A stretch of 63,064 bases of DNA, counting the filler, from Sphacelaria rigidula (taxonomy: Eukaryota): the NCBI GenBank assembly GCA_964200075.2. It is 11 parts of 11 records of this genome, joined end to end, with 100 filler letters (N's around TTAATTAATTAA, not from the genome) between each part and the next. Parts side by side here need not be neighbours in the genome. Positions count along the whole stretch, not along the records: positions 5,744 to 11,386 come from CAXNAA020025625.1; 10 more parts are not named here. The stretch is one strand, 5' to 3'. The notes under the pieces are model-generated. The model had not been told where the DNA came from. It worked only from the letters and a program-made list of their open reading frames with translations, and made no database searches. Shown here one piece after another: positions 1 through 63,064 of the stretch (position 1 is its first letter; every line of letters starts with the position of its first letter). The translations under genes and the position numbers were made by a program.

Positions 1-1123
1 CTCACTTAAAGCGAATGATCAAAGCCACTCTCAATCGTATCATCTACTCTCAATCTCACGAAAACACTGTTCAGAGCATCCACTCTGAATCCGATATTAC
101 GCTCTGAATCTCACGAAATGTGTTGTTCGTTGGCGTGACACTTTTATCATCCGAAGACTGTATGTAAAAAAAAGACGAGGACATCGGACGGGCCTCGATC
201 ACCATGTATGTGATACGCAGCCGATCTTTTCAAGTGGTTGATGTCCCTCAAGCTTCCCGCGAAAAACAGCAGGCGCAGGCAGCCACAGGGTTATTGAGGA
301 GAATACTTTAGTATCTTGCAAGTTGCAGGCATTGATGGACTCGATGTATTGACAGCACGATGGGAGTTGTTGCTGATTTGGGTGAAGAGTGGTGTAGTCG
401 ACAAGGAGTGGCAAGTGCAACGAGATAGGTATGTCAGGGAGGGGAAACATGTGATTCGCGGTAGCCTGAAGAATGTCAGCAGCCCGATATCGTATTATTG
501 TATGAAACGTTCAAGCAGTAAAATACGGTACCTGGCCGCTGTTTTTTCACCGAACTGCGGAGAAACAGCTCGTGTTCAGCGTGTCCAGTTTGCCGGAACA
601 ATCGGGATAGATCGGGTGGGCAGGTGAAGGCGGTAAAACCTTTTCGACAATGCTCAGGACACTTTCTACGATAGCCCCCCCCTCAAAAGTGCATGCATGG
701 TTTTGGGAGGCAAAATCTTCACGTGAATCGAAATGGGAAACGCCGAGCACAACGAGCAGCTGGGAATTCCCACTCGTGGGTTCATTCTCGCCAATGTTGC
801 CAGTATGAGATACTTCATCCAACCTGAATCCAAACATCAGGCGCTGTATGGGGATTTTTTTTCGTGACACTTTTGGGCTGGTTTTGGGGGGGGGGCTATC
901 GTAAAAAGTGTCTCAGTTTATACCCTAATCAAGTGAATACTGTATGTCCCCCATCTCACCCCGCTCACTGGCATGCACAGCAACCTTCCGCCAGTCTTGC
1001 TTTACCTTTTCACATATGCTCTGTCGCGGTGGGTTGGCTAATGACCCACCACTAAAAACGTTTTCGTGAGATTAAGAGTAGAGCGCTGATTGAGAGTGGT
1101 TTTGATCACTCGCTTGAAGTTGA
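1..1123. repeat. Diverged ~65-bp inverted repeat pair (1-65 vs ~1059-1123), with a further partial direct copy at ~1300-1355; probable TE remnant
   Basis: ccactctcaatc...tctactctcaatctcacgaaaac versus gttttcgtgagattaagagtaga...gattgagagtgg. Confidence 0.55.
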
Positions 1124-1536
1124 CCAATGTTTCATTCCGTGTGGGCTTTTCTTTGCCTCTCACTTGCGTGAGCTCACAGCTACACATCGATATTCTACTC
1201 GGGGATATTATAGGGGCCTCAGTGGCAAGCTACTATAGAAAGCATATTAGGCCTCGTGGAGGGACATTTTGGAAGTGAAACGATTCGTTCACTGATTGAC
1301 CGCTTTTCACTCTCAATCTTATCCTCTACTCTCAATTTCACGAACGCACTGTTCACTCCAGGATACTATCGCGTACCCCGCATCAACAACTACTACAAAC
1401 GGATCCAACTACGTTTTGCACACGTTGATCCTTCACGGACTTGCTTTCGATCGTGACTGACCCGCGGTACTTGTGCCTGTTCGAGAACCAGTTGCATATG
1501 CTTCCCTGATGTGCTGTGTTCGCAACCATCAATTAT

Positions 1537-1639
1537 TTGAGGTATCTCAAACTCAAGGTTCCCCATGTAAAACAGTGGTTTCACAATTATATATATATAC
1601 ATATAGTGAACCCCGATGTTAAAGTTTGAGAGACCTCAA
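1537..1639. repeat. Small inverted-repeat (MITE-like) element; terminal motif recurs at ~2328 and ~2882
   Basis: ttgaggtatctcaaact ... agtttgagagacctcaa (17 bp, 1 mismatch). Confidence 0.5.
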
Positions 1640-2737
1640 CTATCGCAAACTTGAAACAAAAAGCTCTGCGTCACTGGTTCAGTGAAGAGCAGCCGCAAAT
1701 GCTCCCACTGCTGTAGCTCTGCAGCTTTCGTGCATCAAGACTGCGCCTTGGCTGTGGGGACGCCCGCTGTGAGTATTACATGCAAACGGTCATAGAATCA
1801 ACCGTCCATTTCTAGAAACCTCGCCGACTCAACCATTACATTGAAGGAGAGACGATCAATCAACCCTCCCGCCGCCAGGGTGGGTCGTCTGCTGAATCGA
1901 AATACCCTGAGTCGAAATGTGACTCTGGACGCAAAAAACTCGCCCTGACGAGTGATGGGCTGCTGCAGAAACCCAAAACGTCTCGAAACATGAATTTGAC
2001 CGACAACCTTAAGAAAACGTCTGGCAGCTGCGTTGCGCAAAAGACGGACACCTGGGGGCGGTCTGTGTCGTTCATGATGGTATCCCAGAAACAAAAACAG
2101 AGAATGCTTTTTGCGGCGATAATGTACATTTATTCACTGTAAACATTCATACCGTGTTCAGGTGATATGTGCGCAACGCTGCTTGGGCAACCGCTGCAAA
2201 ATGACGGGGAATAATATAAGCCCTGAATGTAGGTCAACACGTGTTTGTTGCATCCTGAAAGTATGCATCGTACACGCCGCTAGCTCTCAGTTCGGCCTAC
2301 ATGCTGCGATGTAATGGAAGGCATCAGAGGTATCTCAAACTCGGATTTCCCGTGTATTCAGCAGTAATTGCCGCCAAAAATCCAGGCGAAATATGGATGA
2401 AAATCCCTTCAAGTCCCGAGCTGGTGAACATTCAGAAGAACAATATAATTATGCGTTTCTCCGCAGTTCGGCTGAATGGCATCAGCCTGTGTGTATATTT
2501 TCATTGAAGCTCGGTTCAACAGCACAACAGTTGCCGGCTCGGTGTTTCTTTGTTTCATTGGCTCGAAACATCCCATTTCACCGCGGATTCTGACTCCTAG
2601 CATCTTCCAGGCTCATGCGGGCTTCTTGCCCTCACGCCCCCCTCCTGTCAGTACCACCACAACACCACCAGAACCCCGCCACAACACCGTTCTTCATACA
2701 CACCACCAGAAATCACTGCTTTTCATCGAGTACAACA

Positions 2738-2840
2738 ATGCGGGCAGTAATCAAGTTGTTTGCTCTCCTCACGGTGGTGGCTGCACCGACGGCCTTCGCA
2801 GGGGGCCTCAGGGACGTCGATCACTACGAGAAATCGGGCT
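2738..2840 (+). CDS. Probable first exon of a secreted protein (MRAVIKLFALLTVVAAPTAFAGGLRDVDHYEKSG)
   Basis: caacaATG start context, signal-peptide-like sequence ending A-F-A, GTGAGT donor at 2841; downstream exons not identified. Confidence 0.6.
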
Positions 2841-4679
2841 GTGAGTTATGGCTGTTTCTGGGATTTCCCCCTTTTGCACGAAGTATCTCAAACTCGAGGT
2901 TCCCGATACATTCCACAGTAATTCACAGTCCCATGTACGGGGAAGCTCCACACTGAGATTCCTCTCTGGTAATGTGCATCCATTTCGAAATTTGGAATGG
3001 AGCTGCGATGGCTGCCAGTAGTAGTGGCCCGCAGTAAATTCTACATGTTTGCAAGTTTGTAGTTCGCTGTTCCACGTTTCCCTCTCGGCAGTTCAGTCAT
3101 TTTGCGGCGAGTCACTCGGAAGTCCTCGCGTCAGGGGAATTGCTGCAAGGAAATGCAGGTCGCAAGACGTTCACACGTTATACATGAGTTAGTTACTCAT
3201 ATTATATGAACATCTTCGGAGTCGAAGGGTCGACGCTTGGCCTAAATAAATGCAGCACTCGGATCTTGATGTATATGAAAACGTTTTACGACCGGGTGAA
3301 CACTTTTCCCCCCGAAAAATGTACGGTAAAAAAGTGGGCATGCTCAGATCGCAAGGTGGGGAGTTGTGCCATTAGGGCTGCACATACACACGGGTCACCC
3401 ACTCAGCGCTCTCCCGTGACCCATCTTTCGGCGCCTTTCCAGCGTGAGGACAGTACGGGCACTCGTAATTCAAGCACCGCAGTACCTGTTTTCTACTTGT
3501 CAAAAGAAAACATGCCTTGTACGATAAGAACGAAACCCACAGTAATCGGTGCAATACGCATCAGGTGGTTGTAGCAGGCAGTACGCGGCATATTGCCTGC
3601 TATCGAAGTAGGCCATCAAGCGCTCATTCGAAACGCCACATACAGCGCCCGCCTGCTGTATGCTGTGCAATTTTGTGTCACAACGTCAATTTCCCTGTAA
3701 CACGCTCTGCTCGATAGCTCCACAGGTCAGCGTACTTGATTTACGGCATGTAAATCGTCGATCGTTAACAAACTCCCACCACCTTCTGCGTAGTTCTGGC
3801 ACGCGGGCTCCCGTATGTCTGAAACAGTTCGGCGTAAGCCTCGAAAAAGACCTGTGGGTCAATTTTGAGTTGCACTGGCTACGAATACGCGTTTTTCCAT
3901 AGTCGGATTAGTGAGAGTCCAGCTTGCTGCTGCATGAGTCGCTGATCGCCAGGTGCATACCTTCTGTATATGTCCTCTCCCTCTCTGGGCGCGTTCGAGA
4001 GATCATGATGAGCTTATTCGATATTTTGTGGTGGATCATGAGCGCGAAATGGATATTCCATGTTGAAAGTATGTATCATTGCAGCCATCTAAGTGTGGTT
4101 GGGGCACTACTCTTCTTGGGGAAAAGCCCCGGCCCGATCGGGGTTGACATGGTAATGGGGATGCACAAAGACCGACGTTGGCGGTGCGAAGACTTCACAA
4201 TCCTGTTCAACCGACGACAGTGGTTACTATTTAGTGACTCTCGTGTTCAGACAAACCTGGCAGAAAGCGGGTTCACGTATGTGTGCAGCCCGGCATAAGG
4301 CCGGTGTATGTGTATGAGCCTCTAAATAGAGCGGGTGTCGGAGAAATCACGACCATTGCTTCATCTACAGTGATGCCACCCGCCTGACAATACAGTATCA
4401 TATATATGTTAGAGTGATGCTACGGTAGGGGTACAGAAATAATTTCTGAGGTTAGAATTGTTAGGAGCCTCTGAACCAGACAAAATTTCGCGAAAAAAGT
4501 GCACCCCTACCGTAGCATTGCTCGTTAGCTGGAAATTGTGATGCGCCACACTGCTTACGGAAGAAATGTCATCAGAACCCCGGAACTTTCTGGGCAAGTG
4601 ACGGGGGTAATGCCTTGTTCGTACATTATTAGGCAAGTTGCGATGCTGCTGTTACATGCGTCTCTCAGCGCGTCATTCA

Positions 4680-4891
4680 TGTAATGCGTGAGAGGACCAC
4701 GTGCTTAGAGGATCGCGCCGTAGACCAAAACACATCAGGGTCGACGTTTTTCGGAACCAATCGGGTAAAGTCCCTGGAGGTACCACGCCCCTGACCATCA
4801 CCTTACCACTAACCCTAACCCTAACCCTGAGCATAGGGATGTTCAAATTCCGATGCGGTCCTCTAAGCACGCGGTCCTCTCACGCATTACA
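4680..4891. mobile_element. TGT..ACA MITE with ~37-bp TIRs and internal (CCCTAA)n, copy 1
   Basis: tgtaatgcgtgagaggaccacgtgcttagagga ... tcctctaagcacgcggtcctctcacgcattaca; homologous to 28099-28309; no TSD visible here. Confidence 0.85.
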
Positions 4892-5643
4892 ACCCAGGTA
4901 CAACACAACTTCGAGACGGGTGCAACTTGATTCATACGCGTTGTCATGCTGCTCACGACCTACTACACACAGCTCTCTAGGTTCGCCACGAGTGTACTGC
5001 ACAGCATCATGGGCGGCGGCAGTGATACAGTACGTCACGCTGTGTGCATGAAACGCGAGGCGCGTTGCAACTTCGATGAAAATGATATCGGTACTACGTA
5101 CTACGCAACAAGTTTTCCCAACAAACTAGAACGATCAACCCTTTCCCGACGGGAAAAAGCCATCTTCTGTGGGCATCAATCTTACTCGAAATGAGTATGC
5201 ATGGTACAGATGGACTACCGCCGCGGTCAACCCGCTCGCGGGGGGATAAGAAGTGGTGTTTGGTTTCTTCCTTCCGTAAAGGCAAAAAAAAAAAAAACTG
5301 CCTTGCCGATGACGTTCCGCCGTATTGGGCACCACCAATGTCGTCGCAGGGGGGGGGGGGAGAAAACGGGGGGGGTACGTAACTCTATAACAGGCTGGCG
5401 ATCGCTTTCCTTGGGGAGCAAGGGAGTGGTTCCAATTGGTTTCTCCAAAAACAACATAGTGGTGCAAATTGTATACGAGCTGGGCCAACCTAAAAACGAT
5501 TTTAAGCTCTAAAAGCAATAGCTCATCGACACAGACGAATTGGGCCGTGATCCGCACATCGTATTAATCGTCTAATCAAGGGGAAGGTGCCCACCTGCTC
5601 AAAGGTTTGGGCCCATATTCTCTCGTTGATTAAACCCCATGTC

Positions 5644-5743
5644 NNNNNNNNNNNNNNNNNNNNNNNNNNNNNNNNNNNNNNNNNNNNTTAATTAATTAAN
5701 NNNNNNNNNNNNNNNNNNNNNNNNNNNNNNNNNNNNNNNNNNN
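5644..5743. other. Artificial contig linker (44N-TTAATTAATTAA-44N); same at 11387-11486, 17130-17229, 22873-22972, 28615-28714, 34357-34456, 40099-40198, 45841-45940, 51583-51682, 57324-57423
   Basis: Identical 100-nt spacers with an all-frame stop core; intervening segments are 5643 (x4), 5642 (x5) and 5641 (x2) bp, in descending order. Confidence 0.98.
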
Positions 5744-6023
5744 ATTCGTCACGAGTCGACTCATCATACCAAAACCAAGTAATTTCCAGACAAATCATTA
5801 GTTGTCCGACCCTTAAAAGTTTGCACTACCAAATCGTCTGGAGCGCAGTTGAGAGTATTCAATTTTTTCATATTGTGAGGCATACCCATCCGTACATCTC
5901 CCGCCCACGCTTTCCCCCCCCCCGTCCCCCGCCTGTCTCTCCTTCCCGCTCCCCTCTGCCCCCCACTTCCTCCCCATAACTCTTTTTTCCGCCCACTTCT
6001 TATCCCGTTCACCACCATTTGAA

Positions 6024-6362
6024 CTATTCCTTCCTTCTCACCTTCCGCACGGCCAAGCGCCACGCGTCGCGAACATGAGGTTCGCTTGCAACCGGAGCGC
6101 TGAGCCTCCTCCTACGATCACGCCTCCGACCACCAACTGCGGCGCCGGTATGGCCGCCGCGCATGTGACGTGCCCCCCCCATCACCGCCAAGGCCCTCTC
6201 AATATCCTGTAACAGCGCAAGCGCGCGTATCACGGCCTCTACTCCATGACCCCGACACGTTGTCGCTACCATCGGGTCTGAGAACAGATGAATGAGGGCT
6301 TCGCATCCCCACCGCTGCACGTCAGCATCCTTGGGGCATGAAGAAAGCGCGGCGAGTACAGC
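6024..6362 (-). CDS. SAM-TIR-ARM gene exon 6: armadillo-like repeat (AVLAALSSCPKDADVQRWGCEALIHLFSD...GVEAVIRAL)
   Basis: AG acceptor, phase 0; ARM-like VQ.WGC.AL pattern; ends at TAG 6024-6026, or at an alternative GTGAGA donor at 6041. Confidence 0.75.
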   Translation of the reverse strand, partial: AVLAALSSCPKDADVQRWGCEALIHLFSDPMVATTCRGHGVEAVIRALALLQDIERALAVMGGARHMRGGHTGAAVGGRRRDRRRRLSAPVASEPHVRDAWRLAVRKVRRKE

Positions 6363-6653
6363 CTTCACCAGCGCCGAGGGCAAAACGACAAGGAACAAGA
6401 GCGAAGCTATCTTCGCTGAAAGACTTCATTTGAGGGTTTCATTCTACTCCAGGCTGTAAGGAGTGATTGGAAGGGTGGAACAGCCTGATGACATTGGAGT
6501 TACTCCTCATCAAACGGTAAAAGGCTTGGTGATTGCGTTTCCCACCCTTCGTGGGGACTCTAGCCGCTGTGACACCCGACCATTTATAGGGGGCGAACGT
6601 CGTAGCCGGGTTGAGTGCCGTTTTTCGAACAAAGTGCATCACAGGCGACATAC

Positions 6654-6787
6654 CTTTGTCCCGCCTTGCCGCCGTACTGCGCCTAGCCCTTCACTGTCCC
6701 TGCCGGCGAGATCGGCGAGGCCCTTGCAACCCTCCCACTGATGGTCTCCGGAGAGAGGATTGAAGGTCATCCGCTTCACCAATAATG
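6654..6787 (-). CDS. SAM-TIR-ARM gene exon 5: armadillo-like repeat (LLVKRMTFNPLSGDHQWEGCKGLADLAG...AVRRQGGTK)
   Basis: CAG acceptor in phase 1 matches the preceding donor; GTATGT donor in phase 0; ARM-like M...p....Q..GC..L...GG pattern. Confidence 0.75.
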
Positions 6788-7046
6788 CTGATTTGTGGCA
6801 ACACGATGCACAAAACTTATGACTTGGCCTAAGGTGAATCATGCAACCCTTTGTGAAAAAACAAAATTTTCTCACGAGGTAAAACCTGCAATGCTCATCT
6901 GAAAAGCCGCGCAATAGCTCATTGCTCAACGAATTCTTCCGTCAGTGAATACCCAGCTCCTCTCCCCGCGGTTACCTTCAATGGTCAAACGACTAAGGCG
7001 AGCAACAAATGAGTACGCCTCCCCCCCCCCTCCCCCGCGCGGTTAC

Positions 7047-7977
7047 CTGCAAGCTCGTCGGTCTCTGCTTGCTCCTGTTTTATCAGCTCCAATAGTTCTT
7101 CATCTTTTCGCCACGGTACGGCCTCGCTGCCTCGCATACGACCCACTTGCTCTGCTGTTTGCGGCAGCCGCTCCCAGTTCCACGCCGCCCGCCCTTTCGA
7201 TCTCACTAACGTCGTTCCATCTTCCGTCGTCTCCCGTGAGACGCCTATCAAGCTCTCGAAGAGTGCCTGGTGACCAGTGGCCACCATGGGATCAAATAAC
7301 AGAGGTGGCGGAGCCAGCAAAGCGTTAATGTTCTCATCCTTTGTCGCTACCCCTGGATTCATCTCCGATCGTGACGCCCCCCGTTCTCCAGCGGGACGTG
7401 CTTTCAGCTCTTCGTTGGCTTCTGTATCGTCCAAGGTAGGGTCCCCCCCCGCTGGGTTTGTGTTTCCCACCCCACCTCTATTCTTGTCGTTCAAAACTTG
7501 CCCCTCCGCATCAGCGCTGAAGCCTCCAGCGTCGTCGAAACAGAAGCGAGTCGCTGCGATGACATCTCGCACCGAGAAGCGATTTCGATGCAGCTCTTGT
7601 TGAGTTGCTTTTGGCAGGGAGCGGGTCAGCTGCGTGTAAAAGGCGTCCACCTCGCGACGGCGTGACGCCGCAGATTTCCCCTCCCCCTTGGACCTGCCCT
7701 TACTGCTGGCAGGCAGCCGATCTTGGTCTATTTGGTCCGCCGAACTAATACAACCATTTGTTCTCTCTGCTGGATTGAGGCAAGCGTTTGCATGTTTGCT
7801 TTGATGCTGCGCCTTCGAGACCCAGATGGGCAGTTCGAGCGGCATGCCTGTCCCCGAGAGACGGATGGGTATGACTGGCACACCTTGACGAACCGCGGTG
7901 CACACTTCCATGAGACAGAACGGATCCTTGAGGCTGCCGGCCGACAGCAGCCATATAACGTTCAGAGATTTCCCCAC
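7047..7977 (-). CDS. SAM-TIR-ARM gene exon 4: TIR betaC-alphaC-betaD (VGKSLNVIWLLSAGSLKDPFCLMEVCTAVRQGVPVIPIRL) plus low-complexity linker
   Basis: tttttcag acceptor, GTAACC donor in phase 1; TIR_2-like motif with CxxE glutamate; lies in the 330-aa ORF. Confidence 0.8.
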
Positions 7978-8162
7978 CTGAAAAACGTCGGATGACGTCG
8001 ATGGATGCTGATCAGTTTCATGACTCGTGCGACGTCCTTATGGGAGACCCAGTCGGGAAAAAAAAGTACAGACTTCGAGGCATTCGTGGTTGGTACACAG
8101 CAACGGCCCACGCACTAAAAAGGCGACCACAGCATAAAACAAACATCAACCGGGTAGCCGAC

Positions 8163-8357
8163 TGCGGTGCGTGTCATCTTGCTGTTGTTGGCGTCATATA
8201 TCACCTCTTCTAGGAATGGACCATTGTTGAAGCCCTGAGTGCCGCCTCCGCGCAAGGCGACGTTGACCGTCGTGTTCTTCGGGGGGCTCCAAGTTGAAGA
8301 GATCGCGCGCCGGAGTTCTTTGGCAAACTTCAACGCTCCACGGAACACGCCTGCTTC
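8163..8357 (-). CDS. SAM-TIR-ARM gene exon 3: TIR N-terminal part (EAGVFRGALKFAKELRRAI...EEVIYDANNSKMTRTA)
   Basis: CAG acceptor and GTCGGC donor, both phase 0; the junction reads RTA|VGKS, matching the TIR alphaB A-V-x-x-S pattern. Confidence 0.7.
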
Positions 8358-8488
8358 CTGGTGCAGAATCAAAGCAAAGATTCGGGGGGACGAAACACAA
8401 GGTTGCAGATCTTCTGAGTGCACAGCTCCGGTAGCAGAGATTGACGGGTGCGCGGAAACGTTTCGGCTTTTGTCAGGGTTTCACGCGC

Positions 8489-8731
8489 CGGACACCTCAT
8501 GAGCTACCTGGAAATTACTTCTTGGTACTGTACTGGTCCGGATCACGAGCTAGGTCATGTGGTCACTTTTTTCCATACTTGTTCCCTACAGCGCTTGACA
8601 CCGAGCACGCGGAGCAGCGTAAAGGTGGCGCTTGACTTCTCGGACCCCGCTGTCACGCAATTCGTGTTTTTGGATAAGGGATCTGAGGGTTTCTTTCGAA
8701 TAGTTATTTCCGGTAGCTCATAAGCTGTCCG
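8489..8731. mobile_element. ~245-bp MITE with TIRs in an intron of the SAM-TIR-ARM gene; second copy, inverted, at 11660-11913
   Basis: cggacacctcatgagctacctggaaat ... atttccggtagctcataagctgtccg; internal similarity between the two copies. Confidence 0.75.
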
Positions 8732-8946
8732 ATGCGTGCAGGGCCCGTCAGGCCACTGGAGATCTATACTGGCGGCCGATAGATAGTCTGAAGCTCCATC
8801 ACAAAAACCGAAATTCCCCCACAAAGAACACTTGTGACCTAGAAGATCAAACTGCTTCGGATACACCCTCGTTTTTCTAGTTTGGCAGCAACAGTAATAA
8901 TGAGAACAGATATTTTAGGGTGCGAATGTTCGGTCAGGTACATTGC

Positions 8947-9181
8947 CTTGGTGAAGGTGACGTATGCGGCATTGTTCGACCTCAGAATCTTCATCACGGC
9001 AAACGTAAAGGGGGACCCGCTTTCCTCGATCGCGGCCATAGCCACCTCCGTGCTGTGCCTGTACTCCGAAAACAAACACGAAGAATCGAACATGACATCG
9101 TTTTCGGGGTAATGCAGGCGTAGATGAACGAACAGCACCATTTGTGAGAGCAGCGAAGGTTCTTCATTACCTTTATATAGC
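8947..9181 (-). CDS. SAM-TIR-ARM gene exon 2 (LYKGNEEPSLL...YPENDVMFDSS...AMAAIEESG...AAYVTFTK)
   Basis: AG acceptor in phase 2; the phase-0 join to exon 3 needs a GC donor (AAG|GCAATG); the final residues give a TIR betaA-like YVTF. Confidence 0.6.
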
Positions 9182-10026
9182 CTTCGGGCACATGAGAGTA
9201 GTACGGGGGAAAAGCTGTATATAGTTCGCGCACGAGGCACGACAGGCCGCCAGGACTCTGGGAAATGGACATTTCGAGAAGTGGCCAAGGTGATGTACAA
9301 CCAAGCCAGGAGAGGGCGAAAGTCTCGGCGAGCAGCTCATAGGCATACGCAAAGCGAATTATGAACCCAGACAGGCAATGATGTATCAAGTTCAGCTCCA
9401 GAGATATATCGCGGCACTAGGCCCCGCCCCTGACGTCCTTTGTGTGTTTTCGTGCGTTTTACTTTTTTTCTCGTCTTTACTTTTCTACAGGCGTATATGC
9501 AGGCGCATATGTTCTGATATTCTCGGCGCACGCGGGAGCGGGGCCTAGCCGCCGCCCCAGGCACGCCTGACACTAACTGAGCTAAACTGTACAAAGCTCG
9601 AAACACTTTGGTCGCGGACCGATTGTACTGAGAGTGACTCGTGATAGTGAGCGCCGATTTTTCGGGATCATAATTATTGTGTTTGCCAAAGTCAGAACGC
9701 CTGCTCGCTGAGAAACAGCGACGGTCAGCCACGTAGTTATGTACCAATTAGAGCCAGGACTATGGTCCTGTACAAAGCGTCTGAGTGCGATTGTCTCGCG
9801 GCCAGGCCGTATTGTACAGCCTCCCTGGCGATCAGTAGGCTACTCTGTCCAACCACGAAGAGAAACCCCCTTTTGCGCGGTCGGCACCACCTACCCCATT
9901 GCCGGTGGCGAAGATTGCTGCGTTGAACAAAATGTGGCAAAGGATGCAATGCCCCCCTAACCCACTGCGATCGCGGTGAAAGACCATAATAACGGGCGAG
10001 AGAGCGGGGTAGTCAAGGGAAACTAC

Positions 10027-10247
10027 TTTTCCGAGGCGGTGCTTCGCGATCGGAGCGCTGATATCTGCCTGAGATCGTGTAGGGCTTTGACGACAATCTC
10101 CTGCTGGGGCTTGAACGTGATGGCAAGGTCCGACATGAGAATCCGGAGAGCCGAGTCGTCCATGGAGCACACGATCCCGCCTCCCACCGCGCCATCAACG
10201 ACGCTTTGGCGGTGCTTCTCGAATGTTTCCCCGAAAGTGCAGACCAT
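10027..10247 (-). CDS. SAM-TIR-ARM gene exon 1 (probably 5'-incomplete): SAM-like domain
   Basis: FGETFEKHRQSVVDGAVGGGIVCSMDDSALRILMSDLAITFKPQQEIVVKALHDLR fits the SAM helix pattern; CAG acceptor; GTAGTT donor in phase 2 matches exon 2. Confidence 0.65.
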
Positions 10248-11659
10248 CTGATCATGCAGTTTCGGTTTTTGCAACAGGAAGTCGAGTCATCTCTTAGTCT
10301 TGCACATGCGTCGGTGGTTCTGTCACGATTATGAGCACAGCGCGCGACTTTCGGCAGGGGTGAGGGCTCAGTACCGCCGACAACGTTTGTCGTAACTGTG
10401 GGAAGCCGTCACGACCGTAAATCGAGCGCGTGATTAAAGTTATAAAGTATCATACAAGGGTTTTTGCCGTAGGATTTTTGCCAGGGAAAGTACTGACGCG
10501 CTTACTTTACTGCAACTGTACTGCACTGCCTGCGCCGAAAGGTACGACATATTTGCAAGTATTACCGAAGGGTGTGGTAAAAAACTGGTACAGTCCATTA
10601 TTAGTCTCACGCCGCATCGCCTTTGGCCTACACTGTGTACTGTTGCACAGGCTGGCTGGATCATAGCTTTGACCCAAAAATAAGTCGTCAGTGAATGCCC
10701 TTCGCAATACCTACCCAATAATCACATACATGTTATCATGCTGACCGCCATGGACAACTGAGGGGGCTGAGACAACTAAAGTTTTGTTCAAAACCAAAGC
10801 AATGGCGCTGAGGGCGAACATACGCCTCGACCACATAGCGCCCATGAAACGGTTCTGAAATAAAAGTACGGACGCCCAACACAATCCACACGCAATCTTC
10901 GCATGATTCAGGTAGCTATAATCGTAGAACAGAGACCAATCCCAAAATAGATCTACTGTCTAGAGTGCTGTTCAAAGAGATCCTCTGCAGAGCCTACGCA
11001 CAGGAGATTGAACAACGTCAGATAGGAAGATCCGAAAAAGACAAGAACAAAAAAAGGAAGAGCTGATGACAACGAGGAGGGAAAGCCAGGAACTAATCTC
11101 CCTGGGGTTCTGGTCAAGTAGCATCGTTATGGAAACACAACAGACAGGGCGTGTCTAGCGTACATACGGCGTAGTGCTATCAGCAATAAACAGAATCTGT
11201 TCAGAGTGTCCTATATTAAACCATGAAAACATGGGATACCATCTGTACGCCATGGAAATAAAAGTACAATGCACGTGTCCCGGGGGGGGGGGGGGGGGGG
11301 CCAAGGAGCACTTGGACAAAGTTTCGTTGCGTAACTCGAAAAAGGGAGGAAGGGGGGGGGTTTTGGCGCTAAAAATGCCCAAGAAANNNNNNNNNNNNNN
11401 NNNNNNNNNNNNNNNNNNNNNNNNNNNNNNTTAATTAATTAANNNNNNNNNNNNNNNNNNNNNNNNNNNNNNNNNNNNNNNNNNNNCCCCCCCCCCCCCC
11501 GCCCCTCCTGAAGGAGGGGGGGGTCAAATTGTGAAACACAAAAGAACAAAAAAAAAAGGGAGCCCCCCCCCCCCCCCCCCCCCCTCCCCGAAGGTCCTGT
11601 GGAATATCCAATATTTTCTTTTCAATATCTGCTCAGTACATATTTACCCACATGTCGCA

Positions 11660-11913
11660 TAGCTCATGAGCTACTTGAAATACCCAATCGAAGAGGGCTG
11701 TAGTAATAATATCTCTGGTCCAAGAACACAGAATGCGTGACCGCGGGGTCAGAGAAGCCAAAGCAATACCTTTGCGCTACTCTATTATAGGTGCTCGGCG
11801 TCCAGCGCTGTAGTGCGCAAATATGGGGGAAAAAGGGAGCGAAATGAGCTAGCTCATGATCTGGATCAGTACACGAATAAGAGGTGATCTTCAGGTAACT
11901 CATGAGCTGTCCG
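11660..11913. mobile_element. MITE, second copy of the 8489-8731 family
   Basis: agctcatgagctacttgaaat ... atcttcaggtaactcatgagctgtccg. Confidence 0.7.
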
Positions 11914-12423
11914 GCGTGCGATATTAGCCCAGTTGGCGCCGAAGAATTATAGTTGACCGTGTACATTCGCTTCTTGTGTGGACCATCACATTCAGATCTT
12001 CACAAGATTTTCGCACGCGCAGTACGTGTTTCGGCGTCGGCGATGGTTTGACGCGAACCACAGCACAGCTTTCCCATAAAATGGGGGCACTTGCTACACA
12101 CATGCCTTTTTTTGCACGAGGTTTCTCGGCATGGCGCCTTGGGTTGGTATTTGACCTAGGGTTAGGGTTAGGCTTAGACTTTGAAGTTTGACAAACACAC
12201 TTCAGCCATGACATTTTCGGAGCCTATCCGGGGTGAAACCCGCATCGCCTGTCTTGTGGTCACAGCAAGATTCTCAAGTGGATTAGTTGATATGCAAAAG
12301 TGAATCAATTAATGAACCCCATCTATGAGCCGGTATCCAGGTCACTCGATTCGCTCGGTACTGAAAATAGTGCGTTCGAAACCTCGGGCCCGCTGGGGTA
12401 CGGGACGTTATTCCTACCACGGT

Positions 12424-12495
12424 GCTCCGTTTCGGAAGGGATGCGTGGTTTATGGTCAAATGACTAAGACAGACAACAAATGAGTACGCCCCCGT
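12424..12495 (+). repeat. ~75-bp dispersed repeat ending in a C-run; copies at ~6978-7030, 17008-17129 (tandem), 29846-29910 (-), 46020-46092 (-), 54030-54100
   Basis: Consensus ctccgtctcgaaagggatgcgtggtcaatggtcaaatgactaaggcaagcaacaaatgagtacgccccc seen on five contigs. Confidence 0.85.
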
Positions 12496-12870
12496 CTCCT
12501 TCCCCCATTGTTGAACATGAACCTCGTATGCTGGGCGGGGCTCAAAACGAACCACGTAAGGGTCGTGGTATGTCAGAATGCATCATGATCGGGCTTGGCA
12601 GATGAAGAGGGAAGCGCAGGTTGTATTGCTGCGACGCTGACAGGCCTGTGTGTGGTTCAACTCGATGCTGTGTAGTTTGTGGTCTGGAAGATGACGCTGT
12701 TGAGTATATTGTCGATTAAAGATTGTGTTTTTTTTCACCATTCGATTATGATCCTGTACTACACGCTGTTACTGAAGTTGGGGTATGGCTGTTCTGTGTG
12801 TCTGGAATATGGCGCTGCCCCCCTCCCCCCCCCTTTTTTTTTCCTTCCGTTTTCATGGCATGTTGAGCAG

Positions 12871-13041
12871 TGGGTACGCACGAACGCGAAGGGTAGGCAG
12901 GCCAAGGGCAAGGCCCGATTGGCTCGATACGAGAGCCTGAGCCAAGAAGACGAAGCGGCTGATGCTGCCGCCCGGGCGTCCCTGGAGAGCATCTTCATTC
13001 CTCCAGGACCTGCACTGGGAACTACCGTGGTCGAGGCCAAG
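12871..13041 (+). CDS. ettA: Internal exon of an EttA/ChvD-like ABC-F protein (inter-ABC linker, PtIM region)
   Basis: WVRTNAKGRQAKGKARLARYESL...IFIPPGPALGTTVVEAK closely resembles bacterial EttA WVR...KGRQ.K.KARLAR.E.L...LFIPPGPRLG..V.E; CAG/GT boundaries, 57 codons. Confidence 0.88.
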
Positions 13042-13400
13042 GTACACCAGTATTTATTGCTTTGTTTTCATGTATGAGAGCCTCTTGCCTAGCTCGGAAC
13101 AAGTCAATCTGTCGAAGGCGGGGGGGGGGGGGGGAGGCATTGGAAGTGGGATTAAAGTACAGAGCTCCTGTCGAAGCTGTAGCTTCCGTACGGGAAACGT
13201 CGAGATACATGATATAGCAGAAGCTTGATGTGGGACAGGGAACAAGTCAAGGTCTCTGTGAAGAACCTGATGGAGGGCCTGGCAACTCCATATATTTTGT
13301 AGTTTTTAAGGCGGTATCTGATCGGATGATGCAAGTTCGTCCAATTTCAGCACGATGCCGGTGTTCACTGTACTACGCTGGGATACCCAGAATATCCCCC

Positions 13401-13450
<50 letters not shown>

Positions 13451-13488
13451 CCGCCCCCCACCCCCCCCCCCCCCCCCCCCCCCCCCCT

Positions 13489-13975
13489 AAGGGTTGCTGT
13501 CGGCTGGCAACAACGCTGTAAAACACGCCCCTCACTGCGTAAGCTAGGCAACGAGGTTACCAGGTTTTTTTTGCGGTCAACATGATAATGGTCGAATTAG
13601 ATCAGCCTATGCGGGGTGGGATAGCCTCCATTCCGCGCAAAGGGGATGACCATACTACGTGGTGTTTCACATGGTGAGCCACCCATGAGGCAGTGTGTAA
13701 CCCGTGGCTGTCTCTGGAAGTGGCGATACCAGAAAATGAAGCAACTCATTGGAAACTGTAATCTACATGCAGGATACTTGGTACGCTTCGGGCTGAACAA
13801 TCTTAGCAGGATGCTGCTCACCCCTCACGCGACTCGCCGAACATATCACGGCGCTTCGCGCTTGGTGATTGCGAGCCTGGTCCGGCGAAAACCCGGCGTG
13901 CTCCGTCCCGGCTTTGTAGGGATGCGAGGTCAGTGGTCCTATGACTACGACACATCGTGAGTACACCCCCCGCCT
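13489..13975 (+). mobile_element. ~500-bp dispersed non-coding element after a long C-run; full copy at 53203-53765, fragments at 34457-34550, 40028-40098 (-), 45941-46010 (-)
   Basis: Shared ggcaacaacgct...cactgcgtaagctaggcaac...cctggtccggcgaaaacccggcgtgctccgtcccggctttgtagggatgcgaggtc. Confidence 0.85.
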
Positions 13976-15299
13976 TCCCTTTTATCAATCGGAAGGTCGA
14001 ATGCACCATGACCGACGATATTCCGGAGTGAGATGTGCCTCTACATATGGGCCTCTCCACGTGCCATCGCTGAGTTGGTCTTTGCTTTTGTACTCTGTCA
14101 TCGTCTATCACCTTTTCTTCCCGTGGCGGACAACTCGTGTGAAGGTGTGATCGGTTGTTGAGTTCGATGATGGTTCAGAGGGGGTATTTCTGTACTACAG
14201 GTTTCTTGGGGTCCCGGCGAATTTTGCAGTACTGAGTACCCCATGATTCCTGGGGTATCGGTTGGCGAATGTACCGGCTGCCTCAGGGTCCCCGTGACCA
14301 GAAGGCGGGGTGTCGGAGTGCTCGGGGAATCGACCGCCAAAAATGTTTGGTGTTGCTGTGACGACAAATCAGTAGTATGCAGGAAACAAACGCTGGTGCT
14401 ATGTGGGGGGTGCAAAAAATAAAGAAAAAAGAGTATGACAAAAAAGCCACCTGTATCATGGCAAAAATAGTGCATGTTCAAGAAGGAACGTATGACAAAA
14501 TCACGTACAGTTCGCGTTCTCTCGCAGAGAGCGATATTGGGGGTAGTTAGGATCTTGACTGCCAAAAATATCGAGTGTATTCCAAGGTACATGGGGTACT
14601 GCCGAAAGTTCTGGGACTCTTTCAGAATGCCTGGGGTATGGACACTCCCGAAAATACCTGACCCTGTACCCAACATTACCTTCACCAGCTTCAGAGGGGT
14701 TGCTGGTTCATGCGACGCCTGAATGTTTCAGGACAAGCACATGAAGATCATTGGAGAGAGACTTATCCGCGAGGGCCTGCGCTGGCAAAAAAACGGGTGA
14801 ATAATATCGAAGGTCTGCAGTATTCTTACAACTATACGACAACTATGGGGTACATTGATGGCAAAACACTTCGAGCTGGGCCAGCGGTGAATCCCGCATT
14901 TGCATGTTACACCATAACTTATCAAGTTTCCCAAATCAGCGCGACTTGAGCATATCGCTGTGAACTGGAGACCAACCTGGTAACAAACGGCACCGCCGCT
15001 GAATTGAAAAAAAAATGACAAAAAATGTACTGCATACTATATAACCTTAACGGCGGAAGGAAAAAAAAAGAGAATATATCGGGATTTGAACTCATGATGT
15101 CCATAACTGGAGTCTCCTGCATCACTTGGATTTAAGGGGCGCGGCAATGTCACACGAAAAGAGCGACGCGGCGCCCAATTTGAGGTAGTTTTGGCCGAAA
15201 CTTCACCAGGATATCCTGGACGCGAGTGCCCACAACATTGTTCGAGGTGCAGCCGTATTCATCATTTTTTCACGGAGTTATAGCATTTTTACTGCTTTT

Positions 15300-15480
15300 G
15301 CTGAAACATCAACTCGCTCTAACTTCCATTTGTTTCTATTTTTTGTCCTCTGCACCTCCAATAACGTTGCGCTCGTTGATGATAAAAATCTCGTGTCAAC
15401 ATTTTAGCGCCTACCTCTTGGAATTACCGATCGCATCGCTAGGATTCATCAAGAAATCACCGTCAGCTGGCCCAGCTCGT
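15300..15480 (+). repeat. Dispersed repeat shared with 48738-48915
   Basis: ctgaaac.tcaactcgctctaacttcc ... gtcagctggcccagctcgt at both loci. Confidence 0.75.
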
Positions 15481-15507
15481 ATCTATTTTTTTTCTCGAAA
15501 TGTGTGT

Positions 15508-15653
<146 letters not shown>

Positions 15654-15989
15654 CGAATCCGTGGTCTCAAGGGATCCAATCCACCCATCTCTCCCCTGGT
15701 ACACATGCCTTGCATTTTGGTCTCGCGGACTGAGTCAGCACTACTTGTACTACTCCCGCACCACGTCAACCTTCGTCAACTGTCGTCCAACAAAGTCAGC
15801 CAACTACTTATATCGTTCGTTTACCCATGTACTCAAGCTGTCAACGGTGGAAATCAGATACTTGGGAAGAAAAAATCCAACGAACGTTTCTTCTTGTTCT
15901 TTTTTTTCCACGTCTTTGTGTACTATATATCGTTCTGTGGGACTTTTTTTCTGTTCCTTCTTTTCTTCAGCGAGTGTTTCAGTCTTGTT

Positions 15990-16064
15990 TTTCTCGGGTA
16001 CGTCTATCACGAGGCCACGGCTGGACCCCTGGGGGGTCAGTTGAAGTGCGACAATCAATCAAAT
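15990..16064 (+). mobile_element. Probable retroposon 3' tail ending in (CAAT)n; copies at ~17560-17652, 21070-21168, 42650-42730 (-)
   Basis: Shared cacggctgga...ggggg.cagttgaagtgcgacaatcaatcaa. Confidence 0.65.
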
Positions 16065-16073
16065 GAATAAATC

Positions 16074-16143
16074 ATCGGGAATCGAACTCAAGACCTCTTC
16101 TCCACCCTGATGGTAACAGGCGGACCATTACACCACCGGGCGC
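16074..16143 (-). mobile_element. tRNA-like Pol III head (probable SINE or tRNA pseudogene); similar at 35797-35867 (-)
   Basis: Minus strand gcccggtggtgtaatggt...gagttcgattccc gives A-box and B-box; cloverleaf imperfect. Confidence 0.55.
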
Positions 16144-17292
16144 GCGGCGGCAATACATGGTGTAACGAAGAATAGTTTCAATTGTACACAACTCTGGACG
16201 ATATGCGGTCAGTAATTGCAATGGAAAAAATGTACTGCGTAAAATATATGACTATTTCCACTATGGATCACATTTTGTCCAGGTTGTGCAATTATGTGGA
16301 AAACGTTTGGTGACCCGGTTGTATGTGTTGCGGCTCCAAAAGGTCCTGATGGCTCGACAATGGATGGGGGAAAAAAAAAAGTTCCGAAAAGCATAATCGT
16401 GGCGAAGGATGAAATTATGTAGTAAAAGAATCAAAGTGCGACAAATAAAATAATATGAAATAAAAAATAAGGATGCTGCGAGTAAGAATGCCATGTATTG
16501 GGAGTGAAACATTTTCAGGTTGGGTAAGTGTTCTTCTCACACACCGCTTGAGCCCCCTCCATAATTATTAGACTTCTGGTATTTGTGACCATTATCCAGA
16601 GATCCTGGGGTCTGGTACCTGAGCAAGTATACCGCGACTTTTTATTTCACATGTTTGAAATTTCTTGTTTGGGTTACTTGATCCTCTACGTTGCGACTAC
16701 TTGTTTGACCGTCCCGGTGAGTGAATCACCTGGGTCGTACAGTCATTTTCCAAGTGTTGATGGAATGATCCCGATTCTACATGTGTTCCACCCCCCCCGG
16801 CAGCCAAGGGGTGAAGATCATGCACTCTATCGCGTAGAACCCAAAGCGTACTCCCTGTGATGAAGATTCTTTATGTATGAGGCAAGCCCTGATAAATGGG
16901 GAAAAGCTTGACCCCCCACCACACACACACACATACACACTCCCCTCTCCCTACATCATGATCGCCGAACTGTCGGAGGTGTCTCTCTCGGGGAGTAGGG
17001 TGATCTGCCTCGAAACGGATGCGTGATAAATGGTCAAATGACTAAGGCAAGCAGTAAATGGGTACGCCCCCCCCCCCCCTCTCCGTCTCGAAAGGGATGC
17101 GTGGTCAATGGTCAAATGACTAAGGCAAGNNNNNNNNNNNNNNNNNNNNNNNNNNNNNNNNNNNNNNNNNNNNTTAATTAATTAANNNNNNNNNNNNNNN
17201 NNNNNNNNNNNNNNNNNNNNNNNNNNNNNAGAATACCGAGACCCTCGAAAAAGACGGACGGGACCGGGGCGCAGCCCCGGGTCCAGTGCGGC

Positions 17293-17530
17293 TTGTACGT
17301 CTATGTAATGAAATATTATATATACATATTTTTTACACATGCACGCTTTGACTGTTTTTGTCTTTTCAAGTGTATTCTTTTGTGTCTGTCCCACCTTCTC
17401 TGTTTTTTTTTTGGCTTGTATGTATATGTAATGAAATATTATATATATTTTTTACACATGCACGCTTTGACTGTTTTTGTCTTTTCAAGTGTATTCTTTT
17501 GTGTTTGTCCCACCTTCTCTGTTCTTTTTT
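17293..17530. repeat. Tandem duplication of a ~123-bp AT-rich unit
   Basis: ttgta.gt.tatgtaatgaaatattatatata...cccaccttctctgtt occurs twice. Confidence 0.85.
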
Positions 17531-18714
17531 TCTTCTCTTGAACGAGTGTGTCAGTTTTGGTTTGTCTCGTGTGCGTCTAATCATGTGGACAATGAGCACA
17601 ACTGGATCATGACTACCTGGGGGCTTAGTTGAAAGTGCGACCATCAATCAAATATATAAAAAATTAACGTGCGTTTGCTCGTGATCTTTGTAACGGTTTT
17701 TCATGGCCACGGGTTTTGTTTTTCTTCGGAAAAATGAAAGTCTTCCTTCCGGTGGTGTTCGGTATTGTGGGAAAAATAAAGTAAGTAAGTCACTGTCGGT
17801 GTTGAATGTTTCGATGGTGTTGGAATGCTACGCTTCGAAGTTGTTGCTGTTGAGTGAGTGAGCCGGCAGTACCCTCCAAGGCGACTTCGAGGGGTACCTC
17901 CCAAAACTTTCGACAAGATAGTACTCTTTGAAGGTGCCTGCGGGGGGTACCAATGACCACGATTCTGAACAGCATCGAAAGGGAATGTATCGCATCAAAT
18001 GCGCAGTACGGAGTACTGCGCAGATATCGGAGCGGTTTTTGAAGTGAAGACAGCAACACCACAACCACCAACAGCAACAATAACAACAACCGAAGGAAAA
18101 TTATTTATGAGAAAAAGTCCGCTCCCGTTTTTCATAAGCCCCTGCTTTTTGTAGAGTGCTTGTCCAAGTTTGATTTTTTTTTCCTTCTGTTCTGTTTCGT
18201 GCTTGGATACAGCTGGTTTCGGATGTCGTGAAATGGCCGTGGATGTCAACGCCGGCGACACACTCAATCTCCCCGACGTCGAAAAAGCTCGCGCTAAAAA
18301 TTCTGTATCTACTCAACCCATGATATTCATCTGATGCGGAACTATGGACCTTTATCCCCCACCGATCATATGTTCATGAGGTCCAGGATAGGGGACCTGA
18401 AGAAACGGGAAGCGATCTCTCAGTAATATCGGTTAGATCGCGCGCGTAGCTTACTTACCTGGCAAACTCTTTTACTGTGGTTTCAGATAGCAGCTGAATG
18501 GAACAATAGTTTTTCTTCATTTTTTTAAATGGGCATCAAAGTGTATACCGCAAGAACGTTACGTTAATCTCTGCACTGCGGAGCATTACAATCCAGTCCG
18601 GTTGTGATCGTTCTAACGTACCCAGGTTTGCGTATGGCACATCTTCCAGAGCATTTGTTCAGATCCGCAGACTCACTGTTTTTTTTTTGCTACGAAACAA
18701 AACTGGTTCCCCAG

Positions 18715-18855
18715 GCCATGATAAAGTTGAGCTCGAGAGATTTCGAAGGCGTTTTGCATCCGGTGTTCGAGGAGGACGAGCTGAAGCTCATCGTTGTCGG
18801 AGGGACGTTAGGGGCCGCCGTGGGCGTGTTCCAGCTGTTCGTATTGAACGGGTGA
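18715..18855 (+). CDS. Terminal exon of a DUF445/YheB-like membrane protein
   Basis: cag|AMIKLSSRDFEGVLHPVFEEDELKLIVVGGTLGAAVGVFQLFVLNG* fits the family C-terminal FE..L...F.EDE..LI..GG.LG...G..Q pattern. Confidence 0.78.
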   Translation, partial: AMIKLSSRDFEGVLHPVFEEDELKLIVVGGTLGAAVGVFQLFVLNG

Positions 18856-21800
18856 CGGAAATAAAAAACAGGAGGGGTTTTTGCTTTTGTTCATATCCTC
18901 GATTGGTTTTGGAGGGGATCTTTCGCGGGCCAAAGCGTAGAGCATTGGAAATGTGCACATATAAATAGTTATGATTCATGTAGAATGCTACTAACCGACA
19001 TGTTTCCCTCCCCCCTTGCTTTTGGCGGGTTGAGGGGGAGGGCAGGTCATCTTTGCCATTTCTCCTCTGAGCTCTCTCCCTGAGTGCGTTGTGGTCTTGG
19101 ACAAGGATAGCAAAGGCTGAGGGTGAGGTTTCGGCTTGATTGTCGTTTGTTGCGTGCGTGTCTTGTGTTGTGCAATTCGTTTAGTTCTTGTAGGCGTAGG
19201 GTGATATATTGGGCGGGATAGTGTCGCGCAGATGATAGGGAAATAGCGCTTCATGTTCTGGTTGTGTTTAAATTTGTCGGTGTCGACCGCGGGGTGTGTG
19301 CAAAGAGTCGGTCGGTCAGATTCACGTGTGTTCTTCCACGATTGGTTATATTCATTATGCTTTTCTTGGCGCGATGGTCGGGTGGGTCCTTCCTTTGCAG
19401 CAGTATATTCAGCTAATTCTTTGCTAGATTAAAGGCATGCATGGAGCTTACTCGTGTTGTGCAGGTTCTGTATCGCACGGCACATGTGAAGGGTAGGTAG
19501 GTATACGCCACACAATCGTGTCGTGATCTTTCCCTCGTGAGAGGATATTGGCGATGGAAGAGCATTGACACGCTTGCATTTGTGAAAGTTTAGGTTCGCT
19601 GTCCAGTTTTCGGCTGGGTTCAGGGAAGAGATGCATACACCACTATTATCGTACAGGATATGACTGTATTGTAGTGCCTGGTCGTTACGAGCGTCGGCAT
19701 GAGGCTCTTGTCTTCCGTCCCCTGGTTGTCATGAGTCCTGCATCAAGCTGATGTCATCCTCTATTCAGGTCGGACAATCAGAAGTTTAGATGGTTTTACC
19801 TGCAGCTTACCCCCGTAAGGCTATGACACGCTTGAGATTGGCGTCTGTTATCGCAGCTACGTGTTCGCTTGTCGTTTCCCCTAAGACTCTGTTGCTTTCT
19901 GACGCTCATGATGTCGGACATTCTGCATGAACGTGCGCCCGTCACATGAGCACCCGCTCGCCTGTGGCCGCACAGTGGTCTTGTGTCAAATGGTTGGAGA
20001 AGTGTCCCCATTGTTGTTTTACGTTGTCGTCAGCTCAACACTCGGCGATCTGGTTGTTTGGTCTTAATTGTGCAGCAAGATGTTGTGCATATGTCCGAGT
20101 CTGTATACGTTACTGTAGTTGTGACCTACCCGGATACATGGCCGGGGTGACTTCGGTTTTAGTACCGTACATGGATTTTAAGTCCATGTTCTCGCGTTGG
20201 TTCTTCTTGCGCTGTGCGTTAGATTTTGCACTACTAATGGATTCCGACTAGTTTTACCTCGTGCCGTCGCGCAGTCACCACGCAGTTGTTCTGTCAAGTA
20301 TGTGACGAGATGTTTTGATTGTTTCCGCCTTCAAACTCAAGCGAGGACCAGAGATTGTCCCCCCCACCCCCCCCATCCTCCCCACGTGCTCCATCCCTCC
20401 CCCATGCTGACTGAGCCCGCGTTGTTCCGCCATGGCCATTCGCATACAACGCCAGACGGTAGCCAGTCGGGCTTGCTCAAAAATGGATTCCCTCAGGAAT
20501 GTTGCTTCTCACGTTCACCCCACTTCGGTCGTTCGCTGGTAGCGTCGGAGCGATCAAACCCCCAAATTTCCTGCTAGTGAGCGTCGCTGGCCTTGCGTCT
20601 ACGAGGGCATAGGGCGGACGAGTAGTGACTGCTCATATGCACCTGGAAACCTAGAAAGAGTTGGTCATTGTTGACATTCTGTGCACCTTCGCCTGTTCGT
20701 AGTCGTGCGTTAGACATGATGCATGCATGGTCGAGTACGAGATATCATCGTGTGAGCTATAGAGGTCTGTCCGGATTGCACGGCGACCCTCTTGGCGAGA
20801 CTTTGAATCACTTGGACCAGCTCTGGCTCGTTAGCTGCTGCTGCTGCTGCTGCTGCTGTGTTACTGATGGTCGCAATGGCCCCCAATCTCATACATGTCA
20901 GAAGCATTTTCGTTGCCGGTGCTGGACCCAGATCTGAAAATCCAAACATCGACATCGATTTCGAGATTTTCATTTTCATTTTCTTCAAGACACACCCTTA
21001 CTAGGTCGCTTCTTATGGCAAACTTTAACAAAAGCGGTGAAACTGCCTTCGTTGGTCCTCCCGCATTTTGTCTCGGGTACGTCTATTGTACCATGTGGAT
21101 AATGACCACGGCTGGATCATGACTCCTGGGGGATCAGTTAAAGTGCGACAATAAATTAACCAATCAAATCCGCGTCATGCTACGCCTGAAGATAGGGCTA
21201 GGCGAATGTTGACACCTTGGAATGCCTTGCTATACTCGTTGAGGCGGTTCCAGGACACCTTTGCATTTTTCAGTGGCCGGCCGGGGTTTCTTCTTCGGCA
21301 GAACTTCTAATGAAAAAAATGCATTTTAGAATGTATTTGTTTAACTTCCAAAAACAGAAGCTGCGACCACCGGAAAAGGCAAGGGTGTCTTGGAACCGTC
21401 TCAATGAGTACAGCAGGGCATTCCATCGTGTCAACATTCGCCTAGCCCTCGTTTAGGGCGTGAGACGACGCAGAAGGGCAAAAAAAGTATGTTTTACCGG
21501 GATTGTTTTTTGCCGAAATATTGACCGTAGACCGCTTGTTGTGGTACGGGAAAGACTCTTCACGGATGCCCTTGAAGGTGGTTCAGCGCCGGGGTTTGCC
21601 GGAATACGAGCCGTGGCGGATTATACCTTCTCGAAAAGATTTGCTGTACTTACCGAGAGGATTCTAGCGCACTCTTTCGATCTCCCGTGCACCCAGTTTT
21701 ACATTGGGCTGGATCGTCGGTTTTCTGAAATAGCCCCGAAAATACCGTGTTTTTTTGGGAGATGTTAAAGTTTTGTGTGGCTTGTTGGAGAAATTGCTCA

Positions 21801-23481
21801 GTCAGTCAAAAGAAAAGTGGGCGCACTACAGATGGGAGAAGTGCGCTAGAATCCTTGTTGAAAGCATTGCAAGTCTTTCCGAGGTGGCACACTTCGCCAA
21901 GGTGCGTAATCCGGCAAAGCTCGACGCTGAATGGGTGACAACAACATTTCTCGGCATTTGTTGCAGAGGTTCTCTTTCGCAGCACATGGTGCTGCGTTAG
22001 GGTTGGCGTTATTATGTCATGACATAAACAAAGTACGTTCCAACCGTGCTTCGTTAACCGAGAAGCTTTCGGTGTGCGAGACGTTGCATCGCGAGCAACA
22101 GATGCTCGCACGACGAAGGTGCAGTGCCAGAGCTGCCAAGTGGGTGTGATGCACTACTTATCCTTTAGTAGGGCTAGAGTATCTATTTCCATGGCCCGAA
22201 GGCATCGTAAAAATTCACGGGCAGGTCGCAGCGCGCGAGGTGGCGGCGCGCAGAGTACGTGGTCGTCGTGTTTTCCGGTCAAGTTCAGCCTGTCATCCTG
22301 CGGAGTCACCTTTTTCTTCGGCTGTGCTCAGAATATGCCTCTGTTTGAACTCTGGTACTGGGCCAGAACACTCGTGTCAAATCGGAGGGGACGGCTCCGC
22401 ATCGTCGTGATACGCTACCGCAACGTTACATGATACGCGAGGACAACCTACTCTCCCCCACCACTGTGGTACACTGCCAGCTATCATGACTACACCGGCC
22501 GTGCATCATTGTGGTTGCCGCGTATTCGCGTTCCTCTGTGAAAAAAGAGAGGGAGCGGACGTGCGTTTGTGGAGTACAAATATATATATATATATATATA
22601 TTTATACGTAATATATTGTAGTTTTTCGGATTCTCAATGGGCCCTACACTTGAGCTGGGAGCCGGTGTCGAACACCCGGCCACAATTGCGCCTCGCGCGA
22701 GAATTTTTTAATTCACATTTTTTTAACCTTCATCAGTGGGAGGTGAGCCGAGACATTTGAAATGATTTCCACAAAGAGGTTTGCGCGATTTGACTTCCGC
22801 TGGCACATAACAGCCGATCCTAATTTTTGGGGTTGAAACAAAATATGAGGTTGAAGTCCAATCCCTCAATTGNNNNNNNNNNNNNNNNNNNNNNNNNNNN
22901 NNNNNNNNNNNNNNNNTTAATTAATTAANNNNNNNNNNNNNNNNNNNNNNNNNNNNNNNNNNNNNNNNNNNNCAAGTGTTTGATCTCTCGTGCACTCCCC
23001 CCAACTCGCGTGTGGTCAAGGGCCCGATCGGGGTGGCGGACAATCGACGATGAATAACACCCCCTAAGTTCATATTGGATCTATCTGGTTTTTCCATGTG
23101 TGTGACAGAGAACAGTAGTAGCGGTGACGGAAATATTGCCCTGCTTTTCAGGGACATGTTCTTCAGCACACAGAGGCGCGTGTTGTCCAAAAAGAGAGCA
23201 AGAGAGAAACTGATCTTCGCATCGATGGTGAGGTAGGTGCTCAGGCAAGACGAAGAGACTACGGGATTTCTCCGCACGTCGATGCTCTGGCATATGGAAA
23301 ATTGGCACTTGCTGGTAAGATCAAGGATGCCAGTCTCTCGAGAGTTTGGTAATCACCGCGCGGGGACACACAAAGGGCACGGGCGAGGAGCTTCCTCTCT
23401 GTCCTTGCTTCTCTCTCTGGTGATATCGTCATCGACATGCGTGTACACCGCATTTCGTTGGGTGCACCTGGCCAGAGTTGC

Positions 23482-23593
23482 TTAAGCCTTGGACCGCGGT
23501 GCCCGTAGTCCATCTGTACCACGCGTGTACTTTTTCCAAGTGAATATTGATGCCGATTCAGCAGGTGACCTACTCTCGCGGTCTGACGGTCAA
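23482..23593. mobile_element. Diverged ~100-bp piggyBac-like MITE (family of 49111-49220 and 49847-49952)
   Basis: ttaagccttggaccgcg ... cgcggtctgacggtcaa; internal aagtgaatattgatgccgattcagcaggtgacc shared. Confidence 0.7.
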
Positions 23594-23749
23594 GTCCTCC
23601 TGCGGAGTTTGGGCGGGGAAGATACTTTCGCTCTGTGTTACTCTTTCGCATCTTCCCTGCAAGAGAAAAATGCGACTTCAGCCCCATTTCAGTGTTGAAC
23701 CCCAAAAATTGAAATCGACTGTTAATTCCCAGTAACAATCGCTGACTTT

Positions 23750-26620
23750 CCAACCTGCAAAATGGAGCGACCTGTTTAACACCGACAGTGCCTATGTACT
23801 GACATACCATTTCCAGTGTTGCTGCAGCATGTTGACCCCCAGGAGACATGAAAGCTAGTCGCTTTAGCTCACTGGCTTGCCAATCGTTAACGGGTCCAGG
23901 AGGATGACGATTGGGGTCACCGGCTGAACGCAACCTCCTTCGGGCGATAGGCGGCCCTGTGGTCGGTGAATTGTCCTCCGTGGTGCTGTCCTCTAGCTGA
24001 GCTATACCGTCAAAAATATTTTTGTTGAAGTTGTTGTCGTCTTGTTCCTGATCAACTGCAGATACGTCGGGTTCCTGGATATCCAAAGTCGAAAACGCTT
24101 CACTGCTGCAAGGAGCTCCTGCTTCTTGTTCAATGAAAGTGACGTTTCTGGAACTGGATAGTTTTCCCGAATAGCGGTTGTAAATGCGATACGATGGACT
24201 ATCGGAATCATACCCTACTAGCATTGCTTCGCAAGGCATTTCTTCTCACTGTGATGACGCTCCCTGTGCACAAGCGCCCTCGAGCCGATTGTCCGCAAGG
24301 ATGATAGCTTCGGTTGTTTAAGAAACATTCGAAAATATGGTGTATCGCCGCCGATGCTAGTGTGCGGTAGGCGATTGATTAAAAAAACCGCAGTTGCAGC
24401 AAGTTCTCCCCAAAGAAATTTTGGCAAATTCGATTCGGTCAGGAGACCACGTGTAACGTTCAAGATGCTCCGCCCGTCTCTTCCACTGATGCCATTCTGC
24501 TGAGGAGTATATGGAGTGGTGAACTCTTGACGGATACCCATAGCCTTGCAGTATCTCTTGAAATAGTTCGCGATGCATTCACCCCCATGGTCTGACCGCA
24601 GACGGTGTACACGATGTCCTAAAGGAACAGCCAAATCTTGGATGAACCTGCAGAGCGTAGTTAGGGTCTCATATTTCGTTTTGATGAAGTAGACTGCCTT
24701 GAAACGCGAAAAGTGATCCGTAAATTTTGCCATGTAGCGGTAGCCGCCCTACGCTATGGGCGTAATCGGCCCTGGTAGGTTAGTTCTGACCACTTGCAAT
24801 GGTTCCGAAATATTCGTGGAGTCTACGGTCTTTGGGTGGTCCTGCTGTACACATTTGTTAAGCTTGCACGTTACACAAGGTGACAGTGACCCCTCAAAGT
24901 TCAGAAATATTCCGTGGACGGCGCGTGACCTGCTCCGTTGGATGTCCAAGTCGCCTATGCCAAGTATCTGCTCCTGTTGTCGGTTCTGCTTCCGCTGTGG
25001 AAGACATGGCTGCTGAAATTCCCGGCATGTCGTGCTGAATCGCTTCTGTAACAACGGCTGACCCGATGCCCATAAATTCTCCTGGCATAATTGTAGCTGT
25101 AAATGCTGAGCTGTTATGAATATTACCTGGTTTCCGAGAAACTATCACGCTGATGTACTGTAACGCTCCGTTGCTGTCACTGTTGATTAGCACTTTCAAC
25201 TTTCCGAGGTCTATATGGGACTTGTGAGAAATATGGTCGAAGCCCCTTTTGCAAGAGCTTGCACAGGGGAGAACAGATGCTTCCCCAGACCTGGGACAAT
25301 CACGGCTGGGAGCCGAACAGAACGCTGGTACCCCTCAGAGTCAATGACGACGGTGTTTGAAACTCCTTTTGCTGTACCGTGTAGTAGATGGCGTCTGGCT
25401 GTTAAAATAGCCATCGGGGGATCGAGTTTGACCAGCTCGATCATTTCACGTTCGATATCGGGTAGCAACTGATCATCCAGAAAGTGTCCAGTGCTGCCCC
25501 TATCCACTGTCAACTGAAAAGAAATTTGATCGAATGTATCAGTGACATGTGAACCAGAGAGAAAAGAAAACCCCGTACCGTTTGGCGGTAAAGATGGATC
25601 TATCACTGTCGCAGCTGTAGATGAAGAACTTTGTAGACCGTTGTTGTTCGATGGTGCGGTTGTAGACGTTGAATCGGCAACGACTGTGTTGGCTTGACGT
25701 TGATGTCCGTTGGAGTTGTTGCTGCCGATGTTGCTGTTGTGGTTGCTCCTACTGTTGTTGTTGCTGCTGTTGTCACGGTTGTTATTTCGATGGCGGGGTT
25801 TTCTGCGATGATGATGGTTATTGTTGTTGTTTCCAGCGTTGTTGGTTGCATTCCCGCGGTTCTGTTGAGATCTACAACCAGAATCGTCATGCTTGTCAGT
25901 ATGATGGAAACTGCACCATTTTACAGGCTTGTTTCCGCTATTTGACTGCATTTGGGAGCGACAGTCCCTGGCCTGATGCCCTGGTCTCCCGCAGGTGTAG
26001 CAATTTCGACGCAATTTCTGGGGTTGATTCAGAGATTTCGACAGTGATGTCACCAGCAGTGATGAATCGCGGCCGTGCGATTTCCCGGAGGTATATCTCC
26101 GCGCCATGCGATTAGCATACATATTTCGCATTGTTATCTCGATGCTCTAAATACTGAGATCTGGATCATGCTCCGCAATGTCCTTGATGAGGGCATACTC
26201 GCTTGATAGACCTTCCATCACTATATCAGTCAGTATTTCTTCGGAAATGGCCTCGCCAACGTTGTCCAGTTCATCCCGAAGCTGATACACTTTGCTCAAG
26301 AAGGTATCAGGGTCTTGCCCTGATTCTCTCATCAAGATCCTGATTCTCTGCTCCGAAGAATTTCGATAGTAGGAAATCAAAGGTTTCCATGCACGTTTGC
26401 CGTTTGGTCTCTCTGAACCCTTCGTATGGAAATGCAACGAACAACTCGCTGCAGGACAAGTCGTAGACTGATACAAGACGTGGAACGACTGTTGATTGCA
26501 TCGGTCCCAACTTTCAATCTCACGCGTGTTAGAAACCCGCCTTACATGTGACACCACGCTTGGAGAACGAGATTCTCGTGAAAAATGATGACTTTCTTCG
26601 GTAGGTCCAGTCCCATCCAC
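23750..26620 (-). pseudogene. Degenerate Ty1/Copia gag-pol (gag, zinc knuckle, protease, GAG-pre-integrase, integrase); RT not present
   Basis: CYTCGRPGHQARDC knuckle; VDRGSTGHF (DSG protease motif mutated); TWHRRLGHP; FTDHFSRF, LRSDHGGE, TPYTPQQNG integrase motifs; several frameshifts. Confidence 0.93.
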
Positions 26621-26748
26621 TGCTGCGATCGTCTCGTCCCCCGCGACTGCCTCCGCCGATGAGAAGTGCGGTCGAACGGACGACTGCTGGCGGGTGGTTT
26701 GTGAACGAGTTCTAACAGGGGTACGTTGTTTGTAGCTTCGTGACCCCG

Positions 26749-27004
26749 TGAGAGGATGGGGTACAGACTCGACTCAGATAGTCGATCAATGGACACGACT
26801 GCGATAGTCGATCAATGGACACGGCTGACCGCCGATCAAGATGAGGTAGAAATGTATATAAAGCTTTGTTGATGAAGAGGGAAGGAAAGGGGAGTGACTC
26901 CAGTAGGCACCAAAGTCTCAGGATGTGACGAGCACCACTCACGTACGTCCAGTCACTAACATCACAATGTAAAGTCATCCTGGATAGTACCCGGAACGCA
27001 AACA
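26749..27004 (-). mobile_element. Putative 5' LTR of the inner Copia element
   Basis: Minus strand begins TGTTTGCG where the outer gag is cut and ends ...CTCTCA before a PBS-like ggtcacgaagc; TATA-like tttatata inside. Confidence 0.5.
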
Positions 27005-27588
27005 GGTATCGCACGAAGTCATACTCGGGGGGTTATCGCCTCGAGGATGATGTCCTCGTAACGATCGTCGTGCATTTCATCCCCGAGACCCTCCAGACGC
27101 AGACGAATTTCGTCCACGTCTTGGAAGAAATATTCGGGGTCCTCGCCCGGTTTCATCGTGCGGCTAACCAGCTGAGCGTGAACTGCCCGCCTAGCCGCTT
27201 TGATCTTGCCGTTGAACTTCTCAACCAAGGCCTTCCATGCATCTTGCCCAACGCCGACCCGCGGGTCATCGAGATCTTCATCCTCTGTGTACAAGAACCG
27301 CCGGATGGTCGCAGCTGCAGGCCCGATCATGGAAAGGAACAACAGCGAAAACAGGTCGCTGTTCTTTTGGTTCCATTCGTGTCCTGCTGGTTCGTCAGTA
27401 GGCCTTCGTTAACCGTTGAGAACGGCGAAGATCGGCTTGTCCACGATAGAGATAGCTACTCGCAGCTGATCTTTCCATGCAATAAAGGTGTTCTTATCAT
27501 TCGAGAATATAGGTACCCGTTTGAATACGGCCGCTACGCGGTCGGAACTGGTGACGGTGTAATTCATCCTGTGGAGGGAAAATGAATC

Positions 27589-28351
27589 GCGCAACGCTGT
27601 ACGCTTCGAGGCTTATCAATGCTCGACGCGTAAGTGCGAATTCCTAGACTGTCCCGCCTTCCTGCGCGCACAGCTTTAAACTAGCTCGTACAGACTGCAG
27701 CTGGTGCAGGTTTCGTCTGCAGGGGTGATGAAGTACGCAACGCTGTATGCTTCGAGGCTTATCAATGCTCGACGCGCAAGTGCGAATTCCCTGACTGTGC
27801 CGCCTTCCTGCGCGCACAGCTTTAAACTAGCTCGTACAGACTGCAGCTGGTGCAGGTTTCGTCCGCAGGGATGATTAAGTACGCAGGGCTGTACGCTTCG
27901 AGGCTTATCAATGCTCGACGCGCAAGTGCGAATTCCCTGACTGTGCCGCCTTCCTGCGCGCACAGGTTTTCACTGTAGCTCGTACAGACTGCAGCTGGTG
28001 CAGGTTTTGTCTGCAGGGATGATGAACTACGCAACGCTGTATGCTTCGAGGCTTATCAGTGCTCGACGCGTAAGTGCGATATCCCAGACGGTGCCGCCTG
28101 TAATGCGTGAAAGGACCGCGTGCTTAGAGGACCGCATCTGAATTTGAACATCCCTATGGTTGGGGTTAGGGTTAGGGTTAGTGTTGGGGTTGGGGTCAGG
28201 GGCGTGGTTCCTGCAGGGACTGGCCCGATTGGATTTGAAAAACGTCGATCCTGGGGTGTTTTGGACAACGGCGCGGTCCTCCAAGCACACGGCCCTCTCA
28301 CGCATTACACCGCCTTCCTGCGCGCACATGTTTAAACTGTAGCTCGTACAG
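27589..28351. repeat. Four tandem 146-148-bp units in the Copia leader; the fourth is interrupted by a MITE
   Basis: Unit starts at 27591, 27737, 27883 and 28031. Confidence 0.92.
28099..28309. mobile_element. TGT..ACA telomere-repeat MITE, copy 2, with 5-bp TSD CCGCC
   Basis: gtgccgcc|TGTAATG...ATTACA|ccgccttcctg; empty site gtgccgccttcctg present in sister repeat units; internal (TTAGGG)n. Confidence 0.92.
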
Positions 28352-28967
28352 CGTGCCGCCTTGACTCCAGATACGTGGAGTACGATTCGCGGTCGTCTCA
28401 ACTCACTTGTAGTGTCTGCGTTGTCCCAGGTATTTAGCTCCCCTGTAGAACTCTGTAGAACTGATCGAAGGCGCCTCCCCGGCAAGCTCTCCTTCAGAAG
28501 CTCTCGGTATTTGCACCTCGCAGACAATCGGCTCTCATAAACCTGTTGAGGAATATGGTAGTCGTGGAGACCGTTGTACTCCTCTTGGCAGGTGACTGCA
28601 GAGGTTGGCGCAGGNNNNNNNNNNNNNNNNNNNNNNNNNNNNNNNNNNNNNNNNNNNNTTAATTAATTAANNNNNNNNNNNNNNNNNNNNNNNNNNNNNN
28701 NNNNNNNNNNNNNNTGGACACAATTCCGGGGAGCGGTGGATTCTCATTTCAAAATACGTTCTCATTTTTCTGGCAATCCTGTTTTAATTTGATTTTCTCT
28801 TGTCGTAAACGATGCTATCGCGATGCTAGTCCTGGACATTTCTGTCCATGGCGATAGCATCGCGATAGACGAAAAATGTCTTTCTTTCTATCGCGATAAC
28901 ATCGCTACACCCCTTTTAGGGTCAAATAGGCCTAAATGGACAGTTCCAGAATTTGTGGTATACTGGC

Positions 28968-30730
28968 GGGCTGAGCACCTCGAGAATACGTCCCGCAGAG
29001 TACACCCGGTTGACTGTCAGCAAAATAATGATACTTACTATTCTCGTTGTTGTGCGTACTTTTTATTGCTCACGTGAACACCCTGTTTCGTTCAATAGCG
29101 ACCCTACTGCGGGCTTCGCAGAGGATACGCTGAACAGTCATAACCATGCCCCCACCTTGTCACATTACGATGGGCAAAAAGGCCGGAAAGCTCATCAACC
29201 AAGAATTTGTAGCCCGCTGCTGGTTGCCCCGCAGACTCAAGGGATTCAACGATGCGTGCAGGGCGCGAACGCTCGTGTGCGGGAGATCAGCACGATCCGA
29301 AAATATGTGAAACGTCTTGTCGGGGCACACACGCTCGCACGTCATCATGTGGCGTCGTCATATGGAGGACCGGGGCGTAGCAAGACTTGCTGTTGAAGGA
29401 TCGGGGCGGATAATAAATTGCAGGATTTAAGTATGGACACCGAGTTTCCGTTCTTGAGCCAGGCTGACAGTCCTGAGTGCTTCGTACCGTACGCAGAAGG
29501 TGTTTTTGTCCGGACTCCATGGCGCGGATTTGAGGTCTTGCCGACGCGCACTTTCCGCACGGATTCTTCGCACCCCCCTCACCCGAGGGTTCTCGATATG
29601 CCTGGGGTTGGTGCTACCAGCAGATTTACCAGCAGTGTGCGTGCAGCATGGTCGGGTTGACAAACACATATACGGCGATATCGTCGAATTTGCACTGTTT
29701 ACACAAGGCGACCACACGCGCGATCATGACCTGATTATATGCGGTACCCACGTCTTTGAAACCATCCATAACGTACAATGACCTAAGAGACGCTTTCAAA
29801 TGCGGATAATAAGTACCAGCGGCCACCCGTGCTTTTTTTTTTGGGATGTACTCGTTTGTTGCTTGCCTTCGTCGTTCGATCATTGACCATGAATCCCTTT
29901 CGAGACGGAGCATGGAGGATAAATAGACCGAGGTGAATGATTGTCAGTTCGATGAAGGGCCGGCTGAACTGCCGCCCTGCTGCATAACACCATACGGAAG
30001 GGGCACTGACATCGTTCCTCTGCTGTGTAGCACGTTGAGCTTTCTGTCCTCGACAATCTGAAATCTGGAGTTACATTTACCCGACTGTTCATCCGATTAT
30101 GCGTAATACACTCCGTACTTTTCTGGATTCCGGTCGGTAACGGTTCGTCTCGACCCTCAAACCGCAGCTCCTGCTCGATGCTCCTATCCTCAACATGATG
30201 ACGCCACATGATGACTTTGGGGCGTGTGTGCCCCGGCAAGAATGTTTGCATATTTTTGGATCGTTCTGATCCCAAGTACGCAAGTATTCGCGCCAGGCAC
30301 GCATCGTCGGATCTTTTCGGCCTGCTGGGCCTCCTGGGCAATCAGCAGCGGGTTACAATTTCTCGGTTGCTGGGCTTTTGGACTTTTTCGGCGGTGCGTA
30401 TTTTGACAAAATGAGCACGCTTGCGACTGTTGGGCGTATCCTCTGCGTAGCCCGCGGAAGGATTACCTTTGAATGACACAAGACACATACGTGAGCATAA
30501 AGAGTGTGCGCAGAAAAATGGGTATGGTACGAATAGTTGTTTTGCTGAGAGTCGGGTGTATCCTGCTGTTTTTGTAGACAAAATCGGGTGCTCTAACAGG
30601 TTCTTATTTTCCTCGCCCTAGTTAAGCCTGTTGTCATGCGTAAAAAAGGAAGGGGTTGGATATGCTGCCCAAGCACGTTGGGCATGGGGATGAGGCGCTG
30701 GAACGTGTTTTGGAGGTGCTCAGCCCGTGC
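28968..30730. mobile_element. Foldback-like structure with long diverged inverted arms (~28968-29345 vs ~30200-30730)
   Basis: gcgggcttcgcagaggatacgc / gcgtatcctctgcgtagcccgc; ggggcacacacgc / gcgtgtgtgcccc; gggctgagcacctc / gaggtgctcagccc. Confidence 0.7.
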
Positions 30731-31032
30731 GCAGCGAAGCGCCGCACCGCGAGCCGGAAAGTGTACTGCCCTGCGTCGTTCCTGAAACCATCGGACATAC
30801 TGTTTTCTGGGTATCCCCTTTTTTTTCAGATCGTGTTTTTCCACGCTTGCTTTTCGTGCCGATTGGGAACCACCGTAATATATCTGCCGTCGGATACAGA
30901 CCACACGATACATTCAATGCCGGTGATCACGAGTCGAGTTCACCATGGTATTCAGGAACCATCCATCTCATGCCTTCGCCGCTCTCCTGCGTCGTTCTAT
31001 TTTTTTCTTATTTCTCAGTGCTTCTCGCTCAC

Positions 31033-31167
31033 CTGTCCGACGACCGAGTCGTAATCATCTGGGGGACACAGTTTGGGCGGAAGAGATCCCTCAGTCGTGA
31101 AGAACGGTTTGCCCACAGCTACGCTCGCCATGAACATGCACCTCACTCGCCGGCCATCTTTGTCCAC
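31033..31167 (-). CDS. PARP-like catalytic domain exon C (VDKDGRRVRCMFMASVAVGKPFFTTEGSLPPKLCPPDDYDSVVGQ)
   Basis: Not in the ORF track; TAG acceptor and GTGAGC donor, phase 0; MF...V..GK and YDSV.G motifs. Confidence 0.82.
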
Positions 31168-31922
31168 CTATCCAAACAACAAAAGGAGCAGCCCGGAGTG
31201 AGCGTGGGGGTAGGCGGGACTGCTAGTTTCGACACCGTGCGGAGACGTAGCTGAAGACGTGAGTTCGTGGGGACTATTGTAATCAAGATAAGAAGTACAT
31301 GGCTTTGCCCTTCACCATGTTACTCGAGTCCAAGAGGAGCAACCCCCGCCTTGATGTCTTCGGCTCAGCCAAAAGGAACAACACGCGCCGTGATTTCTTC
31401 CGCTCAGGCTTAGCCGCGAGGACATGAAACTTTCCAACATCGGTAGTCAGTCGTAGTACCTTTGCGTTTCTGGTACAATTGAAAGTAGTACATGATTCGA
31501 GGTCGAACAAGGTTTTCGAGTGAAATTGTGGGACGTTCAGAGACCAAACGCCCATTTCTAGGTGACTGACAATCAACACCACCTACTTGAAGGTGGATAC
31601 ACGGGCAGTACGCCGAGTGAGATCACAGGGCCGTGCGGACAAGGGATCTTTACGCGAAAAAGGAAGAGCGCGGCGGAACAAGGCAAGATGAGGTGATACA
31701 AGGAAGAAAGCTTGACGAAAATGGCATGAGCGAATTATGTCCCTCGACTGCAAACAGCTTGGGATCGTCCTGCTAGCGGAGCATCTGTAGATGAAGATCA
31801 AGGAACTAAAACTCGTATTGGAAGGCATGCATGGACTCCCTGAATAACGACCACATGTAGGTCAAAGCGTTAGAGGCAAAGCGCGGATGGAAAGGGGAAA
31901 ACACCAACTTGGAACAACGAAC

Positions 31923-32102
31923 CTTTTCGGAACCGATCGCGTAGTCGTTGGCCTTGCCAGACACGCTACTGAAGTACAGCCCTTCCCCGAACCGCAGGTT
32001 AAACGCAGTCCGCTTGGCCGTGCGACCCGCGAACCCATCGACCTTGAAACCATGCGTGCAGATGTTGCACACGACACACGCTTGCTCACTACAAGGGCCG
32101 CC
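31923..32102 (-). CDS. PARP-like catalytic domain exon B (C..CNIC..GF...RFGEGLYFSSVSGKANDY)
   Basis: CAG/GT boundaries, phase 0, 60 codons; FG.G.YF....K...Y motif. Confidence 0.85.
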
Positions 32103-33782
32103 CTGGATAAAGAGACACGTTACGGTACACGTGTGTGGGTACGGATGAAAGACGGCATGGTACGCGTACGAGGTGTCCATATCACGGGTACCCTAGAATA
32201 CTCAGTATCATGATATTTTTCGTCAGCCAACACCTCAAGCACCTTACAGTACTTTGGAATTTTCAGTATTTACGGCAGTCAGTATTTCAGGTACCCTACA
32301 GAACGACAAATACCCTCGACACACGGCGCATTTAGAGCACGATGACCTACTCCAACCACTAGGTGTGAAGGGAGTCAGTTCCGTGGGATCGGAGTATGTT
32401 TCCTAGGGCGATGACGAAACCCGATCTCGAAGGTGTTTCATTGATTTTTGAAGCCCCGTCCTGCGAAAAGACCCCGTTTCACTAAAAAGTATCTCGACAG
32501 TATATTTTCAATGACACGACTGCTCTCGGCGATGGCTACTCCCATTTGGATCGCGTTTTGCTGAAAGAGCTCGATGAGATGTTCCCGATGGCGCAGCTTC
32601 CGGTCGCCCTGCCCGGCCGGTTCCTCACGACCCCCCTAGCGTCAACTGATGAAGCAACATGGCGGGGTGGTGCTCAAGAGGCCCCCTGCCTTGCTCTGGG
32701 GACCCGCTGGAGGGGAGAAAAAGACGCAAAATGGCCTTGCGTCTCTCCAAAACGGCGTTGACTTCTAGGCCATGAGTAACGGTACTCCAAAGAACGGCAC
32801 TCGGACAACGCAGACGGTGCAAGCAAAGGCAAGCGATTACAACGGCAACTCGAAAACGTCGCAGAAGGGGCTGCGCTTGTATCCGGATTCGGTCCCAGCG
32901 TTCAGCGATTCATCGCCCGGGAGAAAACATCGGCCGCACTAGACTACGTGGAACAGTATGTCGCCTCTTTTAAGGGGCATGCGCTACTTCAGACAGATTT
33001 ATTGTCACGTCCATCCACCGGTCTCCAATGGACACTCAACACCCGCACAATGAAGCAAAGCACAAAAAAACCGCGACGAGATTTTCATTTATGGTGAGAT
33101 TTTTTCGAATATTTTGGTTCGATCTTGGATTCACCACAACTGCTCGAGCTACGCGCTGATGATGATCCATCATCAGCACAGCAGAATAGAGTAGCGTATA
33201 GCATGGGAGAGCACTGAACAGCGCAGTGCCAACCGCTCATGGTACTTTAAGCCTAAATAACGAAAATACCTCGTAGTTATGTATGACGACTAGTGCTGGG
33301 AAAAAATAGCCGGTAAACTCAGAGCGCTGCCGGGATACATCCAGTGACAGCAGTGCCAGTTGAATGAAACCAACAGCCTAAACAGGAAGACGGGTCATAG
33401 GTATAGTTTTGAGATGAATACCGACTGCGTTAGAGTTTCCAGCGGGACTCTAGCGCTCAGCTTGCGGTCGAACTCGTGTAATGCACCGCTATCCCAACCT
33501 AGCTTGGCCGCAAAGTTAGATAAGAGGAAAACGTTGGATGAGCGGACGACGTGGGGGTACTCAAGAACACAGTCCCCAATACACACGCGGGTGCACACAA
33601 ACAAGAAACAGCTTCGCCCACGAAGAAAAAATCAAACCGACGTGAGTTCGTCGAACAGTACAAGTACTGTATTCTAAACCAGAACCGAATGGTGTCAGAT
33701 GCAAACTGCGCTGGAAACACCAACAACAGCTGCACTGGAATACAGACATGTTAAAAAACGCAAACGTGAAATGGAATCTCAC

Positions 33783-33889
33783 CACAAGGTCGAAGAAGAA
33801 GTTGCAGGCGCTGGAGCAAGAAGTACCATGAAAGCGGCGACGAACGTTACCCACAAGCGCTTTATAGGTTTTAGTCTTCTCCCGGATGT
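33783..33889 (-). CDS. PARP-like catalytic domain exon A (YKALVGNVRRRFHGTSCSSACNFFFDLV)
   Basis: CAG acceptor, GTGAGA donor in phase 0; FHGT motif. Confidence 0.82.
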
Positions 33890-34583
33890 CTGCAGGCACC
33901 TTTTGTTGGGTTGGGGGCGTTTTATGTTACCGGTAGTGCTGCCCGGATTCCGTCAGCTTCCATTTGGAAAACGCGGAAGTTTGAATGAGTCACCGAAAAC
34001 AAAAAACGTGCTAGCCCGAGATACACGTCAGGAAGACGTACCCAATGTGCTACGGCGGTGCCTGTTACACACAGCCGCCCATCCCCTCTCATTTCCCAAG
34101 TATCATTGAGTACAACCCCCTCCCACCCCCCTTCCAAGTTCATGTTTTCTGTCGGTCACGAGTCATGCTACGATAGGGGGGGGGGGTATTTTGGACCGTT
34201 TTCTCCTACGAAATTTGACGTGGAATCGTCGTTGATAGCAGCAGCAGTTATTGACACGCGCTTACTTCCGGTAAATAACGCTCATCCATACTACTTGACA
34301 CCGCGTTTACCCAAATACAAGCGCACCGCGAGTGTGTGATGCCGTCTGGAGCATGTNNNNNNNNNNNNNNNNNNNNNNNNNNNNNNNNNNNNNNNNNNNN
34401 TTAATTAATTAANNNNNNNNNNNNNNNNNNNNNNNNNNNNNNNNNNNNNNNNNNNNGGTCCGGTGAAAACCCGGCGTGCTCCGTCCTGGCTTTGTAGGGA
34501 TGCGAGGTCAATGGTCTGCTGACTATGGCAAGCATGATCATGAGTACACCCTCCCCTCCCCCTCTTCCCTGCCCCTTATTCAT

Positions 34584-34758
34584 TCTGAAACGAGTCAGAC
34601 GACGTACGTGATGTGGATGGGCGCTGGAGACTTCAGTGGCAACGATACGTTCGGCCTTTCAGGCATAGCGACCAGTCGATACCCGGACGGGCCATTCGAT
34701 TTCAGAAGAACGTTTTATCCGGACGGGAACAAAACTCATGATCAAACCGTATTCACCG
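34584..34758 (+). CDS. Exon fragment of a GH43-like beta-propeller glycoside hydrolase; boundaries approximate
   Basis: TYVMWMG...GIATSRYPDGPFDFRRTFYPDGNKTHDQTVF resembles GH43 YVMW...A.S..P.GPF......P.G....D.T.F; GTGAGG donor at 34759. Confidence 0.62.
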
Positions 34759-36385
34759 GTGAGGATGACAAATGGCAACAATACAGCAAAAAATGGAAAT
34801 ATGTATAATCATGTTTGATCGTCAAATTATTTTTTACGTTGCGTATTTGTTATCTTATTGCAAGGTTGTTTCAACTGGCGATCGTTACGTTGAAAATCCT
34901 CAGAAGCCTTTTTCCCGCTGTTTGAATAGTGCGTGCTGCTTCTGTGGAGTGTGTTTCACCTGGCCCGGCATTTTACTTCTCAACAGTCATTTGCACAGCT
35001 CGAGCCGTATGGTGTGTTGTTGCACTAATGCCTGTTGATAAGAAATGAATAATAAATCTCGTGTTATTGTTCGACTTTTTCCTTTTTTTACGCTAAAAAG
35101 GGTGACCAACCTCCGCACCGCCCATCGCTTGTTGCTCTAGTTATCTTTGGTCGAGACCAACAGCCTATGGCTCTTGTAGGGGAACAAAGATAGGAGCCAA
35201 ACAACTATCACTGCAGAAAATATCGTTTCTCATATTCTTGTGATTCCCTTTTCTGTCGGTGTGCCTTTCTTAGCAGATCTGAAGTTTTATTTTCCACCCC
35301 GTTGAACTCGGGGAAGCTGCTTCTCATGTTTTTGTTGGCGCATCTCTTCTTATTTTCATTTTGATCATATTTGAGTTGATTGCGTTTGTTCATGAAATCA
35401 GGCTGGAGTCTCTGAAAAGTGATGGAGAACTCCATGTCTTGTAAGGAATAGCAGGGACGGTATTGGAAAGACAAGCCTACGTCTATGACCACGGATTCGA
35501 GAGATCGGACTATTGTGCGGGAATAATAATGATATCCGATCGGATGTTTTTACTGGTTTGTTTCATGCCGTACGTTGAACGCCGCCGATCAACCCTCGGG
35601 ATGAATTCCTACGCAGTCTCCAGCGAGAAATCATTTTTTCTCGCGGTTCTCGCCGGAAACTGTAATTTCGAGTATTGAACCCACACTTCTGCACCCCATC
35701 AACATTCCTGGAAATTGTATTTTTTTCCTATTCACGACTTCACGTTTTTGACCACCTGAACCAGAGTCTGCAGGGGGAAAGAATCACGATTCATGTGTGC
35801 CGGGTTTCGAACCCACAACAGTCGCAACACTAAAGGTTGGCGCTCTAGTTAGTTTGATCACGGGGGCACGGCGGCTGTCTTTTTTGGCACTTTGTTGATA
35901 TATTTTGCCTCTCTCCCAAGCAACGAGTGCATTGATGCTACAAGTATCTTTGCTATTATACGTGCACGTTGTGTTTATTTGCCCTTCAAAAGGCGCGAAA
36001 AATGAACGATAATGCTTGGACGAGGTCAATTTTCAATATTCGTTGAGAACTGCTAGCTGCTACGGTGGAGACAAGTTGCGCGCAGTTTCCTGGCTGGCCG
36101 AAATTTCCTCCGCTCCAAAGGACCGTGGATGACGTCAGACATCAACCGGGAGAAATTGACTAATCATATTTCAACACAGTTTTTTTTTTCAGCCACTCAG
36201 AAATTGCGTGACAATTTGAGCTCTTGCGGCATGTTGCTCATGGGTTGAAATTTATTCGGTTGTAGGGTGGTGAGTCCTCGACGGACACGTACGGGATTTC
36301 CCCTCTTTCATGCTGGCAGTATCCATATGAGTAACTTTTCGAAAGTGAGATTCTCGAATTGATTAATTTACCCTGGGGAAGTCTG

Positions 36386-38676
36386 CAAGGGCAGGTTGAG
36401 TAGAGTACACTCAATACTCAGTATTTTCGAGGAGTCATACTTTCAGTACCCAAATTTTGAGTAGAGTATTTGAGGCCGTACTCAACCTTCTCAATATTCG
36501 AGTAGATTATTGGAAGCCCTACTCGATCTATTCAAAAGTTGAGTAGAGTATTGAGGTCATACCCAAGGGATACTCTATACTCAAGTATTACTAAGAGTGC
36601 TCACTCGAAATTTGAGTAGAGTATTGGAGGCCATACTCGATCTACTCAAACGTTGCGTAGAGCATTGGAGGTCGTACTCAATCTACTCCAAATTTGAGTG
36701 GAGTATTGGAGGCCGTACTCGATCTACTCAAAATTTGAGTAGAGTATTGAGGTCATACCTAAGTGATACTCTGCACTAAAGTATTACTGAGAGTGCCTAC
36801 TCGATATTTGAGTAGAGTATCGGAGACCGCACTCAATCTACTCAAATTTGGGTAGAGTATCCGAGGCCGTACTAAAACTACCGAAAAATTGAGTAGAGTA
36901 TTGGAGGCCGTACTCGATCTACTCGAAATTTGAGTAGAGTATTGAAGGTCGTACTCGATCTACTCAAATTTGAGTAGATTATTTGAAGCCATACTCAATT
37001 TACTCGATTTTTGAGTAGAGTATTTGATGTCATACCCAATCTACCCGAAAGTTGGGTAGAGTATCTAAGGCCGGACCCGATGTACCACCGCTGACTCTCC
37101 CATGGAAGAGTCACATGTGCGGTCAGTAGAGTCGCTCATTTTGATAATATCAACCCGATGACCCGTCTACTCGATTACTCAATGATCATGAGTAGCGCTC
37201 CGTACTGAAAGTAATATCGAAGGGAGTCAAGGTATCAAGTGTGTACTGCCATGGGTGGGGGAAGAGAGCTGGGGCAGGTAGGTCATTCACCAGCACGCTT
37301 CTTTGTTTTTTTATGGCCATCATTCACTCATACTCATTGTAGCCCGTGACGTACCGTCACTTATGTAATTGATGGTCATTGTTCGCCCATGCATCCAACG
37401 TAGTCTTTGAAGTGACGTCACGAAATCGCCGACGGTCACGGTTGCTTATCATACCCAAGTGATACTCCATACTCAAGTATTACTGAGAGTGCTTACAAGT
37501 ACTCAATATTTGAGTAGAGTATTGGAAACCGTACTCGATCTACTCGAAATTTGAGTAGAGTATTTGAGGCCGTACTCAACCTACTCGAAATTTGAGTAGA
37601 GTATTTGAGGCCGTACTCGACCTAATCAAAATTTGAGTTGAGTATTGAGGTCATACCCAAGTGACACTCCATGCTCAAGTATTGCCGAGAGTGCTTACTC
37701 AAAGCTTGAGTAGAGTATTGGAGACCGTACTCGATCTACTCAAATTTGGGTAGAGTATTGGAGGCCGTACTCAACCTACTCAAAGTTTGAGTGGGGTATT
37801 TGAGGCCGTACTCAATCTACTCAAAATTCCAGTATTGAGGTCATACCCAAGTAATCCTCTATACTCAAGTTTTACTCAGAGCGCTTCCTCGATATTTGAG
37901 TAGAGTATTGGAAACCGTACTCGATCTACTCAATATTTGAGTGGAGTATTTGAGGCCGTACTCGATCTACTCAATATTTGAGTTGAGTATTTGAGGTCAT
38001 ACCCAAGTGACACTCCATGCTCAAGTATTGCCGACAGTGCTCACTCCAAGTTTGAGTAGAGTATTGGAGACCGTACTTGATCTACCCAAATTTGGGTAGA
38101 GTGTTGGAGGCCGTACTCAACCTACTCAAAGTTTGAGTGGGGTATTTGAGGTCGTACTCGATCTACTCAAAATTCCAGTAGAGTATTGAGGTCATACCCA
38201 AGTAATCCTCTATACTCAAGTTTTACTCAGAGCGCTTCCTCGATATTTGAGTAGAGTATTGGAGGCCGTTCTCGATCTACTCAATATTTGAGTGGAGTAT
38301 TTAAGGCCGTACTCGATCTACTCAATATTTGAGTGGAGTATTTGAGGCCGTACTCGATCTACTCAATATTTGAGTGGAGTATTTGAGGCCGTACTCGACC
38401 TAATCAAAATTTCAGTAGAGTTTTGAGGCCACATCTAAGTAATTCTCTGTACTCAAGTATTACTGAGAATACTGACTCAATTTTTGAGTGGAGTATTGGA
38501 GACCGTACTCGATCTACTCAAATTTGAGTAGAGTATTGGAGGTCGTGCTCAACCTACTCAATATTTGAGTGGAGTATTGGAGTCCGTACTCGATCTACTC
38601 AAAAATTGAGTGAAGTAAATGCTCGGGTATTTTACTCGAGTTCTAAAAAGTACATACTCTACTCGACCTCCCCTTG
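36386..38676. mobile_element. Non-autonomous hAT-like element (2291 bp) with 8-bp TSD GAAGTCTG
   Basis: TIRs caagggcaggttgagtagagta / tactctactcgacctccccttg; TSD at 36378-36385 and 38677-38684; no transposase ORF. Confidence 0.88.
36395..38640. repeat. Two same-orientation arrays of a ~41-bp self-complementary unit (36395-37083 and 37448-38640) with a periodic longer variant unit
   Basis: Unit tttgagtagagtattggaggccgtactcgatctactcaaaa; variant ggtcatacccaagtgatactc...gagagtgc recurs. Confidence 0.95.
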
Positions 38677-38918
38677 GAAGTCTGGAAAGCCTGCCACTCA
38701 CCGACAGATACCTTCTAACTTCTTTCCACAGAGAACCGACAGGCCGAAACGGGATGTATCGATAACCAGAGTGGCGCATAAGACCCAGTCGATAATTCTA
38801 GGCCCCGGCATCAAAAGGAGGGGCATGATTCTGCATGCCGTAGTCATGAGACCATTGATGTCGGCATGTTCAAGACGGGGTGGGGGAGGGGGGATCACAA
38901 ACATAGCACTGGTACCAA

Positions 38919-38920
38919 AG

Positions 38921-38960
<40 letters not shown>

Positions 38961-39050
38961 CTTGACATTAAAAAAAACATTCCAAGATCTGCACAGTGTT
39001 CCGTACAGGGCATCTGATGCGGACGCCTTCCGTGATCACAGGCTGAAAAC
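38919..39050 (-). mobile_element. LINE 3' end with (AAC)n tail; same family as 52735-52840 and ~18005-18090
   Basis: Reverse complement of agcctgtgaccacggaaggcgtccgcatcagatgccc...aagacaacaac. Confidence 0.75.
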
Positions 39051-41778
39051 CCCAAATGAGGAAAAATAAGATGGAATAACAAATCGGACCTAGCGAAATC
39101 CACACAGACGCGATACAAAATTAAAAAGAACTGCTGCTTACGTCATAGGTTCCGGTGGCGAGGCGACCATCCGGACTACAGGAGTCAAAACCCAACGTTT
39201 CCACTTGGCACGCGAAGCCGGTCAGAAATGCAGCCAAACTCGAGAACCAAAGATCGCTAACCATAGCAACAAGAACCGCATGGTTATGTCCTTGAATCTC
39301 TAGAGGGACAGCCAAACGTACGAGTACACTAGGCATAACAACAAAAGCACCACACGTAACAACCACCTCGGGCGGGGGGTTCATCGGAAGCCAGGAATTA
39401 GTAAAAAAAGGAATATATAGGGAGATGGTGGGGATTCCTGCCACCTCCGCCATGTTCAGCGCGGTGCATATCCAAAACAACAAGCAAAACAACTTTGCAC
39501 GCCCAAGGGTTCAGCGCTCAATCGCGGCAAACACGTACTCCAGATACGGATACTTTGGAGACGACGAGACGTGGCCAGGAATACCTCGTACCCACTCATC
39601 GAGTTCACAGTAGAATATGACGATATTCAAACAGTTTGCTAGCCAATACTTGACGAATCAGACGTCGATCATTTCTCATATGTTCTGTCCTGTAAGTATT
39701 CCAAACACACATTTCAGTTTGTGAGACCAACACATAGCGCGGTCCCTTTATAGTGCTTCGGGGTTCTAATGTTGCACAGTGAAAAAACCACATGACCCAA
39801 CTTCATCCCCTGCAGTAGACCTTCAAGTAGTCGTGATAGTGCGGGCACCCACGATCGTGTTGTTAGTCGGGCCAGGCCACCGCCCACATCATCGTTGAAT
39901 CCCGTTTTCAGTTGGAGATACTGTAGTGTGACCAGAGAAATGTAACCTATGGGTAAAGTGCCTCGCAAACACAGCAAGCGATGTGTAGTCCTTCCACGGA
40001 GGAACATCGTAAAAACAACCACCAGGGGGTGTACTCATGATCATGCATGCCATAGTCATCAGACCATTGACCTCGCATCCCTACAAAGCCGGGACGGANN
40101 NNNNNNNNNNNNNNNNNNNNNNNNNNNNNNNNNNNNNNNNNNTTAATTAATTAANNNNNNNNNNNNNNNNNNNNNNNNNNNNNNNNNNNNNNNNNNNNGT
40201 TAAGGGCTCGTATAAACATAACGGACTTTACTTATGGGACAGAGGAAGTATATATATATATATATATATATTGCCCGCCCAATATGTCGACGCGAGAGAC
40301 AGGTCAATATATATGTTCATGTATCATTTCACATTGTTCACCACTTTTGCCGAGTTTTCTCTGGCGGCAAGGCACATTGTCCCGCGCTTTCTTTGGCAGC
40401 ACACTAAGAAGGCTCAGTGGTACATTACCGTTCAGGTTTCAATGTCGTCTGATACCTGTGGCGCTTGTTTTGGCCACCGAAAGTCGCTCAAACTGGCCCT
40501 TTTTCGCGGGGTGTCGATCTCGAACCACAAAAGCCTTTTCACGATCATGAAAAACTTGAAACAGGATTACTTTTGGAGGAGTAGTTCTCCCACGTGATTT
40601 TCTTTGTCGTTTTCTCGTTTGTTTGGGAGCACGAACACACCGGTTATGCCATCAACGTCACGAGAAGATGAGCGCAAAGCAGTCGAAAACAATGGAACAT
40701 TGCCTTGGCCTTAGTCAGCAGCAAACACAAGGCCGTGCAATGGGCCGTTGGGGAGTCGGACAAGGCACAGCAGCATGGCAGCACAGGAATATTTTGAGGC
40801 AAAAAACAACCACCCTGTTTTGAAAAAAAGGCCCGGTGATGTGGAAGCAACAGTGATGTGCAATCGTTTCAGACAACAACCAACAACCTCATGTCCACAG
40901 AAATGGAAAATGTCATGTGCAGCGAAAAATGACACCACGGCAAAAACATGCCCGTTAAAAAGAGTGGCCCGGTGAAAAAAAAAAGTGAAAAGTTCGGCCA
41001 GCTTTAAAAAAGCGCAACTCTCGTGCGCAGAGAAAAAGCGAAGCACTGAAAGAACATATCCGCGAGCTCCCCAAGTGAGAAAGAACATGCCAGGGATGCT
41101 CCACGTATTCCAACAGCCAGCCAAGGCCGTTATTTTGTTCAGAGAATTGCAAACTCTCATGCGCAGCGAAAAGGCGAAGCACCGGAAGAACATACCCGCG
41201 AGCTACCCAAGTGGCAAAGAACATGCCAGGAATGCTCCACGCATTCCAATTTTTCGGGAAGTGCCTCCCGCTGTCATGTCTTTGTGTCACGAGAGCTACT
41301 CCGCACTCTGATCCCTCGGGAATACCACGCATATCCTACGCCGGCGGTTCCTCCGGAGCCACCATCCGATAACACATGCGATGTTTTGTATAGCCGCGAT
41401 CACTACTGCGCATTGAGATAAAAACAGCCTCTATTAACCATATATTTTCGACTTGCGTCACCCCCGGGAGGCCCGCATCAAACTCCCGAAGGAAGAACCT
41501 TGGGTGCATGTATAATATATATATGTTTTGTCATCAATATGTCAAGGCTCGCGACATGCAATATACATATCGATCGGACAAAAATACCACGACACGCACC
41601 ACCTCGATATATATTGGTCGAGTAATACGTTGGTGCGGTAAGGCGGCAATGCATATTTGCCGAGCAAGATATTGGATGCCACACGAGGTCAACGTGTATT
41701 GACGGTTCAATATACCCACCACCCGAAGCACCAATATATATACATATATATATTGCTGCCCCAATATGGCGCGCGTCA

Positions 41779-42560
41779 GGCGGGGTCGTATCAGAAGTGA
41801 TTATCACTTTTCAAGAAATCACTTTTGTGAAAAACGACCGATGATTGGTTGCTGCGATACCACCCCCCCCCCGAAAAGTGTCAAAAAATCACTTTTGTTA
41901 AAGTGATTTTGTGACACCTCGAACGGGAACATAAAACATCCCGTTCACAGGGGCATAACCGAAGTCTTGACAGACAAGTCAAGACAATCAAACGTGAACC
42001 TGAGGATCACATTACCCTCCCAAACCAAACCACACCGCTCCATTCATTGCTGCTCATCAGCTGAGCACCCTGTGCGTGACCTTGCTCAAATCGGTTCAGA
42101 ATTCAGTGAGAAATGATGATTTGCGTGAGACGCGCGCACAGCACATGCTCAAAAACAGTCAGCAGCATCACGTTTTCGGTTGCTATTTGACACGCACGCG
42201 GCCGCCTTTCATCTAATCCTGAACGGATTTCCGTCAAACAAAGGCTGTCTGTCGTGTGTACATGGTGAATATCTAGCGCTTGAGCTAATGTGCGTGAGTG
42301 GTGAATGTCTATCCATCCGTTTTCGCGGCGAAGTGTGTCGGCGCTATGCTACCTCTCTGCGTCTTGTCCGCAGCAGTACAGAGAGATTGGACTAACGGCC
42401 ACTTCCAGAACCGCCGCATTTTTCACCTGTGCGCAGATCTGGGCTTTGATCTGAACAAAACTGCTTGTTGATAAGACGCAGCACTGGTCATTGTGGGGGC
42501 AATCACTTCTCGAAAAGTGATTTTTTGAAAAGTGATCATCACTTCTGATAAGACCCCGCC
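41779..42560. mobile_element. PIF/Harbinger-like MITE, 782 bp, ~48-bp TIRs, 3-bp TSD TCA
   Basis: tca|ggcggggtcgtatcagaagtgattatcacttttcaa ... ttgaaaagtgatcatcacttctgataagaccccgcc|tca. Confidence 0.8.
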
Positions 42561-43479
42561 TCAATGCGCCCGATATGTATCAAGCAAACAATAAGCTGGG
42601 GAATACCAATATATACACATATATATACATTACGCTGGCAATTGATTTTTTATCGATTGATTGATTGTTGCACGTTTGCTGACCCCTCAGGGATCCAGCC
42701 GTGGTCACATGATAGACGTACCCGAGACAAAAAAAAATGAAACATTCGCTGAGCAAAGAAGAAACAGAAAAAGTAGAACAGAACAACATAGTAGACCAAG
42801 ACGAAAACTAAAATAAAATAAAAAATAAGCAGATGAAAGAAAAACAAAGCCCGGCCTCTGACGCATGGTAATATGTCACCATATTCTAACATGATCGACT
42901 GATATACATTGGAGACAAATTGTATGGGCCAGGGTGTGGAACATTCATCTCTTCACACAGAATCCGCTTTTATGGACGAGGTAGGCAGAAAAAGCACCTC
43001 TCCAGAGAACACTCCATATCTCACAGAACCCCCAGGAAGGACCATTGAATAGAGGAGTTCAACTCGACTTCGTTTTCGAAGATGGCTGTGAAGAAACATG
43101 GATGTAGTACTGGGAAATAATGCGAAACGCCTTGGGCAGAAATGCGCTTTCAGTGAAACTGTACTGTTTCTAAGCCGTCTGAGACCCCATTTGGGCCCCA
43201 AGCTCATTGAAAGCAAAAAAAGCGTTGCTACTGGCTGATCAGTAGCTTATAGAAGTGACGCACATGATGATAATCAAGCACGCATACCGAAAGGAATGCC
43301 GCCCATGCATATCCCAGACCCATCACGGTCAGTACCAGAGGAATACAGAACAGCTGTCGTAGAGCACAGCGCAGCACAGCACTGCAGAGCAACGCACCGC
43401 ACACTAGATTACAGTTCTACAATAGCTGGGTGTCAGGGCAGCGAGGACCTATCCTGGGCGTGATTACCAACAACAAGTG

Positions 43480-43566
43480 TACAGTGCAGTACAGTGCAGT
43501 ACAGTACAGTACAGTACAGTACAGTACAGTACAGTACAGTACAGTACAGTACAATAGTACAGTACA
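43480..43566. repeat. (ACAGT)n pentanucleotide microsatellite
   Basis: Seen directly. Confidence 0.95.
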
Positions 43567-46289
43567 AGGGATATATGTGCCAGCCGAACCCATGTTTACC
43601 CCAGTTTGTGTGCACTAATTACTGGCGGTTTGTGCATCCGATCATGCTGTGTGACCAGGTAGTGTACGGAGGGGTAGCAGAGCCTGTCCTTGCTACGTAT
43701 TGCAGTCGTCGTGTACTCTCGGGTCGTCTCATATCTCAGCTGCTTCTTAGTGTTGGCATATCGGTCGGGTTTGCAATATTTTGTGTCAACGGAGAGGGTA
43801 ATTAACGCGGGTCCTTCAGTACCATTCGCGTACTCGAAAAACTCTACAAGCAAATTATGAAAATCGCGAAAGAAAACGAAGACTTGTTCCAACTATAAGA
43901 AAGTAGTTTTGATCCCTGTAGGATCCAGATCGTCTAAATACGACATTCGTGTCATGTTAGCCTCGGTAGAATCACTTGAGTATAGTATGGGGAATGTCCT
44001 TCTACGTCATCACTTCGGCACGCTTTTCCTGCCTCAATGAAAAAGGGATCCAAATTTGGTCGCTGGCCGCGTGATCGGTGTCCCCTTGCTGATGTGATTG
44101 GTCTAGCACCGCCAGAAATTCGACAAGACGCCGTCCACGCCACATTTATGTAGTACTAGCACGCCCTGGGTCCCAACATGGTTCGTGCACAGCCCAGTTT
44201 GACTTTGTAAGAACAAATGGTTTCAAAGGAAGTCACTGGCAAAGAAAGCCCGTACTCTCTCCACTCTGAACTGTTCAAGAATCTTGGAAACGCCCGAAGA
44301 GCGAATCAATTCGTGACCACGGATAGTGACCCCGCACGACTTGGTCGTGGCCGTCTGACCCGGGGTCAGCGGGGGAGTCTTGAGAGGGTTTATTCGCCCA
44401 TCGGCATTCCCTATTCTTCATCTTTCCCATCGCGAAGGCAATCAATCAGCTGTGCCGTATCGCCAACCCACTACAACCCGGGTCGTGCATGCATCACGGG
44501 GTAGTCGTGAGCTGCTGTTTCCTATTTGCCTGAAGCCTGAGTATGCCTGGTTTTCGGGTTGTTTCTTGTCCTGCGGCACAAGTCGAGCCCTGGGTGTTAT
44601 GTCACGCCCAGTATCGTTCAGTACGAGTAAGAAGTAATATATATTTTCAAAAAGTGCACGAGTTTGAGTTTCTCGCAAGTCCGTTTTGTTCAGCAATCCA
44701 GCGGTAGTTCCAGGTGTGGATAGGGCTAGTTCTCAATTGCACATTGCAACCCCGTCAACGTGCTCATTGGCAAGTGCAGTCGCAGCGAACGTAGCCCAAC
44801 ATGCTGTAATAGTGATGGCTAGTCTTATTCACCGACGTGACGGAAATAGGCAAACGCTTACGTTGGTGCAGGAGTTCTGTGCTCCACAATCACGATAATT
44901 CCGCGTACGTTCATCGCGAGCACTTTGCGTACCGCCGCCGTTCTCGCTCTCCGTTTCCTCAACTCATCATCATGAGCACCGAAGATAGAACCCTGGCGCC
45001 GCATGGGAGTCAATAGGAACCTGATTACGGCGTGGACCGGGTACTACTGTCAACTGTGCACAGCAGTGCAGCTCTCCGGGCTCCCGCCGGGCTGGTGCAT
45101 GGAATTCCGCCGCATTCTTGCCGAAGCGCGATCGATTTCGCCGCATTTGAACTTGGAGCTTTTTGGTGACGCCGCTAAGCGCACAGGTCCGCTGCGCAGT
45201 GCACACCTGTGATAAGCCCTTGAAAAACACGACGAACGACAATGGTGGGAGTGGGATTTAATGATCCGGAACAGCTCTACGTGCTGCACAAAATGTGCAG
45301 AGAAGGGAACACTACCGATGTCGCCAGGCTGCCGCCTTCGCGGCGACATATCCTGAACACGCGAAGCCCATCCAGTGGAAGAACGGTGAAGCACGCGTTG
45401 TGGTTTTTCGCGTGTTCACGCTTTCTCGAAACCAAAAGTAGTCGCCATGACAAATCTTCGCTGTGTTTTGAAAGTCTCATGGTAAGATGTCTTTCAACCA
45501 AACCGTTTTGCGATATATTGAGTACTAGTTGCGATGATGAAATTGGTGTACAGTACTGTACAGTGGTCATTGGAGCCGACGGATCAAGTACGGCCACACC
45601 ATCGACGTAACGTCGCTCAATCACGATTTTGTCTGGAACCGCAAACCCGCACTTCTGACAGATCTCCTCAACCCTTTTGGTACTGGCGATTAGGGTTGTA
45701 TATCGACTATTTTTAGGGGTTGATTTGATACTTGATTTTTTCTTCCAAATTGGCTTGATTCAATCATGATTAGTTGAGTAACCCTTTGAGAACTAAATTG
45801 CTGATTCTTGTTTTGTGAATCTTTGTGAATCGGCATCATTNNNNNNNNNNNNNNNNNNNNNNNNNNNNNNNNNNNNNNNNNNNNTTAATTAATTAANNNN
45901 NNNNNNNNNNNNNNNNNNNNNNNNNNNNNNNNNNNNNNNNCGTTATTCTGTGGTATCGCCACTTCCAGAGACAGCCATGGCTTTGACACTGCCTCATGGG
46001 TGTCTAACCGGGGGTGGGGGGGTGGGGCGTACTCATTTGTTGCTTGCCTTAGTCGTTTGACCATTGACCACGCATCCCTTTCGAGACGGAGCACCGACGA
46101 GGGTAAGGGGCTGCTGAACCCCTCTCGCGATAAAAAATAAAGGCAAGCAACTGCAGAAGGAAGGTGGGGTACTAAAAACAAAGAAAATCAAAGAAAACTC
46201 CTGTGTTGACCTTCCTCCTGTGTGACCCCGGCTGGTGCGCCCACATATACCGAAAGGTGTAGACCGGCGTCCAGAATAGATGGGGCGAC

Positions 46290-46304
46290 AACACACACAC
46301 ACAT

Positions 46305-46366
<62 letters not shown>

Positions 46367-46368
46367 AC
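46290..46368. repeat. (CA)n microsatellite
   Basis: Seen directly. Confidence 0.95.
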
Positions 46369-46383
46369 GATGCTATTTATGAA

Positions 46384-46623
46384 CCCTTTTGGAACTGATG
46401 ATGAAAAAGTGACGATTTACAAACTCCCATATGCGAACTTCCGTCACCGGGAAACGTCATTTCGAGTTCGGTGCACGAATTTGTCACATTAGTATACTTG
46501 AACTTGCAGTGGTGCACCGTTTTGATGGGCAGTATCATCAATAGCTGCCGGAAAAAAAACACACCTCGCCCAAAAAACCGTCAATTGTAAATCGTCACTT
46601 TTTCATCAACGGTTCCAAAAGGG
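46384..46623. mobile_element. piggyBac-like MITE, second family, ~37-bp TIRs
   Basis: tgaa|cccttttggaactgatgatgaaaaagtgacgatttacaa ... ttgtaaatcgtcactttttcatcaacggttccaaaaggg|ttaa. Confidence 0.75.
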
Positions 46624-47230
46624 TTAACACGAGAGGCATCTCTACACCTCCCAGCGCTTGCACAAGCCATAATCTGAAACCGCTCTCGAGACACGGTCTT
46701 CCGAGTTGCGGAGCATACGGCACGACGATGTATCGACCGAAAGTAAGGCAGGCAAATGCGAGACAGCAAGGACCGTGCGAGAAGTCAGCCATTGGTCAAG
46801 AAGGACGCGGTCATTGGTCAAAAAGGACGGGGGCACTAAAAATTACATGCAATAGAGGTCTGTACTCTCCAACCCCCTTGCCGAAATCAAAAGTTGACAT
46901 CTCCCTACTTTCGCCCCGCTCTGGGCGTAAACCCTAGACCAAACTCAAATCGAAGGTATACTGAGAAACCTCGGGGAGGACGCGGTGAAGACAATACTCA
47001 AGATGACGCGAGCACTGCCAGAGCTTAATCAACGCCTGCCAAGTCGGCGTCGCAGGCACTGACTTGGGGGCAAAAACGCCTCCTGCGCACGTTTGCGTAC
47101 ACCTGAGATTGCCAGCCCCTCCAAAAATCCAACAGAAATGGTCCATGCAGAGCCAGTTACGTCTCAACCATGGATGTTGGCGACAGGTTGGGCGTATAAA
47201 CTCTCCAGAACTGATAAATGGTATACGCAC

Positions 47231-48571
47231 CTGCTCCCACAACGGCCAATATTCGGTGACTCCGGACTGAACAACCCACGCAGCGTCGCGGTTCATCGTC
47301 GCGCTCCGCCGCCTCGCCGTAACGTAGTGCACCTCCGGCTGCATCGATACGTACGCCAACAGCGCCGTCAGGCACCCATCGTCATCCTCACCATCACTCC
47401 CTGCTCCCTTACCTCCACCGATCTCATGAGGTTGATGTATCAAAATCTTCTTCCCACTCGGGCCGACCGTGTATCGCGCCGCCGCAAAACCGCACGATCC
47501 CGGAGACCGGCGTCCCCAGTTCCGTCCCAGCGACCATTGCCTCTCCCCCCGTCCGCCGTGCACGTGCTCCAGCAGGTTGGCCCACTCCCTCCTCTTTCTG
47601 TCCTCGTGTGACAAGTCGTGATCCAACTTCAGGTGCTCCTGCCCGCCGCCCACACCGCGCGCGGCTTCCAGCTGTCGATTGACGCGAACTACGGTTTCGC
47701 CACCTTCTGGTTCTCGAGAATCTTCCGCACTTGTTGCATATCTTTCGACACCATCTACCGCACTCAACCCCGCCGCGTCCGCAACATCACCGCCGCCCGC
47801 AGCTTGTGTCCGTCGCCGGCGCTGCTGGGGTTGCTGCGATTCTTGACCCCAGAAATGATCCCGCTTCAGCACCCTGGCCAGAGCAGCCTGATCGTCCGCT
47901 GAATAAATCCAGCGCTTCACCAAGCTCTCCGTCTCCCGCTGCCCCCATGATGGCCGAGGTGTGAGGTTAATTTCAATTGCGTCGACCAGACCCGTTCGCG
48001 AGTGCTCCACGAGACGCCGCGTTCTCGGCCTTGCCGCCCGCGTCGCGGCGGCGGCGGTGGCTTCCGCCGCGCCATCACCAACTTTCCTTTCGTTGACATC
48101 ATTGTCGCCGACCGCCCGAAGATGACGGCTATCTCCGTCGCCCCCGGCCGCCGCTGTTGCATCTTCCCCTCCGTCCCACACTATATCCTTATACCCTGAT
48201 TGCAATAGCGCCGACGGGGTAGGGTCAACGGCGACGGCGGGCGCGAGCTTTGCGAGATGCGTGAATGGCTCTAGCGAAAAGGTGCCCCTTTCTCCTTCGC
48301 CGCCGCCGCCTTTGCTGCCGAGGCCGTCGACCGCCATCAGCTCGACCGAGGCACGGTCGAGGCTTGCCACGGAGCACAGGGGCTGCCCCTTCTTGTGTGA
48401 CAGTGTCCGCACGTATTGCGACCCGCCCGCCAGCTCCCGAAGGCGCTTGGCATTCTTCCACCCCGGTTCGCTGCACACCACGAACGGGCTCCTTGTGGTT
48501 CCCGACAGGGCATAAAATCGAGACCACTCTAGTTCCAGCAGGCTACGAAATGAGTCTTCGCTGCCAGCGAG
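47231..48571 (-). CDS. Large internal exon (447 codons): probable pro-region and start of the catalytic domain of an S8 subtilase (KP-43/TagC-like)
   Basis: CAG acceptor and GTGCGT donor, phase 0; ends QPEVHYV.......MNRDAAWVVQSGVTEYWPLWEQ, the pattern that precedes G..G.G..V...DTG; catalytic triad not in this contig. Confidence 0.7.
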
Positions 48572-49110
48572 CTGTGTCAACGCAAGGGCGGGGGCGGAAC
48601 AGGGCATGGAGAGGCACGGTCGGGTGGGGTCCTACGGAGAAGCACTTGGTGGGTTTAGGTAACAGTACCACATTGTAGGGCACATTGTCGTCATTTTTAC
48701 CATTTTTTAAGGAAGTGATGAGTTTTTCCTGTTTTTGCTGAAACTTCAACTCGCTCTAACTTCCTGTTAATTTATTTTTTTCCCCTGCACCACTCAGAGG
48801 GTTGCGCGGGTTGATGATAAACATGTCGAGTTAAAATTTCAGCACCCAACTCTTCGAATTACCAATGGCATCTTCACTCTTCGTCAAAAAAAAACTGTCA
48901 GCTGGCCCAGCTCGTGACGATTATCGAATATTGTGCACCACCTCCGCAAAAAAGTCGATGACGTGAAGACACCAGCTAAAAGCTTGATAGGATTCAACCG
49001 GCCACAGCAACGTAATCGTCATTTTCCAATCGACGCTGGAAACACACGAAGGGGGGTAGAAGGTGCATTGCAACACGAACGATGTTAGATACATGTATCG
49101 GAACGGTTCA

Positions 49111-49220
49111 TTAACCCTTTGACCGCGAGGGGAGGTCACCTGCTGAATCGGCATCAATATTCACTTGAAAAAAGTATGCGTGATCTAGATGGAACACCCG
49201 CACCGCGGTCTAAGGGTTAA
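49111..49220. mobile_element. piggyBac-like MITE (102 bp) flanked by TTAA
   Basis: TTAA|ccctttgaccgcg ... cgcggtctaaggg|TTAA. Confidence 0.88.
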
Positions 49221-49287
49221 GAGTTATTATTATAATTATAATTATATCCATCACATTAGCTCCATCTCTCGAACCCGTGGTCACAGA

Positions 49288-49297
49288 NNNNNNNNNN
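49288..49297. other. 10-N scaffold gap inside a contig
   Basis: Ten N without the linker core. Confidence 0.95.
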
Positions 49298-49846
49298 CCA
49301 CCAATATACCCATAGCCCAAACAGCCCGCACAAGAAGGCAAGAAACAAAAACATCTACACGAAAAAGAGTAGGGAATCGTTGACTCTTGGATCTCCATGC
49401 TAATTGCTCCGAGTTTTTGCTCGCTGACAATCTTGACATTCCCGAGTGCTGTTCTTGGAGGATGGTTTTGTAGGCGTACATGGACGCTCAACAAAATGCG
49501 ACATGGACGGGTGGTTAGGCCAAGCAGTTTTTCATGCCAATCTCGAAGCGCAGACCGTCTTGGAAGTCAAACAGGCGTATTTATATGACTGCACTGCAGA
49601 ATCATGTATGCTAGTGACTGAGAGAAGAGCGCTCGCAGCATACGGATTATGCGACCACCCGCCACTGTCTGTTTGACCGCGAGGGTAGGTCATATGAGTC
49701 TTGTGTATTACTCCTTCAAGTGAATTGATCACCGATCAAACAGATGGCTTTTGCTGGCGGTCGAACGCTCAAGATCTGCAAGTTTGCTGTAATCGATCCT
49801 ACAGGCTTCGTGATCCGGGATCCACAATATTGGCGGCCTGGCCGGC

Positions 49847-49952
49847 TTAACCCTTAGACCGCGAGATTAGTCTTTCTGGACCATGCACACTTTTTTTCAC
49901 TTGAAAATGATGCCGATTCAACAGAAGACTAACCTCACGGTCTAAGGGTTAA
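49847..49952. mobile_element. piggyBac-like MITE (98 bp) flanked by TTAA, opposite orientation
   Basis: TTAA|cccttagaccgcgag ... ctcacggtctaaggg|TTAA. Confidence 0.88.
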
Positions 49953-51682
49953 GCAGCATTCGAGGTCAGGGAGATGGTACGAGTACTCCGAGTATGTTCT
50001 GTATGTCTTCCACAGTAAGTATAATACGAAGTATGGGTGTTTGCAACCGTCGCGAGGGGGCAGGAAATTGACAATAGAAGTAAAGGCACCCACGAACGGT
50101 CGCGCGTCGGATCTTCGAGGTGCTGCGGTGCGACGAAGACCATACGCGAACAAACAAGCACTTCGCCACCTCCGTCCAGGAGGTGGGTTAACCGGCCTTG
50201 ACTCTACTGCCGTCGAGACCGCATTTTTTTTCCAGCCGTGTTTTGCCCAGAGGTCGTCCTCGAAATCTCGGGACCCAAGCGAATCGGAGAAGTGGGTAAG
50301 ACTCCTCTCGGTGGGATGATGCAAAATGTTCAAGACGTGCGATCGGGGTACAGAGCGCGACAGACAAATATTCAGAAACTCTTATTGAGAGCGAGGCTCG
50401 GCGCCTTCTTTCCGATTTCAGGAGAAATGCTTAAATCCAATTCCTCAATGTTCGAAGCGATGCAAAACGTCAAATGCTTAATTTCGATATTGTTATTTTG
50501 TACAGGCATAGGAGTAGGGGAAATCCAAGGTATCCCCCACGCTTACCCTTTGCCAAAAGGCACTGCAGGCACAGCGCTGTGCCGTGTCAGCAGTAAGCAG
50601 TACGTGAACCAGTTTTGTTCCGAAATACAAAATCGGAACAAATACAGTACAGTCCTGTACGAGTTTTGTACAGATTATCATTATCCATAGGGTATGTCCC
50701 AGTAGAGATCAATGTTGTTTGCTAGTTTAAAACAGGAGGCAGCTTGCTTGGGGCCCTGATGTAGTCGTTGTGGTTGTGGAGGAAGTTCCTCATCATTTCT
50801 GAGGTGAAGTGGGTTCTTGCAGATGCTTACCTGCCGACCCCCTCGCACTTTCTGATTTCTAAATATTATTTTCCCCTCGAAATCACCGCAAATGCTTACC
50901 CATAGATTATCAATTAAAAAAAACCAATATGAGCCTGGCATTCTTGGCTGCGAAGTCGTTAACATCTGTCGCGCTCTGTATGCCCTATTAGCGGGCCAAA
51001 AACCGTGCCGTACGTCCCGAAGCGGAAAATTTGAAAATATGACCGCCAACAATATCAACCGTATGCGAAACGGTCTGAGAGGCGCAGTAATCAACGCGTG
51101 CGGCTTTTGGACGCTAGTTCTTTTTCCTACTTTCTGTGATCTCGGTAAGAAACAGCCTACCCATATAGACACACCCGGCGACCAATTAACGGTCTACTTT
51201 TTGAAGCAAGGGTCTGAAGCTTTTCAATCTTTTGCCCCCCCAGTTGCGCGCGAATAAATTATCCACAGGAACCGTAGGTAAGGTACCGTATCGAGCGCAC
51301 CCCCGATATTTACCAGGGTATCCCATACAGTGGTATGCGTGGGTATCGCAAGTATGAGTTCCAAAAATACCTGATTGAGCGGGTACAGTAGGTATCAAAA
51401 TCTCGAAATACCGTGGTATCGTAGGCATCATAGGTACGAGTTTTGAAAACACCTGATCGAGGGGGTACGGTAGGTAGTACTGACATTTCGAAATACCGTG
51501 GTATCGTGGGTATCGTAGGTACGAGCTGGGCCAGCCCAGAAACGGATTTAACCTGGCAGAGCAATATCTCATCACCGGAAACNNNNNNNNNNNNNNNNNN
51601 NNNNNNNNNNNNNNNNNNNNNNNNNNTTAATTAATTAANNNNNNNNNNNNNNNNNNNNNNNNNNNNNNNNNNNNNNNNNNNN

Positions 51683-52840
51683 TGGGCATGCATCAGGAAG
51701 TTCTCCCGGGAGCTCTTTGACCGACCGAAAGCACCATGGAGACTCAAGGTCCGACTGCTGAAAGCGGAGGCGATGGAAGCCCCACTATGCGGATGCATGA
51801 CATGGGCCCTACACCGCGAACACTACGACTTGCTTAGAAACGTGCACTACCGGCTCCTCCTACGAGTCATCGGGTACCGCCGCGTGCGTGGCACATACCG
51901 ACAGCTGTCGTATGCACAGGCCCTCAAGAAGATCGGATGCCAAAATGACGAAACCATCATCCGGCACCGACGACTGCTATTCGCGGGAGCCCTGGCTGGA
52001 CAACCGGACGAACGATTACCGAAGCGAATAGCTTTCGGAATACTAGTCGGGGGGGAGGACCCAGGACCAGGGTGCCCGGAACAAACTGGCTGAAGTGCCT
52101 GAGAGACGATCTCCACGCTTTTGGAGCCACAGACGGCTCTACGGACGACAACCGCCAGATATTCGGAATTGACCGCGCCCTATGGACCTCAGCAGCAAAT
52201 AAGGAGGGGGGGTTGCCGTGGCACGCGGGAGTGCTGCAGGGAGCGGAGAGGTTCATGAACTCATGGCACAGAAATGAAGGGGAGGCAAGCCGACTGCGTG
52301 CGATTAGACGGGAGACCAACGAAGCCCAAATAGCACAGCAATGACGACGGTCCAGAGAAGGGGGGAGTGGGGGATGAATCCCCCCGATGAGGGTGTTGCG
52401 TCATGCAGTGCTTGTCTTAATGCACCTGGTATGCTTGTACGTGTGGTTGTCCCTCGAGAGGTCGAAAGATGGAACCTTGCGATTCTTAGTTCTTTGGTTG
52501 GCGATACTTGGGGCCTTGAGTCTAGCCCGTAGTCGGACCCTATGTTTATTTCTACTCGGCGTCGCGCGTCGAGTTGGAGAGCCGGGTGCCACCCCTTGAA
52601 GTCCGAATGGCCACCTGCGGCATCGGATCTTCTGAGGTTAGCCATATGTATTCTCTTTCGTCTTTATTATTTATCCCTGTTTTGCTTGTATCGCGTTTTG
52701 TGAGTTTTAATCTGGGTCTTTTTTTTTTTACTAGCCTGTGACCACGGAAGGCGTCCGCATCAGATGCCCAGTACGAATGTACCCCGCAGATATCGGAACG
52801 GTTTTTAATGTGAAGACAACAATAATAACAACAACAACAA
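51683..52840 (+). mobile_element. 3' part of an RTE-type LINE (post-RT C-terminus with one frameshift near 52080, 3' UTR, AAC/AAT tail)
   Basis: LKVRLLKAEAMEAPLCGCMTW...RHRRLLFAG...ERLPKRIAFG...NWLKCLRDDL. Confidence 0.88.
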
Positions 52841-53202
52841 GATGAAAATAAGAAAAAATGTTACGCGCCATCATTTACAGACCCAAACCAACCAACTCGG
52901 GGCTCCCATCTAATCTGTCACGAGACGTGGTCCTCTGCCAGTGGGTAAGCTGTGTGTGCACTGTCTGCAGCTTTTGACTGTTACGGCACATATCTCCCGC
53001 CAGAACGAACAGCAAACCGTTTTGAATGAAACAGCCTCCATTATGACTACACAAAAACGGCATCAAACATAACATGTATGTTTGCCCAGAGCGGAACCAA
53101 AATGTCCACTACATACATGTATCAACGCTTGGACTTGTTGGTCGCGTCGTTGAAGACGGCGACCTCAGCCTCAATGGCTACGCCCCCCCCCCCCCTCCTC
53201 AG

Positions 53203-53765
53203 CCTGGTCCGGCGAGAACCCGGAGTGCTCCGTCCCAGCTTTGTAGGGGTGGACCCCCCGATGGGGTTGGCGTCGGTTGGCAACAACGCTATAAAACACG
53301 CCACACTGCGTAAGCTAGGCAACCAGGTTACTGATTTTGTTTTGCGCGCTTTCATTTTTTTGCCGTAACCATGATGGTGATCGAGCTAGATCATGTTATG
53401 CGGCGTGGGAGAACCTCAACTCCGCACAAAGGGGATGATCGTACTACGTAGTCATTCAATGGTGAGACACCCATGGGGCAGTGTATAAGCCGTTGCTGTC
53501 TCTGGGAGTGGCGATAACAGATAATAAAGCAACTCACCGTAGGTTGTCATCCAAACGCAAGATAATTAGTAGGCTTCAGGCCGAACCATCTTAGCAGAAT
53601 GCAACTCACCCTTCATGCGACTCGCCGAACACGCCACAGCGCTTCGCGCTGGGTGATTGAGTGCGAGCCTGCTCCGGCGAAAACCCGGCGTGCTTCGTCC
53701 CGGCTTGGTAGAGATGCGAGGTCGATGATCTTATGACTATGGCATGCATGATCATGAGTACCCCC
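53203..53765 (+). mobile_element. Copy of the ~500-bp element with ~45-bp direct repeats at 53203 and 53668
   Basis: cctggtccggcgagaacccggagtgctccgtcccagctttgtag and cctgctccggcgaaaacccggcgtgcttcgtcccggcttggtag. Confidence 0.8.
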
Positions 53766-54247
53766 CCCGTCCCCCACCCCCACCGGCCCGCCCGCCGGCC
53801 CGCCCTACCCACGCGAGTTACGCGTAGAACCTTCACGACCGCCTTTCTGGTGGAGTGTCTGAGCCACGAGGGATATCGTAAAAACGATGGCTATACTAGG
53901 ATATTGATAGCGACTGCAGACGGCAAAACAGGAAGGGGATAAGAGATGTAAAATGCTATTGTGTAATGTATGGAAGAAGCGTGATGAGCGCCCAAATGAT
54001 GGGGGTGTCTCAAACAGGAGCAGGGATGGTGCTCCGTCTCGAAAGGGGTACATGGTCAATGATCAAATGACTTATGCAAGGCGAATACATCCTCCCGCCC
54101 CTCCCCCAATGACTTTATGACCACGGCATACATCATCATGAGTACACGCTCCTTTCCCCTCCTGCCCCGGCTCAACGACAACGTAACACCACTAAAAGTG
54201 TATAATTTCAAAAAAATGCCGAGCACGTCAACGACAGAGAGCTACGT

Positions 54248-54337
54248 CTATATCCCTAACGAGAAGGTGAAGCTCTTGGTTTTCAAACGTCCGGCCACCC
54301 TCTCTGCCAGCGCCTTCTGAAGATGCTCAGCACGCAC
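54248..54337 (-). CDS. AAA ATPase terminal exon (VRAEHLQKALAERVAGRLKTKSFTFSLGI*)
   Basis: ttccag acceptor, phase 0; V...H...AL lid motif; TAG stop. Confidence 0.72.
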   Translation of the reverse strand: MRAEHLQKALAERVAGRLKTKSFTFSLGI

Positions 54338-55850
54338 CTGGAACACATGATGATCATCATCGACAACCACCACCACCACAACAGCAGCAACAGCAGCAGC
54401 AGCAGCAGCAGAACAGTAAACAACACGCGCATAGTCGGTCGTCCAAACCTTGTTGCAAGATCGTTAACCCGCACCAAACTGTCCTCGGTCAGTGCTATGA
54501 CGGTGTAGCTGCCCCGCTGAAGCGTCACTTTTGTTCTCTACCAACAGCGGATGATCCCGGCAGTTTGAAGCATGAGCACGTCTATAGACACCGTTCGTCA
54601 CTGTAAGATGAAGCCACTGTGAACTACTACGTGGAATAGCTGTAGGAAGAGAAATATATCTGAGCGAAAGTCCCCGCGTGTCTGCCCGCACTACCTCTAC
54701 AGCAGGTTTGCATGAAGGGTTCGTGGAAGAACTGTATCCGAGGGGCATAGATCTCCGCGACAACTACACGTGCGCTTGTGTGTGTAAACGGTTTCGAACC
54801 TTCAAGCAGGGGCGTCAGGAAGCAGAGAAAATAAAACTACTACTGAACGTGGATACGGTTGCCGACATACTGCTCATCTGTGACAAGAGCTCGCAATGAT
54901 ATGTGTCCACACCAGGGCAAGCATACTAGAACCGCGGAGCCCGATCACGATCAATATGGTCGCACCCCAGAGAACGCACGCAACACACGATTCATTTCAA
55001 GAAGACTTATCAATTGTCAGGCGCTTCAGGGTGTAAATCAGCACCCGTCATCACCTCAAGCACCCGTCATCGCCTCAACAGTGGTGTGTCGGACTAAATT
55101 ATAAACGGTGATGGCGGTACCGTGTCATACTTTACTTTCGACTCCTCGCCTTCCTCGGGGATGCGTTCATAGTCCCCAGGAATCAATCAATCCATATCCC
55201 CCCGGTACGTGCCTGCCCGACATTTTGATATCACCGATTGGGTCAGCACTACCGGATCGCGTCGACTCTCGTCGATTATTTTCTGCGCTCCATGCTTTCA
55301 CTATTTTGACCATGTAAACCATATCCTGCGATGCAAAAGATCATATTTTTTTTCGGGATTCAAGTCCGCAACCAGTCGCCCTCACTGTCTGTTGATGGAC
55401 CACTTCGACCACCCGGGTGCGGCGGCTCTAGATGTACGTGGCGCTATGTTAAAGCCGATACAGCACGATCAGCACAGTCTGCGCAATCCACGTAAAAAGT
55501 CTAATCTCGCTGTACCTGAATTTCCTGAACCTGGCCCCAACGCTGAGATAGACGTGCACCGCCCCCCGCGGTTTCACCCGCTCGGGCAAATTGACCGAGA
55601 CAAATTTTATGGCGCTCAAAACGTTTGTGATACGCACCGCGATGTTATCGGGAGGCTTCGTGCGACACGATCGCAGGCAGACTTGGCTGCTCGTTTAATG
55701 GACTCGGCCTCAAGTCACCAGGAATGCTGGTGGGGTTCCGTAAGTGGGTGGGCGGTAGCAGAGCCGTGCGTTCTCTTGAGCAGCATACAATTAATCGGCA
55801 GTGTCCTAGGGCAAAACGAAAGTCCAAGAGTTGTCATCGCCAAGCCTTAC

Positions 55851-55910
55851 TTTCGGTGTGCCGTGGAGATCCTCCCGCATCGCCGCCATGGCCGCATCCC
55901 GACAAGATGC
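55851..55910 (-). CDS. AAA ATPase lid exon (ASCRDAAMAAMREDLHGTPK)
   Basis: CAG acceptor and GTAAGG donor, phase 0; continues ADLE|ASCRDAAM. Confidence 0.8.
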
Positions 55911-56652
55911 CTGGGTGGCACAGATTTAACGTCGACGGGGGCGGCGGCGAAAGTTACGCATACAGAACGACTAGCGGGATCGGATGCTGTCTTGACCGGA
56001 GAACAAGACAGCGTAAGGCAAGCAAAAAACGAACAGTAGTTATTACAAAACACAGGTGGGAAAAAGTGTAGCGCCGACAACCATGGAACTACTGACGAGG
56101 TCGGCCGATTTCAAGACCAGTCAACCCGACAACACAGAACGAATCAAATCATCCAAGTATCGCAAAACACAGGCAGAATAGTGCACATATTCGGCGACCA
56201 CCACCTGGCTGCACATAACTGTGCGAATAGCCCTGCCTAACAACCACTTACATGCGGGCACTGTAGGTCCAGTACGCCGCGCCATCCAAATAAGCGTTGG
56301 CCGAGTTGCGACAGTAGTAGAGTTGTGTCGTGATTTGACATACTTTCAAGTCTTCCCCTTCCCCGGGACGAGTCCGTTGTCTCAAGGGATAATCCCCTTC
56401 CCCACGCGGTACACGCCTCACGTATTGGTATCGCGGACTGGGATCAGACTCCCACACCACGTCGACTCTTGTTGAAAAAAATACGTTTTGCTCCTCACGT
56501 CCTCATATCTTCAACAACGGATATCAGATACTCCTGAGAAGAAAAACAAATGTATCTGCTGAGAGTTGAACATTCTTCCAACCCGATGTCTTCAGATGCA
56601 TCAATATACCACAGGGACGCGGCGGCAGACTACCTTCCCAGTTTTCGCTTAC

Positions 56653-57214
56653 CTCGAGATCGGCGCAGCTCAGTCCGCCAGCAACATCATCCCTACTGAG
56701 TCGCTCAAAATCCACCTGGGCCGCCAGGGGTAATCGGCGGGCGTGCACCCTGAGCACGCCTTCTCTATCTTCCTTATTAGGCATACCAAACTCTATACTC
56801 TCGTGCAATCTCCCGGGCCGTAGCAGAGCCGAGTCGAGCATATGTCTCCTGCTCGTAGCGGCGAGCACCAGAACCCGCCCCCCCGCCGATACTGTACTCC
56901 TATCGCTTCCTTCACTCTCCGCGGTACCGGAGGAAATACCTTGCCGGGCAACACCGTCAGGTGAGTCGTCGACAACCTGTCGCTTCGGTTGCGAAGTGCC
57001 GCCGCCGCTGGCGACCCCGTCCATTTCGTTGAGCAGCGTGCTCAGCACCCTTGCATAAACCCCACCAGCCTCGCCGCCGCCGGCATCTCCCATGCCACCG
57101 TCACCGCGCTTTGCTGTGATGGAATCAAGCTCGTCGAGGAAGAGAATGCAGGGTGCTGCGGCGCGTGCTCGGGCGAAGAGGGATCTCAGCTTAGCCTCGG
57201 TTTCTCCCAAATAC
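56653..57214 (-). CDS. CDC48/AFG2(SPATA5)-type AAA+ ATPase exon, probably the second ATPase module
   Basis: YLGETE, Walker B ILFLDELD, LLNEMDG, VLAATSR, SRH LDSALLRPGRL; CAG acceptor, GTAAGC donor. Confidence 0.92.
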
Positions 57215-57467
57215 CTGGCGGGGGGGGAACGGGGGAACGGGCGGGCGGGGGGGGGGGAGCGAACTCAGATATCTGCGTAATTTCCAACGAAGTAGAGACA
57301 ACGAAAACGTCACGTCTTATCACNNNNNNNNNNNNNNNNNNNNNNNNNNNNNNNNNNNNNNNNNNNNTTAATTAATTAANNNNNNNNNNNNNNNNNNNNN
57401 NNNNNNNNNNNNNNNNNNNNNNNGTACCGGCGGTGCTGCCACGCGCGTCAGCCGTGGCTTACCACTA

Positions 57468-57468
57468 G

Positions 57469-57503
<35 letters not shown>

Positions 57504-57930
57504 TTCATTATTATTTTTATTATTTTTATTATCGTCACTATTATCATCATTATCATCATTATTTTTAGTATTATTTTTATGATCATTATTTTCATCATTA
57601 TTATGAATATTATTATTATTATCATCATTATCATTATTAACATTATTATCATTATTATTATCACTATTATCGTTATTATTATTACTAGTATTATCATTAT
57701 TTTCATTTTTCATTATTATTATCATCATTATCATTATCATTATCATTATCATAATCATCATCATCATTGTTTTATAATTATTATCATCATCTTCATCATC
57801 ATCATCATCATATTTTTGTATTATCACCATCATTCTATTTTTGTATTATCACCATCATCATTCTATTTTTTCATCATCGTTGTTGTTGTTGTTGTTGTTG
57901 TTGTTGTCGTCGCTGTTGCTGTTGTTGTTA
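57468..57930. repeat. Compound (ATT/ATC/GTT)n microsatellite, probably grown from the adjacent LINE tail
   Basis: Seen directly; close to a LINE 3' motif at ~57961 that also occurs inverted at ~35440-35495. Confidence 0.93.
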
Positions 57931-59200
57931 TTTTCGCACATTAATCCGATCTAGTGAACCCGTGGTCATAGACGTGGGCCCGTCTTTCCAATACCGTCCC
58001 TGTATTCCTCACGAGACATACTACTAAAAACAAAAATAAGAAGAGTGACGCCACGGAATGATGTGAAAAATAGCTCCCCCGACTCGAATCACGGAAGAAA
58101 AAAAGAACAAACAAATAACATCAGATCTGCCAAAAAAGTACACCGAAAGAAAGGCAAAGAAACGATCATGAAAACAAGACAAGAAAAGATAGGTGACACA
58201 AGGAGGATAGCATGACCACCAAGGTAGGGTTGAACTTAAAAACAACCCCAGGTGCCCTCTTAGACGACTACCGCAGCTGCTTGAAAAATGGTGTCAGATG
58301 CACCAGTGAGTGTACTACCCGATGGACTACATGTTACATTTCGGAGGTCCTCGGTGAGCTCTGAGGGAACTCACAGTAAAAAACTCCTTAGCTTGACGTG
58401 CTTTGGTACGGGCTGCCATATATCAACTAGCACCCTCCTCTACAACTCGAGACCATTCGGACACATCTTGGGCAACCTGCGTCCACGATGTGGCATTTAT
58501 TCTGAAGTATGAACTGTAGTCCGTGATGCAATATTGTAGGCGTCTCGCGGGTCGGCCTGCCCCCGTTTTCCTTCCATGACTTCACGCATGACTTTGTTGG
58601 GGAGGCGGTCATCGTGCATGCGCACAACGCTGCCGGCGTGTAGGAGGGTCCGTTTCATCACGGTGACCTTAATGCACTCGCAGCTACTTTTTTCGAGGAC
58701 TCGGGTTACGGCAACATGTGGTAGTCAGGGGTCTTGTGGCTGGACGTATGCTTGTTTAGGCACCTCAGTAAAAAATCCGCGATGAGCCTCCCGAAGCGCG
58801 CCGAAATTGTCGTGTGCGACCGTCCGGGTCGCGCAGCCACACAACATCACCTCGATCACTTCAGTCTTCATGATGCGGACCTGAGTGGCCAGGGCGATGT
58901 ACTGGTTGTCGTAGACCGCTCTGCTGTACTTGTAGAAGCACACCCAGGCCTGGTCAATGCGACTGTGGATCTCAGGGGGGACATCACCGATGCTGATGAT
59001 TTTTCTGCCAAGATAGAGGAAATATTCAACTTGCTTGTATGATTGGCCAGCTGCCCCCACCTCGACCGTATCCGCCTGCATGGTCGGGGAGCGCATGTGC
59101 ATGGTGACCGTCTTCTTTCCGCCACGACGAAGCCGAATGCCGCACAGACCTTGATAACAGCCGTCATCATCTTTGCCAGGCTTTCTCGGGACCGCGAGGT
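57931..59200 (-). mobile_element. Degenerate RTE-type LINE 3' portion
   Basis: SRESLAKMMTAVIKVCAAFG; YKQVEYFLYLG...EIHSRIDQAW; frameshifted. Confidence 0.85.
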
Positions 59201-60299
59201 GTAGACTCCTCCTGGACTCAGAACAAGGCCAAAAGAGTGCGCAAGGGCTTCCTCCCTCACTAGGGCTTGGAGACTTCAGAGAATATCTTATGACCTCATA
59301 TCATGATGCAAAGGTCATATCCATACCTCCATGCATCAACCTGCAGCTCCTTATGCACCTTTACGTGTACTTACGGCGGACTACTCTACAGCACCCCCAA
59401 AACTCCGCACTACTCAAAGTACAAAGCGAGTTTGACAAATAGTAGACACCGACAATCACGTTCATGCTACCTTTGTCCGCATGTTCGTGACACACGCCCA
59501 TGCAATGTTATGTTCCACAAAGAAAATGATTATTTGGACAACCCTGAACATCGACGTTCAAAGATGGCGTCTCAATCGAATTGAGTGAAGTCAATGATTC
59601 AGTCAACGGCAATTTCCAGTCGTAACATACTCACACAAAGCAAACGCGCCGAAGACAATACCATTTCAAACCGTAGCATTCGATCATATCATGCACTCAA
59701 AGCTTGATACCGTACTTTGCCTACAAACGTGCCCGCACCTTTTGACTCAGTCCCAACTGACACAGCCCGTAACAAATATGCGGTGCTCCTTCCAGACAAA
59801 TGGGCACACCATCCACATTCCCCTTTTTAATCAGAGGCGAAATACCATCCATGTTCTTGTCTAAACACATAGAAAGCCATCAAAAGACGCGCCACAGTCA
59901 AAGATCACTGTATTCTCGCATGGTTTCTTTTATCTTCAACCTCCGAAAACACTCGCGCTATACCTGCTCACCTACAAGCCTACGCATTTCGTACTTCCCG
60001 CTCATTTTGACGCCAACAGCATCAATCATCATCTCCTACAGTCAGTATGTGCTAACCGCACAAAGATTATTCCACTTTTCTGCGCGAAGAACATACGAGC
60101 TTCATTTCATTCAGCACACAGCAGTATTTTGATAGCTGCCTCACTCTGACTCTTCCCCAGACACCATGCACATCAGTAACTTTCAAGCGAAAAAATGACA
60201 TATGCGTATGCCAAAATTTCACTCAGTAGCTTCTTGGCAGAAATCACCATGTATCATGCCGACTAAAAGAGCAGCACGAGACACAGATACCAAACATCC

Positions 60300-62460
60300 G
60301 CGTGTACGTTGACATTCCCCCCAGCAAGCGCAATACGATCATACTCGATGAACCGTATGCTTCATGCGCAAGCAGCAGCATACACATGGCCAGAACCCAC
60401 ACCACAACCACCTACAATCGTCCACAAAACGTGTCAGGTATACCAGTCATGATGTGCTTCGTCATTTTCAACAAGCAATTACACCAGTACTTGCTCCTCA
60501 ACATCACCCAACCCGGCGCTCACCACATCAAGCACCTCAGGGAATGCCTTCCTTGTAGTTCTCCTGCCCTCCTCCTGGGAAGCAGCAGCACTCCGGCTAC
60601 AATCTCGTCCATACCATAAAACGACATTTCCACCCGAACATTCGCTCCTCGCATCAGAGATACAGCTATAGCTTTCATAGCTGTCCCGGAAATCGGTGTT
60701 CAAAGCCCACTGCGCGGCATGTACCAATCTCACCCAGGCATTAACATGGCGTCTTCCTTCCTGCATTATGACCTTCAAGGTACGAACAATGTCACGCATC
60801 AATCGCTCACGTTCATGATGTGTCACGGCGAGTTATCCATCACGAATCTGCGATCCATCAGGGCCTTCTCGAGCACTCTCACCACACGATTCGTATATCG
60901 CGATGCCGTATCGCTGACCCATCTCTCCCGCGGCCCCAGCGCTTTGCACTATGTCAAAGTATGCTTCACCGTCGTCGCCGCCGTAAAAGACTCCGGGGGC
61001 TCTAACCACACAAAGTCGCTTGGGTCATCCACCCTTATCAATATGTACTTGAACAGATCTCCTTCGTCGAAGCCATCATCTCCCAGCGGACCACTCTCGC
61101 CAACGCTGAGAAAATTGAAGTGAAACACCTCTCCTGGGCCAGTACCATGCACCACCTCCTTGTGGGGGCGGGGAACTTGCTCCTCCGTCTTGTAATCACT
61201 CATCCGGCGGAAACAGAATTTCTGGGGCGTTGCAATCGCCGCTCTTGCCCACACTATCTGCAAACCGCAGTACACGAGCCCGAGCGCCACCAGTTTTGCG
61301 ATGCAGCGTGTCAACCACGACATCCTGACCCGAAATGATGCCCTCGGCCGAGCCTTTGGCTCCACAGGAGTAGGTTTGAATGCCACCTTCAAGGGCTCGA
61401 CGCGAGCAGGCGGATAACCATGCAAAACTCGACGAAAAATGTTCGCTCTGTTGCGTACAAGCTCACGAATCTGACTCACGCCGCTCTCCGATATGCCTTT
61501 ATCCGCGGCGGCTTCTACCGCCTCCTCACGCGGTGTAAGCAATCTCCACGACATCGCCTCAGATATCCAGCCCGGGACTGTTTCCCCCGACACGGTCTGC
61601 TGTACGCCACCAAAAGAAACGACGGATTCTTGCGGCAGCATCTCTCCACTGCGGGGAGCACCCCCTTCATCGGTTGAAAATACAGCCCTAGTGGCAGGAC
61701 TCTTGCCCCTTCCTCGAAGCGCCTGTCCAGGACCCTGCGACAGCTGCTGCTGTTAGTGCTGCGTGTCGCCGTCCTTCGACTTCCCACCTGCACTATGCTG
61801 TCGGGCAGCAGTTTGGCTTTGCTGCTTGCAATCCTTCACGAAGTGGCTCTTGTCTCCACACGAGAAACAATCTGCATGGCTTGAGCCCGGTTTCCGAGAT
61901 TTCCAGGAACTGGCAGTATCACGGCCAGTTATCGCCGTTTTTTCTCCATTCGCTTAGTGCTCGGACCCGGAGGTCCCGCTGTCGCTCTTCTGTTTCAGCT
62001 GCGGCTGGTGACCGCGCTGTTTGTCAGCCGCTCCTACCGTCTTCATTGCCTCTGCTACTTCCTCTTTCTACCCCCCCTTCATGGATAGTATGTTGAGCAC
62101 TCTTGTCTTGAATTTAGTAGGGGATATACCGGCGAGCCATTCCCCCGTGATTGTTTGAGTAGGTCCTGCTTGGAACGTCTCGTTCTCGCGGAACGCACGG
62201 TCGATGCTCGCATTCAGAAAAACGCTCGAGGGCACCCCACTGTCCCTCGATTCTACCCATGGCAGCCGACTCGTTGCGAGCGGCCAACGCCGTCTGCACA
62301 CCAGCTGCAGCAACTGGAGGATCGATCTTTGTATCGATGCAACATTTTCATGTCGACCTAGTGCCTTCTTCAGTGTCCATCATCGACTACCGATCCGTCA
62401 AATATTGTACGCGACAGACACGTGCGAATGTGCGTAGGCACGGGTTCTGTCACGCTTATT
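60300..62460 (-). pseudogene. Degenerate Ty3/Gypsy remnant (gag-like region, RT N-terminus, integrase)
   Basis: PPARVEPLKV...KARPR (RT start); EVFHFNFLSVG...KYILIRVDD.SDFVWLEP and ERLMRDIVRTLK...QWALNT (integrase); stops and frameshifts. Confidence 0.82.
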
Positions 62461-63000
62461 AAAGCGACCTGTACTGTACGCCCCTTTTTGCTCTGTTGTA
62501 CAGTGTCCTCGTAATCCTGATGCTTTTGAAAACACCGTCTGGAGGCATCTTCGCTGAAATGCCGTCCGTACTCCAGTGCTTTTAGCGACCCACCTGGCAT
62601 CAGCTCAGTAAATTAAAACGTCACCATATCGCGTGCATCGCTCCCACCACCTTTCCTGCGCGCTGCTACTCTTCCTTAGCTGCACGCAATGGTTCCAGCC
62701 AACGTAGCCGTCCCTCTGTTGTTGAACGAGCTGCCTCACGTTGCAGACTGCACACATGTCTGTGTACAATACAAAAATATTTTTGCAAAAACTCTCCGCA
62801 GCTGAAAAACCTTCCCCAGAAACCAGCGGGTTCCCCCAATGGAGGTTTATTGTACACCCCTCCTGGGCTGAGAACAAGGTCACAAGAGCGCTCCAAGGAC
62901 TACCCCCCTTACTAGGGCTTGAAGACTTCAAGACATTTTTTTTTTTCACAAAACACAGTCTTCGTTATCGAAAGTAACCTGCTGCACCTCCGTGCCGGTC

Positions 63001-63064
63001 GCCCCGGTGGCTCAGTTGGTAACCTCGTAACCTTCTGATGGTTGAGTTGTGGGGTTCGATTCCC
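63001..63064 (+). other. tRNA-like sequence truncated at the contig end (SINE head or tRNA pseudogene)
   Basis: gccccggtggctcagttggt A-box, ggttcgattccc B-box, aacc-ttctgat-ggtt stem-loop; D-stem not paired. Confidence 0.55.

Follow-up and report, generated by a model that had tools for sequence, protein, structure and literature searches.

The window analysed here, 63,064 nucleotides of Sphacelaria rigidula DNA, consists of 11 joined pieces, each of about 5.64 kb, with spacers of the form N44-TTAATTAATTAA-N44 between them. On the minus strand of the piece at 5744-11386 lies a real spliced gene fragment that is brown-algal and conserved in brown algae. The gene overruns the piece on both sides and the protein encoded within the piece lacks both ends. 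An earlier note on this DNA had joined six minus-strand segments into one frame and the joining was upheld: the 2055 nt contain only a terminal stop, all five introns end in AG, and the donors are four GT and one GC (8946-8945). Coverage by a DNA run (X5) is unbroken from 5894 to 10722.

The ends of that model had to be moved. The supposed start at 10247 is an acceptor, because CAG (10250-10248) precedes it, two RNA-like contigs fit only as far as 10247 (X1 record 5 and X3 record 23, continuing with 9 and 12 unlike letters respectively) and the Undaria protein described below, P0038, has 24 extra N-terminal residues. Likewise, the supposed stop, TAG 6026-6024, is intronic, because a donor AAG|GTGAGA is found at 6042/6041, X2 record 9 leaves the piece (558 letters, fitting only 6040-6175, with the remaining 422 not on the piece) and P0038 continues for about 170 residues. 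The exon 2 acceptor had been placed on the 9181 side; exon 2 more likely begins at 9058 or 9052, both of which are in phase and have a pyrimidine tract. The 41 codons at 9180-9058 show GC3 0.51 and GC 0.44, against GC3 0.81 for 9057-8947, and have no counterpart in the annotated exon 2 of P0038. The tblastn match of P0038 over exon 2 reaches 9108, where the end of P0038's SAM exon is aligned. The revised exons (10247-10027, 9058/9052-8947, 8357-8163, 7977-7047, 6787-6654 and 6362-6042) total 1914 or 1908 nt in an open frame without stop or frameshift, with exon GC3 from 0.59 to 0.81. We think it somewhat probable that they are internal exons of a multi-domain gene, a judgement that applies to the exon set and the domain reading below taken together.

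When the junctions were checked in RNA-like contigs, several splice sites fitted. Contig fits end, with unlike letters after them, at 10247 (two runs), 8356-8359 (two runs), 6653 (one run) and 6040 (one run). Two contigs break off at the exon 3 acceptor: X2 record 13, which fits 8234-8356 and carries 26 unlike letters, and X3 record 20, which fits 8202-8359 and carries 12. We infer that the 26 letters match 8946-8971, giving the exon 2-exon 3 join; bins 8768-8956 and 8957-9145 have depths of 0.19 and 0.25, compatible with this placement. X3 record 17 covers 6653-6790 with 24 letters beyond; placing these where exon 6 begins agrees with the depth of 0.48 found for bin 6311-6499 and would give the exon 5-exon 6 join. 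However, no exon 1-exon 2 join was seen among the RNA-like contigs, and X1 record 4 (9891-10043) is unspliced across the candidate exon 1 donor (GT, 10026-10025). The 5' part of 'intron 1' (9613-10026, minus strand) is present also in X2 record 14 (9873-10023) and X3 records 21 and 22 (9613-9767 and 9846-10009); its depth in the DNA run is 25.7, single-copy. The occurrence of 9613-10026 in contigs is proposed to reflect either retention of the intron or a SAM-only transcript whose 3' UTR covers this stretch. The unspliced exon 1 frame meets the stop TAG 10025-10023, one codon past the donor. Because the contig is unspliced through this donor, the fusion of the SAM-like and TIR parts rests on the Undaria gene model.

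This model, P0038, is an annotated protein of 735 aa from Undaria pinnatifida (EP00904_Undaria_pinnatifida_P000101, jgi/Undpi1 HiC_scaffold_28.g12545.m1) and is the orthologue of the Sphacelaria gene. Using tblastn against the window it matched exon 4 (E 1.7e-52), exon 6 (2.2e-19), exon 5 (2e-16), exon 1 (1e-15) and the 3' part of exon 2 (9.4e-12), thus being collinear with five of the six segments. Residues 25-562 and the revised product are identical in 263-264 of 510 aligned columns. The domain order is as here (SAM-like, TIR core, conserved region, ARM-like). P0038 has in addition one more exon at the N-terminus and, at the C-terminus, a charged, probably coiled, region and an EH/EF-hand domain (Pfam EF-hand_1 E 2.8e-5; Eps15 EH domain 1c07_A E 1.6e-4), all outside the present piece. 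The Undaria model has no equivalent of exon 3 and so covers only half of the TIR, perhaps because the exon was missed in annotation. The named brown-algal sources of the gene are the kelp Undaria and the early-branching Choristocarpus, a range given by P0038 from EukProt and NCBI CAM9607772.1 (Choristocarpus tenellus).

Exon 4 (7977-7047, minus strand) encodes a TIR part followed by a variable insert, a helical block and a C-terminal block. It has 13 homologues with E from 8.5e-159 to 1.4e-36, and its borders are conserved: Q lies directly upstream of its start in all eight ORFs that extend upstream, and similarity stops at ...LAG. The TIR-type core with its Glu claimed earlier held up, and the assignment has moderate support. 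When profile A1, built from exon 4, was run against 1.84 billion representatives, it returned 28 matches. Of these, 18 are members of the family and the other 10 are distant proteins, matched with E 2.1e-6 to 9.1e-4 and nowhere outside profile positions 1-57. Each of the 10 is a bona fide TIR_2 protein, reached through the first 45 positions of the profile, and scores no lower than the 28-bit Pfam cut-off for that family. TIR_2 is the sole recurrent Pfam family among the family members, appearing at E <= 1 in 14 of 24 (E 0.21 for exon 4); no Pfam TIR match reached the gathering score (12.5 bits for the window against 28; best E 0.0055 among the 24 members). Alignment of exon 4 to a TIR alignment by hhalign gave a probability of 98% over 46 columns, a value which, like the two HMM scores below, depends on the A1 search because the TIR set was picked by likeness to the family. 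Residues 1-46 (7977-7840) form the strand C-helix C-strand D part of the TIR, and an AF2 model of exon 4 gave strand-helix-strand at residues 7-40 and helices at 99-149 with pLDDT near 79. Glu24 (GAA, 7908-7906, minus strand), within ...PFCLMEV..., occupies the catalytic-Glu position of NADase TIRs; across 24 sequences, conservation of M23, E24 and C26 is 90% or more. Beyond the TIR part, what had been called a long linker contains strongly conserved blocks, a helical one (RRR..DAFY.QL...LPK..Q.ELHRNRF.VRDVIAA.R.CF) and a C-terminal one (WNWERLP...AVPWR.DEE..ELI..E.AE.D.LA). A PADLOC search with the family gave no match.

The N-terminal half of the TIR would be supplied by exons 2 and 3. Exon 2 (9058-8947 or, with the alternative acceptor, 9052-8947, minus strand) encodes ...TEVAMAAIEESGSPFTFAVMKILRSNNAAYVTFTK and is collinear with ...NTEASVAALEKSGSPYTFTVVRALRTHNAAYITFTK of P0038; its end, AAYVTFTK, is proposed as TIR strand A (box 1). 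Exon 3 (8357-8163, minus strand; 195 nt, phase 0-0, GC3 0.68) is proposed, from its sequence pattern, as helix A, strand B, the BB loop and helix B. An N-half TIR HMM scored 1.9 bits on the exon 2-exon 3 join, no better than shuffles (up to 3.0), and with a full TIR HMM the addition of exons 2-3 did not raise the score above 200 shuffles. Alignments to TIRs by phmmer extend at most 13 residues back into exon 3.

Exon 1 (10247-10027, minus strand; ...FGETFEKH...VVKALHDLRQ...) would encode the C-terminal two thirds of a probable SAM-like unit. The lead is a weak one: the top Atlas match is a SAM_1/SAM_2 cluster (0.88, from a language model), but SAM_1/SAM_2 was absent from Pfam matches at E up to 1-5, no SAM chain was found in the PDB by family profile search, and the AF2 model had pLDDT 51.7. 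Homologues of exon 1 are P0035, P0036, P0037 and residues 25-85 of P0038. The ARM-like repeats named in the earlier note are likewise probable, with three weak signals in agreement: exon 6 matches Arm and ARM_LRRK2 clusters in the Atlas (0.91-0.95), Pfam gives ARM_LRRK2 at E 0.17 in P0038, and LRRK2 chains match exon 6 at E 1.2. Exon 5 (6787-6654, minus strand; ...HQWEGCKGLADLA...AVRRQGG..) would hold the first repeat and is 71% identical to P0038 residues 417-464; exon 6 (6362-6042, minus strand; ...DVQRWGCEALIHLF...GVEAVIRALALL and a Gly/Arg-rich tail) would hold the second and is 45% identical to residues 461-563. The order SAM-like, TIR, ARM-like agrees with the collinear Undaria model, but the link to the SAM exon comes from that model and not from RNA contigs.

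That the segments are chance-joined ORFs or a dead pseudogene might be argued from splice sites chosen to keep the frame, from the single GC donor and from the three of six exon translations without a family match of their own. However, collinearity with an annotated orthologue at E of about 1e-12 to 1e-52 per exon, RNA-like contigs ending at predicted splice sites and 1914 nt free of stops and frameshifts effectively refute this, and we regard it as extremely improbable. A division into two transcription units deserves more weight, though we consider it unlikely. The SAM-like exon would then end a gene or isoform at TAG 10025-10023 with a 3' UTR to at least 9613, a separate TIR/ARM-like gene would lie downstream, and the SAM-TIR fusion would be an artefact of the earlier joining and of automatic annotation in Undaria, whose model is imperfect in missing exon 3. 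X1 record 4 is collinear with the genome over the donor, three more contigs from two more runs span 9613-10023, and the unspliced frame stops at once. The SAM-exon ORFs of relatives also stop 0-17 codons past the DLR motif (P0035 ...DLR, P0036 ...DLRRAVTC, P0037 ...ASEK), but the TAG of P0035 is preceded by G in the same phase and would equally give a GT donor. Moreover, the revised exon 2 acceptor, TTTGTTTTCGGAGTACAG|G, is good and its phase 2 is that of the donor at 10027, a convincing start within exon 2 is lacking, the distance from the stop to exon 2 is only about 970 nt, and the Undaria model has the equivalent exons joined in unchanged order. In a third species P0036 (SAM exon) and P0002 (exon 4) each lie on a 5257-nt contig, probably the same one.

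If a single gene is preferred, the TIR may still be a non-catalytic scaffold or adaptor, or degenerate, and the SAM-like, ARM-like and EH modules would then serve the protein in membrane traffic or signalling; we rate this as possible but short of probable. The orthologue carries an EH domain, typical of endocytic adaptors, and a long variable insert follows strand D. The Pfam score is below threshold in all 24 members, the box-1 equivalent AAYVTFTK is unlike the usual ..D.FISY, and the aromatic position four residues ahead of the Glu, which is W in the nearest TIRs and F here, varies in the family (F, Y, L, G, S, V). The role of the catalytic Glu in NADase TIRs is described in PMC7075850, according to which this Glu is also common in TIR groups lacking reported activity; the Glu alone does not predict activity. 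Against this, M23, E24, C26 and the core are nearly invariant while identity in the family falls to 34-56%, which argues for a constrained site, and the nearest relatives are TIR_2 proteins with a W..LE motif.

The single multi-domain gene is thus our preferred reading. Its protein would begin with the SAM-like unit, whose first helix would lie in the exon upstream of the piece, followed by a TIR domain divided over three exons, the family-specific conserved region and at least two ARM-like repeats; past the piece a charged, probably coiled region and the EH/EF-hand domain would follow. The SAM-like and charged regions would oligomerise the protein, and this would gather the TIRs into an assembly cleaving NAD+ or making a nucleotide signal by means of the Glu. 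Regulation of the protein, or its placement at membranes, would then fall to the ARM-like repeats together with the Ca2+/NPF-binding EH domain. NADase or signalling activity is proposed only tentatively.

Animal SARM1/TIR-1 is an ARM-SAM-SAM-TIR NADase. It shares its three types of module with the algal protein, provided that the weak SAM and ARM assignments are right. In both, Glu sits at the catalytic position of helix C, and the working idea of oligomerisation with an ARM-type regulator would be alike by analogy. However, the algal protein is not a relative of SARM1; orthology is ruled out by the domain order (SAM-like, TIR, ..., ARM-like), by one SAM-like unit where SARM1 has two, and by nearest TIRs that are protist. 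The algal protein has additional conserved, charged and EH parts, and no SARM1 chain was found in the PDB by family profile search. The algal box 1 and BB loop are without the SARM1 group patterns quoted in PMC7075850. The SARM1-like domain set is one of independent assembly, not descent, and we read the protein as an undescribed TIR architecture. The nearest TIR cores are in a Chrysotila carterae 'TIR domain-containing protein' (UniRef100_A0A7S4F2G1, P0029) and metagenome proteins P0025-P0031, with E of 2e-6 to 2e-4 against the whole library. These protist multi-TIR proteins read V.rS..lvllqt..vL.rPW.LLE...A.r.GvPviPv against the algal V.KSLNVIWLLSAGSLKDPFCLMEVCTAVRQGVPVIPI; the position of their W is F or variable in the algal family. 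Unlike the algal family they have at least two complete TIR_2 domains above the Pfam cut-off and lack its insert and C-terminal conserved region. Choanoflagellates have SARM1 homologues as well as cytosolic TIR proteins that carry Arm or Ank repeats, as described by Richter et al. 2018 (PMC6040629). According to that description, TIR with Arm-type repeats and a conserved NADase Glu exist outside animals, in a different lineage (Holozoa) from the brown algae.

Joining the six minus-strand segments of the earlier note (exons 1-6: 10247-10027, 9181-8947, 8357-8163, 7977-7047, 6787-6654 and 6362-6024) gave, as had been claimed, an open frame of 2055 nt with a single terminal stop. All five introns of that model end with AG and four start with GT; the fifth, after 8947, starts with GC. 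The window consists of 11 pieces of ∼5.64 kb whose ends cut genes, with N44-TTAATTAATTAA-N44 spacers between them (5644-5743, 11387-11486, then every ∼5742 nt to 57324-57423) and one 10-N gap at 49288-49297; the gene lies in the piece 5744-11386. Neighbouring pieces of the window need not adjoin in the genome. The exon borders were examined using contigs from four runs. X5 is DNA-like and unbroken over 5894-10722. The contigs of X1-X3 are short and end at splice sites; these runs are RNA only by guess, none being on record as RNA, and are treated as RNA-like because their contigs break in this way.

The gene was found to extend beyond both of its proposed ends. Two contigs (X1 record 5 and X3 record 23) match the genome up to 10247 and then continue with unlike letters (9 and 12, respectively), a CAG lies immediately upstream of 10247 in the genome, and the annotated Undaria pinnatifida orthologue P0038 has an N-terminus with 24 residues beyond exon 1 (...LSWHDV...ELADV). 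Position 10247 is therefore an acceptor and not the gene start. Residues 1-6 of P0038, MGATAS, fit the N-myristoylation pattern M-G-x-x-x-S. At the other end, only 6040-6175 fits the 558 letters of X2 record 9, the genome has a donor, AAG/GTGAGA, at 6042/6041, and P0038 carries ∼170 further residues past the equivalent ...AIKK. The TAG at 6024, taken previously as the gene end, therefore lies in an intron, and the gene runs off the piece.

The 5′ part of the proposed exon 2 also had to be given up. The 41 codons of 9180-9058 have an intron-like composition (GC3 0.51, GC 0.44; GC3 is 0.81 for 9057-8947) and no counterpart in the annotated exon 2 of P0038. The tblastn match of P0038 extends to 9108, where it aligns the end of the P0038 SAM exon (...PHQDVIIQALDELRR). 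In-phase acceptors are present at 9058 and 9052, after TTTGTTTTCGGAGTACAG, and the latter gives N-T-E... as in Undaria. Neither 9059-9612 nor the 5′ part of the former exon 2 has X1-X3 cover, so these runs give no evidence either way there. Contigs from two runs (X2 record 13 and X3 record 20) stop at the exon 3 acceptor. Low depth in neighbouring bins fits the 26 extra letters of X2 record 13 at 8946-8971 and the 24 extra letters of X3 record 17 at the start of exon 6; this arithmetic on depth bins supports the joins of exon 2 to exon 3, via the GC donor, and of exon 5 to exon 6. No bridge from exon 1 to 2 or from 3 to 4 was seen among the contig joints listed, an absence that reflects cover only. 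The revised exons total 1914 nt (1908 nt with the 9052 acceptor) and are free of stops; in their alignment to residues 25-562 of P0038, 263-264 of the 510 columns are identical.

Four stretches of the piece (5744-5932, 6878-7066, 8390-8767 and 10847-11224) have a summed X5 contig depth of ∼330 (8390-8767) to ∼380,000 (6878-7066), against 25.7 in the rest of the piece. The depth of X1-X3 is very high at three of them and ∼0-10 at 8390-8767. All four are repeats of high copy number or tracts of low complexity, among them a G-run in intron 4, and two lie in introns of the gene.

This is a real and conserved gene. For exon 4, 13 homologues were found, all exon-sized ORFs called on genomic contigs (E 8.5e-159 to 1.4e-36, identity 80-35%). 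Both of its borders are conserved, since Gln (CAG) directly precedes the first conserved residue in all eight ORFs that extend upstream and similarity among the homologues ends at ...LAG. A1, a family profile built on exon-4 sequences, gave 28 matches among 1.84 billion representatives, comprising 18 family members and 10 distant proteins. The family is brown-algal, the sources named by cluster look-ups being Undaria pinnatifida (P0038, annotated at 735 aa) and Choristocarpus tenellus (P0022, a partial protein). With tblastn, P0038 matches the window collinearly in exon 1 (E 1e-15), the 3′ part of exon 2 (9.4e-12), exon 4 (1.7e-52), exon 5 (2e-16) and exon 6 (2.2e-19). The P0038 model is already in public sets, where it has no name. 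Searching with exon 4 for longer homologous proteins gave no match among 4241 candidates, and no related locus was confirmed among the 593 metagenome-contig and 470 genome-contig pattern matches to A1.

The earlier note had assigned a TIR domain to this gene. When the translated exons were scanned singly with Pfam, which offers the profile ∼40% of a TIR domain, one of the six matched at E up to 1: exon 4 residues 4-43 against TIR_2 (PF13676), with E 0.21 and 12.5 bits, below the 28-bit cut-off. The same family is matched at E up to 1 by 14 of the 24 family members (best E 0.0055), none of which reaches 28 bits, and no other Pfam family recurs among the 24. P0038 matches TIR_2 at E 0.054. The 10 distant proteins align to the first 57 or fewer positions of A1 (E 2.1e-6 to 9.1e-4) and every one of them passes the TIR_2 cut-off, at 28.1 to 537 bits; those with a name are haptophyte (Chrysotila) multi-TIR proteins. 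Aligning the family to these TIRs with hhalign gave a probability of 98% over 46 columns, which is not independent of the A1 search because the TIR set was chosen by its likeness to the family. AlphaFold2 (AF2), given 24 exon-4 sequences, placed a strand, a helix and a strand at residues 7-40, followed by a disordered variable insert and by helices at 99-149 (pLDDT near 79; mean pLDDT 54.8). A Foldseek search of the PDB from this modelling returned nothing at E ≤0.001 and A1 had no PDB match. The TIR assignment stands for the strand C, helix C and strand D core, which is homologous to that of bona fide TIR proteins, but it falls below the Pfam cut-off and its N-terminal half is inferred.

Each of the distant proteins (P0025-P0034) has a tandem array of two to seven TIR_2 domains; P0033 has seven TIRs joined to WD40 propellers. 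PADLOC matched P0029 to TIR models of the Thoeris ThsB type and gave no match for P0038, exon 4, P0008 or P0020.

The core contains Glu24, the Glu of ...CLMEV (codon 7908-7906), which is at least 90% conserved in the 24 sequences. According to PMC7075850, the catalytic Glu of NADase TIRs sits at the matching position and a Trp four residues before it is a ligand contact in SARM1. That position is F in the window, F, Y, L, G, S or V in the family and W in the nearest TIRs, so the Trp of an NADase-type TIR is found in neither the window nor the family.

The N-terminal half of the TIR domain may lie in exons 2 and 3, judging from sequence pattern. By eye, AAYVTFTK / EAGVFRGALKFAKEL...TVNVAL...PFLEEVIYDA can be read as strand A, helix A, strand B and helix B, and it resembles YAAFISYyR.EAG.DARLL of the relatives. 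An HMM of the N-terminal half gave the joined exons 2 and 3 a score of 1.9 bits, where shuffled sequences reached 3.0, the full HMM score was not raised by these exons, and phmmer alignments to TIRs begin at most 13 residues before the exon 3/4 border. The Undaria model is without exon 3. Exon 4 residues 95-155 aligned collinearly but weakly to a C-terminal TIR alignment (hhalign, E 0.019, probability 2.5%) and the match was discounted. An echo of TIR strand D in intron 1 (9435-9364, minus strand; E 0.058 within the window, 10 of 24 identical) was judged to be chance; its likeness, RQG..LVP..ISG....L.LPVWV, could be the remnant of a duplicated piece, though it is probably fortuitous. An exon 2 echo at 8683-8603 (E 0.5) was also put down to chance.

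The SAM domain attributed to exon 1 is a close call, which on balance we favour as a SAM-like N-terminal unit. The top match of exon 1 in the Atlas, a language-model feature resource used for leads only, is a SAM_1/SAM_2 cluster (0.88), with nine of the ten best named matches in the same family or clan, and the pattern W..DV...F......G..L..L....L......I..A...L fits SAM, the first helix falling in the upstream exon off the piece. Against this, neither exon 1 nor its stop-to-stop ORF nor P0038 matched SAM_1 or SAM_2 (PF00536, PF07647) in Pfam at E up to 1-5. A3, a profile of five SAM-exon sequences, was run against the PDB with E up to 10 and matched only a 40-residue peptide (E 0.73) and no SAM chain. 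Modelled alone from its single sequence, exon 1 formed three helices in AF2 at pLDDT 51.7. A structure search with this model gave a best Z of 4.0, to NblA and other helical hairpins, and was dismissed as meaningless.

At least one isoform is likely to have the SAM exon fused to the remaining exons. The counterparts of these exons are joined in the Undaria model, the donor at 10027 and the revised exon 2 acceptors share phase 2, the revised exon 2 looks internal, and P0036 and P0002, the SAM-exon and exon-4 ORFs of a third species, each lie on one 5257-nt contig. However, the SAM-exon ORFs of the relatives stop 0-17 codons past the DLR motif, as a protein end would. Furthermore, X1 record 4 (9891-10043) follows the genome without a break over the 10027 donor and 9613-10023 is covered by three more contigs from two other runs, so RNA of exon 1 is at least partly unspliced here. 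Unspliced, the frame stops one codon on, at TAG 10025-10023. The read-through may reflect retention of the intron or else a short SAM-only transcript that ends in intron 1, and the latter is put forward tentatively since contigs cannot show an RNA end. P0035, the SAM-exon ORF of a 93%-identical relative, ends directly after ...DLR, where the window has AG/GCAG (10065-10070). If that stop is TAG, then G-TAG is also a GT donor, in the same phase as at 10027 and at the point that corresponds to the SAM exon end in the Undaria model. From the protein ends, the donor may thus have shifted by 39 nt between close species.

The C-terminal repeats are probably ARM-like, although Pfam gave no ARM match (PF00514, PF23744) from the window exons and stop-to-stop ORFs added no SAM or ARM match. 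Residues 400-488 of P0038 match ARM_LRRK2 (PF23744) at E 0.17, there is a match to LRRK2 chains at E 1.2, the Atlas links the region to Arm and ARM_LRRK2 clusters (0.91-0.95; recognition 1977, below 2300), and two copies of a Q.(W)GC..L..L...........G...V..AL motif can be picked out by eye in exons 5-6. What had been called a long linker between the TIR and these repeats is no such thing, as it holds two strongly conserved blocks, including WNWERLP...AVPWR.DEE..ELI, which matched no known family (A1 against the PDB; Pfam on P0038). Beyond the piece, the end of P0038 comprises a charged region along with a canonical EF loop (DKDKDGFISPQE), with Pfam EF-hand_1 at E 2.8e-5 and the Eps15 EH domain 1c07_A at E 1.6e-4. 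The match of residues 687-735 to 1c07_A stops mid-domain and the model is probably cut short.

In bacteria, plants and animals, TIR domains cleave NAD+ as enzymes of immunity or cell death. Brown algae might have independently assembled a SARM1-like NAD+-consuming switch for cell death or immunity, built in a new order from a SAM-like part for oligomerisation, a TIR for catalysis and an ARM-like part for regulation, but we consider this unlikely at present. Such a switch would be wired to Ca2+ or endocytic signals through the EH/EF-hand domain, and a short SAM-only isoform of the same locus could regulate its assembly. This bears on how often eukaryotes have rebuilt such switches from the same modules, brown algae being an independent multicellular lineage. 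A TIR family extending from Choristocarpus to the kelps would give them a candidate TIR signalling protein, with SAM-like, ARM-like and EH modules in an order without a description in searchable papers. Its value is limited for now: the assignments to SAM and ARM are tentative, the TIR domain is inferred over half of its length, and at the RNA level the SAM fusion is a probable one. No paper on a brown-algal TIR family or TIR-based system or on this architecture was found in the main texts of the openly accessible literature; the candidate immune receptors of brown algae discussed in PMC11378527 are NB-ARC-TPR and LRR-ROCO proteins.

The earlier note had described the gene as the SARM1 domain set in a permuted order. 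The order SAM-like, TIR, ARM-like is indeed present in P0038 too, but orthology to SARM1 is ruled out by the domain order, the single SAM-like unit, the absence of the SARM1 patterns at box 1 and the BB loop, and the protist origin of the nearest TIRs. The motifs of the SARM1 group are PDVFISY for box 1 and E(R/K)LEAG for the BB loop (PMC7075850); by inspection, the exon 2-3 translation has AAYVTFTK at box 1 and E(R/K)LEAG was not found in it. Choanoflagellates have TIR proteins with Arm repeats as well as SARM1 homologues (PMC6040629). The family could work in a SARM1-like manner, with oligomerisation driving TIR activity under ARM-type control. SARM1 itself is ARM-SAM-SAM-TIR with the TIR domain at the C-terminus, whereas here, as in P0038, the SAM-like unit comes first, followed by TIR, conserved region, ARM-like, charged region and EH.
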